Source of the DNA: Lama guanicoe
Taxonomy: Eukaryota
NCBI GenBank assembly: GCA_013239625.1
Contig: MU053881.1
Location: forward strand, 1,550,001-1,614,000
Length of the DNA: 64,000 nt
Direction: 5' to 3'
Within the stretch, counting starts at the first letter, position 1, and every line of letters begins with the position of its first letter. Below, piece after piece: positions 1 through 64,000 of the stretch. A model generated the notes under the pieces. It was not told the origin of the DNA and made no database searches. It saw only the letters and a program-made list of their open reading frames with translations. A program made the translations under genes and the position numbers.

Positions 1-1960
1 CTCAGGAGTGTAATTTCTGGGCCATATGGAAAGTGTATTTTTAGGGTTTTGTGTTTTTTTTTTTTTTAAGAAATTACCAAACTGTTTTCCAGAGCAGCTG
101 TACCAATGTGATTGAAGTGTAGAAATACACCTCCTTTTACATTCCTTACCCGCCTCCATTTATAATTGTCTTAACTATTTCCTCTGCTTACATTGAGAAC
201 CACATCAAATGATGTTACAGTTTTTGCTTCAACCATGAAGCACAATTTAGAAAACCCAATAGAAGGAATACCTCTTGTACTTACCCAGACTTCTGCTGGC
301 CGTGTTTTCGTCCTCCCTGGTGTCCTAAGATTCCTTCTTTCATCATTTCCTTTCTGTTTAGAGAACTTGCTTTAGGCATGCTTTCAGGGTAGGTCTACTG
401 GCACCAAATCCTCTTCAATTTTTTTTTTTTTCAGCTGAAAATATCCTGGTTTCCCCTTCATTCCTCAAGGATAATTTCACTGGATATAGAATTCTGAATT
501 TTCTTTTGGCATTTAAAAACCAGCGTGCCACATCTTTCTGGCCTCCATGGTTTCCGCTGAGAAGTCTGCTGTCACTTGAATTCTTTTTCTCCATAAGTAA
601 GGTGTCATTCCTCCTTGGCAGCTTTCAAGATTTTTGGTTTTGCTTTTAGTTTTCAAATTTTCAGCAGTTTAACTATGATGATTCTTGGTGTGGGTTTCTT
701 TGGATTTATCTTGTTTGAGATCTGCCCAACATGTTGAATGGGAAGGTTTTGGTCTTCTGCCACATTTGGAAATTTTTCAGCCATTATTCCTTTGAATATT
801 TTTTCAGCCCCCCTCTACTTCTCCTCTCCTTCTGGGACTCTGGTGGCACAAATGTTAGATCTTTTGTTACCATTCCCTGAAGCTCTGATCATTTCTTTCT
901 TTTTCTTTTTCTTTTTTTTTTTTTGGTCTGTTTTCTCTCTGTCGTTCAGACTGAGTAATTTCTCTTGGTTTTCCCTTCAAGTTCACTGTTTTTTTTTTTC
1001 CTCTTTTCTTTCCATTCTCCTTTTGAACGCATTTCCTGTATAACACTTTTCAGTTGTGAAATTTCCATTTGATTCTTCTTTATATCTTCCCTTTCTGTGC
1101 CGAGACTTTATTTTTTCATTGGCTTCAAGTGTGTTCGTAATTGCTCATCAAAGCATTTTTGTGATGGCTGTTTAAAAATCTTTGTCAGATCATTCTGACA
1201 TCCATGTCCTGTCAGTGTTCACATTTGTTGATTGCCTTTTCTCCCTCAGGTCGAGGTTTTCCTGGTTCTTGGGCTGATGAGTGGTTATTAGTTGGATCCT
1301 GGACATTTGGGTTATTATGTTATGAGACTTGGGGTCTTATTTAAATCTTGTGTTTTAGCTGGTCTCCTCAGACCCCATGCTGATGGGTAGAGGGCAGGAG
1401 GTGCCACCTTGCTATTTTCAAGTGGAAATGGAGGTCCACGTTTTCCACTCAGCCTCCATAACACCCGAGATAGGGACGGGCTCTGAGTTACTCCTGGGAG
1501 GCGGTGGGAGTTCTGGCTCTCCACTCAGCCTCCTCTGATACCCTCTAGCTGGGAGGGGCTGGAGTGCCTCCTTATTGCTCCCCATGTGGCTTCCACTGAC
1601 CCCTTGGGGTCTGGCCTCATTACCACATGGCAGGAGGATGAAAGTCCCAGCTCCTCATTTGGCTCCTTTGATGCCACCCCTGTGGGGGCAGGGCCCCATG
1701 CTGCGGTCTGACAAAGGGGCAGGCTGCCCCCGACTCTGCCTTGCAGAGGCAGGTAGGAGTGGGACCTCAGTTTGTTCTGTGTTACGTGCCCGGTGTGGAG
1801 CAGTTATTCCCAAGAAGTTCTGTCCTGTACGGCTTCCTTTTTCTGGCCCTTTGGCTGGAGGCTAAAGAGAGCAGGCTTTGCTGGATGACTTTTTTGTTTG
1901 CATCCATTGGTGTTTCTGAGTCATTGGCTTTTCCAACACCCAGGCACCCAGTTTGGAAAA
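1..1960 (-). mobile_element. Old L1M LINE-1 fragments (ORF2 3' piece, then ORF1/5'UTR-like), antisense
   Basis: T-rich antisense L1 signatures such as ccaaactgttttccagagcagctgtacca, ggataatttcactggatatagaattctg and gcctccatggtttccgctgagaagtctgctgtc; boundaries approximate. Confidence 0.75.
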
Positions 1961-1963
1961 TAC

Positions 1964-2428
1964 TGTTACCAAATGCAAGTTCATGTGCCCAAGGGAGGCC
2001 AAACAAACCAAAATATCAGAGTTTGGAGCCGAGAAAAGTTTATTGCAGGGCCGAGCAAGGACAGGTGGCTCATGCCCCCCCAAACCCTGAACTCCCTGAA
2101 GGGTTCCAGCAAAGCATTTTTAAAGCCAAGGTGAGTTTGGGGTGTCCCAGGGTGCGTGGTCAGCTCGTGCGCAATCCTCTGATTGGCTGATGTTGAGGTA
2201 AAAGGGTGGTCAACATCATCAATCCTTAGGCGCCAGAAGGTCTGGGGGCTCCGTGCTTATGATCATTGGGAGGTTAATTTCTTCCACTTGGTGGTGGTTT
2301 TTAGCATCTGAAAAGCTCAGGAAATGTGCATGAGATACTATTATCCGGGTGCTTCAGAGAGGAGCTGCAGCAGAGGACAGGCGAGGGGTCTGTCCCAGGA
2401 AGATCCCACAGGGTCCTGCTTGGTTACA
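1964..2428 (-). mobile_element. Solo ERV1-type LTR
   Basis: Starts TGTTACC and ends GGTTACA (TG..CA inverted termini), ~465 bp, AATAAA on minus strand near 2039-2044; interrupts the L1 5' region. Confidence 0.75.
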
Positions 2429-2554
2429 GCATGAGACCCCCCCTAAAAAATAAACCCACATAAAAGTGGACTTATTTGTCTGTCATTTCTCTGGCCCCAA
2501 GGTCCCTAACTAGCCTGCTGCTTCTCTCCACCTTCCAGAGTCTTCCTCGTGTGC

Positions 2555-3098
2555 AGGCAGACCTTGGGGACAGTACAGGCTCACTTCCAGGCCGTTGCAA
2601 TAAAGTGGATATTGCAATAAAGCAAGTCACACGAACTTTCTGGCTTCCCAGTGCATATGAAAGTTAGGTTTCCAGTAAGCTAATCTATTAAGCGTGCGTT
2701 AGCATTATGGCTAAAAAACAACCACAACAATGTACACGCCTTAATTAAAATATAAAATACTTTACTGCTAAAATGTGGTAACCATCATCTGAGCCTTCAG
2801 CGAGTTGTAATTTCTTTTTCTTTGCAATAATAACATCAAAGATCGCCAATCACAGACCACCAAAACCAATGGAATAATAATGAAAAAGTTTGCAATACTG
2901 CGAGACTTAGGAAAATGTGACCCAGAGACATGAGGTGAGCAAATGCGTTTAGAAAAAAATGGTGTTCATAGACTTGCTTGATGCAGGGTTGGCACAAACC
3001 TTCAATTTGTAAAAAACTCAGTGTCTGTGAAGCGCAATAAAGCAAAGCACAATAAAACGAGCTTTGCATAAAGCAAAGCACAGTAAGACGAGCTTTGC
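2555..3098 (-). mobile_element. Internally deleted Tigger1-like DNA transposon
   Basis: Both Tigger1-type ends present (caggcagacctt...gcaataaagcaagtcacacgaa and aagcgcaataaagcaaagcacaataaaacgag). Confidence 0.75.
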
Positions 3099-3149
3099 AC
3101 ATATACATATGTGATACGCTGGGTGATTCGCTGTCCTTAGCAGGAGGAG

Positions 3150-4090
3150 TAGGGCAAAGCACGTCTTTTCCATCTTTCTGCCGAACTTTTAATTATTGCA
3201 GCTTTGTAACATGCTTTAAACGTCTTCTTGGGCTCCTGGTCACTCCTTACTCCCCTTCAGAATTCTCAGAGCTATTTGATGTGTTTTCTCCACGTGAACC
3301 CCAGTATTACTTTAAGTTCCAGAATGAGAGTGTGGAAGTGGTGGCTGGTATCCCATCAATTTCAAGATTAATTGAAGGAGACGAAGCGTCTTTCCGGTGT
3401 TAAATATCTGCTTAGCTCTCCAAGAACAAGGTCGCTTTCCGGCACATTTGCATTCTCGGTGTCCGTCAGTAGAGTCTTCTCAGAGATGCTTTGTTTTCTC
3501 GTTGAGTTTACTCATCGGCGTCTCATCCTTTTCTTGTATCTGTCGTACGTGGAAAAGTTTTCCACTGTGCCTCTTAAGTGGTTATTATTTGTGTGTGGAA
3601 ATGGCACTGACTTCTATATATTAAATGTACATCCATCTATTTTAGTATATTCTCTTCTAATTTCTAGTAGTTTTTAGGCTGTTCTCGTGATCTGAGGTAT
3701 CAAATCATACAGTGTAAAAATAATTATTATCTTTCATGCTCCACTCCAAGATTGGCGTTCCTTCCTTTCTCATAGCCTTCCGGAAAACTGTTCAATAACA
3801 GTGGTGGTGGTCCCCCCCCCACCGAGTTCCTGACCTGCGTGGGGGCGCTTGCAGTGTCTCAGCATGTTGGATTGTGGTTTGTGATACTTTCTGGGTTTTT
3901 TTTTTAATAATTTAGGGTAAAGGACTTGTCTATTTCTATTCTTCATGAATAACAAAAGTGCTTAAACATATAAAAACTTCACCATCTGGGGATTTTAAAA
4001 CACTCTCTTAAATAACTATCGGGTCAGAAAGGAAATACAAAAATTGAATCGTGGTGTGTTTAGAGAGTAATCTAAACAAGAACAGAGCTG
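3150..4090. mobile_element. Highly diverged L1ME-type ORF2 remnants
   Basis: Degenerate antisense L1 ORF2 wording 3150-3950 and a sense piece 3960-4090. Confidence 0.5.
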
Positions 4091-6399
4091 TATTAATCAG
4101 AAGTCTTGGAACATACAACAACTTAAACTAGCTTGAGTAAAGGGGAATTTACTGACTCACAAAACCAAGCAGCAGAACCATCAGGGTGCAGGTGGCTTCG
4201 GAATAGGGCCGTGATTCATCCGTCCCAGTTTCCCAGAGCAAACACAGACACGGACCTTCTGCAGGCCACACAGGCCCTTCTGGCCCTCGGGCTGCTTGTG
4301 GCCAGGGCTTGTGGCCTGCGGTGACCATGGGAGAAGTTAAGACAGGCTTCAAGGGAGGCACAGGGTGTCAAGCTCGGGAAGGGACCACCAAGACAGAGAC
4401 ACCTGGTGTGGGGACACCATTGGTGATGTGGCATCAGTAATAGTGAAAGGACCAGGGTTTGAGAATGATTTCCTTTTCTTTTCTAAATTAAAGCAAAATC
4501 AAGGTTAGCAGCATAGGGACTTCATCCTCCCATCAGCATCCCTGTGCATTTTCCTGTGGGGAGAGAGAGAGAGTCACAGCTGGTCCACACCCCATGGCAT
4601 TCCCCTGGGGAGGAAAAGGTAGAAAGAATAACATATGCAAAGGCACTGAGGCCTGAAATAACAAGAAACGTCTGAGGAAATGCAGGTGAACCTCGAGAGT
4701 CTCTCCATCCTCAGTATCACGTGAGCGTCTGCCTCTCTGAGGGATGGAAGAAGTAAGGGTTCTAGTTATCAGTATCTTTGTGCCCCTTACAGTATGAAGT
4801 GCCTACTGTGTGTGGTGGGGATCAGGGGTCACTGGAGCCAACAGAGGGGCTGGTCTGGACTCATCTCATGCCCCCTCCCTTACCGCATACTCCCACCTAA
4901 GGAATGATCTGTATTTCCCCAAACCTTTCTTGTCATTTCATACCTCAGTGCCTTTGCACATGTTATTTTTGCTACCTTTTCTTGCTGGCCAACTTCTCCT
5001 CCGTGCAGACATAGCTCAGGAGTCTCTTCTCCCATGAAGTGTGCATTGCCCCACAGAGCTGATTCCTCCCTCAGGTGCCACCACAAACCTGGTGCCGACC
5101 TCTCCCGGCTGGCCGCACTGCACCCACCTCCATGACCCTCACTGGACTGTGGTCCTTTGTTATTAAATGAAGTAAATGAACGACTGAATGATGATGGTGA
5201 TCATTATGACCTAACATTTGACAAAGGTGCCAACGTGCAGCAGGATGGCACTCTTCTGATGGGCATGGTGCCCCACGGGGCTTGGAGGCAGACCCTGCCT
5301 GGCACACAGCAGGCTTTCAGTGAGTGGCCACTGGATCTTCTGGCTCTGACCACTCACCACACGAATGGAGGCGGAGTGAGTGGAGGGCCCTGGGGAGACA
5401 CGGGCTGCATGACACCCCAGTCTGAGCCTCTGTCTTCTCTGCCTTTCTGTCTCCGGGAACCTCCCCGGAGGCAAGAAAAGACCCTTTGAACGTCCCCTCA
5501 GAAAAGCCTCACATTCTCTGTGGCTGTGGCTGGGAGAAGTGGGCTGAGCCTGTGGCTCTGTGGCTCGGTGGCGGCCTCCCACGTCTGGCACTTCCTGGGT
5601 TGCCTCGAAAGGCTGGAAGGCACCTGCGGGTCTTGGAGCGTTTTCACAGAAGCGCTTGTTCTTTTCTTTCCTGTGGCCTCACAGTGTCTTTCTTGTAAGG
5701 CGTTGCAGATGTCGGGCTGAGTTGGTGCAGGCAGGGAGGCGTCTGCAAACAATGGCTGCACATTTGAGAGGCGTCCCCTCCAGGAGTCACAGGGACCACT
5801 CGGGGCTCCGAGGCTCAGACACCTGGAGGGGCTCGGCCTTTGTTTCTGGAGGACAAACTGGATGCTCAGGCCTGGGGTCTGAAAGCAGCGGTCTGCACAT
5901 GGTAAACCTGGGGGGCCGTGGAAAGGGACTGGGCCTCGGGAGGCAGGTGGACCCCGGCCACGGGGCCGTGCCTCTCCCTGGGGGTGCACTTCACTTCTAA
6001 ACTGGGGAGGATAACCCTGCTCCGGAGGGGTGTTGCAACAGCGGAGACGATGTATTTAAACTCTGCAAGGGGAGGAGGGAGAAGCCGCGTTCGTTAGCAC
6101 TGTCTGTATGTGAGGGAGGCACAGGACGTGGTGGGTCAGCCATTACCAGCCACCCCTAGGGCGGGTTATTTCTTCTCTCGGGGTCTAGGGCTCCGGTGTA
6201 GTAAGCTGGGATAATGTAAGTGTTAAATGAGCTAATACTTGAAAAGCTGTGAGGACCAAGCCTGGCACACAGTAATGGTTTGACGTGTGTTTTACTTGTA
6301 GTAGTAAGTTGTAGTTTTCCTTCATTCACTCACTTCTTACCACTGTAATTACTCAATTACTTAGATATGAGAATTAATGGGTACTTTATGGGTTTGAAA

Positions 6400-7630
6400 A
6401 AGACAGAAGCAACTGACAATATCAAGTGTTGGCAAGGATGTGGAGCACCTAGAACTCTCGCACCCTGCTGGTGGGGATTCAAGACGGTGCAGCTACTTAG
6501 CAAAGCAGTTTTGGAAGGCAGTGTCTTACAACGATAAACACCTACTTCTCACGTGCCTCCACAATCCTTCTCTTAAGTGTTCACCCAAGAAGAATGAAAG
6601 TTTGTATTTACACAAAAACCTGCATGCAAATGTTCGTGGCAGCGTCATTCAGCATCACCAAAAATGAGAGATGACTCAAATGCCCTTCAGGTGGAAAATA
6701 GAAAAACCAACCATGGTACATCCATTCCATGCACTTCCATCCAGCAATGAAAAGGAATAAACTGCTGATACATGCAGCCGCGTGGGTGAATCAATGTCGA
6801 GCACACCAGGCTGAGATAAAGAAGCTGGACTCAAAACCGAGTCAGACTACATCTCGTATGCTTCCATTTGTATGACCTATAAAAGGAAGAATGGTAGGGA
6901 TGGTCATTGAAAGCAGGGACTGAAACAGATACATACGTACCTCCATTCATAGCAGCGCGATTCACAGCATCAAAATGGTGGGGACAACCCAAGTGCCCAC
7001 CAGTAGGTGAATGGATTAACCAAATGTGTTCCATCCTTCGAACAGAATATTATTCAGCCTTAAAAAGGAAGGAATTTCTGACACGTGCCACAACATGGAT
7101 GCACCTTGAGGACATTACGTTAAGTGAAATAAGCCAGACACGAAAAAACAAATACTGTGTGATTCCCCTTACGTGAGGTTCCCAGTGGGGTCAGATGCAT
7201 CGAGACAGAAGTCACACGGTGGCTGCCAGGGGCTGGGGGAAAGGAGAGTGAGGAGTCATTATTTAATGGGGATAGGATTTCTATTTGGGGTGATGATAAA
7301 GTTCTGGAAATAGGCTGTGGTGATGGTTGCACAACATTGTGAATATGCTTCATGCCATGGAATCACACGCTAAAACACAGTTAAAATGGTAAGTTTTATG
7401 TGATGAACATTTTGCCACAGTTGGTTAAAAACCACAGGGACAGAGAGCACATCAGGGGTTGCCAGAGATGAAGGGCGAGGGCTAGGATAGGACAAGGGGT
7501 TTTGGGGGGTGATAGAAGACTACTCTGTGCCTTGATTGTCATCGTGGTCACGTGGCCATTCATTTGTCAAAACACAGAACTGTGGACCAAAAGAATGAAT
7601 TTTACTTCGTGTAAATTTAAAATTAACTTT
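6400..7630 (+). mobile_element. L1M 3' end with a nested L1MB-type 3' end (~6890-7410)
   Basis: ORF2 C-terminal translation FIAARFTASKWWGQPKCPPVGEWINQM..EYYSALKRKE and L1 3'UTR motifs. Confidence 0.85.
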
Positions 7631-7659
7631 TCTTTAAACTTGAAAATCTTTTCGCCTTA

Positions 7660-7739
7660 ACAGAGGCACTGGCGATTGAACCCAGGACCTCATGCACGCC
7701 AAGCACACACTCCGCCACTGAGCTCTACCCTCCACCCCC
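7660..7739 (-). mobile_element. tRNA-derived SINE (camelid Vic-1-like)
   Basis: Reverse complement of the gggtatagctcagtggtagag...gaggtcctgggttcaatccccagtacctc core. Confidence 0.85.
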
Positions 7740-8899
7740 TAAAATTAAATTTTTAAAAAGACAGAGGCATTCCAGCTGAGCTCTGATCCTTCATGCTTGT
7801 TCATTCGTTTAGCCATGTATTTATCATATTTATTAGTTATTACCCAATATTTATTAACTCCACCTGTGTGCTGGCACAGCACTAGGACCTGAGTCCCCAG
7901 AATCCCAGGGATGGATGTGCAGCGGATCCTGAGACAGCTGAGCAGGAGGAGATGGGAACAATGTGTTTTAGTGTCATTTTGATAAAAGTCATGTCAGTCA
8001 GTTTTCCCTTGGAGACCAGCTCTGCAGTCTGGTGGCTCTGGACACTTTCCTATCATTTTTTAGATAAGTGTGTTTATACAGCAGCCCTTCACATCTGCCT
8101 CCTTTTGATGCTCTGGGTTTAAAAACCATCTCTGGTTTTTGTTTGCATTTGTTGTTTTAAAACGAGGAACACAGCCTATGTTTTCCGGGCTTCCCATGAG
8201 CCTCCTGGGCCTCTCCCACACAGAGGCTGGGGTCTTGTTCATTCTGCCGTCAGCTGTTCCCTCCCATGTTCCTAGAGATCAGATAAGAGAGACAGTTCAG
8301 TTACAAATGAGAGAGACTGGCTTTAATAAAATAGAGAAGATGCTGGCTCATGAAACTCAAAGGCCCAGGCTGTGCTGGCTTCAGGCATGGCTGGATCCGG
8401 GAGATAATTAGCATCTTCAGGATTCTTCATCTCTATCTTTACCTCCTTTTCCCTCCCAGGGCCCTGGCCCTTCCTTTGACTCCCAATCTCTCTCCTCTAT
8501 GGTTACCAGCCTGGGTCCCAGGGATAATGATGAAAACATTACTACTTGCCCCAAGAGCCCATGGTCTAGAGAGAGAGACTCACCTGCAGAAAAAGGCACA
8601 CTTGGAGGTCCTGTTATGTCAGAACAAGGGGGCCCAGCCAAAGGTCTTTTAATTTCATAGTAAAGAGTAAACAGAAGATTTCACTGGAACTAAAATCTTG
8701 AAAGTAGAAACCAAAAATAAACTCATCTTTATAATATTATCTCATATTTAACAATGTTAAAGGAATCATTTCAACTCTGGGAGCATTTTTTAATGCAAAA
8801 AGAATTTTTCTTTCTTTTTTTCTTTTCTGGTTGACTTTCACCCATAAAGTTACATGAAAGCACAGTAAGCTTTTTTCACATTTGAACGTCATAGCATGT

Positions 8900-10580
8900 T
8901 TCTTTTTTTCTTTCTTTCCTGAAGTATGGTTAGTTTACAATGTTGTGTCAGTTTCTGGTGCACAGCATCATGTTTCAGCCATACATGTACGTACACACAT
9001 TCCTTTTCATATTCTTTTTCACTATAGGTTACTACCAGATATTGAATATAGTTCCCTGTGCTACACAGAAGAAACTTGTTGTTTATCTTATTCATAGTAG
9101 TTACTATTTGCAAACCTCAAACTCCCAATTTATCCCTTCCCACCCCTTTTCCCTCCTGGTGACCATAAGCTTGTTTTCTAGGTCCATGAGTCCATTTCTG
9201 TTTTGTAAATAAGTTCATTTCTGTCTTTTTTTAGATTCCAGTTGTAAGTGATATCATATGGTATTTTTCTTTCTCTTTCTGACTTACTTCACTTAGAATG
9301 ACAGTCTCCAGGTCCATCCATGTTGCTGCAAATGGTGTTATTTTATTCTTTTTTATGGCTGAGTAGTATTCCATTGTATAAATATACCACCTCTTCTTTA
9401 ACCAGTCATCTGTCGATGGACATTTAGGTTGTTTCCATGTCTTGGCTATTGTAAATAGTGTTGCTGTGAACATTGAAGTAAGGTATATTAGTTTTTTTTT
9501 TATATGAGTTTTTTTTTTTTTTTTTTTTTTTTTTCGGGTACACACCCAGGAGTGGAATTGCTGGTTCATATGGTAGTTTTGGTTTTAGTTTTGAGGAACC
9601 TCCACACTTTTCCACAGTGGCTGTACCAGTTTACGTTCCCACCAGTGGTGTACAGGGGTTCCCTTTTCTCCACATCCCTGCCAACATTTATTATCTGTGG
9701 TCTTTTTGAGGATAGTCATTCTGACAGCTATGAGATGGTATCTTGTTGCAGGCTGGGTTTTTTTTGGCAGGGGTAAGGGAGGTAATTAAGTTTATTTAAT
9801 TTTCTTTTTCTGTAATGGAGGTACTGGGGATTGAACCTAGGACCTCATGCATGCTAAGCTTGCGTTCTACCACTGAGCTATACCCTCCCCTTCCTTGCGG
9901 CTTTGATTTGCATTTCTTTGATAATTGGTGATGTTGAACATCTTTTCATGTGCCTGTTGGCCATCTGTAAGTCTTCTTTGTAAAAATGTCTGTTCAGGTC
10001 TTCTGCCCATTTTTTAATTGGGTTTTTTTTTAATATTGAGTTGTATGAGCTGTTTATATATTTTGGATATTAACCCCTTGCTGATCATAACATTAGCAAA
10101 TATTTTCTCCCACTCAGTAAGTTGTCTTTTCATTTTGTTGTGGGTTTCCTTTACTGTGCAACCGCTTTTAAGTTTAATTAGGTCCCATTTGTTCATTTTT
10201 GCTTTTATTTCCTTTGCTGTAGGAGACAGATCCAAAAAAAACATTGCTGTAGTTTATGTCAAAGACTGTTCCACCTCTGTTTTCTTCTAGGAGTTTTATG
10301 GTTCCCAGTCTTACATTTAGAGCTTTAATCCACTCTGAGTTTATTTTTGTATATGTTATGAGAAAATGTTCTAATGTTATTCTTTTACATATAGCTGTCC
10401 AGTTTACCCAGCACCACTATTGAAGAGACTTTCCTCATTCTTCCCTCTTCTGTCGTAGACTGGTTAACCGTACGTGTGTGGGTGTGTCTCTGGGCTCGCT
10501 ACTCTGTTCCATTGATCTGTGCGTCTGGTTTTTGCCGGTGCCATACTGTTTTGATTACTGTACCTTTGTAGTATAGTCTA
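8900..10580 (-). mobile_element. Lineage-specific L1 3' part (ORF2 end plus 3'UTR), containing a SINE at ~9755-9890
   Basis: Minus-strand translation TIAKTWKQPKCPSTDDWLKKRWYIYTMEYYSAIKK and KAKMNKWDLIKLKS; T-rich tail at left. Confidence 0.92.
9755..9890 (-). mobile_element. Vic-1-like SINE
   Basis: ggaggtactggggattgaacctaggacctcatgcatgctaagc...ccactgagctataccctcccc. Confidence 0.9.
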
Positions 10581-10699
10581 GGAGCCTGCACTTCTTAACA
10601 AACCACATGGGGAGGTGGAGCAGCCTCGCCTGGTATAGACCTATCAGGGTGGACTCAGTTGCCTCCAGTGTACACCAGCACTGTCAAGTGGCTTAATTT

Positions 10700-11190
10700 A
10701 ATCGTGTTCACTTCCTGGGGCTGCGATAGCCAATTGCCATTACCTTGGTGGCTTAAAACAACCCAGATTTATCCTCTTACAGTTCTGGAGGTCAGGGGTC
10801 CCAAATGGGTCTTAAAATCAAGATGTCAGCAGGGCTGTTTCCTTCTGGAGTTACATTGGGTCCCTGTGGATAATGCAGCACATAGTCCCCATCTCGATAG
10901 ATTTAATGCAGTCACATCTGCCAAGACCCTGTTGCTGTGGGTGTTAGTTTCCCAGAACTGCCACAACCAAGTGCCATGACCTTGGTGGCTTAAAACAACA
11001 AAGGTGTGTTTTCTCATTTCTTGAGGCTGGAAGTCTGAAATCCAGGCATCCGCAGGGCCATGCTCCCTCTGAAGGCTCGAGGGGAGAATCCTGCTCTGCT
11101 TGTTGCCAGCTTCTAGTCGTTGCTAGCACTCCTTCGCATCCCTTAGTTTATAACTAAATCAGTCCAGTTTCTGCCTTCATCTTCACATGG
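10700..11190. mobile_element. MLT1 (ERVL-MaLR) LTR fragments, two nested or adjacent pieces
   Basis: Twice ttggtggcttaaaacaac...tctggaggtcag/ggctggaagtctgaaatc MLT1 wording. Confidence 0.75.
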
Positions 11191-14039
11191 AAACTGTGGT
11201 TCGAAGATAGTCATTGTCCTGCCCAGGGTTCATGTTCTATAAATGGCCAGGCAGGTCTTCAGTGGTCCTGCCAGCCTGGCCGCGGCCCCAGAAGCTCAGC
11301 ACACCCCTCCCTGGAGCCCGTGGGCCCAGCTGGCACAGGGCAGGGCGGGCTGGTCCCAGACAGCCTCCACCCGAGCGACAGGTGACCCCGCAGTCTGCAT
11401 CTTTGGCATTAGCTCAGTGGACACCAGGGAAGCCCCAGATGCTCAGCTGCCCTGCTCCTTTGAAGTCCACGGCAAACTGCGCTGGGCAGGAGCCCGGAGT
11501 GCCTGCGGCGAAGTGGGGAGAGTCTGGGCGGGTGGAGCTGAAAGGCCCACACAGCCGAGCTGGGGCTTCAGCCCCGTCGACTCCCTCAGCCCTTGCCCAA
11601 CACCCAGGGGCTTGGATGTCCAGCCCTGCTACTGTAGCCTTGGGACTCGCTTCATCTCTCATCATCCTGTTGCCTGAGAGGGTGAGGCTGCCGACACCAC
11701 CACCACCACCACCCCCCCGTCAAGATGGGCGCAGGAACCAGGAGCTGACCCATGAGCAAGAAACGCTGGTTCTGGCTCCTTTCCTGTTTCTCCAAAGATG
11801 TGAACCTTGGGGCCACATGGTCCTTGGAACAAACCTGGACACCACATTTTGGCCAGAACACCGAGGATTTGGAAATGAATTAATTCTTTGGAGCAGAATA
11901 ATAACCAGTCCTATAAATACAGCTTGATTAGTTAGAGATCTTTGGGAAGTGAGCTGGGAGACGGGTGGAGGCCTGCCTCGGCCTTCCCCGGGGGAACAGC
12001 AGGCAGCAGCGGCTGTCTCAACAGCAAGTGCCAGGTGCCTGTTGTGTGCCAGCCCTGGGCTAAGCACGGGACGCGGGTGAACCCTGCGTGGGGCCTGCCC
12101 TCAGGAAGCTCCAGGCCTCGCAGGACAGACAGACATGAGTGGGTAATGGTTACGGGCTCCGGGGGTGTCAGAGCCTTGGGCCACCCCCTGCCTGTCCCAG
12201 CCCTCGGGACACCCTTGTCTTTCATGCAAGTTCCCTCCCCTCTCTGTTCCTCACCTGCAGCCCCGCTTCTGCCCTCCCGGGTCTTTCTCTCCAAGTGTTG
12301 ATGATCTGTGGCCACACTGCGCACCTGCTGTCTTGGAACAAAGTGACCATGGTGGGCAGGGTGGTGGTGGGCCCTCCCCACTCCTCAGCGCCCTGGGAAC
12401 ACTAGTCGAAAGGAGAGTCTTGATTGATGGCTGCTATCAGTTCACCTCCCACCCACCGCCCTCACCCCACAGCATCTGATTGGTACCAAGGCTTCTTTTG
12501 AGCCAAATGTTTTATGCATATTCAGCAAATCACTGAACAATACACAGAAGGCCAGGATTTGAGTCGTTTTCCATCGCATGCCCACTGTGGACCCTCAGGC
12601 TCCTGTCCTCTCTGAGTCTGTTTCCTCTCTGCAAAACACAGACGCCTCAGCGCAGGATTCCGAGCATCCCATCCCGCCAGGTGGTAGAGGCGAAGCGCTG
12701 GAGAGCCGTCTGCGTGGCCCGGGGGCTGTCACACTTGCAGGATTGCGGTCAGACTCCCTGGAAGTGTTTCTCTTGTGCCCAGACACGGCCGAACTCACTT
12801 AATCTGCCCCTGCGTTTCCTCTCTTGCGTGGACACACGGTTGGGTCTTGCTCTCCTGGGGCCTCCTCTCCTGAGGTGGCGTCTTCTACCGAACCGTCCGT
12901 GCAGCTGTGTGTGTGGTGGGGGTGCTCGCTGACACACGTGCAGGCGTGAAAAGCCCCGGGTGAGTGGCCCTTCCTGGGAGCTGCTGTTGGGCTGATGCGG
13001 CAGCAGGTGGGAGGGCCGAGGTGCCGTCCTGGGCATCGCATTTGCCCCCCGTGGTCCCGTTCCATTTGTGCCACGTCACCCTGGGCGGCCACGCTCACTG
13101 ACAGCTCCTCCAGGCGGCTGCTGGTCAGCCTTGCTTATTCCTTGTTTGGCACTGTCTCCACTTCCGATGTGGACCCCAGATCTGGAGCCCACCAGGGCCA
13201 CACTGCCTCAGGCCGGGCCTGGCTTCCGTTTGCCAAATCACTATTAACTTTGGTTTTTTGAGACTGAAGCTCTCCTCATACAACTCTTTTTTTCCAAACC
13301 TTGCTCATTTGCAGCAGGAAATAGTCCAAAAAGTTATTTAGGTCCAGGATAGCCTTCCTGAGATAAATGAGAAGCCAGATGACCAAGCTCAGGACCTCTG
13401 TCCCCGATCCCCATGCAGACAGGCAGATCCCCACGGGTCACCCATCTCTCGTGGGGACAGTGGTTCCTCAGTCCTGCCCAGGGCCACATCTTGGCAGTCG
13501 TCCTCTCGTGGGCTGAATGAACTGGTTCCAGACACAGGTGGGAGAGGCAGGTGATCTGCCGGTCAGCCGCATGGGGATCGGGGACTGAAGTCCTGAGCAC
13601 GGAGATCTGGCTCCTCCGCACTTACTTCAGGAGGGCCAGTGGGGGCTGCTGTGTGTCTACGGAGCGTCAGCTATGCTGTCTGACCCGTGCTCCGCCATCC
13701 TGTGCCCTCGAATGGCTGCAAGAAGGCAGAGAACTTAGAGTTTCCGTTCAAGCTTGTGTTCCTGCCTGTGTTACGTTCTGACAGCTCCTCATTGCTGGCC
13801 TGTGCCCATGAGCAGTCCTGTTTGGGGCTGGTTGGTTTGTCGGCTGTAAGATGGGTTCCACAGATGCAGTTTCCTTAATGTTTTAGAAGAAGGAGGGATG
13901 GAAATGCAGTGGACGCGCGGTTGGGAAGATGGGAGAATGTGCTCTGAGACTCCCGATGGGCAGAACGGGGTTCCACGCCCATGCTCACCCAGCCTTTCGG
14001 CGGGTTCTGCTGTGAGTTACAGAGATGCAATCCACTCAC

Positions 14040-14580
14040 TATACAGTTCACCCACTGCAGTGGGGTTTTAAAAGTGTTGTTTAATTATTTTATTTTGGGG
14101 AAGGTGGGGGAAGTAGTTAGGTTTGTTTCTTTTTAGAGGAGGTACCGGGGATTGAACCCAGGACCTCGTGCACGCTGAGCACACATTCTAGCTCTCGTGC
14201 TATACCCTCCCCTCACACTGCAGTGGCTTTTAGGACATTCACAGAGCTGTGCACCCACCACCACAGTAAACTTCAGAACACCTTATTCACCTGGAACAGA
14301 AGCCCCCGCCCATTAGTCATCACCCACCGTGTCCCGGAAGCCCCCCCGCCCCGGCACCGGGCAACCGCTAACCTGCTTTTTGTCTGTAGCTCTCCCTGCT
14401 CTGGGCTTCCCTGTGAGTGAACTTGTGTTGCGGGTTCTTTGTGACTGGCTTCTTTTACTTCGCGTATTTTCAAGTTTCATCCATGCTGTAGCGTGTATCT
14501 GTACGTCATTCCTTTTTTATTTCCAAATGATATTCCATTGTATGGAAATAGAGCACAGTTTATGTATCCATGTGCACAAG
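14040..14580 (-). mobile_element. L1MB-type 3' end with inserted Vic-1-like SINE (~14085-14212)
   Basis: gactggcttcttttacttcgcgtattttcaagtttcatccatgctgtagcgtgtatc L1 3'UTR antisense; SINE core ggggattgaacccaggacctcgtgcacgctgagc. Confidence 0.85.
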
Positions 14581-15289
14581 CAGGTGTCTCAGTCCCCCCT
14601 GCTCCTCGCCGCCTTCCTCAAGCTGGTCGTAGCTGAAGTGACCACCATACTGCGATGGTCCCAATTTATGCCTCTCCTTCCCAAATAATTCTTCATGGGC
14701 CTCTTTCTTAAAGTACCTTGGTTTGGATGATGAGCTGTACAGTCACCCTCGGTCCTAGAGCAAGGCCAGCCTTCCTGCCCTCCAGCAGCACCGACGGGGA
14801 GAACCGAGCTTGCACCTCAAAGGTCGCAAAGCCTCGGGAAGTGTGGTCCGGATCCCACAAACCCCCCACGAGCAGAGGCTGGTAGGACTCACGGCTTCCT
14901 CGGGCTCCCGAGGCTGAGACGCCTTCTCTGGGGGCCTTTGAGATCAGCCCGGATGGAGAGCTTCCCAGTGTCCTGGCCCCGGATCACCGGCTCCACTGCA
15001 GGAAGGGTCAAGAGGGCTGGATGGGGCCGTCCCTGCCCCCGCCACCTGTGTGTGCCCGTCCCCACACTCCAGGGTGCTGTCCGCCTTGTTTATTCACCAC
15101 CCTTGTCTCCCCGCGGCCTCAAGGAGAAGCCACGTGGTGCGCAGCTCCGTGCCACTCACCTGTCACTAAATGATGAGTAAGACACCTGGGGGGACCCGCA
15201 GACAGGAGGGCAGAGGCATTTCCACTTAGAGGGGAATACAGTTTTTGTTTGTTCGCTTTTTCACTAGGCCAACTCTTTTATTTTATTTA

Positions 15290-15625
15290 GTTTTCTTAAC
15301 GTATTTCAAATTGAGATATAATTAACATTTAATATGGTGTCAGTTTTAGGCGTATAAGATAATGATTGATATATGTATAAGTTGTGAAATGATCACTGTA
15401 ACCAGTTTAGTTAAGATCCATCACCAGACATAGTTACAAAAATTTTTTTTCTGGTGATGAGGACTTTTAAGAGCTACTCTCTCAGCAACTTTCAAATAGC
15501 CAATACAGTGCTGTTAAAGGTGGTCCCCAAGCACAGTAAATGTGCATTTCCTCCCTAAGATTTATTTATCTTGTAACTGGTAGTTTGTACCTTTTGACCC
15601 CCTTCACTCATTTTGCACCCCCCCC
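15290..15625 (-). mobile_element. L1 3'UTR fragment
   Basis: ttgagatataattaaca...aagagctactctctcagcaactttcaaata...gtttgtaccttttgacccccttcactc. Confidence 0.8.
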
Positions 15626-16179
15626 AGAATATTGTTATACGCACACTTACCTGATGCAAATCCAGCTGTAACTAGACAAAAAAAAAGTCCGAGGGGAATA
15701 GCAGGAAAGAGAGACAAATGACTTAAGCAGTGCCAGCAGGTCCCCTCTGTGGGGAGGGAGGAGAATCTCCAGCCCCCTCTGCGGTGTTAACTTCTGGGAG
15801 CCCTTGTGAATGTCAGACCATCGAAGTGAGGGCTGAAGTTTTCCTACAGCTTTATCCTTTAAATGCAAACTAAAGAATCACTGTGATGAAGTGCAGATGT
15901 CGCTGCATGCCTTGACTCTGTGTAACTGTCACGTTGGGAGAGAGTGCGGCAAAATCCCCATGCAGAAGGGGAGTGGGAGAGGGCTTCCTGGAGGCGGTGA
16001 CCTGGGAGCTATGTTGGGAGGAGGAGTGGGACTTTGCCGAATGGAGGAAAAGGAAGGAGGCTTCCAGGCAGCATAAATTTTGTCAAGCAAGTTCTGAGGC
16101 AGTGGGAGTGTGGAGGAAATAAGGTGAGGCCAGGTTATGCAGGCTCCGATTGTCTTGGTAAAGAATGTGAATTTTAGCC

Positions 16180-16375
16180 TTTAGTGATTCCCAAATCAGT
16201 GTCCCTGAACGCCAAACTCATGAGAGTCTTCTGGGACAAAGGGTTCCACTGTCACACAACTTTGGGAAATCTCACATTTAATACCCCCAAAACCCCTGTC
16301 CACCGCAAGTCCCCACCTTGGAGAGCTGCAAGGGATGTTAGCATACTGAAGGCCCTGAGAAGTCCTGCAGTAAAC
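16180..16375. mobile_element. Old hAT-Charlie-type MER fragment
   Basis: agtgattcccaaa...ctttgggaaa...ggccctgagaagtcctgcagtaa wording. Confidence 0.45.
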
Positions 16376-18181
16376 GCCCATTTTGGCTGATTACAAACGG
16401 CTTCCCTTAAACCATCCTTAGCCTTTGTTCTCCAAAGGAAGTATGGCACAGGCAGTAGGGAGCCACTGCAGGTTTCAGTGCAAGGGAGTGACGGGATCAG
16501 ATGCCAGTGACGGGGGATGGCTGGCTGGGCCATGCTGGGTGCAGGGAGACCCCTGGGTGCTGGTCACTGGCTAAGTCAGAGGCCCCATCTCAGTAGCTAC
16601 CTCGATGTCAGGAAAGGACCCAGAAAGAGAGGGGGTGGGAGGGACAAGCAAGAAGGCAGCAGCCACCTCCGGGCTCTGCTGGTGCTGCTTCCCAGAGCCT
16701 CCCTCCTCGAGCAGCTGTCAGCGGCCCCAGGCCCCAGGGATCTTCTGAGGACTTAGAAAGAGCAGTTGAAGGCTCCTCACTGCCAGCATGTGTTTACATT
16801 CTATTAAGTGCAGGTCATGTGCCCTGAGCTGTGCCCCTGAAGGCTCCAGGGGACACCTGCCTCCAACAGGGCACATCTTGCCTTTCCTCAACTTTCAAGA
16901 AGAGGGGAAAACATAAGCTTAAATGCAATACGTCCCTGTGCCACCCCAGCCCCTAAATTCTTAAGCGGAGCGGATAACTGAACCTCCCGTGAGATTATCA
17001 GAATACCACTAAAACTCACTTCTTGTATTTTAACCGGACCTGTTGATGGCCGGAGGCTCGCATTTCGGAAGTCTGAGTTACAACCTGTAAGCTCTGTTTC
17101 AAGCCAGGGAGCACGTGAGACTCTGAGACGGGGGAACTGAATATCCAGCTGAAACCGACAGGCCCCCGCGGGCAGCCCCTCGGAACAGCTGCATCACGCA
17201 GAGGGGGTCTGGCGGGCGTGGGCCGGGAAAGGTGGGAGTGGGGTGGCTCGCTGTTTTCTACCCTTCTGTTTCTACAACACCTCCAAGGGCCTCCACAGAC
17301 CTGCCTTCCCTGAGTGGGAAAGCCGGGAGAGAGTAAGGGGGGCACTCAGCTGGGATACCCTGGAGCTGAGATGGTCCCATGGTCCCGCACAGTCGGTGGG
17401 GAGAACTCAGACTCACTCCCATTAAGTCATTCACTGTGTGCTTACTGGGTGATACTTGGTTTGATCTTTGTATTTGTGTTGAGGTTAAGAGAACGGTGGT
17501 GCGCATCCAGGTCTTGGTCCAGGAGGGGCGGCTGCTAAGTACACCCCAAAATACAGTCCACGTGGAAAGCCGCATGACGGGACTGTGTGCACAGGGCGCC
17601 CAGATGCGGGGGGGGGGGCGGTTCCTATCCTGCCTGGAGAGGTTGGGGGCAGGAGACAGAGCAGAGGCGATGCTGGAGCAGAGGTCTGAGGAGAGCAGCG
17701 GGAACGTGGGTGGGCAGGCCCTGGCGGGGAGGCTTGGTGATGGAATCTGCGTGTGCACATACGCAGAGTCTTGGACAAGCAATGTCTAGGGAGCTGGGAG
17801 CGGTTTGGTTTTGACCAGAGCTTGAAATCAGAAGGGTGTGTGGAAGGAGATGAGAGCTGGGGTGTCTGGGCCCCAGAGATGGGGGCTTGATCTCCAGGCT
17901 GTGGAGTGTGGTTTCTGTCCAGGAGGCTGTCTGCGGGGAGCCACTGAAGGTTCTTGGACAGAGTGGTTGTGACTGTCAACGCCGAGCTAGATAAAATGAA
18001 AGAGAGAAGAGGGACTGGGGTGATGTCAGCTCCAGAGGGAGGGGCGGGGGAACGCCTGCCCGGTGAGAGGAGGCGTCCGGATGTGGAGGGTGAGGCAGCA
18101 GGAGGGCCTGAGCAGAGATGGGCACCAGGGCTGAAATCTAAGGACAAAACTGAGGTCTGCATGTGGACATTTATTGAGCCT

Positions 18182-18302
18182 TTTGGGGGGGTGGAGGGAG
18201 GCAATTATGTTTGTTTATTTATCTAAATGGAGGTGCTGGGGATTGAACCCAGGACCTCATGCGTGCTAAGCATGCTCTCTACCACTGAGCTACACCCTCC
18301 CC
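18182..18302 (-). mobile_element. Vic-1-like SINE
   Basis: ggaggtgctggggattgaacccaggacctcatgcgtgctaagcatgctctctaccactgagctacaccctcccc. Confidence 0.9.
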
Positions 18303-18557
18303 ACTGTTGCACCCATTTTAATAGTAAAATAATGGAAACACTCAAATGTCTCATAAGGGGGACTGGCCAAGTAAATTACAGGGTGGAGGGTGGAGCCATT
18401 CAATGTTACGGCAAAAGAAGGGTGTCTCAAAATAAATATACAAATAAACTAAATTTCTCATGGTGAGCGCATGGTAGTGCATACAGAAGTAGAAATTAAA
18501 AGAGAAAAAAGAAAAAAAGAACAAGACCATCTCACCCACAGCCACACAGAGCGTGAA

Positions 18558-19760
18558 TCTCAGCATTTCCTGAGCTCTCCCTGCCCAGGAACTGAGCCAC
18601 CGCCCGCCCTCTCGGGGCCTAAGGTTCCTCTCAGTCCTCTGACGGCACAGGGGTGAGAGGTACAGGGACCCCCCTGCGCTGCTGGCGCTTCCCTTCCCTG
18701 GGGACTGGGCACCTCAGTGACCTGTGGGGGCAGGAATTTCAGGGTGGGAAGCAGACCCCCGCTGTATCCAACATCATCCCCCACCCACACCCACACGTCT
18801 TCATGTCAACAGGCTGGAAACAAATGTCCAAAAATGGAAATATTTATGCTAGGTTGGTGGGACTGTGGGCAGGCCTTATTCCTAAAATTTCCTGGAATTG
18901 TATGTTGCCTTTTTAATAATAATATTTTAAAAAAAACCCACAAAGACACACACAAAAAAAACCCTGGTTGGATATGTAGCCAGTCACACGGGCTTTCCTT
19001 TTTCCAGCTGCCATTAACGTCACCATCAACTTGTGAATTCTGCATGCCTCGCTTTGACACTGGATGGTCAGGACACACAGATGTTCATTTCCCAAGCAAT
19101 GTCAGGTTTATTATGAATGTGGGGAAAATGGGTAAAATATTATAGGCAATTCAGGCTGAAATGGATTGAGTACGTCTCAAAAATCCTGGCAGCTGGTGTG
19201 GGTGTTCTGATCCCGCATTCCTGGTTTTATCGTCCATCCCTTTGAAGGTGGGCATGGCTGAGCCTGGCTCTGGCCTCTGGGCAGCGGCCCCGTTGGGTTC
19301 ACTGTGCCCTGCATCGTTCTCTGTGAACACAGGTGTGAACCTGGAAGTTGTGGCTGATTATTTGAGTCGAGTCCACAGATCACAAACTGCCCATCTGTGG
19401 AAAGTGTCAGAGAAAGGGTTCAAGAGTCACTCCCAACGGTGAACACTGCGGGCTGGACCCGCGCTGCTCTCAGAAGGGCAAGAAGGCAGTGGCTTCTTGG
19501 GGCGCAGGCCGGCGAGGCTCCTGGTGCCCCGAGAGTCTGGGGCAGGCTGGGCTCGCGCCTCTGGGAGGAGTCACCAAGGCCGGGTTAGCACAGATATTTC
19601 CATTTTTGGACATTTACTTCCAGTCTGCTGACTCAGAGACGTGTGGACACGCGTGGAGGGCTGATGTTTGATAACGTGGGGTCGGTTTCCCTCCCTAAAC
19701 TTCCTGCCCCCACGGCGGTGGCTCAGTTCCTGGGCAGGGAGAGCCCTGGAGATGGTGAGA
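18558..19760. repeat. Inverted duplication: arms 18558-18851 and 19586-19760
   Basis: 31-bp perfect match 18574-18604 vs reverse complement of 19714-19744, 22-bp perfect aaatgtccaaaaatggaaatat, collinear similarity between them; left arm has ~118 extra bp. Confidence 0.9.
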
Positions 19761-20849
19761 CCCACATCCATAAGGCTCTGTCAGCTGTTGCCAGGCTGTG
19801 GGCACAAGCCCAGCCACCAGCGGACTGTCACAGAGGTCTCAGCGCATGAGAACCTGCGGGGGTTGGGTGGACACCTCATTCAGCCTCCCTCCAGTTCGGA
19901 CTGGTGGGAAGTTTGGACACACTCAGGATGCACATCTCTGGAACCAGTCTCTTCCACCTAATAGATTTTACCAGGTCTTCTGTTAGAGGTTTTCTCCTGC
20001 TGTGGGACGAGGTACAGATAATTCTCTCCAAGGGGACTGCAAGCCCCAGGCTGTGCTGGGACATTCTGACTGTGGTGCGTGGGTCTGGGTTGCTGTCTCA
20101 TGGGCACAGGGTGGGCACCTACTCTGGGCCTTGGTTGTTCATGGTCCCAGGCAGCTCCCGGCTCTGAAATCTGCACACCTGAGACTGAATCCGGCTCCAC
20201 CTCCCGCCAGCTTGTTGGCACGTGCCCCCAGAGCCTTGGTTTCCCCTTCTGAAAACCGTGACCTCAGAGGGAGGGTGTGGAGTCAGCTCAGGAGGGAGGA
20301 GGCATGCCGGGCCCTGTGGGGTGCCCAGCGGAGGGTTCGTCGCTGTGGGTGACCTGTCCCCTCGGTCTGGTCTGGGGTCACTCGAGGCCCTGGGAGGCAC
20401 TTTTCTCAGAGCTGTCCACGTGGTCTCCATATGGCCCAAGGCTCAGGGGGCAAGGGAGGAGAAGTCAGCCTTTAAAAGGCTGTAGCCTTATTTACAACCC
20501 AGATGAACATCTCTGGGGTTTTCTGAGGCTTCCTCTCATGTCAAGACCAAGGAGCCAACACCTCGTGAAAATTATTTTATGAGAAAACAGCCAGTCCAGA
20601 TGGAGGCGGCGACAGGGGCTGGATTTGAAGCCACATGAACGGGTTAACACGGTAGGCGTGCAACCCTGAGCTCCGAGTTTGCCATGTCCAGGCCGACACC
20701 CCTCGCATCACTAGTAACACCTATGACGTCCACAAAATGCCTTCCCCGACCCTGCCCCTGGGTCGCCTTACCAGTCACGCCCCATTTTACAAATCACACC
20801 TCTTAGAAATAGCATGTGCAGAGAGGTAACCTCTGCACCTGGCACGTCT

Positions 20850-21280
20850 TGTAGTGTATAACTGAGTGGCATTTAGTACCTTCACGGGGTTGTACAACCA
20901 TCACCACTGTGGAGTTCCAGAACTTTCTCATCTTCCTGAAGGGAAATACAGCTCCCTTTAGCAGTCACTTCCAGTCCCCCCTCCCCCTACCCCGGCAGCC
21001 CCTGCTGTGCCTCAGTCCCTGTGGATTCACCCCTTCTGGACACTTACTCCAAGTGGATCCGTTTGATACGTTTGTGTCTGTCTTCTTTCACTTAGCATGT
21101 TTGGGGTTCATCCCCGGTGTGGCCTATATCAGCACCTCGTTCCTCTTCATGGCTGCATAATGTTCTCCTGGGTGGATGGACCACATTTTGTTTATCCGTT
21201 CATCGGCCGAGGGACATCTGAGTTATTTCTACCTCTTGGCTCTTGCAAATAAGGCCTCTGTGACCACTCATCTAGAAGTT
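20850..21280 (-). mobile_element. L1MB-type 3' end
   Basis: tgtacaaccatcaccact...ttccagaactttctcatc...ccacattttgtttatccgttcatc. Confidence 0.8.
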
Positions 21281-21384
21281 TTTAATTCTTGGTTTATTTC
21301 TTAAATAATGACATTTTATTAAGTAAATGGATTCACACAGGTGACCCCATTTTCTCCTCGGGGACCTCCATCAGGTAGGTCCTG

Positions 21385-21500
21385 TGTTGATCTCCCTTGA
21401 AAGATGAGAAAACTGAGGCAGGAAGAAATTAAATTAAGTTGTCCAAGGTCACGTGATTGATGGGTGGAGCATCGCTACTGAAATGGGGTTGGTCCTGACG
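21385..21500. mobile_element. MIR fragment
   Basis: agatgagaaaactgaggca...ttgtccaaggtcac core. Confidence 0.7.
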
Positions 21501-22082
21501 TCCTGTACCATTGAGGCCTCTTATTCGTGGCTCCAATATGCAGCCGGGTGGTGGGTTTGCCCCCAAATCACAGGTACAGCACCCTTGAGCCCGGAAGCGG
21601 TCCTGACCCGGAAGAGCAATCAGGGGGTGTGGAAGACCCTACTAGATCCTTTCTCAAGAAGTCAGGGGTGGATTCACGAGGCCCCCCTACCCTCACCCAG
21701 GCTTTTAGGAGAAAGCCATGTTCTGCCTCCAGGCTGAGGGCCCAGGTTTCCACAGAAAGTCCTGGGGCCCAAGGGACAGCCGAGCAGGGACTTCCGCAGT
21801 CCCCAGCCCACCTCCCAAGAAAGAATAGGACAGCCTTCTGGGGCTGACAGGCTTCCTGGAGGGCAGGGTAGCCACCAGCCCACGCGGAGTCCTGGGCCTG
21901 CAGAGCGGGGCAGGGGGAGCAAGCCAGCCTGGAGCCCTTGTCCTGGGTTTCCCAACACAGACACAGAGCGGGTTGGAGCTGAGCTCTTTTCTGGAGAATT
22001 CTGACCGGGTGGGAGAGGGGTGAGGAGGTCCAGTCCCTGCGGGAAGAGCTGGCTCCAGCTGGATTGGAGCATGAGGCCTAGA

Positions 22083-22291
22083 GCAGTGGTTCTCAAAGTG
22101 TGGTCCCCGGACCCACAGCCGTGGCAGCATCACCTGGGAAACTTCCACAAATCAGAAATGCAGATTATCAGGCTCCACCTAGACCTAACTGTGGGGGTAG
22201 GGGTGGGGGAATCGGGTTGAGGGGGCAGCAGTCTGAGTGTTAACAAGCCCACCAGGTGATTCTGCAGCACATCTCAAGTTTGAGAACCCTG
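22083..22291. mobile_element. MER5A-type hAT MITE
   Basis: cagtggttctcaaagtgtggtccc...agcatcacctgggaa...gtttgagaaccctg terminal inverted repeats. Confidence 0.85.
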
Positions 22292-24755
22292 GGCCAGAGA
22301 CTGGCAGTCCTGATCGCAGGGGCCCTTCCGCTCCTGCCAGGTTTTCAATTTTTCAGGGGCCAGGCCAAAGGCTGAGGCCTGCTGTCTGGTCTCACCGCTT
22401 CCCAGGTCTGCACTTGCGCCCGCCTCCATCTCCTCCCCGCCTTCCCTCCCCACCCAGCTCTCACGCCCTGGTTGCCAGCTGGATTCAGTTTACTTCCCAG
22501 CTGACCAGGGAGTAAGGCTGCCCTAAATCACAGCTGACATTCTGCTTTTTGACTCTCCCCTGGGGGGCATTCTCTTAGGAGGAGGTGGGCGGGGGGAGTG
22601 TGGTCCCAGCAGTGGAAGCCAGGCTTCCCCGTCTGCAGTCCTACCTGAGTCCTGGGTCTGGACTCTGTTTTCCATTCCATACCCCTGTGGGGGCCAAGAC
22701 ACCATTTCCCACTTCTGGGGGTGGAGGGAGCACATACCGGTACCTTGGGTGGGGGTGCAGTTTCCGAGAGACTCGGGGAAGCCCAGTGTGTAACCAGCTG
22801 GCACGGCGCCTCCCCCACGGGCTCCTTGACTGTGGTCACCAGTGGCGCATCCATGCCCTGCCTGAGGTCTCCACCTCCTCGGGGCCCATCCTCTCCCATC
22901 CCCTCCCGCCTTGGTCCCCTTCACATGATGAGGAGGGAGTAGATGGGCTCCTGGCTCTAACTGCCTCATCCCACTGTTGTGACACAAACTCGAGGCCTGC
23001 ACAGGAGTCTCAAAATAACTGATTTGGAAACAAACAAAAAAAAACCTGGAAGTTGACCCTTTTTCTTCTTCCTGAGCTTTTCATTCCCACCCCAATAAGC
23101 TGACTTTCCTTCCAGGCAAGGTAGGTGCCTCTGATCAGGAGCCAAGGTGCACTCTGGCCCCAAACAGCTGGCGCTGTGGCTCTGTCCCCACCAGCTACGT
23201 GACTTTGGCTCACAGCCCAGTCTTTCTGGGCTGCAGCCCTCAGCTTAGAAACCTCAGCCCCACGGGGACTGCGCCAGAATCACATTCCCCCACAGGAAGA
23301 CTCCAGTGTCATGTGAAGCCTCGGAACAGGCATCTCTGTGTTGATGAGACCATGTCATGAGGAGTCAGGGTCACGGCGGCACTGCCCCCAGAAAGTCCCT
23401 GTTTCCCCTTAGGAGAGGAAACGTGCCAGTGTGGTCATAGACACCCAGCCCAGGGCACCCTTTGGTTGGGGCTGGGAGATGGAGTAGCCATGGCCATGGC
23501 ACTTTCTGGGCAATGTGGGGAACTTTCCAGGTAGTTATTCACCCGGGCACCCCCTTCACATGCCCCTTTAGGGGCTCATCTCCCGGTAAGAGAGCCTTCC
23601 CCATGTCTGTCTGGGGGTAGCTGGGCGGGGGACCTGCTGTGTGCCCGCCTTTCCCACCCGGTGGAGGTGGGGAAGGGGCGAGCCGGCAGCCCCACGGTGG
23701 CCATGCAGCCTCCACACCGGAGTCCTGGCCAGAGCAGGCTGCCGGCCTTACTATCCACCCTCTCGAGTTGAGATGGGCCCGTAAAAGCCGCTTCCTAATT
23801 AGTTCTGAAAGGCAGGCATCACCGGCTTGGACAGGCATTGTTGGTGAGTGAGGGGCCAGGAGGGGCGGGAGTCCGGGTCCGCTTCTGGGACTGTGGCCAT
23901 GCCAGTCTGCAGGCCCGGGGAGGCCAGAGCTTCTGACTTTTCGAGCGAGAAATCAGGACTTGAATGTGAAATCGCCCTGTTTCACAGCATCGGTCACCGA
24001 GTGCAGGGGGCCTAGCCAGACCCCAGATCTCCGCCTTGCCTCTCGCTGACCTGTCTCCGCGTCCACAGCCCTAGAAGGTTCTCCGCTGCATCCAGGCTAT
24101 GTTACGTCCCACTGGACAGTCCTGAGCAAGACGTTCGGGGACACACCTCTGCCTCCTGTGTCCCCCCTCCCACCGGGGTGGTCCCCGAATTTGGCGCCGA
24201 CCTGGGCCTCCGTGCTGTCTGGGCTGTCCCCTCAGCCCCTCCACCAGCCATTCCTTTAGGGCCTGGCTCAAATGTTGCCTTTCATTTGCTCCTTCTGGTT
24301 TTCAAAATGTTGGAAAAAATGTCTCGACATAAAAAATTCATACATTACATGAAAAATAATGAATAATGAATGAAATCAACTGCAATTGCAAAATCAAAAT
24401 TTGGAGCTTAAACTCAGATGTGGTGGGTGACAACGTTATTCCACTTTCAGAGAAAAGGAAGAAAACAGGAGAGAAAACCAAAGGCAGAGAAAAGAAACCC
24501 ACAAAAAATAGTGCACACCCTGTAAATCCAAGGATGTTATGCTTCACGCGGCTACACTGGCAGGTCCACACCCTGCTGCCAGGCCGTGCCTTCGAGCCCA
24601 CGCTGGGCTCCCTCACCAGGGTCACCTGTGGCCTAGGCTCACATCTCACCAGTGGGTTATAGTCTTCATCTTGCTCCGACTCTGGGTGACATTTGATCTG
24701 TCGACCTTCGCCTGCTCTCAAAGCCTCCTTCTGTGGCTCCTACAGATCACAAATA

Positions 24756-24883
24756 GGGTGGTTCCTCCGTGGTGAAAAGGACTTTGAGGGGGAAAAAAGC
24801 CAAATGTAGGATTTCCCATGGGTGGTTCCTCCGTGGTAAAAAGGACTTTGAGGGGGAAAAAAGCCAAAGGTAGGATTTCCCAT
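24756..24883 (+). repeat. 64-bp tandem duplication (2 copies)
   Basis: 24756-24819 and 24820-24883 differ at 2 positions. Confidence 0.95.
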
Positions 24884-25189
24884 CCGCCAAAGGGTGACAT
24901 ACGCACAGACTTCATTGCAGTTCACAAAGCACCTTTACATCCCTTGTATTATTGCGGGGGGTGGGGGCGTGCCAGAGGCAGCGTGGATTCAGGAGCGAGT
25001 CCTGGGGAGTCTGAAGGATCTGGGTTCCCACTGAGCCTGGGGGCTTACCTGAGCTGCAGCGTCTCGGTCTGTAAGATAAGCAGGCTGGACTCGATGCATG
25101 GTTTCTTTTCCCCTCGTTCTGTTTTTGTTTTCGTAGTGCTGGTTTTCTTCTCTGTTAATCACAGGAGTGAGACACGATCTGTGCTTATC

Positions 25190-25552
25190 GCCTTGATCAG
25201 CTCAGGCCACTGTAACAGAATACTTTAGACTGCGTGTCCTCTGAACAACAGGTAATTTACTTTTCTCACAGTTCCTGAGACTGGAGGCCCGAGATCACCC
25301 GGCCGGCAGATTTGGCATCCAGCGAAAGCCCGATTCCTGGTTCATAGACAGCCGTCTTGTCGCCACGTCTTCCCGTGGCAGACAGAAGGGGCAAGGTTAC
25401 TCTCTGGGCTGTCTTTTATAAGGGCACTAATCCCATCCTGAGGGCTCCACCCTCACGACCTCGCCACCTCCCAAAGATCGCATCCCTGATAGTGTCACAC
25501 TGGGCATAGGGTCAGCATGTGAACTGGGGCAGGGAGGAGGGGACACACATTC
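25190..25552. mobile_element. MLT1A-type LTR
   Basis: ttttctcacagttcc...cttttataagggcactaatcccatcctgagggctccaccctcacgacct...ggggacacacattcag. Confidence 0.85.
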
Positions 25553-25780
25553 AGTATATACATCTATATCTATATCTGTACATATGTATATCTGAGTCAC
25601 TATGCTGTACACCAAAAACTACCATGTAAATCGACTACACCTCAATAAAAAATAAAATAAAATCCTGAAAAGAAAAAAGCATTTAAGCAAGCCATCAATA
25701 AATTTTGACCTATATATATATATACACACACACACACATATATATATGTGTATATATATATACGCACACCACATATACCA
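25553..25780 (+). repeat. Short L1 3' tail followed by (TA)n(CA)n microsatellite
   Basis: tgagtcactatgctgtacacc...aataaaaaataaaataaaa then tatatata...cacacaca at ~25710-25778. Confidence 0.75.
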
Positions 25781-27887
25781 TAGTGTGTTGAATAGAATGT
25801 CGAAGACCACCTTCCTCTCTGTGGGATCCCTGCCCCCTGAGGCCCCGCTATTGCTGGGTTCGTGCGGCTGCAGGCAGGCCTTTTCCTACACTTATATACC
25901 CACGTGTGCATGTAAAGCGTTTTGTTTAGTCTTTTTACATTTTTTTTTTTACTTTCCTAATATCAGCGCCTAGAAAAGGCCTAACTCATTACGTACTTTG
26001 CAAATTTTGGTTGCATGGTTGAATTAATGTTGTTGGGCTTTTTTTTTTTTTAATCTCATCTCTTTTGTCTTGGAGATCTTCTTCCTGGATTTTGTTTCTG
26101 ACCGCCATATAGATGTGCGGTGATTCAGTCAAGCCGTCCGCAGTACAGGTTCACAATCCGTCATCTCACCGCTTGAGGCTTGATGGGTCAGAATTCAAAA
26201 TTGTTCTGTAGCTCGAGGGAAGGTCGGACACGTACCAGACAGCCCCCGTCACCAGACACGCTAACATTTCTGCGATGAGAGGTATAAATACGCCCCGAAA
26301 GTGGGATAAATGAAGTCTCTAAGCTGCCTCATGTCAGATCAGACAGATCAGACTTGCCTCCAGATGGATTTGCAGCAACTGAAAATAGACTCTCCGCTTA
26401 GAGGGTCTGGGACTTGGAATAAGACGAGGGGTGTGGGCTCTGCATGAAGGCCCTCACGTCCAGCCCTGTTAGGGAAACGTGGCTGAGACCGGCTCTCCCT
26501 CACCTCCCTGTCCTTGGTCTCACTGTCTCTATTCTCCTTTGGGAACCGGCAGTGAGGGGAGTGTGGTGTGGGGATGGAGGGGCAGCCTGTCCCCGGAGGC
26601 ACCAAACCCGTGCTTGCGTGTCCTGCAGGCTCGGCCCCACCCCAAGCCCAACAGATTGGCTTCTTCTCATCCTCACAGCTGGCCCCCTTCTCCACGGCTG
26701 CCTTTTCCCTCTGGGGTTGGCATCAGTTACCTCCAGCTCCAGCCTTCTCTTTGGCACTGTGTTTACCCTTTGGATCTGGCAGGATCGACCGAAGACCTTT
26801 GCCTTGTGGTGGCTTGTTTCCCAGACCCCTTCTCCCTGTTCTCTGCCTCCACTTGGTCGTCTTCCATGTACTCCTGAGCTTCAAGTACAAGGGTGGTGTT
26901 CTCCTGCGTGGTGAGACCCACTTGCCATGGGGCAGCGACAACGCACTTCAAGGGGTGCGTGGATACCCTGAAATTGGAGCAGACGGGGTGTCTGGGCACA
27001 TGTGTGCTTTCCAAGGGCTCCATGGAATTTGTCAACCTCTTGGGGGGTTAGCATGTGGACATCAGGTAAAGCCCTTCTCACCTGACCCCCACCTACCTCT
27101 CCAGTGTCTGTGTCATCTCTGTCTACCGTGTCACCAGCCCCAGACTCCTGCCACATGCACAAGATCGGTCACTGTCCCCTAGAGCCATCCTCTCCTCTCT
27201 GCCTCTGCACGAATGGGTTCCTCAGCCCATCCTGCCCTTCCTTCCTCCTGCTCTGCTCTCCCTCCACCCCTGCTGTAGAGGCTCTTAGCAGCTACAGGAC
27301 GGGATCTGCTGCCCATGGGAGAGGATCAGCACTGGGGAATGCTGCGGGCAGGACGCTGCTGGCCTGGCCCAGGAGGAGCCAAGGCTGTGTGGAGATGGAG
27401 TGGGTTGGGGAAATGTGCCCACAGAAGGTAGGCGGTAGACTCACAGGACCAGATGGCTATTGCAGGAGGTGAGGAAGAGGAGCGAGTCTAAGAAACAGGA
27501 ATTTCTAAGCTTCACTGTGTCTTGCCTCAAACAAGTTCAGTGAAAGTGATTTCAGAACCGACCTCCTGGTGAACGCGCTGGGGCTCATTCTCCAGCAGCT
27601 GCGGGGCATCTCAGCACCTTGGAGATGGGGTGGGGCAGAATTTTGTTTCTTAAACAACACTCAGTCCATCCCTCCCTCACCAGAAGCACGGAGGAATGCA
27701 CTTCCTGTGCACGGGCGGAGAAGGAAAGGCATTCAGAGTTTTGAGTCTGACAGGTGGGAAACAGCAGCCCATTATGGGAGACTGTTTATTCATATTACAT
27801 TAACCAGTGTCTCTACTGGACCGATACACCATCACCCTCCACTGCCCAGTGCTGACTCAGACATTTCCCCATGAACGCACGGGTATC

Positions 27888-28476
27888 TTTTTTTTTTTCA
27901 ATTGAGGTATAGTCAGTTACAATGTGTCCATTTCTGGTGTACAGTGTATGCTTCATACATATACATACATATATTCCTTTTCATATTCTTTTTCATTATA
28001 GGTTACCACAAAATATTGAATATAGTTCCCTGTGCTATACAGAAGAAATTTGTTTTTTATCTATTTTATACATAGTAGTTAATATTTGCAAATCTCAAAC
28101 TCCCAATTTACCCCTTCCCACCCCCTTCCCCCCATAAGTTTGTTAACTATGTCTGCAAGTTTGTTTCTGTTTTGTAGATAAGTTCATTAGTGTCTTCTTT
28201 TTCCTTTCTTTTTTTTTTTCCAGACTCCACATATGAGCAATATCATATGGTATTTTTTTCTCTCTTTCTGGCTTACTTTACTTAGAATGTTGATCTTCAG
28301 ATCCATCTATGTTGCTGCCAATGGCATTATTTTATTCATTTTTTATGGCTGAGTAGCATTCCATTGTATAAATATGACATGCCTCTTTATCCAGTCCTCT
28401 GTTGATGGACACTTAGGCTGTCTCCGGGTCTTGGCTATTGTAAATAGTGCTGCTGTGAACACTGGGTGCATGTTTC
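27888..28476 (-). mobile_element. Lineage-specific L1 3' end
   Basis: T tail then aattgaggtatagtcagttacaatg...cttggctattgtaaatagtgctgctgtgaacactgggtgca. Confidence 0.92.
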
Positions 28477-28899
28477 TCGTGTTGGTGTTTTGCCATCAGT
28501 CTTGGGCTACTTCCTCCCAGACCCCATCAAATAGGCTTCGAGGCAGTGGAGTTTGTCCTTGAGCCATCCCCCCAGGGGGTGACCCCATCCGAGAGCCGAC
28601 TAGACCCTGCGGCTCCTGGCATGTCAGATGGAGCGAGGGCCCTCTCCACAGAGTGGTGCCTTCCCCAGGGAAGATAAAACTGGCGGGGTTTGCTTTGAGG
28701 ATGTCCTGAGAGGCCGCCTGCTGATGCTTCCCTGCCACTCCCTGTCCTGCCAATTAATTCAGCTGCCTGAGCACTCTTTTCATCCAGAGGTGCTTATCTT
28801 GTGCAAGTAAACAGGACGTGACTTACACACGGGGGTGGGGAGGAGCTCAGCTGCATCCAGAAGGCTTGAAACCCCTTTATATAAATAAACTTCCAGCTC

Positions 28900-29260
28900 T
28901 GCCTTCCATGAGCTGTGTGGCCTTGGGCAAGTCCCATAACCTTAGGGAGCCTCCCTTTCCTCTTCTGTTTAATGGAAATGAAAGGCTGAACTTGCCGGAG
29001 GCGACGTAATGAAAGCATCTAACTGACTGCCTGGTTCCTGGAGAGCAGCTTCTGCCACCTGACCTCTGGGTTTAGGAGACCAGTGGCACCCATGCGACAT
29101 TCAGGGGCCAGTCCCGGCACAGGCAGTCCTGGGCTCCTGCCCAACTCCGTTTGCCAGCTGGGGGTGCGGAAGGGGGTCCCAGGCAGGTTACTTCACCTCT
29201 TCCAGCCTTCGTTTCCTCATCTGAGAAATGGGAAAAACAAAACCTTCTTCTCAGAGATGC
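28900..29260. mobile_element. Two MIR fragments in opposite local context
   Basis: agctgtgtggccttgggcaagtc and gtttcctcatctgagaaatggg MIR cores. Confidence 0.65.
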
Positions 29261-30031
29261 TGCGAAGACAAAGTTCTCAGTGCAACAAGAGGATACGTAA
29301 GTCAGCAAAAAGAATACAAGTCCCTGACCTGGTGGAGACAGACAATAAGGACTAGAATGAGCACATCACGCAGTATTTTAGAAGATGACGTGTGCTATGG
29401 AAACGTGCAGCTAAGAAAGGCGAGCAGGACACGGGGTCCCGGCACGTGCGTCCGCGCCAGCCATGTGTGACGTTGCCGATTTCTCCATATCCCCCTAACG
29501 CTTGTTACTATCTGATTTCCCAATTCTGGCCATCCTAAGGGGTGGGAGGTGGCGTCCACGGTGAGTTGAGCTAACAGGTTTTCAGTGCTGGCTAAAGCCA
29601 GGTGCTGTTGACAACAATGTATTCACTCCCCCAGCCCCACGAGGAGGTGCTGCTCTTAGTGTCCCCTTCCGGAGGAGGACACTGAGGCACCAGGGGTCAC
29701 AAGGGGCAGAGCCAGGATGCAAACCCAGGCAGTCTGGTTCCTGACCACACTCAAAAACCTTACGAGGAGCGGGAGCTGCTGTCCGCATGAAAACCCCACA
29801 GGAGCTCTGGCGTGGGGATGTGGGAAAGCCTGTGGGGACGATGAGGTCTCAGGGAGGAAAGAGGGTGACGGCAGAACTGGGCCCGGAAGGGCGAGTAGGA
29901 GTGTGTCAAGCGGAGAGAGGTGGCTGGAAGGATGCTGCAGGGAGAGGGGTGTGCAGAGGGTAGGAAGCGCAGAGGCCAGAGTGTGCTGAGCATTATACCC
30001 TCCAGGGTCCATTTGATTGAAAATAAGTGAG

Positions 30032-30118
30032 CGGGGGTGGGTACAGCTCTGGGGCAGAGTGCGTGCTTAGCGTGCACGAGGTCCTGGGTTCAATCCCCAG
30101 TACCTGAATGTAGATAGA

Positions 30119-30150
<32 letters not shown>

Positions 30151-30185
30151 TAGACAGACCCAATTACCCCACCCCCCGAAATAAG
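30032..30185 (+). mobile_element. Vic-1-like SINE with (TAGA)n(CAGA)n tail
   Basis: gggtacagctctggggcagagtgcgtgcttagcgtgcacgaggtcctgggttcaatccccagtacc then tagatagata...gacagaca. Confidence 0.9.
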
Positions 30186-31256
30186 TGAACAGGAAACCTC
30201 CTGACATATATATGGAACACTCATACGTGGGGACCCAACCTAAGCAAGCTCGTCCACATGCAACCGACAGGAAATCGAGACAAGTTATCTAGCGCCAGCG
30301 TTCCACTCCCCCGCCCCAGAATGCTCCCAGGAGTCCCTGGAGTCCCCTGGGGTGAGTGAGGGCGAGGAGGAGAGGATGCGCTCCTGTCCGAGCAGTGGCT
30401 CAGCAACCCCCTCCGCACCCGCCCCGAGCTGGCCGGTGTGCCTCCCCGCAGGAGAGCATCCTGCTCAGGTGTGTTTAAAAGTAATCTACTCTGCTTTTAC
30501 TCACCCCTCCCGTGGGAGGGAGCCCCAGCAGGACAAGGTGAGAAGTACTTATGGGGACTGTGCCTTTGAGTTTTGTCCAGACTGATTTCGTGTGACCAAA
30601 CTGTGGAGCGTCATGCCTGGAGGGCTACCTCCAGCTGGTGGTGGCTGCGATGGGAATGGCGGATTCAGCTCCGCGGCACCCGGGTGTGCAGCCAGGGTCC
30701 CGCCCCTGAGAAGCAGCCTGCATCCCGCCGCTCAGGTGCTGGCAGGCTTTCACATCATGCGCTCATCTCATCCCCATGGCAACCCCTGTCTAGTTGTTGC
30801 TGTGCTCATTTTACGGATGAGAAAACCAAGACTAGGAGGGGTGCCCAACCCACCCGGGGCTTGAGGGTACAAAGCCAGCTGGTGAGTGGCAGCCCTGGTG
30901 CTCAAACCTGGGCAGAAGTCTGGGGCCACTTTTAAGCCTTTGTTTCTTTCCAAGGAGGTTATTTCTTGCTCCCACAGTACTCATCGGTTCTCCTAAGAAA
31001 TCGGAAGCTGTGATGCTCCTCGCCCCGTGCAGTCTTCCCGGCTCCTGCTGCCATCCTGTTCTCTCCACCAAGCCCCCAAACGCACCCTCTGATATTTTAG
31101 TCCTAGAGATGCTGCTCTGGTTTCTTAGTCCCATTTTCCCCTCTGACATCCTTTGTCCTTCCTCCTTCGTTTCCTCTTGGCTGTATATTTCTGTTTAATA
31201 AGGCCAGGGCTAAGTCTGGCAGCAGAATCAGCAACTAAGCCCTTTGCCTAAAAGCT

Positions 31257-33035
31257 TTAATTAGAAACAGAAGACTGGAGGAAATGGCTTTCCTGCCAAG
31301 TCTGTAAATTACGCCAGGGCTCGCAGCCAAGCCAGGTCTGCGCTGGGAACGTGGAATGTTAAGCACACTTCTCTCGTGAGCAACCCTTTCCCCCAATGCC
31401 TCCTGACCCTGGGGGGCCGCCTCCCCCCTCCAGCACCCACCTTCACCCTCCTGAGTCAGTCCCCATCTTGGGAGGGTTGGCCTCTGCTGCCCGATCACCT
31501 CATTCCTTAAAGAGGAACCAGAAATCCTGAGCTGTGTGCAAAACTGCCTTTTAACTCTGGGCAGCGAATTCACGTGTTTTTAAAACACTCTGCAGGCCAG
31601 ACAAGAATATCTCTTTGGGCTGTCATTGTCCAACCTCTAATCTAAAAATTTTCCTGGATTTCCTCACGTAGAGTTGGTCACGTTTGATTTTTTTTTTCCC
31701 CCGAAATCCTTTTTAACCAACTTATGAGACCTTCAGAACTGTAGTTCTAGAGTTTAAGTTAAATCAGAAGGGTTTAGCTCTGGTTGGTAATAGCTGTAAA
31801 ATTAACACCTGGCGACATTTTCAGCCTCAGATTCGCCGTTGGAGTTGATGGAACCCCCTCGTGCGGTGGGGTGGGATGGGAGCTGGCTTTGTTGGAGAAA
31901 ACAGTAGGTTCTCGGCTGGCGGCCAGGAGATGGTGGGCTCAGAGATGAGAGGAGGGGAAGCCGTTTCTACCTTGGGAGGAAACCCACTACCCAGAAGGGA
32001 CCACAGAATTGGGGCCCTCCCTCCATGGGAAGGTGGACGGGAGAGCTATGAGCCGGGGCAGGGTGGGTACCACGGTCAGTCAGCCCAGGAAGCTGAGGAC
32101 GGTGCCTCAGAAGCAGGCTGGGGCTGCTTGGGTCCTGGCCTCCCAGTGTCAGCCTGGCCAACCTGACGTCACATGGCCCAGCAAAGGGGGCGGGGGCCTT
32201 GGAGCTGGACCCCTGGAGACCCGTCTGACCCATCACCTGCAGTTGCAAAAACAAGGCCCACAGCTCACCCATTTTTCAGCCATCCTCTCTGCTCAGCATC
32301 CCTTAATATAAAGATCTTCGAGTAAATGGACCAGTTGTGTGAGCTTGAGCACATCATTTCCCCCCTGTGAATGCTGGCACCTGTCTTGGTTTGGGTGCCT
32401 GCTGGTAAGGCCACTTGGATCCACTTAGGATAAGGAAGTAAAAATACTTGAGTTTCAGGTTCTGACTCCTCACCAAGTCTGCACAGAGCATTTCCATTGA
32501 CACTTTAAACATGAGGAGAAAAAAAAAATCATGCTCAGGATCCACAGCCTGGCTCCACACACTCCTGCAGGGTGTGCCTTTTTAGCGCTTGTTCACCCTC
32601 CATGATTCACTTAGCCTAGAACTGCCCGGCTGGCAAGGGGCGTGCCTAAGAGATGCTGTGAGGTTGACTTAGGATCCTGCCGTGTGGACGCTTGGCATCA
32701 ACTTGGTTCCAGCCTAGCTGTGCTTTTCCTGACCTGCTGGTTGGTTTTTATCCTGTATGTGTTGTGAATGGTTTCAATGCCTAGGTTTCCATATCCACTC
32801 AGCTCAATAAATTTGGAGCCCATGTCTCGAAAGGGTAAACCTTGAAGGGTCACAGCACGTGAGCAGTTCTCCATTTCTCCTCCTCTTCCCTGACACCCAC
32901 CCGTCTGTGTTACCGCCCTCTCTCTCAGGTTGCATGGGTCAGGATTTACTGCAGTGAGGAGTAGCCCCTGCATGCCGGGAAAAGCATGCTCATAACCTTA
33001 CAACCCAGGAACAATAATAAGTACTTAGTGTCCAA
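31257..33035 (-). pseudogene. Decayed small gene B: signal-peptide-like start plus PAN/apple-like cysteine motif
   Basis: Candidate exons 33035-32914 ((TTG)DTKYLLLFLGCKVMSMLFPACRG, frameshifted), 32840-32734 (GLPFRDMGSKFIELSGYGNLGIETIHNTYRIKTNQQ, open), 32502-32474 (CQWKCSVQT, strong pyrimidine tract, GTGAGG donor), ~31865-31809 (SINSNGE), terminal exon uncertain near 31340-31257. Confidence 0.5.
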
Positions 33036-36000
33036 ATAAACAGCCCTGCCTGGCTTGGAGGGATGCCAGGTGCACCAGGTCTTCCCAGAGGAAAGCCTCT
33101 GAGAAGCTTGCTGGCTGAGCTACTTCAGAGGAGGATGGCTTCTGACAGCCCAGCCTGGCCCTGCTGCTCTCCTATACCAAACATTACGGTACAGCCTCTC
33201 CCCCCAGCTCATGGGGCTCCCCCTCCTTAGCCTGCTGTCCTGGCCAGGTGGGTGGACTTGATTTTTCATCATGCCTTTCTCACACTGCGAGTTTTAGACA
33301 AAAACGAGCTAATCCAGCCTTACCTGCGTCTGTATCTTGTCTTAAACTGTCTCAATGGCTGTTCCTTACCTGCCTCCCAACAAGTCGAAGTCCTTCTCAC
33401 CCTCAAGGCCACGCTCCAGTACCGCCTTCTTGATAAAGCCTCTCCTGATCCCCTCGATGTGAAAACGAAGCCCCTGACCCCACCAGTTTCCTTAGCGCAC
33501 TGTGGCATCTCCCCTAGAGCGGTTCCCCTGCGTGCACAGTCCGCCGCCTGCCTGGCCGTGAGCTCCCTGGGACTTGGAGCTCCGGGGTCTCATCTGTCTC
33601 CACTCCCTGTGGGGCCCCGCAGGACCGGGGCACCTGGGAGGGTGGGGGTGTACCCTGGGAAGTATGGACTAGCATGCAGGTGTGCAACTACCTGCAGGCA
33701 CCCCAGAATGATTTCTGGCATTTGGGAGCAAGAAGTCCCCCAAAGTGGGAAGAGGGTGCATCGGGAGAGTGCGACAGAAAGGAAAGACGTGGTTGTGTGA
33801 TGGCAGCCTGCACATGCTCAGGGCCAGGATAAGACAAGCCCTCTCCTGCTCCACCTCAGAACTGAGCCCCCGCCTCCCTACCTGCCAGGGGTTCCCAGCT
33901 TACACAGCAGGATCTAATGTCCATCCCTGGGTCTCCTCAGATCAGCCTGGGGGCAAGGCCAGCTGCTCTAGCCCACGAGGAGCACCCCCAGCCTCCGGTG
34001 GGCTTAGAGCTTGGCCTCAATGTGCAGGTGTGCAACATGCAGCCTATTCAAAGTATAGACTTCTTCAGGAAAAGTGGAGATCATTCCACCCTTCATGTGA
34101 ACTTGCCGATAAGCCAGCTGTGCCCCCTCCCTGCTGCAGAGGAGAAACTGGGGCGGACAGAGGGGTGACCTGCTCAAGGCCAAACACCCCTGTCAACTTC
34201 AAGCTTAATTACCGAAAAGGCGCTTCAGTGCAGCAGCCCACATCTGGACATCATCAAATGACTTGGAGCCCACGTCATCGGTTTTTTCTAAGCCGATGGA
34301 GATAGTGCTGATTTATATCCCACCGGTTCCCTCAGATCATGATTTGGCCACAGGGAAACATTGGACCGCAACTGAATTTTGTCTGATGGCAAATGGACTG
34401 CTTCACAGTCAGACCAAAATCCATTCAGAGAAGGGTCTTGAATGAATACAAAAAATTCAGTTTCAGTTGATCTCGCCAAGTGCCCACCCAATTCCAGGCC
34501 CAGAGGAGAGGAAACGCCTGGAGGTGCAGAAAGCGCAGCCAGGCTAGAATGGCTGGGAAGGCTGGCTCACCAAGTCCTGATGCAAAATGGGTCTCCTGGG
34601 CCATGGAGGAGGGCCAGACCCACTCCCTGGGTGAAGGAGAGAGTCGGAAAATTCTTTCCGGAAGGGGCAGAATCTGCTCTGGGCCTCAACAGTCGATGTG
34701 ATGTTGACAAGCACAGGCAGAGGCAAGGAAGAGCTTCCAGGAAGGTGGGAGCAGCTCAGGGAGGCTGTACCTTGGGGCAGAGCAGGGTGCTGTGTGGTTC
34801 AAGGGGGAGCTGGAAGTGGCTGCAGGTCAGATGGGGAGACACCAGCCAGGACTCGTTCTAGTCCCAGGGATGGGTGTTTGAGGTTGAGCGCTTTGAAAGT
34901 ACTCCCCAGGGGACAGGGTGGAAGATGGCCTGGAAGAGTCAGATGAGGGTACAGGTGGACGGAAGTGTATGTGAGAGAAGCTGGGGCCAAAGGGAGCCCA
35001 GCTCGGGAGATGGTGAGCAGGGGCAGCAGAGGAGACTCTGGCAGTTGGGAGGGGCTGAATGCGCAGGGAGCTCAGAGTAAAGGGGACCAAGGGCCCTAGA
35101 GGATGGAGGAGGCAGTGCCCATCATGGGGTACAGAAGGAACCCCAGGCATAGGCAGGGACTTGCCTCCATTCCAGACAGCTGGGCTGGGCTGGGAGCAGC
35201 CCTGGCAGCCAGCAGAGCTCCTCAGTGACCCAAGGGTCCAGCTGAGAAGGAAGAGAGGAATCAGAGCTGGCCCTGATGACTCGAAGGCTGGTAGGGAAGA
35301 TGGGTCTTTAACAGATGGGATACCCGCTCTGATGGAGGGAGGGACTGGGCATGGAGGATACATGGCAGCAGACGATGCCTGTCATTGAGAGATCATTTTG
35401 CAGGCTGTTAGGAGTGACCCAGATGGTGAGAGTGTGAGCAGGGTTTAAACCCAGTGTGTCTGCCTCCAAAACTCCTGCTGCCCTGACCCTACTCTTCCTG
35501 CTTCACTCCTGGACCCAGCGGGTGAGGACCCAGGCTATGCCCTCAGCCAGCACCCAGTATGGCAGGGAGACCATTACCAGGCAGGGTAGGGAGAAGGTGA
35601 CGTCAGAGCTGGGCTTGGAGAATGAGGGGCCTGGCTCTCCAGGAAGAGGACAGAAAACACAAGGGTTTACAGCTATCGAGGAGGGAAAAGGGCACCAAAC
35701 ACCCTGGTGGATGCTGAGTGGTCAGTGGGCTGAAATCGGGCCACATGGTAGAGACTGGGGAGCAGGAAGATGGGCCCAGTCCACACCTTAAATACCTGCC
35801 AATAGGCTTGTACATGGTCCTAAGGCATCAAGAGGACACAGCAGGGTTCGGGCAGTGGGGAGGCATGGTCAGATCCAGCCCGTGTGAGCATGGAGGGGAG
35901 TAGGAGGCCAGTGGGAGCTAAGCCAAAGATGGTGGAGCCCAGGACGCTCATGGAGGCCTCTGTGCCCCCAGGACACCCCCACACTGCACATCAAAGCACA

Positions 36001-39000
36001 GCCTCACTCTCCCACACTGTCAGCCTGAACAGGGTTTCCTGTGAGCAGCTGGGGCTGGATCACAGTTATTTAGCTAATGTGCTTGGATGGAATCCCAAGA
36101 AAACAGTTTTACTTCTTAAAAAAACAGCGACAAAGCAATATTGCAAAGCCCACCCCCAGAGAGAAATTGTCAGGAGATGGTGGTCCCTACTCTTTATTGC
36201 TGCATTGATTTATCTGTTTGTATATCCATTTATTAGTCTGACTGCTGCATCCATTTATAAGCCCGGGCTGTATTTATGAGGGTGGTGGAAGTGAGCAGCC
36301 CCTAGCCCAGGTTCCCAAGCCCGCAGTCAGCACAAGGGAATAAGAATACTGGGCTGGGTACATGGGAGCTGTGTCCTGGGCAGGCTCTATGAACTTACTC
36401 TGGATCCCAGGGCTTGGGGCCCTGTGCCAGGTGCCAGCTGCCCCACAGGTGAAGGAGCTCCCAGTGGGACTCATCAACAGAGTCATAGCGTCTGGGGGTG
36501 CTTTTTATAGATCAGGTGCCTGAGACCCTCCCCAAACCCCATGGCTCGGTCTCTCGGCCCTCCAATTGATTCTGCTCATCAAGGTGCAACTTGCTGGACC
36601 ACGTAATTTCCAAGAGCCTCCTCCTACCCTTCCAGAACCACAATCCAGTGTCTCTCAGCATTGGGGATAGGAGGGGCAAGACTGTGGTCTCTCCACACAG
36701 GCCCCGCCTTGCCCCCGCCTCTCGGGGCCCCCTCCATCCTTAGCTCACCATTCTGGAAACCTGGCACAACCGAAAGATTCATATCCTGGAAATTAGGAAA
36801 GCAGATGTCCGGAAGGACAGAGAAAAGACGACCTTCTCCCAGGGGGTGGGGGATGGGCAGAGGAGCTCACTTTTCAGACTTAGAAAGGTGGTGTGTGTGT
36901 GTTGACAGGAGGCACAGGAGCTGGGCCAGGGAAATGGCCCAGAAAAGCACAGGCCTGGGATGACAAAAATGTGCCGAAGAGCACAGTCAGCTTTTGAAAG
37001 TCTGTTTGGCACAAGGAGAAGGAAGGAGAGCCAGACATGTGGCCAGGGAGCCAGGATGTGGGATTCACGGGCAGCAGCAAAAATGGACGATGACCCGGGT
37101 CCCAGGTTTCTGCTGCTGCTTCACATAGAGACCTTCTGATGGAGAGTGGTGAGGATGGACGTTCGGGGGCAACCCTAAGCGCCTCTAGACCTGGACAACT
37201 GTGCCTGGAGCACAGAAAGGACTCGCTAATGTGATCTTAGAAATAGGACCTTGTCTTCAAGGAAGAATAGAGGATGGGGTGTGATGTCAGAACTGTCCCG
37301 TGTTCAGAAGGACAGATCCTAGAAACTCCATGTGGGTGAGCCAGACAGGAGCTCAGGGCTGCTGTCTAGAGCAGGTGAGGAAGCAAAGGGTTCACGGGCC
37401 CTGCGACCAGCTGCCCGTGAGCATCAGGACCCAGCAGGTACCAGCCACCTGCCGAGCTGTGGACGAGGGAGTGTTCAATCTCGGCCCATTTGGACTTCAG
37501 ATGGGTTGACAAACTGCCCAGTCTTTTTGTCTGGGAGGGACTAGTCATTTGGACTAGAGTCAGGCTGAAAGTATCGCTTGTTAGTTAATAGAGCGGTCTC
37601 ATCAAAATGACTGGCCCATGGGAGAATTCCAGAAACATTGAATGAATGATGAGTGAGTGAGTGAGTGAGTGAATGAGGGCCACTGTCAGCCAGGAGGAAA
37701 TCTTCTTTGGGACTGTAGGCCTACCTTGTTCATTGTTTCCAACAACTTGAAGACACAAAATGTGTCCAGCGATCACATTTGCAGATGACAAGAGGATGGT
37801 GGTAACTATAGCAGAGGATGAATTAAAATGTATGAAAACCCTGATGAACTGTGACTGTCGGTGATGGACCAGTGCTTAATATGGGACAGCTGTGGTCTAC
37901 GGGTCCCCCCAATTCCACTTACATGTGTTAGGATATGTTTTGTTGCCTTGTCACAAGAAACTTAGCTCAAAGTGGCTTAAGCCAACAGAAAAAGAAAAGG
38001 TGGATCATGGATTTGATGCCAGCAAGACGGGTCTGGGGGCTTCTCTTTGTGGCATCAGGAGCCACTGTCCCTGGGGCCTGGGTCTGCTTTGCTCCGTGCT
38101 GGCTTCCTCTTTGGAAAGTGGGGTCCTTGACGCTCCAGCCTCGCTCCTTTCTTGCAGCTCACTCGAAGAGAGCCTCTCCTTCCTAACAGCCCAGCAGAAG
38201 TCCCGTGACCCAGTCTCCCCGGTGGCAGGTCCATCTCTGAGCCAGTCACAGTGACCAGGAAAACAAGTGTGTGCCGAGAGCCAGGCCAGTCACATGCTGG
38301 AAGCCAGGGTGTGTGTGAGACATCGAGGCTTAATCGAGTCCATTGAACTGAGAGTGGAGAGGCATGGTTCTCCAAGGAAAACTGAGGTGCTGGAGGCAAA
38401 AGAGAAGAGAAAGGGTGCTGGGCAGACCACAGACACCCCCTGTGAGAGGGTAGCCTGGGTTCTGGGTCAGCCAAGAGGGGTGAAGTTGGCTCAGGGTTCG
38501 GTGGGACACACCTCCCCCCGGGCTTACCTCCAGGCTGGGATCCCCTCCTAGAAGCTCCCTAGCCTCCTCTTCCTGGCCCTGGGTCAGTGAAGAAGCTGGG
38601 ATTCAAGCCCTCATCCATCTGGCTTCAACTCCAGTTCCTTCCATTCCCTGGGCTCTGGATAGAAACAGGATAGAAACAGGGACAGGTGACTCCACCTACT
38701 GGCCCCCAATCAGGGACAGGAGGATTGGCTTTGAAGACTAGCCCTGAGCCGGCTGGCTGTCAGCTGGAGAAGGGGGCACTCAAACATGCTTCCTACCCCC
38801 GTGACTCCGCAAACCTGCAGTGTGTCAACGAGATGAAGCTGGACCTAGGAGGTTTCCTCGCTGCCGGTTATAATGGCCTCACACCCTCAGGGGAGGAAGA
38901 GAGAAACCTTTGCGTAAATAACAAAACTCCTTTACCTCCCCCTCAATATTTCCTAGGCAGCGCCTGTGGCTCCCTGTTATTTCAGCTTGTGGTTTGCAGA

Positions 39001-40329
39001 GAGAGGTCCAAAGTGACGTAGCGGGAAGACCCCAGGAGGGAAGGCGGGAGTCAGGATGGGGAACCCGCCTGGCCGCCCACCAGCTGGGGAACCCACGCCA
39101 GGCAGCTAGTCTCACTGGACCTCACTTTTCTCATCTGTAGAAGGAGATAGGAAGAATTTGTGCACAGGGATGAGCGCATATATATGAAATTACCTGTCTT
39201 TGAAAAGATGGCTGTAGTACCTGAAGGGTTCTCGGGTCCAGCATGGAGTGGATGAGCCCAGGAGTGGGGATAGGAGCAGGTTGGAGATGTAGGGACACTG
39301 GAAGCTCTCAGCCTGGAGGTTCCAGGAAGAAATGCATTCTGCAGGCAGGTGTGTGAGAGAGACTAGGATGAGAGACCAGGTTTTGGGTTGAGGGCAGGGC
39401 TGGAGAGGAAGCCGGAGCCCAGTGAGGAGTGGCGAGGAGATGTAGGATGAATGAGAATCCCAGAGCGTTCGTTACACCTCCCCCAGGCTGTGTGCGCCCA
39501 CGTTTTCGCCGGGGCAGTATGGGGGCAGTTTCTCTTTACAAGGACACAGAGCATTAATTCAGTATCAAAAGACATTTACTCCACATAAGAAAGCCCTTCT
39601 TCAGATCTCTTTCAGTCCTTCCAATTGGTCCTCGTGTCTCTTTAACATCCCTTTAATGCTTCTTAATCTCCCTTTTTACGAAGAGGGACTTTAGGCTAAG
39701 CGCTTTCGGGCAGGGTTTTGGCTAGAACCTTGTTGCATTGTGTTTGTTTTTTGTTTGTGTGTTTTTTTGTTTGTTTGGTTGGATTTTTTTTTTTTTTGGA
39801 ACAGTAACCATTTTATTGCATGGAAGACTGGTTTTCCTTTTGTGGCAGCGATACAATTTCATTTCCAAACATAATTACTTAAGTAAGAAAAGCTAGTTTA
39901 AAGAAAAAATCAGGTTTAAAAAAATGATGCAGAGACGGCACAAGAATGATTAAAGATGCAGAAACAAGACTCTCACAGCAGCTCCCGGTAGTCTTTGCTT
40001 GAATATGGCAAATTGTGTCCCTGAGAGGTTTGGTCCTGTCTTGTTTGCTGAGTCTGGAGCTGAGTGTCGAAACCTCTTTCATTGTCCTTGACTATCCAGC
40101 TGACCTGATGAAGACCACAGACCTTGTTCTTGCTCAAGCCGCCAAGTGCATCATGTTTTCTCTCCCATCACATTCGCTCTGGTGGCCAATTTCCAGCCCG
40201 GGGACCTACAGCATCTCTAGCTCCTTGAGGTTACTGGTTCCCCGAAGGATTTTGCTGCAGAAAGACAGCAGCCGGTAGAAGTGCCTGCCCTGCGTCTGGC
40301 AGGGACACCACTTCCTGAAAATCTCCACG

Positions 40330-40570
40330 CACCGGGCTTTGCATGCCAATTTCTACTACGTTTCTCATTTGATCCTCTCTGCAGCCCAACCAAGGTGGTA
40401 TTATCATGATGCCCATTTATCTGTAACTGAAGCACAGTCGGTTACAATGTGTCAATTTCTAGGGTACAGCATGTCCCAGTCATGATGACGCCCATTTTTA
40501 AGGTGGGAAAACTGACGCTCAGAGAGGTGCTTGCCTGGAGCACACAGCTCTGTGAGGGGTTCAGACCCAG
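40330..40570. mobile_element. MIR interrupted by a ~60-bp L1 3' tail fragment
   Basis: cccatttt..aggtgggaaaactgacgctcagagagg MIR; insert aactgaagcacagtcggttacaatgtgtcaatttct flanked by atga(t/c)gcccattt duplication. Confidence 0.65.
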
Positions 40571-41646
40571 CGCTGCAGGCCGCCCGTTCTCATGCTCTGC
40601 CTGGCGGTGCACAGCCTCTGCCCTAGCGGAGGTTCGGCTCCCACGCAGGACCCCAGCCGTCCCATGTGAGGTCCAGCCGGGCTCCCCAGGAGCACTTGGT
40701 TTCCACAGGCGAGAGAACCTGGATGTGTGCGTCATCCCCGTCATAACCACTGCCTCTTTAAATTGACCCTTCCCCACTGGGGAAAGATTTTGCAATCTGA
40801 TAACAAACGTCCATGTCCTTGAAAATAATTTAGCAGTTTCTATTCTTGTTCCGCCTTCCATGAAATTCACCATGACTACATTTTCCCAACTAGAAATGCC
40901 GGCTCTCAGTCTGACAAAGAATTTGGGGCCATTTCTGGGCAGCAGGGGCTGTCTCTGCAAGACATGGTTTGCGTGTCAGAGGGCTGGCATCCCAGGACAT
41001 TTGGGCAGTTAATGGGGACCACAGAAGAGAACTGTGGAATTGCAGCTGTCGCCATAGCCCTGGGACTCAGGAGGCATGGCTGAATGTCTCCCATGAGGCC
41101 CAGCCTCAGGAAAAACTTTTCTGCCTCCATGACTTCAACCTTGACCCCATCCCTGCTCCCCGAGACCACTCTACCGCCTCTTCCTCCATCCAGCTCCGTG
41201 GCTCCCGTTTCCCTCCATCCCTTGGGGAAGAAGCTTCGTTTCTGGGAACCATTGCAGCCCTGCTCCATCTTCTCCCCAGAAATCAGCTGAGTCATTGGTG
41301 GAAACTGAGGCTCATGGTTGTTAAGTGACTTTGCCAAGGTCACACTCGTAATTACCGCACTGCTAGCGTCAAAGCCAGGTCTGACCTCGAAAACCCGCGC
41401 CTTTCCACCCTGCGCGTGGCTGCACCCTCTGCACTTTCTCTCCCTGTGGGTCACCCTGGACTCTTCCAAGCCAAATCAGAAGTCTTTACTAGATGCGACA
41501 TCCATCATGGAACAAAACACACTAAATTTGAGCCGTAGTCCTGGAAAGATCATGAGAGCAGAAATGATTTTCTCCCTTTATTTTTAAATTTTTTTCCACT
41601 GAACTTCTATAAAGAAACAGACATTTAAAAAATATGCCATAAATGT

Positions 41647-41820
41647 AGGGGGAGGGTATATATAGCTCAGTGCTTAGCTTGCACGAGGTCCTGGGTTCAA
41701 TCCCCATTACCTCCGTAGGAAAAATAAATTTAAATAAATAAATAAATAAATAAACCTAATACCTTCCCCCAAAAATATTAAAAAGAAAGAAAGAAATAAA
41801 AATTTAAAATAAATAAGTAA
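41647..41820 (+). mobile_element. Vic-1-like SINE (internally deleted)
   Basis: ggggagggtatatatagctcag..gcttagcttgcacgaggtcctgggttcaatcccc, (TAAA)n tail. Confidence 0.88.
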
Positions 41821-42974
41821 AAATTTTAAAATATCATATGTGTAAATATTTTATGTGTGTGGGTTTTTACACGTATATGAAATCTGACATGGGTGTGTCA
41901 TGTTTAAACATACGTTCACATATTTTAAATCTGATATGACAAATAAAAACCAAGAACTTCAGGTGATGGGTAAATTCTTTTATGGGGCTGACATTTTGAA
42001 ATTGAGGGGAGTCTTCACAATCAGCATGACTCTAGCCTGGAGTCAGGGGCTGGGGCCTCTGAAGGCTGCCTGCGCTTGCGGTATCATTCAGACCAAATTC
42101 CAAAATATGTTTTCCGTTAAAAAATTCACTAAAGAGTTTCCCAAGCAGACAGTTAAAACCTCAAAGGCACACAACCCCTCAAGTGTGTATTGTTCCCAGC
42201 AAGACCCCATCTCTCCCTGGCCTGACCCTGCCTAACCTCACTTCATCGTAAGTGCTTTCAGAGACGAGGCTGCATCCCAGTCCTGCAGCCACTGGCCCGC
42301 TCCTGGGGGACAGGCCTGCTTATCCCCTCTCCGAGCTCAAAAGTGGTCAGTCTCTTATAAAAGCACAGGAAAGGCCGGGCCAGAACAGGCAGCCTGCGAG
42401 AAGGGAAGGTCACATCTGAGGGGACGTATTACCGGGGACTTCAGAGAGCAGATTTCTAGGCAGGCAGGCCTCAGGGTCACTTCCTGCTGGGCAGCCTGGG
42501 GGTCACCAGGGAGGGAACTCGAGTTTAATGCAATTAGAGATGGAAGAGCAGAGGGGAACAGGGAAACAGGCAGCATCCTGTAAAGGGAATTAAATCTTTA
42601 CCTTCATTCATTGCCCCATCCTGCAGAATTCAGACAATGATTTGATTCAGAGCATTTTTTTTGAAAAACCCAACCTCAGTTTTACTGAGCACTTACTTGC
42701 TAGTGTCGGGTGCTCTGCTAGATTGTTTTTTACACACAGTATCTCAAATTATCTAGAAAAGCGGCCACAAGTATCCTGGTTTAGAATTAGAGGCTCAGAG
42801 GGGCTAAGTGGACAGATCGCCGGGGTCTTAGCTGGGACCAGAACCTGAGGCTGGGAGCCCAAGCTCTTTCTCCTGCTCCGGAGCCAGTCTGTGGGCCAGA
42901 ATCACAAGGTGAAGGAGGTGAGCTTCTGGTTTATTACGGTTCCATCTCCATAAGAAGATGGAAAAGAAACAATC

Positions 42975-43262
42975 ATTTTTTCTTTTTTTAATGGCAGTAC
43001 TGGGGATTGAACCCAGGATCTCATGCACGCTAAGCACATGTTTTACCACTGAGCTATACCCTCCCTCAAGAAGCAATCTTTAAAAAAAAAATTAAGACAA
43101 AAAGAGAAATTGCACAGGGAACTATATTCAATATCTTGTAGAAACTTACGGTGAAAATGAATATGAAAACGAATATATACATCTTCATGTATGGCTGAAG
43201 CATTGTGCTGCACACTAGAAATTGACACAACATTGTAAACTGACTGTACTTCTATAAAATAT
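42975..43262. mobile_element. Vic-1-like SINE (minus, 42975-43066) next to an L1 3' tail (plus, ~43100-43262)
   Basis: SINE core flanked by aagaa(a/g)caatc duplication; gcacagggaactatattcaatatcttgta L1 tail. Confidence 0.85.
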
Positions 43263-43775
43263 ATAGAGAGAGAGGGAGAGAGAAATTGGTTTTGTCTGAC
43301 TTTGGACATAAATAGTCAGCCATCAGTGCACTGTGTGTTTGAGATGCTAAACAGAAGTTCAGGTCACCCATGTAAAGTTCTTTAGTATCTCAAACAGCCT
43401 CCACAGGAAACACATCACTGTCTCTGCAGAGAGCCCTAAGCTGGAGGAGGCAGCCTTGAGTCAAGTACCCAGCTCTGCACTCGTGTCTGGTACGGACTCA
43501 GCCACGTGATCCTCTTCCTAGGCCTCAGTTTCCTCAACTGGACAATGAAGGGGGTGAATAGTCCAAATGTTCCATGAGATAGAATGTGATTCCTTTTGAG
43601 ATAGTGAGTTCCCCAGCATGAGAAGTAAGCAAAAACAGGTGAAAGGCCATTATGAAAAGGCTACTGAACTGGACCCCATTAAAGTGGCCTCCTGAGTGGG
43701 GCCAAGTCTGAATCACCATCGCATCTCTGATACAAAGTCTACTGCTTGACAACATGGTAGATAGTGAATAAATGT

Positions 43776-43838
43776 TGGATGGATGGATGGGTGGATGAGT
43801 GGATGGATGGATAGAAGGATGGACAGATGGGTGGATGG
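43776..43838 (+). repeat. (TGGA)n simple repeat
   Basis: ggatggatggatgggtggatgagtggatggatgg... Confidence 0.9.
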
Positions 43839-44807
43839 ACACACTTCCCTTGGTGGGAGGTTGACCTAGACAGCCATGAAGGTTCTCCCCACCTGCGATC
43901 CCTGACTTCCTTGCCGCACTCCCAGAAGTCCTGAGTCACACAACTGCTCCCTAATAACTCGAAGCAGAGACTTTGGGAATGCTGGGCTCTGCGGGAGATA
44001 TTCCCAAGGCCTGTCGTGAAGGCTGAGGGGTGAACTTCCTGAAGGTTAAACCAGGCAAAGGCCAAGTGTCCGGCGTGTAGTAAGTGCTGCCAAGTGTTAG
44101 CTGCCGCCACTCATGTTGCAGGAGGTGGAGGGAAGAGGAGATGAAGGTGGCGATGGGGAGGGGAGGAAGAGGGGGATGGCGGGGACATGGCTCACGCAGG
44201 CTCTGATGGGAGGCAGGTGGCCTGGTTCTCTTTTTGGTGCCCTCCACATCAGGCCCGCACTCGGCACGGCAGGGAGAGTAGCTGTTAGCTCCTCTGCACC
44301 CTGTTAATTTCTATAAACTTGAGGGCGGCTTCGGTGCAATGGACGCTTGGGCTCTGAGTCTGTAGTCTTGTGTGGCCTGCTGGGTCAGCACTGACTCTTT
44401 GGTGGTACTTGGTCCAGTCATCTGACCAACTTGAGCTTCCACTGTCTGTATCCTGTGCTTATCAGCCTTATTGCAAGGGCCCCGGGGGAGGCCTGGAACC
44501 GTAGCCTACACACCGTGCCCCAGCAGGGACAGCAAGCCAAGCCCCATCTTTACCACTGCTGGAAAAGATCATCTTCATTTTAACCTGACATGGGCACACT
44601 TTCCCTCCGAGGCTCCTACAACTGCAGCCAGTCTCCGGGCTCAGGCCGTGGGAGTCTCAGAGTCTGTGGGAAGTGGCCGCCTTCTCCTTCTCTGCTCCAG
44701 GATCACCTGGCTCACGCATTCCCTGTGTCCACACTAAACTTCACAAATGAGTGCCCCTCTCTTAGACAAACTGTGGTATGTTTTACATACTGTTCTGCAC
44801 CTGGCCT

Positions 44808-45146
44808 TTTTTTTTTAATACCGAGTTTATTAAGACATAATTCATATACCACACAATCCACTCATTTAAAGTGTGCAAGTCGATGGGTTTTCATATATTC
44901 CCAGAGCTGTGCAACCATTACTACAATCAATTTGAGAACCTTGTATCCCCTGAAAGGGAGGCTTGGGCCCATTAGCAGTCCCGAGCCCCCCCACCCCAGC
45001 TTTAGGGAACCACGGATCCACTTGCTTTCTCCATAGGTTTGCCTACTCTGAACACTTCGTATAAACGGAATCACACAGTCTGGGGTCTTCTGTGCCTGTT
45101 TCTTTCGCCCAGGCTGCTTCCAGAGTTTAGCTGTATTGTAGCATGT
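44808..45146 (-). mobile_element. L1MB-type 3' end
   Basis: tttattaagacataattcatatacc...agagctgtgcaaccattactacaatcaattt. Confidence 0.8.
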
Positions 45147-45499
45147 TGGACACTTGGCTGGTCAGACTTCAAGATAAGGTGGAAATCATCCCATATCAGA
45201 ACAAATGAATCGGGCTTCATTCTTTTGATTTTACTCTAGTCACTTGAATAGGCAAGATATTTATAACTCAAGATTCCAATGGTATTGAAGGGTGTTCATT
45301 GAGGAATGTCCTTCCACCTCTGTCCTGTAGCAACCGAGTTGCCCTCCCCAGTCATTTCCCCTGCGTCCTTTTAAGGGTGTTTCTGGCCCATGCAGGCAAA
45401 CGTGTGTGTAAATACAGTCTTTTCCTGCTCTTGAAAGGGCCCATTCCCGGGCCCTGCCTAAGCTGCATGGTGCTTCTTCTCTACATGTCATCCTGAAAG

Positions 45500-46200
45500 A
45501 CGACAAACAGTACCCCAGGAGAGTTCTAACTTGTAATTCTCTTGGACGGAGGTTGAGCATTTTTTTTCATGCATTTCAGAGAAATTTCCTTCTCCGTGAA
45601 TGGCCCCATCCTTTCCCGGGTCCGTTCTTCCGCTGGGTTGTTCACCTGCTCCTCACTGATTTAAGAAGTCGTCATATGGGTTAGAAATACCTCCCCACAG
45701 TTTGGTCCTATTCCTTTGACTGCTTTTGGTTTTTCTTTGGGGTCATGGCCAAAAAATTTTAATGTACTCACATTTATCAGTCTTCTACTGCATGGCTTCT
45801 GAAGTTTGTGTCATATGTAGAAGAGTCTTCCCAAACCAGAGATTATAAAGGAAATTTATGACTCCTTTTTAGTCCTTTAATGGCTTCATTTTGCTTCCTT
45901 CTTTTTAAAGGCTGCCTAGGATTTCACGGCTAGAGTGTGTCATGATTTACCTCGCCATCCTCCCGTCATTGGGTGCATGGCTTGTTTCCAGTCTGTTTCT
46001 ATTAGACATGATGGTGCCGTGAGTCCTCTAGTACACAGTGCTCTGGTGCACACGTGGAAGCGTATCTGAGGATGAATTCCTCAAAGCGGAATTACTAGAT
46101 CAAAGAGTGTGAGCGTTTTCGATTTTGAAATGTATTGCCAAACGCCTTTCTAAAGAGGTTGTCCTGCATTCTTCCCTCCAGTGTTATAGGAGAGCGCCTT
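45500..46200 (-). mobile_element. Old L1ME-type fragments
   Basis: gttgagcatttttttcatgcattt, ttgtttccagtctgtttctatt, ggaattactagatcaaagag..tattgccaa. Confidence 0.6.
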
Positions 46201-46692
46201 GCCAGCTTTTTTTTTTAATGGAAAATATCTTTGTTTATTTTCTTCTCAAAATATTAAGTGTGGGAAAGTTGGACAAGTGGACATGCTTAGAATGTGTGGG
46301 GTGGAGACCTTCCTTTCAGCAGCTTGGGCCAGCGATTAATTATTAGATTAATTATTGAAATACACAATTTTTAATATGCATATACAAAGTTTTTAAACCT
46401 GAAAAAAAAAAAGTATCTCATCCTGACACCTCCTGCGCAGCCCATAACTGCCAAAGTGACAACCTTAAAAATAAAACGTCTTTAAAAGATTTTAGCATAT
46501 TGTTTATTAGGCCACAAGGAACTTCATGCTCCTTCTCTCTTACCTTGGCGCTGCCGCCTTCTCTTCTGGGAGGAGAAAGTGCAGAGGCTTGTCTTCACAT
46601 TGTCTTGGAAAGAGACAGGAGTTTGGAAGATCTGTGCTTCCATATTTTATCCATTAATTAAAACCCTTCTTTATAATGAGTTATTGCTCTTT

Positions 46693-47500
46693 TTTTCTGA
46701 TGATTTGATTCATTTATTAGAATCATTTGTTCTTTTTTTAAACATTTTTTAATTGAGTCATAGTCATTTTACAATGTTCTGTCAAATTCCAGTGTAGAGC
46801 ACAATTTTTCAGTTATACATGAACATACATATGTTCATTATCACATTTTTTTTTTTGCTGTGAGCTACCACAAGATCTTGTATATATTTCCCTGTGCCAT
46901 ACAGCATAATCTTGTTTATCTATTCTACACTTTGAAGTCCCAGTCCGTCCCTTCCCACCCCCACACCCCCTTGGCAACCGCAAGTTCTATGTCTATGAGT
47001 CTGTTTCTGTTTTGTATTTATGTTTTTTTTTTTTAGATTCCACATATGAGCGATCTCATATGGTCTTTTTCTTTCTCTTTCTGGCTTACTTCACTTGGAA
47101 TGACATTCTCCAGGGACACCCATGTTGCTGCAAATTGCGCTATGCTGTCATTTTTATGGCTGAATAGTATTCCATTGTATAAATATACCACCTCTTCTTT
47201 ATCCAGTCATCTGTCGATGGACATTTAGGCTGTTTCCATGTCTTGGCTATTGTAAATAGTGCTGCTATGAACATTGGGGTGCAGGTGTCATTTTGAAGTG
47301 GCTGCTTCTGGATGTAAGACCAGGAGTGGGATTCCTGGGTCATACGGTAAGTCTATTCCTAGTTTTTTGAGGAATCTCCATACTGTTTTCCACAGTGGCT
47401 GCACCAAACTGCATTCCCACCAGCAGTGTAGGAGGGTTCCTTTGTCTCCACAGCCTCTCCAGCATTTGTCATTTGTGGACTTTTGAATGATGGCCATTCT
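46693..47500 (-). mobile_element. Young 5'-truncated L1 (left copy) with short 3' transduction
   Basis: [41 protein letters not shown]2 end on minus, 3'UTR and T tail. Confidence 0.93.
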
Positions 47501-48340
47501 CTTCTTTATCTATTTTATACATATCTATTTATATTTATCTATTTTAACATATACAGTAATGAGTATATGTTAATCGCAAGCTCCTAATTTATCCCTCCGT
47601 CTGCCCTCCACTTTCCCCTTCGGTAAACATAAGTTTGCTTTCTACGTCTGTGAGTCTCTTTCTGTTTTGTAAATAAGTTCATTTGTATCATTTTTTAAGA
47701 TTCCACATATAAGTGATATCATATAATATTTGTCTTTTTCTTTCTGACTTACTTCGCTTATTATGATCATCTCTACCATCCGTGTTGTTACAAATGGCAT
47801 TATTTTATTCTTTTGTGGCTGAGTAATATTCCATTGTATATGTATACCACAACTTTATCCAGTCATCTGTCAATGGACATTTAGGTTGCTTCCATGTCTT
47901 GTCTATTGTAAATAGTGCTGCTGTATCTTTTTATTTTTTTAATTTAATTTAATTTAATTTAATTTGGGGGGGAGGATAGAGGTAATTAGGTTTGTTTGTT
48001 TGTTATTTGTTTGCTTGTTTGTTTAAATGAAGGTACTGGGGACTGTACCTTGTATATGCTAAGGACCTTGTGCATGCTAAGCATGTACTCTACCACTGAG
48101 CTATACCCTCCCCCTGTATCTTTTTAAATTAGAGTTTTCTCCAGATACATGCCCAGGAGTGGGATTGTGGAATCATATGGTAACTCTGTTTTTAGTTTTT
48201 TAAGGAACCTCCATACTGTTTTCCATAGTGGCTGCACCAATTTACATTCCCACCAGCAGTGTAGGAGGGTTCCCTTTTCTCCTGCATTTATTATTTGTAG
48301 GCTTTTTAATGATGGCCATTCTGACTGGTGTGAGGTGATA
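47501..48340 (-). mobile_element. Older L1 3' part (inverted segment) containing a Vic-1-like SINE at 47934-48113
   Basis: L1 ORF2 end on minus; SINE flanked by 13-bp TSD ctgtatcttttta (47921-47933, 48114-48126). Confidence 0.9.
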
Positions 48341-48399
48341 TGTCTTTGTAGTTTTGATAGAAAGATCACTCTTAAAATAGGTATAAAGAGCAATAATTC

Positions 48400-49044
48400 C
48401 CAGTCAGAATGGCCATCATTCAAAAGTCCACAAATGACAAATGCTGGAGAGGCTGTGGAGAAAAAAAGACAGATGACAAAGAAGAGGTAGTGTATTTATA
48501 CAATGGAATACTATTCAGCCATAAAAATGACAACATAGTGCCATTTGCAGCAACATGGGTGTCCCTGGAGAATGTCATTCCAAGTGAAGTAAGCCAGAAA
48601 GAGAAAGAAAAAGACCATATGAGATCGCTCATATGTGGAATCTAAATAATAATAATAATAAATACAAAACAGAAACAGACTCAGACATAGAATACAAACT
48701 TGTGGTTGCCAAGGGTGCGGGGGGTGGAAAGGGACAGACTGGGATTTCAAAATGTAGAATAGATAAACAAGATTATACTGTATAGCACAGGGAAATATAT
48801 ACAAGATCTTGTGGTAGCTCACAGCAAAAAAACATGTGACAATGAACATATGTATGTTCATGTATAACTGAAAAATTATGCTCTACACTGGAATTTGACA
48901 CATTGTAAAATAGCTATAACTCAATAAAAAATGTTAATAAATACATACATACATACATACACACACACATAATTATCTCCCCCTACCCAAAATAAATAAT
49001 TTTTTTTAAACATGCTATAAATAAATAAATAATAATAAATAAAT
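48400..49044 (+). mobile_element. Young 5'-truncated L1 (right copy), internally deleted
   Basis: Near-identical to reverse complement of 46740-47500 but lacks ~230 bp after ggctgtggaga. Confidence 0.93.
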
Positions 49045-49060
49045 AAAATAGATAAAGAAG

Positions 49061-49210
49061 GACCTACTGTATAGCACAGGAAACTATGTTCAATATCTTA
49101 TGATAGCCTCTAATGAAAAAGAATCTGAAGAAGAACTGAATCACTTGGCTGTACACCTGAAACTGACACAACATTGTAAACTAACGACACTTAAATTTTA
49201 AAAAATAATA
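49061..49210 (+). mobile_element. Distal 3' end of the older L1 split by the inversion
   Basis: gacctactgtatagcacaggaaactatgttcaatatc continues the element that ends ...aaaatagataaagaag at 47501 on the opposite strand. Confidence 0.85.
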
Positions 49211-49594
49211 AACACACACACAAATCATTCTAAATACCTGAAGCCATTGAGGTTTCATCTCATCCCCTCCCGATTGTCACTCTCTTTAGCAGAACGTCTC
49301 ACACCATCAGCTTAACATCTATTTTTATTTAAATTTGTGTAATAGCCCTTCCATCTTGCTAATTTAAAAGGTAGCCATCATATCTCTCTTCTTTTAAGAG
49401 AGAAAAGCCTCAAAGCCAGAAAGTGCTTTTACAGTTGCGCTGCTGGCTCTGCAAACCTGTGGAGGCATCCAGCCCCTCAAAGCCCACTGGTGTCTCTGCT
49501 CAGGGCAAGGGGAGTGAGAACGGTGCCCAGCACAAAGGGCCACCTGGGGAGTGAGGTGGAAAGCGTGGATGAAACGCTCTAACTTGGGGCCTAC

Positions 49595-49978
49595 GTGTCA
49601 GTCTGCTCCAGCTGCCATCACAAAACACCAAGGCTGGGGGCTTTAACGCAGAAATTTATTTTCTCACAGGTCTGGAAGCTGGAAATCCAAGACCAAGGTG
49701 CTGTGGGGGTCAGGTCTTGAGCAGGGCTCTCTTCTTGGCTTGTAGACAGGTCCTTCCTGGCTTCTCGCTGGGTCCTCCCCAGTGGAGAGAGAGAGAAAAG
49801 GAGAGATATCTCTGGTATCTCCTCCCATTCTATGTGGACACAAATCCTGTGGGATTGGGGCCCCACCCTTATGACTTCATTTAACCTTACTACCTCCCTG
49901 AAGGCCCACTGGGGGTGGGGGTAGGGGAAGACTTTAACCTCTGAATTAGGGAAGGGGCGCAATTTTGTCCCTAACAGC
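49595..49978. mobile_element. MLT1A-type LTR
   Basis: tcagtctgctccagctgccatcacaaaacacca...ccccacccttatgacttcatttaaccttactacctcc. Confidence 0.85.
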
Positions 49979-52900
49979 CTGGGACACAAAATACAGCCCA
50001 CAGGCTGAGCATCGTGAAATTAACACTTTACCCAGAAGGATGAAATCCATAATCCCCATTGTTACCCCAAATCCGGCCCCTGACCGTACTGCCAGCCTTG
50101 TGCCTCCCCCACGGATCCGCCCTTGGACCACCCCCTCCCCTGCCCCACACGTGTCCCTTACCCAGCATACCCTCTCCTCATCCAAACCCACACAGTCTTC
50201 CTGACCCCTGAGACCAGGTCAGGCCCCCGGTTACCCACCCTGGCAGCCCCAGGCACCTCCTGCTGGGGACCACTTGTACCTTCTGGGATGTCTTTCCACC
50301 GAGCTCAGTTCCCTGGGCCGAAGCCCACTGAGCTGTGTCCCCAGCATCGCACAAAGTGGACGCTCAGAACGTGCTTGCCGGTGGATCACCCACATGTGCA
50401 CACACGCAGTCGCTCATTCACTAGCAGAAAATGTCACTCGTCCCTCTACATCTCAGACTGCTGGTTAACTGCCGGCACCAGAGCTAAGTGCTGTCCTCCC
50501 TCAGTCCTTATCATGCTTTGTCTCCCCTCCCCTCTTTCTTTACCCAAAGTCAGAATCCTCCTTGCCCCACCTCTGTGGCTGGCCACATGGCTCTCTCCTG
50601 GTTTATTTCTGAGCGATTTCAAACTACGTGGGCAGCCAGATACCGGTTACCAAGGCTCCATGTGGCCGGAGGTCACTCCTGCACCAACCTGTCGGGGCAG
50701 GTGCTGGAGCTCTGAAGTAGCTTTGGTCCTCCTGGCAGCCCGGGAGACGACCCCGGCTGGCTTTGTCCCTCTTTGGACAAGAGGATGCGATGTGATTGTA
50801 GAATGGCGGCTACTGTGCCACTCGGCTTTTTAAAAAACAGGGGTTTGATGCAGCAGAGCCCATGGTCCAGAGACAGCAGCTTGAGCACTGGAGGGAAAAG
50901 CCTGAGCCCTGGGCAGGGATGAGAAGGGAGCTGTCCTCAGTCGAGGCTGGGGAGGCAGAGCAGGTGGGCCATGCAGGCCTAACAGGCCAGGGGAGGGAGG
51001 GGTGGCCGGAAACCCACCCCGCGGTCCCTCTGTTCATCCAGCCATGTTTCCTGCCTGCTCTGCTCTGACCCCATGCTGGGTGCTGGGGCCGTGCTGGCCA
51101 CTCTTCTTCACGCATCAGCCCAGTAAACCCTCTCTGTGCACTGCGATGGGTGCTGGGATCCCAAAGGGATCTGAGATCTCGCCAGGTGAGCCAATGATGT
51201 CCAAGCACCAAAGACTGTGATGGAGAAATAGGCCATGCTTCAGAGCAAGATGGAGTCAGGAACAAGGAGGAACAGAGGGACAAGGCCAGGAAGTCTTCCT
51301 GGAGGAGGTGGCATGGTCACTCTGCCCTGAGACATGATTAAAAGCTGGCTAAGTGGGAAAGTGCTCAAGGTCATTTTAGGCAGGGGAAGAGTGAGTCCCA
51401 GACCTAGTCTCTGGGTGCTCAGCCAGCTCTGCTTAGTAACCTGATCGTAGGACGCCTGGAGAGGAGGACCTGGAAGGCCGAGAGACCAATTCGAGCTGGG
51501 TCCTCGAGCGGGCGTGCAGTGGCTTCACTGGGGTGTGGGGGCTTTTCCCAACTCCACCCACCCTCTCCAACCCCAAGAGGGAGAGAAGAACGCAGGGGGA
51601 AGCCAGAGGCTCACCCCCATCAGGGCCACTGCAAGGGGTTGCGTCCTCCAAACCACACCCACAGTGAGACTAGAGCCACACAGACACCCCACCCAAGTGA
51701 GGAGGAGCCCGGGGCCCAGGTAGGGGCCGGGAAGGCAGGAGGAGGACCAGGTCATTCATTCATTCCTGCCATCAACAGTCCTGTGTCCTTGTGGGGCTTG
51801 CCTGCTACAGCAGGGAGACAGAAAACAAACAAAATACAGCCTCCAGTTACATCGATGCTGACAGCGCTGGGGAGGAAGATAAGGCAGCAAGAGGAGAGGA
51901 CGGGGCAGCCAGGCGTGGGGTGAGGGGCTGGGATGGCACTGCCATGGGGTAAGGGCTGCCAGGAACCACTTTTTTTTTGCTGCCAAATCCACTGTGACTT
52001 TAATAAAGTGAGAAAGGAAGCCAGCCCCAGCGTCTCCGTCATCGCTGGTTACCCGCCCGCTGGGCTCTGTCGCCCACCAGCCCTAAAGGGCAAGGGGCTT
52101 CCCTCTACCTCGGTCACATCTTTCAGTCTGGGCTCCCCCCAGATCCCCCCACTCCCAGCGGCCTGTCCCCTCTGTTTTCTCTGCTCCCAACTCATCGTGT
52201 GTTTTTACCTTGGGAAAAAAACCCAGGCATGGAAATCTCTTAATACAAACCAGATGAGGGGGCTGGTGAAAATGTTTTTCTCCACATCAATCACCCGGGT
52301 CCTTGCTGTGCTGAGAATTTGGTAAGGCCTCATCAGAGCTCCTGCCAAGAATCCCTTCCAGACTTTGCCTGACAAGACACAGGGAAACAATGCCGCCTTC
52401 TGTGTGGTTCGTGAAGCGCCTTTTCACACGTGCTCAGTCCCTCTCCCTGCTTGGATTCAGGTGGGATTGGAGGGTCAGCCTGTCGTGCCCGTGCCGACAG
52501 GGGAGGCTGACCCTCTGCAGTGGGGAGTCGGGCCTCCTGCCAGCAGCCAGTGGGCCCCATGGCCCCCAACCCCGGCCCTGTGCAGGGAATGCATGCTCGG
52601 GGTCTCAGATGGGAAATGCTGGATTTGGAGCAGGTGGCAAGTTGGACCCAGGACCTTAGGAATCCCCTCCCCAAATTAGGCTTAGGGAGACATCAGGCAT
52701 CCATGAGGGCTGGTCCCGGCAAGAGGCCCTGCAGACCCTCCCTCCCCTCTCAGGGCAGAATGCACTGCGTCCAGGCAGAGAGCTCAGCCCAGGAGCCAAG
52801 TAACGAATGGGCGTGAAGGCGCCTTGTGAACCGTTTACCAGCCGTGACGATGTCATCACCGCTGTCCATTGTCTGGCAGCAAATCTGAGCCGATGCCCAC

Positions 52901-53464
52901 CTGGTCCAGCCTGTGAGGTGCGCTGAGGCCACACACCAACCAGCCCTCTCCTGATGGGGGAGGGGCTTCAGTCAGGAAGCAGTGTGACCAGGGCTGCGAT
53001 GAGGAGGGATCTGGTGTGGGGGAGTCAGAGAGGGCCTTGACCCAGCCAGGGCCAGTTTGGGGTGACTTCCTGGCCCTCTCTCCCCTCCTCAGTAAGCTCA
53101 AAGGGGAAAATAGCGTGGGGGGGTGTTTTGAGCAAAATAAGAACATGGCAGATGATGGTACCTGAGGGTCATCGCGTAGAGGTGCGGCAGGAGCAGGTGT
53201 CCCTGCAGGAGACTTGAAGGTGAGGCACAGCTGGTGGGAGGAGCCCCCTCAGGCCAAGGGCAGCAGCTGAGGAGCCCAGGGGTATGATCGGGGCTCAAGT
53301 GCAGCTGGAGCTGGGGTGGGAGCCAGGGGCTGTGGGGGGAGCAGAGGCTGTGAGGAGCCCCTGGAGGGCAGGGAAGTCCCCTGAGGGGCACCACTACGAC
53401 CAGGAGACATGAATTTGGAGCAGGAGAGAAGATCAAAGACCTGGACCCCTCTTTAAAAGCCTCT

Positions 53465-54026
53465 AGAACTCTGCTGTCCAATACGGTAGCCAGTAGCCCC
53501 TGCGTCTATTTCATTTTTTCCCATATTTTTAAAATTGAGATATAATTCCCACAACATACAATTCATCACTTTCAAATGTGCAGTCCAGTGGTTTTTCATG
53601 TATTCACAGTGCTTGCAATCATGTCCACTGCCTGATTCCAGGACATTTCCATCACCACAAAGAGAAACCATGGCAGTCACTTCCAGTCCCCACTTCTGCC
53701 CACATCCAGCAGCCACTCATCTACTTTCTGTCTTTGTGAAGCCAGAGTCCTGTTCTGGACATTTCATATAGTTGGAATCATACATACACACCTTAATTTC
53801 TGCCTGGCTTCTTTCACTTAGAATCATGTTTCCAAGGTTCACGCATGGCTGCTTAAATTTAAATTAGTGTTCAGTGAAATTACTGCGAACAAAAACAACA
53901 AAATAAAATTATAAAAACTCAAAAACAAAAGTTCAATGAAATTAAAAGTTCCAGGAGGGTACAGCTCAGTGGTAGAGCACGTGCTTAGTATGCACAAGGT
54001 TCTGGGTCCAATCCCCAGTACCTCCA

Positions 54027-54063
<37 letters not shown>

Positions 54064-54255
54064 TAAACCTAATTACTCCCCCCCCCAAAAAAAGTAAACA
54101 GTGGCACATTAAAACAAATTAACTTTAAAAAAAAATTCAGTTCTTGCGCTGGGCTGGTCACATTTCAGCTATTCAATAGCCAACATGTGGCTTTCAGCTT
54201 CCACGTGGGACGGCTCAGCAAACATGTCCATCGTCACAGAAACCTCTCTAGGTGG
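53465..54255. mobile_element. MER3-type hAT element split by an L1MB fragment (~53530-53845, minus) and a Vic-1-like SINE (~53953-54135, plus)
   Basis: ctgctgtccaatacggtagcc..., aaattcagttc...cacatttc...caatagccaacatgtggct..., tccatcgtcacagaaa resume across the inserts. Confidence 0.75.
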
Positions 54256-55204
54256 TGCTCCAAGTGCCCCCAGTGGACAGCGAGGCCACAGAGGAGCAAG
54301 AGGGGACGTGAGCAGGGCCACCACCCGCTGCAGGTGGACTCACGGCCCCTTCTCAGATCCCCAAAGGTTGTAATGGGAGCCACCAATGATTTTTGCTATT
54401 TCAAAAATGGATGAAAAATCATGCCTGGCGAGGGGTCGGCCTCTCAGGCCCGCCCGACCCTCGGTGTCTTGGCTTTCAGCTGGAGCGCTATCCGCCCGCG
54501 TGGAAGTCTGCCTGTCCACAGCCGTCAGAGGCGCTGACCCGCCACTGCGTGTGGCTCTGATTAATAATGACGGGAAAACACGTTAGCTGTCACTACACAA
54601 ACGCAGCTCGGGACACATGATCTTTTCATGGGGGAAGGAAAATAATAAAAAGGCCCCTTATGTGATCTACCCCCTAGAGGCAACCATTACTAGCGTTCTT
54701 GTTGACAGCTTCCGGGTTCCCATTTGGCGGCTCGAGTGAGGGTCCGTAAATGGAAATGAACATATATGTATGATCTTTAAATGTACGTAGATATTTATGT
54801 TTAACTTTAAAAGATCAACTTAAACACAATTTTCCTTTCATCTCCGACACTTTATAATGATCTTTCTAAAGAGAAGATTGGGCCATTTCCAGAGGCAATG
54901 GTGATGTTCTCTCACCCCCCAGTCGTACCAAGTCCTCGAAACTCGTTTCTGTTTAACCATTTCTGAACGTTCAGGCGATGGGCCCCGTGTAAAAATGAGC
55001 AATTTACAGCTGTCTTGGACTTTCGGAAAAGAGAGAAATCTTGGTCAAAAACACGCTTTTAGGAGAAAAGCATTTTGTGATGGAAAAAATTCAGACATGT
55101 GCCAAGATAGACAGGCATCGCGGACTGAACCCCCATGGACCACATCCAGCTCCAAGAAATGTCACGTCTGCCCCGTCCGCACCCCCTTCGCCTCTTCATT
55201 ACTT

Positions 55205-56110
55205 TGATTTATGGCTTCGTTGTCTGTCCTGTAAAAAGCCTTAACTGGATTTTGTGTTTTATCCAGTCAACTGTCTCAGCCTTTTTACTGAGAAGTTTAT
55301 GGCTCCAGCTTGTCTCTGCTTTTCCTGTGTTGCTTTGTTCATCCTTTCTTTTTATAAATAAAGTTGTTATCTGTACGTGCTTCTGTCCAGGCAGGAACTG
55401 CACCGTGTCCTCGCGTCCCTGGGGTCCCCTTCGCCCGGTTCCCATCACGTTATTAGGGATGTGCTGTCTCTCTTTTTTTCTCGGTCTTAGCTAATTAGGA
55501 CAGGGAAGGGGGCACTTGGGAATCTGACCACCCCTGGATCGTGTGTCTCGGGGCATCTCCTGGGTTTGTCTCTTCTCTTGTCTGAATTATTTCTCCAGGA
55601 CAGTTTCCCACATGGGTCTCTGTGTGGCAGACCGTCTAGGGCCTTCTGCGTGTGAGAATGTCCTGGCCGTCTCCTCTCAGGCGGATGCAAGTTGACTGGA
55701 TGTAAAAGTCAAAGTTCAAAGTTCAGGACTTAGAGCCTCCATCCTCACGTTAGTTCTCAAAACGACTGCTACCTTGTCGTCTTGCAGGCAGCGCTGCTGC
55801 TGGTAACAGTGGTGTCGATCTGCATCTGGCTCCTTTATCGCAGGCTGTGCTCTCCTGAGACTTTTTGACCTCTCTGTGTCTGAGAGTCTTCAGTTTCACT
55901 GTAACATGTTGAGATAGGGGTTCTTTCTTCTTTTTTTTTTTTAAACTGAAGTATAGTCAGTTACATTGTGTCAATTTCAGGTTTACAGCATCATTTCCCA
56001 GTCATGCGAGATAGTGATTCCTTCTTAACTCTATCTAGTGTTCTGGGGCCCTTTGCAATCTGAGAGCTTTCATCTTTCTTTAAGCCTGGAATCTGTCTCT
56101 ATTATTCTCC
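55205..56110 (-). mobile_element. Old L1M antisense fragments with a short young L1 tail (~55930-56005)
   Basis: ggattttgtgttttatccagtc..., ttgactggatgtaaaagtc; aaactgaagtatagtcagttacattgtgtc. Confidence 0.6.
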
Positions 56111-57072
56111 TCTGTTTTAATCATTTCCGCCTACAAGTACTACTGGCAGCCTCTATGTCGTACATTAAATCTGGCTTCTTATTTAATAGGAATACATAGA
56201 AATAGAAAGGGGGGCTTGCAAAAGAATGAATTGAGAATTATTGGCATATCACAGCCATCTTTTTATTAAAATAAATTAGTGTTCCCAAAAACCCGTTCCA
56301 TCCCCTCCACGTGCTGGCTCTGTGTGTGGGTTTTCTCCTTGCCACTCACATCAGCCTCTCGTAGTAGATCCTGCTTTGCGGACAAGGCATCTGCAGCACT
56401 GGGGGGTGAAGGGCCCGTCCAAGGTCACACAACGGGACACAGTGGCCATGGGGATGCACCTCTGTCCTGAGGACTCCGTCAGCAGGGCCCTTCGATTGGC
56501 CGGGGACTGTCCGGGTGGAGGTTCTCTGACTTCTTTGCTGAGCAGCTTCGGCTGAGGGCTGCTGGGTATCACTCTGCTTCCCCCATGACCCGAAACGAAG
56601 AAACATTTGCACTGAGAACAGCGTCTCTCACCTGGAGCTCTGGCAGGTCTGGGATGAAGAGCTGTCAGGTGACAGCTCACTTTGTAGAATCTCTAGCAGC
56701 AAGCGCTCTTTCCCCTGGGCCAAACCATCTCTCCTGTGCTTGTTCCCCTGAGCCTGTTTCTCCTGGTCTCACGCATCCTGGTCTCCACTGGTGTGCAGGT
56801 AGCCTCCCAGGATGCACCAGGTCTCTGTATTCCTGGCCATGCCAGCCAGGTCTGTCCAGCTTGGCAAGGGCAGTCTGAGCAGGGGCACGGGGCTCCCTCC
56901 ACGTCTCCGGGTTCCCTGGGCAGAGGCACAGATCATTGCTCTAGGTTAAGTGATACTCCTTTTCCTGCGTCCCACTGGCTGAAGCACCTGGGGCTACATG
57001 CAGGGTTTGGCAGCTTTGCTCCACCCAGACTTCAGCAAGTGAACACACAATGCAATGAGACAGCAGGTTGAA

Positions 57073-57378
57073 CTTTTTTTTTAATTGAAATATAGTCAGT
57101 TACAATGTGTCAGTTTCTGGTGTACAGAATAATGTTGCTGCCATACATATATTCGTTTTCACATTCTTTTTCATTCTAGGTTACTATAAGATATTGAATA
57201 CAGTTCCCTGTGCTATACAGTAGAAACTTGTTGTTTATCTATTTTATATACACTAATTAATATTTGCAAATATTGAACTCCCAGTGCGTCCCTTCCCACC
57301 CTCTTCCCCCTGGTAACCATAAGATTGTTTACTATGTCTGTGAGTCTGTTTCTGTTTTATAAAAGTTCATTTGTCATT
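57073..57378 (-). mobile_element. Lineage-specific L1 3'UTR
   Basis: T tail, aattgaaatatagtcagttacaatgtgtc...ggtaaccataagattg. Confidence 0.9.
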
Positions 57379-60134
57379 TTACAAAGTCACATTTGAGATG
57401 GGATTTTTATTCTGAAGTGATTACAGAAGTCAAAACAAAATCTTGCGTAGCTCATACTGCTCCTGAAAATCCCTCAGGTCACCCAGAAGATGCCAAATGT
57501 GCCCCCTCTCTAGAACCCCGCAGAGCTGGTGTTTGCTCCAGCGCTGGGAGGGGGAAGAAAACCAGCTTGGGCTTGCGTGCAGGAGCCTTCGAGTACTAGA
57601 AAGTACTTAGCCACCAAACTCCAGAAGCTCAGCTGGAGGTTCTCACCCCTCACAAGGCCCATGGGAGCCGAGGCCCATTGAGGATCAGGCGGACTCACGT
57701 CCCCGCTCATGTTCACTCCAGCGCATAAGTGAGCATATCTTTGGTATTTAAATCGTATACCTCTTGTCTTCCCCCAAACATGTGGAGTTGCCTGTGAGTC
57801 AGTGAGAATGCATCCCCACTGCACACCAGGGACGCCTAGGGACTGACTCCCACAGCCAGCGCCTTCCCGCTCATACCACCCCCTACCAGACCGGCTGGAC
57901 GGAAACAGGGCAGCCCGGTGCATATGGCCAAGCTGAGGCCTGGAGAGGGGCAAAATAAAGGCTTGGATGAGAAACTCATCATGTCTTCGACTGCCTGCAC
58001 GTCAGGGCAGGATCTGAGGCTGTGATAACAGGAGCATAATATCTTCAACAAGGGAGGGGATTATCCTGCTCCAGTCTGAAGCTTGACCTGAGGACTCAGT
58101 TCCAGGCACCCCGGTGTAGAGGGAAGGATGCTATCAGATGGGGCAGGACTAGAAGGTTGAGGAACGCTCGTCTCCTAGAGATGCAGAATTGGCTTGTGGC
58201 TTTGCCTGTCAATCACGAGCCTTTGTGAGGGGTGGTTGGGTTTGTTCCATATGGTCCCAAGGAATCATCTAGGGCTTAAATACATGGTCTCCACTAGACA
58301 CAAGCGACCATTTTATCTGGTGTCGGTGCACATGCGGGAGCCACCAGCTCTGGGAGGAGCATTCTGCTGCCCTGTCTCCTTACGGGGCCGGATGCTGCAG
58401 GACACCTTCCTCAGGATCTCCCAGGAGGACTTCAGCCTGGCGCGGTTTTGCGTGACTTGCTGCCTCTGGACCTAAGCCGCCGCACCACGCTGCGGGGTGT
58501 GAGTTGCACAGGCTGGGGCTGGGGGACAGCTCCTCTGTGCCCGGGGCACATCTGGTTGCTTGATTGGCCTTTCTTATCTCCCTGCGCCTCCCAATGTCAC
58601 AGAAATTTGGCTCAGAGTGAGCAGCCGAGGTGTCACTGTCCCGGGGGGCGCTCATACTGAGTGGGTCCGTCTGACTTCCCTGTGGACGCTCTCCGTACCG
58701 TCCGGCTGCCTCTGGGGTGGGGAGAGCAGAGGGCTCTGGGTGTCGGAAGTCGTAGTTAAGAGCATGGCCCCGGGAGAGAGCCTGCTTCCACTCAGGCGCC
58801 AAGTAGGAGCTTAACGGATGTGAAGTGAGCCTGGGTCAAGCTGGGTGAACTGAAGTAAGTCACCACCCGACTCAGGAGGCCAGGAGGAAGGCGAACCCTG
58901 CAGCTAGAGAGGGAGGCGGAGAAGGGGCAAGCCGGCTGAGGCTGCAGCCTGGGGGCGTGGAATGGAGGACGCAGACAAGACCAAGTGCTCGCCCAGCTCC
59001 TCCCCGAAGGAGAAAGGGAAAACCTCTACCTGAAGGTGCGTGGATGTTTCCAACATCCGGAAGCGGAGCTTACTCATTGGACAGTGAGGCCAGCTGCCCT
59101 GTGGCTACCTTCACGGTCCCCACCGAGTTTTGGAAAGCCCCAGGTCACTGAGGCAGGAAGAAGCAGGCAGGTCTACCCTCGCCACGTGGGGTTCCCTAAA
59201 CTGGACCCAACATGCCCCGTTTCACTAGGATGGATGCCCTCTGAGACCCGGGGAGAACCCCACCTCCCCAGAGGGCCAATCTCCCGCCAAGACTCTCTCC
59301 AAAGAGGGATGTGCTCCTGGCACTGGGCTGGGGTCACAGACACTCTGGTGGTTCTCACGGGGTGAGAAGCAGGGTGGAAGGATAATAGAGGGGACTGTGG
59401 GAGCCCCAGGACCTGGATACTGGAATCCAAGAGATGGGGATGCATTTCACAAAGGATCGACCATTGGGGTGATCTTAGAGGATGCACAGGCATTTTGCCA
59501 GGTCGTGGAATAAGGAAAGGAAAGGGGCAGAGGGTTAGGGGTCTGGGCCTGCAGAGGTGGGGGAGGGGAGAAAAGGAGAAGACAGGAGGAAATGAGTCTG
59601 GGTTTGTGCAGAGAACTTTAAATGTGTCATAAAGAGTTAGAACTTGACCCTGTAGGCTGCGGGCACAAAGTGGCAACCTCAGGCCAAACCCAGATTTAAG
59701 GTGTTGAGCTTCTGGGGTTTTTCAGCCTTGCGTTTTCAAAATAACTGAAGATATAGGACATTTCGCATCAAAAATCCTGATTTCTGATTTCTCTTGAAAA
59801 ATGGAAAGATCGGGAAACAGTCCTCCGTAACCACATAGTAGCTGCCCCTTTAGACAGGGTGTGTCATCTCCAGTGTGCCGCAGTCCCCACGACTCCTTAT
59901 TGTCTCTCTGGCCCTGAAATTGATGAACAGGCACCATTTACTCTGGGGCTTGCCCTCTCTTTTCTCCTAGTAAAGAAAGCCTCTGTCAAACCATCTCTGT
60001 CAAAAATCAAATCTAGACCCAAAAAAGGCCTGTCTTGTGATTTTTGCTAAGTGAGCCTCTTTCCTTTATCTGTGTAACCTGCTCGCGCCTATAGGCAGGA
60101 GAGTTTGAAACTCTGCCAGGGAGTCGGAGGGGGA

Positions 60135-60490
60135 GTCTGTCAGGATTCATGGTTGCGGACAACAGGACCCACTCCAGCTAATTTAAGAAAAAAGGAAAAA
60201 GAGTTTCCTTACAAAGGGATATGAAGCCCTAGGAGGAGGAGCTTCTGGGAGTGAACCGGCCTACCAGGGGCACGCCCGCCGGATCGGGAGGCCTCCTCAG
60301 CGCTGCTGGCTTAGACTCCCACTGCCTCAACCTGCAGATGGGCAGCCCTGAGCCCTGCCTCTGCCTCCGCCTAACTCAGCTCTGAGTGAGTCGGATGTGT
60401 CTGAGCCCTGGAACCCCACCTGCCCCTAGCCCCAAGACAGCGGGGAAGTCTGTGATCCGTGTTGGAAAGTTGGGTTTATACTATGGGAAA
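60135..60490. mobile_element. Old MLT1-type LTR remnant
   Basis: tcaggattcatggttgcggacaacaggacccactccagctaatttaag start typical of old MaLR LTRs. Confidence 0.5.
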
Positions 60491-62051
60491 GCATCCAAAT
60501 GTGAGGAGGTGATCAGAAGGTTTGGGACAGCCACACATGACCATGGACCACTCCAAGCTCCGGGGAAGGGGGTAGCTATGGCGTGTGGGAGGTCGCCCAG
60601 CGGGGACCTAACCCAGCCACCCACCTTGCATCCTGGGGTGGTCTTGGCCAGGAACTTCACACCACCAACTCTGCCTCCTGAGTTCCTAAACACAGGGGCA
60701 CTTCTCAAAGAGAAGACACCCCCTTCCAGCCCCCCGATGCCCAGGGCCTGGAGTGGTCCCTGGCAGGCTAGCTGGTCAGCCTCCTGGCCAAGTGTCTTTG
60801 CTCGGCTTTCCCATGCCCTCCTCCCAGCCAGCCACCCGGGCTGCCAGTCTGGGCAGCTGTGTTGCCCCTTCAAAACCCTTTGTTCTCTCCGTGGAATTCA
60901 GAGGAAGCCTCTGCCAGCTTGGAGACAGGGCTGGGCTATTTCCCAACAGCTGATAACAGACGGGATTAAGAGATGAAAAACCATGGAGGTGTCCCAGCTC
61001 TGTCTGAAATTGAGAAGCCAAGTGTATGTGTCCACACTTCTGGGCTTGTGGCATGTGTGCCCACCCCACCCTCCTGACAGTGGCTGTCTCTGCCCTCAGA
61101 GCCCTCCCCGAAGGACCCGGCCCAGTGTGGCACCATCGTCTGCTCTGAGGACCACTGATTCCCTGCGGGTCGTTTACCCAGGCAGCCCTGGGGGCTCAAC
61201 CTGGATTGTGAGTTCCTTGCCTCAGCCCCTGGTAGGCCCCAGGAGCCGGGCCTGTAGGGTCTCACGTAAGCTGCACAAGCCGAGAAGGTAAATGCCCGGT
61301 GATCCCGGGTTTACAGACCAGGAAACCGAGCCTCAGGGACATTAGGTGACCTGCCCAGGGCCACTCACCCAGTGAGTGGCCAGGCTGGGAGTCAGCCTCG
61401 GTCTATTTGGCTTCAAAGCCTCTCCCCCAACCCCCGAGACTATTGCACTGGCTGCCTGGTTAGGCTCTGCAGCTGTCTCTGCAGGACAAGCCCAGATGCA
61501 GCATCTCTGCCTTCCAGGAGGTTCTTTTGAGCAGGAAACATTCATCAGAGTCCACGGCCCACACAGAGCCACCTCAGGCTGGCCAAGCCAGTACCTCAGC
61601 CCAGGAAAGGGAGCAGCAAGGAAGGCATTGTGACAGCCGGGCCAGTGCCAGCTGTGACAGCTTGTGATGTGGGGCGAGTCACTTCTCCATGGACCTTGGT
61701 TTTCACCGTTCATTTGCATAATATTTCTGAGCTCCAGTTCAGATGCCAAGCACTAGGAAATAAGATAGACAGGCCCTAGCCTGTCAAGGAGCTTACATTC
61801 CAGCAGGAAGAAGGTCTGTGTGGTTAACCGGGACGCGGGGACTTGCGGTGAGGTCAGATATGTAGCCATGGGTCCGGCAACGTGGCGCAGGCCAGGGCGA
61901 GGCGGCGGGGCTCGACCTGGGTGCAGGGGGAGGTCTGGTGCCCTTGAGCAGAAGGCAGTGCCCTGAGTCACACAGAAGGCGGGAATACTGCTGCACGGGG
62001 CTGCTCTGAGGATTGAAGAAACCGAAGGAGGTCAAAGCTCACAGAGAAACA

Positions 62052-62738
62052 AGGAAAACAGTATGGAGGTTCCTTAAAAAACTGAAAATAGAGTAACCAT
62101 ATGATCCAGCAATTCCATTTCTGGGCATACATCCAAAGAAAACTCTAATTCAAAAAGACACATGCTCCCCAATGTTCACAGCAGCACTATTACAATAGCC
62201 AAGACATGGAAGCAGCCTAAAGGTCCATTAACAGATGACTGGATAAAAAAGATGTGGTGAAAATATGCAATGGAATACTACTCAGCCACAAAAAAGAATG
62301 AACTAATGCCATTTGCAGCAACATGGATGGACCAAGAGATTATCATACTGAGTGAAGTAAATCAGACAAAGGCAAATATCATGTGATATCACTTATATGT
62401 GGAATCAAAAAAAAAAGATACAAATTCTATTTACAACCCAAACACAGAGTCATAGAAAACAAACTATGGTTACCAAAGGGGAAGTAGTGGGAGAGGGATA
62501 AATTGGGAGTCTGGGATTAATACACATACCACTATGTATAAAATAAATAAACAACAAGGACTCACTGTATAGCACAGGGAACTATGTTCAGTTTCTTGTA
62601 ATAGCTTATAATAGAATTGAATCTGGAAAATATATATATATATGTATGTATATGTACACCTGAATCACTTTCCTGTACACCTGAAACTAACATTGTAGAT
62701 CAACCACACATCAATTAAAAATTTTTTAAATAAAAAAT
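62052..62738 (+). mobile_element. Lineage-specific L1 3' end
   Basis: ggaaaacagtatggaggttccttaaaaaactgaaaatagag...aatagccaagacatggaagcagcctaa...A-rich tail. Confidence 0.92.
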
Positions 62739-63954
62739 ACAGTATGTTTGGGGGCAGGATAGGGGGGTGGAGATGGTACCTCATAAATGACGTGGGCCTT
62801 TGAAAATGGGCAGGAAGGCAAGAGTTTCTAGGTCCTTCTCCCACAGCCCCCCCCACCAATAGAACAATACACGGGTCCCAAGAGTCCCCCAGAAGCCTAC
62901 AGCCAGCCCAGGGCCCCAGTTCCTGGGCCTTTCTACCACTGGCGCCATGTCACATGGGCAGCTGTGAATTACCTTTCATTTGAGCCTCATCCTGTGTCCA
63001 AACGTGGCCGAACTAAGACTGCCCGGGGAGGGTCCCAGAGAGGCAGGCGTGATGCAGGGCTGATAAGGGCCTCATGTGTGGAGTCTTTTGGGACTTTTGC
63101 TGGCTCTTATTCTGGTCAAGAAACAGCAGGCCTCTCCCAGTGGGGAGTGAGGAGGCTTGAGCGCTTTGTAGGGTCTTGGGTCGACTCCGCCTTGCTGGCA
63201 GGAGCCTGGGCTGGGGTCTTAGGGAGGCCAAGGCTGGCCCACTCCATCTGATGGGGTACGGCTGGGACTGAGGCTTCGTCAGTTGTCTGAGAAACGGAAG
63301 CTGCCTCTGGTGGAGTCTAAAGTCAAACACAGCAACTTTCCACCGTGGCTGGGTCATCCTCAGAAGAAATCAGATACAGACGTTTTTACCTGGGAATACA
63401 TTTGTCTTACAAAATTTGGAAATCAATTTGGCAGTGAACTTTCGGGAGGTTGCAGGGGACTCAGAGCAGAAAATCCAGCTGACACTTGAAACCTGAAATT
63501 GGCCACCTGGAGAAGGGCTTTCTGCCTGACAGTGCTCATTGGCTGAGGAACCTGAAATCTGATCCAGGACCCCCAAGGCAAGAGCCACTGGGCTGGCCAG
63601 GATCCTACACGCTCTTCAGTTTTGCGTAGCCCTCAGTCCTGCCCCGTCCACCTCGCAAATCCATCCTGCCCCCTCCACCGCTAGTCCCTGACCTGGGTTG
63701 GTGAGGCCCGTCACCTCCCTGCCGCTTTACTGCCAGAGGTGTCTGCCCATTTCCCGGCTCCCAGCCCTCCAGCGGCCTCTGGGACCATGGGCATCTGAGT
63801 CAACACACATTGTCAGGCCCTGCGCAGCCCAGGGAGCAGGGAGAGGGAGCTGGAAATTTGCAGCCAGTGCCCAGATGATTCTCCTGTTCGAGAACCGCCA
63901 GCCTGAAAGATGAACTACAAACTCCTTAACAATTGGGCTCTGCAGACATTTAGG

Positions 63955-64000
63955 TCAGGGCTTCTCAAACTGTGGTTCTGGACCAACAGCATCAAAATCA
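63955..64000. mobile_element. MER5-type element start (cut by window edge)
   Basis: cagggcttctcaaactgtggttctggaccaacagcatc. Confidence 0.65.

Follow-up and report, generated by a model that had tools for sequence, protein, structure and literature searches.

According to the available part of Lee et al. (2008, PMC2603318), exchanged target-site duplications (TSDs) are the published mark of L1 recombination-mediated inversion (L1-RMI), that is, of recombination between finished copies. For tumours, the accessible text of bioRxiv 2024.08.27.596794 describes crosswise second-strand joining between two insertion sites, which also leaves exchanged TSDs ('heteroduplication') and includes reciprocal inversions; post-integration recombination is named there as the alternative and is rejected only because the intermediate is absent. 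In addition, the accessible sections of bioRxiv 2024.12.14.628481 report an L1 insertion whose reciprocal end was inverted over 917 bp and joined without homology, and the available portion of PMC13526784 indicates that recombination takes place between L1 cDNAs and, as seen in two events, between a cDNA and an endogenous L1. Swapped TSDs are normally taken as proof of recombination between finished insertions; here, we describe a locus at which this mark is ambiguous.

The locus lies in a 64,000-nt stretch of the guanaco genome (Lama guanicoe, assembly GCA_013239625.1, contig MU053881.1, positions 1,550,001 to 1,614,000 of the forward strand), hereafter the window, whose own numbering is used throughout. 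Two L1 copies, hereafter the arms, face each other head to head. The left arm (46693–47500, minus strand) is a 5'-truncated young L1 comprising the last ~155 ORF2 codons and the 3' UTR, and is dead, as the codon table reveals frameshifts. The right arm (48400–49044, plus strand) represents the same L1 3' end, from which 230 nt are deleted and replaced by A7 at 48461–48467. Much of the deleted segment is 81–84% complementary to an old L1 only 71 nt away, and our guess is that the loss occurred via hairpin instability. Overall, the arms are 94.5–97.8% identical. An ORF2 frame in the left arm is, over 60 aa, 95% identical to Camelus ORF2 fragments, the highest value among the 120 matches listed. 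Similarity of the ORF2 C-terminus, the 3' UTR, the A-rich tail and the TSD all point, at the sequence level, to camelid L1 as the origin of both arms.

The TSDs of the two arms are exchanged. The inner copy of TSD A (47501–47516, minus strand) abuts the 5' end of the left arm at a junction without microhomology and matches at 16 of 16 positions the outer copy (49045–49060, plus strand) at the 3' end of the right arm. Conversely, the outer copy of TSD B (46678–46692, minus strand) lies at the 3' end of the left arm and matches, with a single mismatch (14/15), the inner copy (48385–48399, plus strand) abutting the 5' end of the right arm. Searching for TSD A with up to two mismatches gave six matches, the remaining four of which correspond to a matching L1 motif within other copies; the chance expectation was 0.01. 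Reconstruction of the empty sites on the nicked strand yielded TTTT/AT for A and CTTT/AT for B, both L1 endonuclease-type motifs and close to the one given in the available text of PMC13526784. The 899-nt spacer (47501–48399) between the two head-to-head L1 3' ends is inverted in this assembly, and its re-inversion in silico within the identical block of the arms generated A/A and B/B pairs.

The older L1 interrupted by this rearrangement provides an additional view of the inversion. Its inverted 5' part occupies 47517–48358 (minus strand; by BLAST to 48341, the remainder by eye) and its 3' remainder lies outside the inversion at 49061–49210 (plus strand; by alignment); when rejoined across site A, the element aligns collinearly with four other old copies in the window. 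It contains a tRNA-type SINE (47934–48113, minus strand) with a 13-nt TSD, which we take to be Vic-1. A tandem array of period 14 (47507–47552, no strand assigned) adds ~32 nt to the old L1 directly upstream of site A; this extra sequence is missing from the four other old copies and possibly reflects slippage at the nicked site.

Target-site heteroduplication is thus present at both junctions, and L1s in opposite orientation span both breakpoints. Within this assembly, an inversion with exchanged TSDs is therefore well supported. The first-pass annotation had described a TSD swap between two young head-to-head L1 copies and an older L1 split by the inversion, and had predicted that re-inversion would restore matched TSDs; each of these statements was borne out. 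It had further invoked a crossover between inverted repeats. The inversion with its exchanged TSDs stands, and a crossover of two finished insertions is not established by it, because crosswise joining during insertion gives the same TSD exchange. The 6-nt spacing of the 5' ends, the ORF2 lesions common to both arms, the 230-nt deletion, the SINE in the old L1 and the differing tails had gone unremarked in that annotation.

We also observed that the two target sites are alike (48370–48391, plus strand; 47510–47545 and 46665–46674, minus strand). A common 7-mer covers both nick sites, a common 9-mer lies upstream of both, and a 10-mer flanking TSD B on its outer side is identical to the end of TSD A together with the base that follows. 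This likeness could be due to chance in A-rich DNA or to microhomology used in the event.

As the arms contain a 104-nt run of complete identity (P 0.013), we considered whether the assembler had mis-oriented the spacer at this block, the true locus carrying matched TSDs. Flipping the spacer there does give a fully consistent locus. However, the arms otherwise diverge by about 5% and are set apart by the 230-nt deletion, the window is free of N, and reads and read pairs are usually longer than 104 nt. Since a misassembly would moreover leave the co-terminal 5' ends and the common lesions described below to be explained, we regard it as very improbable. Among the sequencing runs listed, 20 of 24 (five organism codes, eight studies) contain 0.69–0.75 of the words sampled from 45000–51000, a measure of word content that is silent on orientation and empty sites.

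The locus is akin to the L1-RMI events described in the available part of PMC2603318 in that opposite L1s span the breakpoints, the TSDs are unmatched and the spacer is inverted. It differs from the events presented there in that its arms have 5' ends within 6 nt of each other and 5' parts with private lesions in common, its spacer is at the short end of the range, and it is known from the inverted state alone. Overall, it behaves as an L1-bounded inversion with exchanged TSDs, which is an already known kind; whether it belongs with the post-insertion or with the insertion-coupled inversions depends on the ancestral state. What is new is a combination of features by which the question of mechanism becomes testable.

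The first of these features is the coincidence of the 5' truncation points, which are 6 nt apart in L1 coordinates, with the right arm beginning earlier. Assuming exponentially distributed lengths with a mean of 500–1500 nt, two independent truncations would coincide to this extent with a probability of about 0.4–1.3%. The coincidence was noticed post hoc, at one locus and under an assumed length law, which weakens the argument. Both 5' junctions are located exactly at TSD edges and lack microhomology, so that later trimming is unlikely. No local truncation hotspot is apparent, because other L1 pieces in the window begin elsewhere or run further 5': the alignments of four other L1 3' pieces start at left-arm positions 110, 212, 485 and 601, and one piece extends more than 800 nt further in the 5' direction. 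A hotspot initially suggested by the copy at 8900–9741 was rejected, as this copy continues past a SINE. The 5' end of the old L1 in the spacer, situated ~42 L1 bases upstream of the left arm 5' end, could nevertheless hint at one.

The second feature is the decay common to both arms. Within about 130 nt of ORF2 (48485–48615, plus strand, in the right arm; 47063–47193 in the left arm), the arms have in common five substitutions and a 1-nt deletion that shifts the frame. Before filtering, six flagged codons and the first base of codon 121 were common to the arms and unseen in the references; codon 103 was dropped, as it is also present in an older L1 copy. The references were the seven Camelus-labelled fragments among the 120 matches listed, selected for open frames, and the five substitutions occur in none of them (0/7), although not every fragment covers every codon. 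For comparison, pairs of reference fragments had no non-majority residue in common in 12 of 21 cases and one in the other nine. The private lesions common to both arms therefore indicate that this ORF2 segment descends from one molecule. All five common substitutions replace A/T by G/C (P about 0.01 at an assumed 0.4).

The two parts of the arms have moreover diverged to different extents. Differences between the arms number 0 in 55 and 5 in 177 ORF2 sites (5/232 in total), as against 15 in 272 (5.5%) in the UTR (Fisher p 0.067; 0.031 counting indels). The lower divergence of ORF2 thus points to different histories of the 5' and 3' parts, and duplication of a whole arm fits this contrast less well. 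Polarisation of the UTR changes, which could be made only against the older L1 copies in the window, assigned seven to the left arm and four to the right arm and left five unclear; the 7:4 ratio is not significant. Between 46735 and 47000, G in the left arm faces A in the right arm at eight UTR sites, with the reverse at one (p 0.039). We looked into ADAR editing of the left arm and discarded it, as the changes common to both arms include T-to-C and T-to-G; a general A/T-to-G/C bias fits better. Further DNA copies of the young L1 family, sought to polarise the UTR, were represented by no match in metagenome or viral contigs and by eight matches in prokaryote genomes, none of them L1-like beyond the motif; this search also yielded seven distant L1 loci, and the motif was not encountered in the literature searched.

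These observations bear on a model in which two independent L1 insertions, at B and A, later underwent non-allelic homologous recombination, the crossover inverting the spacer. A simple crossover is insufficient, because the 6-nt coincidence of the 5' ends and, in the absence of added gene conversion, the common ORF2 lesions stay unexplained. The model accordingly includes a conversion, in the same event or later, that copied at least 130 nt of ORF2 between the arms. In this form, it explains everything except the co-terminal ends, which would have to be a chance event at the frequency estimated above. Unmatched TSDs are its textbook mark in the available text of PMC2603318, and the identity of the arms compares with a median of 97.1% for the LINE-1 inversions in the accessible part of PMC9675761. 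Exchange of sequence between the arms is evident from the lesions in common, from their bias from A/T to G/C and from the 104-nt run of identity, and the differing tails fit two sources. The direction of the substitutions fits GC-biased conversion between inverted arms, which is known from palindromes according to the available portions of PMC3723533 and PMC8981503; the left arm's own UTR changes lean in this direction too, though. Against the model, the 899-nt spacer is short: more than half of the L1-mediated inversions covered in the available part of PMC2603318 exceed 10 kb, and the median in the PMC9675761 set, as given in the accessible text, is 5,487 bp. We regard later recombination with conversion as a serious possibility that falls appreciably short of an even chance. 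Were it to apply, the locus would amount to a small L1 inversion of the ordinary type that carries a clear tract of conversion.

Alternatively, the arms could be separate copies of a short non-autonomous L1 master with a fixed 5' end and the ORF2 lesions, between which ordinary recombination inverted the spacer. Such a master would cover the co-terminal ends, the common frameshift and the differing tails together, and reference proteins selected for open frames could miss a family of this kind. However, the five substitutions are absent from the seven camelid fragments with their incomplete codon coverage, the UTRs are 5.5% apart, and a search with the lesion frame returned a single protein (73% identity, among three candidates), in a weak search that missed known family members. 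We consider a short master very improbable.

The explanation that we favour is that the spacer was flipped during L1 insertion and not long afterwards. We give the two variants of this reading, taken jointly, slightly less than an even chance, with the odds over all explanations resting on estimated base rates. In the order of events that we infer, each target site would leave a free 3' end with its TSD, one per spacer end, as deduced from target-primed reverse transcription; the free ends of sites A and B would then be joined crosswise, the 5' part of both arms being likely copied from one molecule. In variant (i), two insertions would be under way simultaneously: end B would start second-strand synthesis on the end of the first cDNA and switch to the second cDNA, end A would be attached to the first cDNA at a point 6 nt further in, and later arm-to-arm conversion would spread the common lesions. 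Variant (ii) would start from a new cDNA, primed at A, which would recombine with an L1 at B that had already decayed; the free A end would be joined near the 5' end of this L1.

We weigh these variants about equally. Variant (i) would give the co-terminal ends directly, and the common lesions would then need later conversion; it also requires the germline to have received two insertions at the same time within 0.9 kb. Variant (ii) would directly give the common lesions and the contrast between ORF2 and UTR, and it also fits the presence of a mismatch in TSD B and none in TSD A, the more decayed left tail and the 7/4/5 polarisation of UTR changes. It does not by itself explain why A was joined near the 5' end, and the suppression of cDNA-L1 recombination by mismatches through MSH2, described in the accessible part of PMC13526784, counts against it. 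Counting against the two variants together, recombination between finished copies is, by our own estimate, probably the commoner route, gene conversion explains the common lesions equally well, and all precedents are somatic or come from cell culture.

Despite these reservations, an inversion coupled to insertion has close counterparts among the described systems. Similar to the reciprocal events of synchronous insertion in the available text of bioRxiv 2024.08.27.596794, the locus shows heteroduplicated TSDs, an individual tail and endonuclease motif for each junction, and distinct 3' sequences. In contrast to the events described there, which are somatic and invert megabases, the guanaco locus is old, found in a germline-type assembly and 0.9 kb in size, and its arms could have come to share their decay only by later conversion or from a decayed template. 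With the case in the accessible sections of bioRxiv 2024.12.14.628481, it has in common a sub-kilobase inversion (917 bp there, 899 here), a TSD copy moved to the other strand and one homology-free junction. That case, as presented there, involves one insertion and a 14-bp homology junction, whereas the guanaco locus has its second junction inside another L1, which carries its own TSD and is in part present twice. The cDNA recombination described in the available part of PMC13526784 supplies the homology-driven step needed by both variants; it was seen there in reporter assays in human cell lines, and the mismatch suppression reported in the same system argues against a decayed resident partner. 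In the open-licence literature, no germline case with co-terminal arms was found, which is weak evidence of absence.

Were the inversion indeed coupled to insertion, a mechanism so far described from tumours and cultured cells would also leave inherited inversions, which could be counted in existing assemblies. A more specific reading, according to which the locus preserves, as a germline fossil, two L1 insertions made simultaneously at a distance of 0.9 kb, with ends joined crosswise and one cDNA end serving both junctions, is tentative and on balance unlikely. If it were correct, co-terminal 5' truncation together with swapped TSDs would serve, in any mammalian assembly, to tell insertion-coupled inversions apart from later recombination, and some of the catalogued L1 recombination-mediated inversions would have an insertion-coupled origin. 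The locus itself has no evident function. A cheap discriminator offered by this locus is whether the arms have the 5' truncation point and private lesions in common.

The 3' tails of the two arms differ, and each 3' junction has its own A-rich tail and endonuclease motif. The left tail (46693–46742, minus strand) is short and consists of a short A-run, ~35 nt of A-rich sequence with AATAAA, and A4; it is either decayed poly(A) or a short transduction, and no convincing source was found for it within the window. A match of 13/14 between this tail and the flank of the old L1 was dropped, as 10 of 230 A-rich windows reach an equal score. The right tail (48941–49044, plus strand) comprises a microsatellite, a SINE-tail-like stretch, AATAAA, T8 and then (AAAT)n. 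It reads like a read-through transduction, whose source was not found in the window. In addition, 13 nt of the right tail (49001–49013) are identical to the 3' end of the left arm (46733–46745) in opposite orientation (E 0.08), a match of low complexity that is possibly templated.

The first-pass annotation had placed the left insertion ~35 bp upstream of the ATG of a gene. An ATG is indeed present at 46643 (minus strand), 34 nt from TSD B, and the gene start found no support: the ATG frame gave no candidate among proteins of 71–2000 aa, the other open frame gave no protein at E up to 0.001, and none of 16 ORF or exon candidates matched Pfam. An exon-like 60-nt piece at 46544–46603 (minus strand), 74 nt from TSD B, has a good acceptor and a strong donor and showed no protein match in two frames. 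It ranked second of the 28 minus-strand candidates listed in a rough scan, and may be an internal exon of a gene.

Other repeats were observed elsewhere in the window. A longer old L1 occupies 8900–10600 (minus strand), with a SINE interruption near 9770–9890 and a 26-nt T run at 9509–9534. At 24756–24883 lies a 64-nt tandem duplication with 97% identity, and 4613–4685 and 4909–4981 form a 73-nt inverted repeat, 86% complementary and 223 nt apart.
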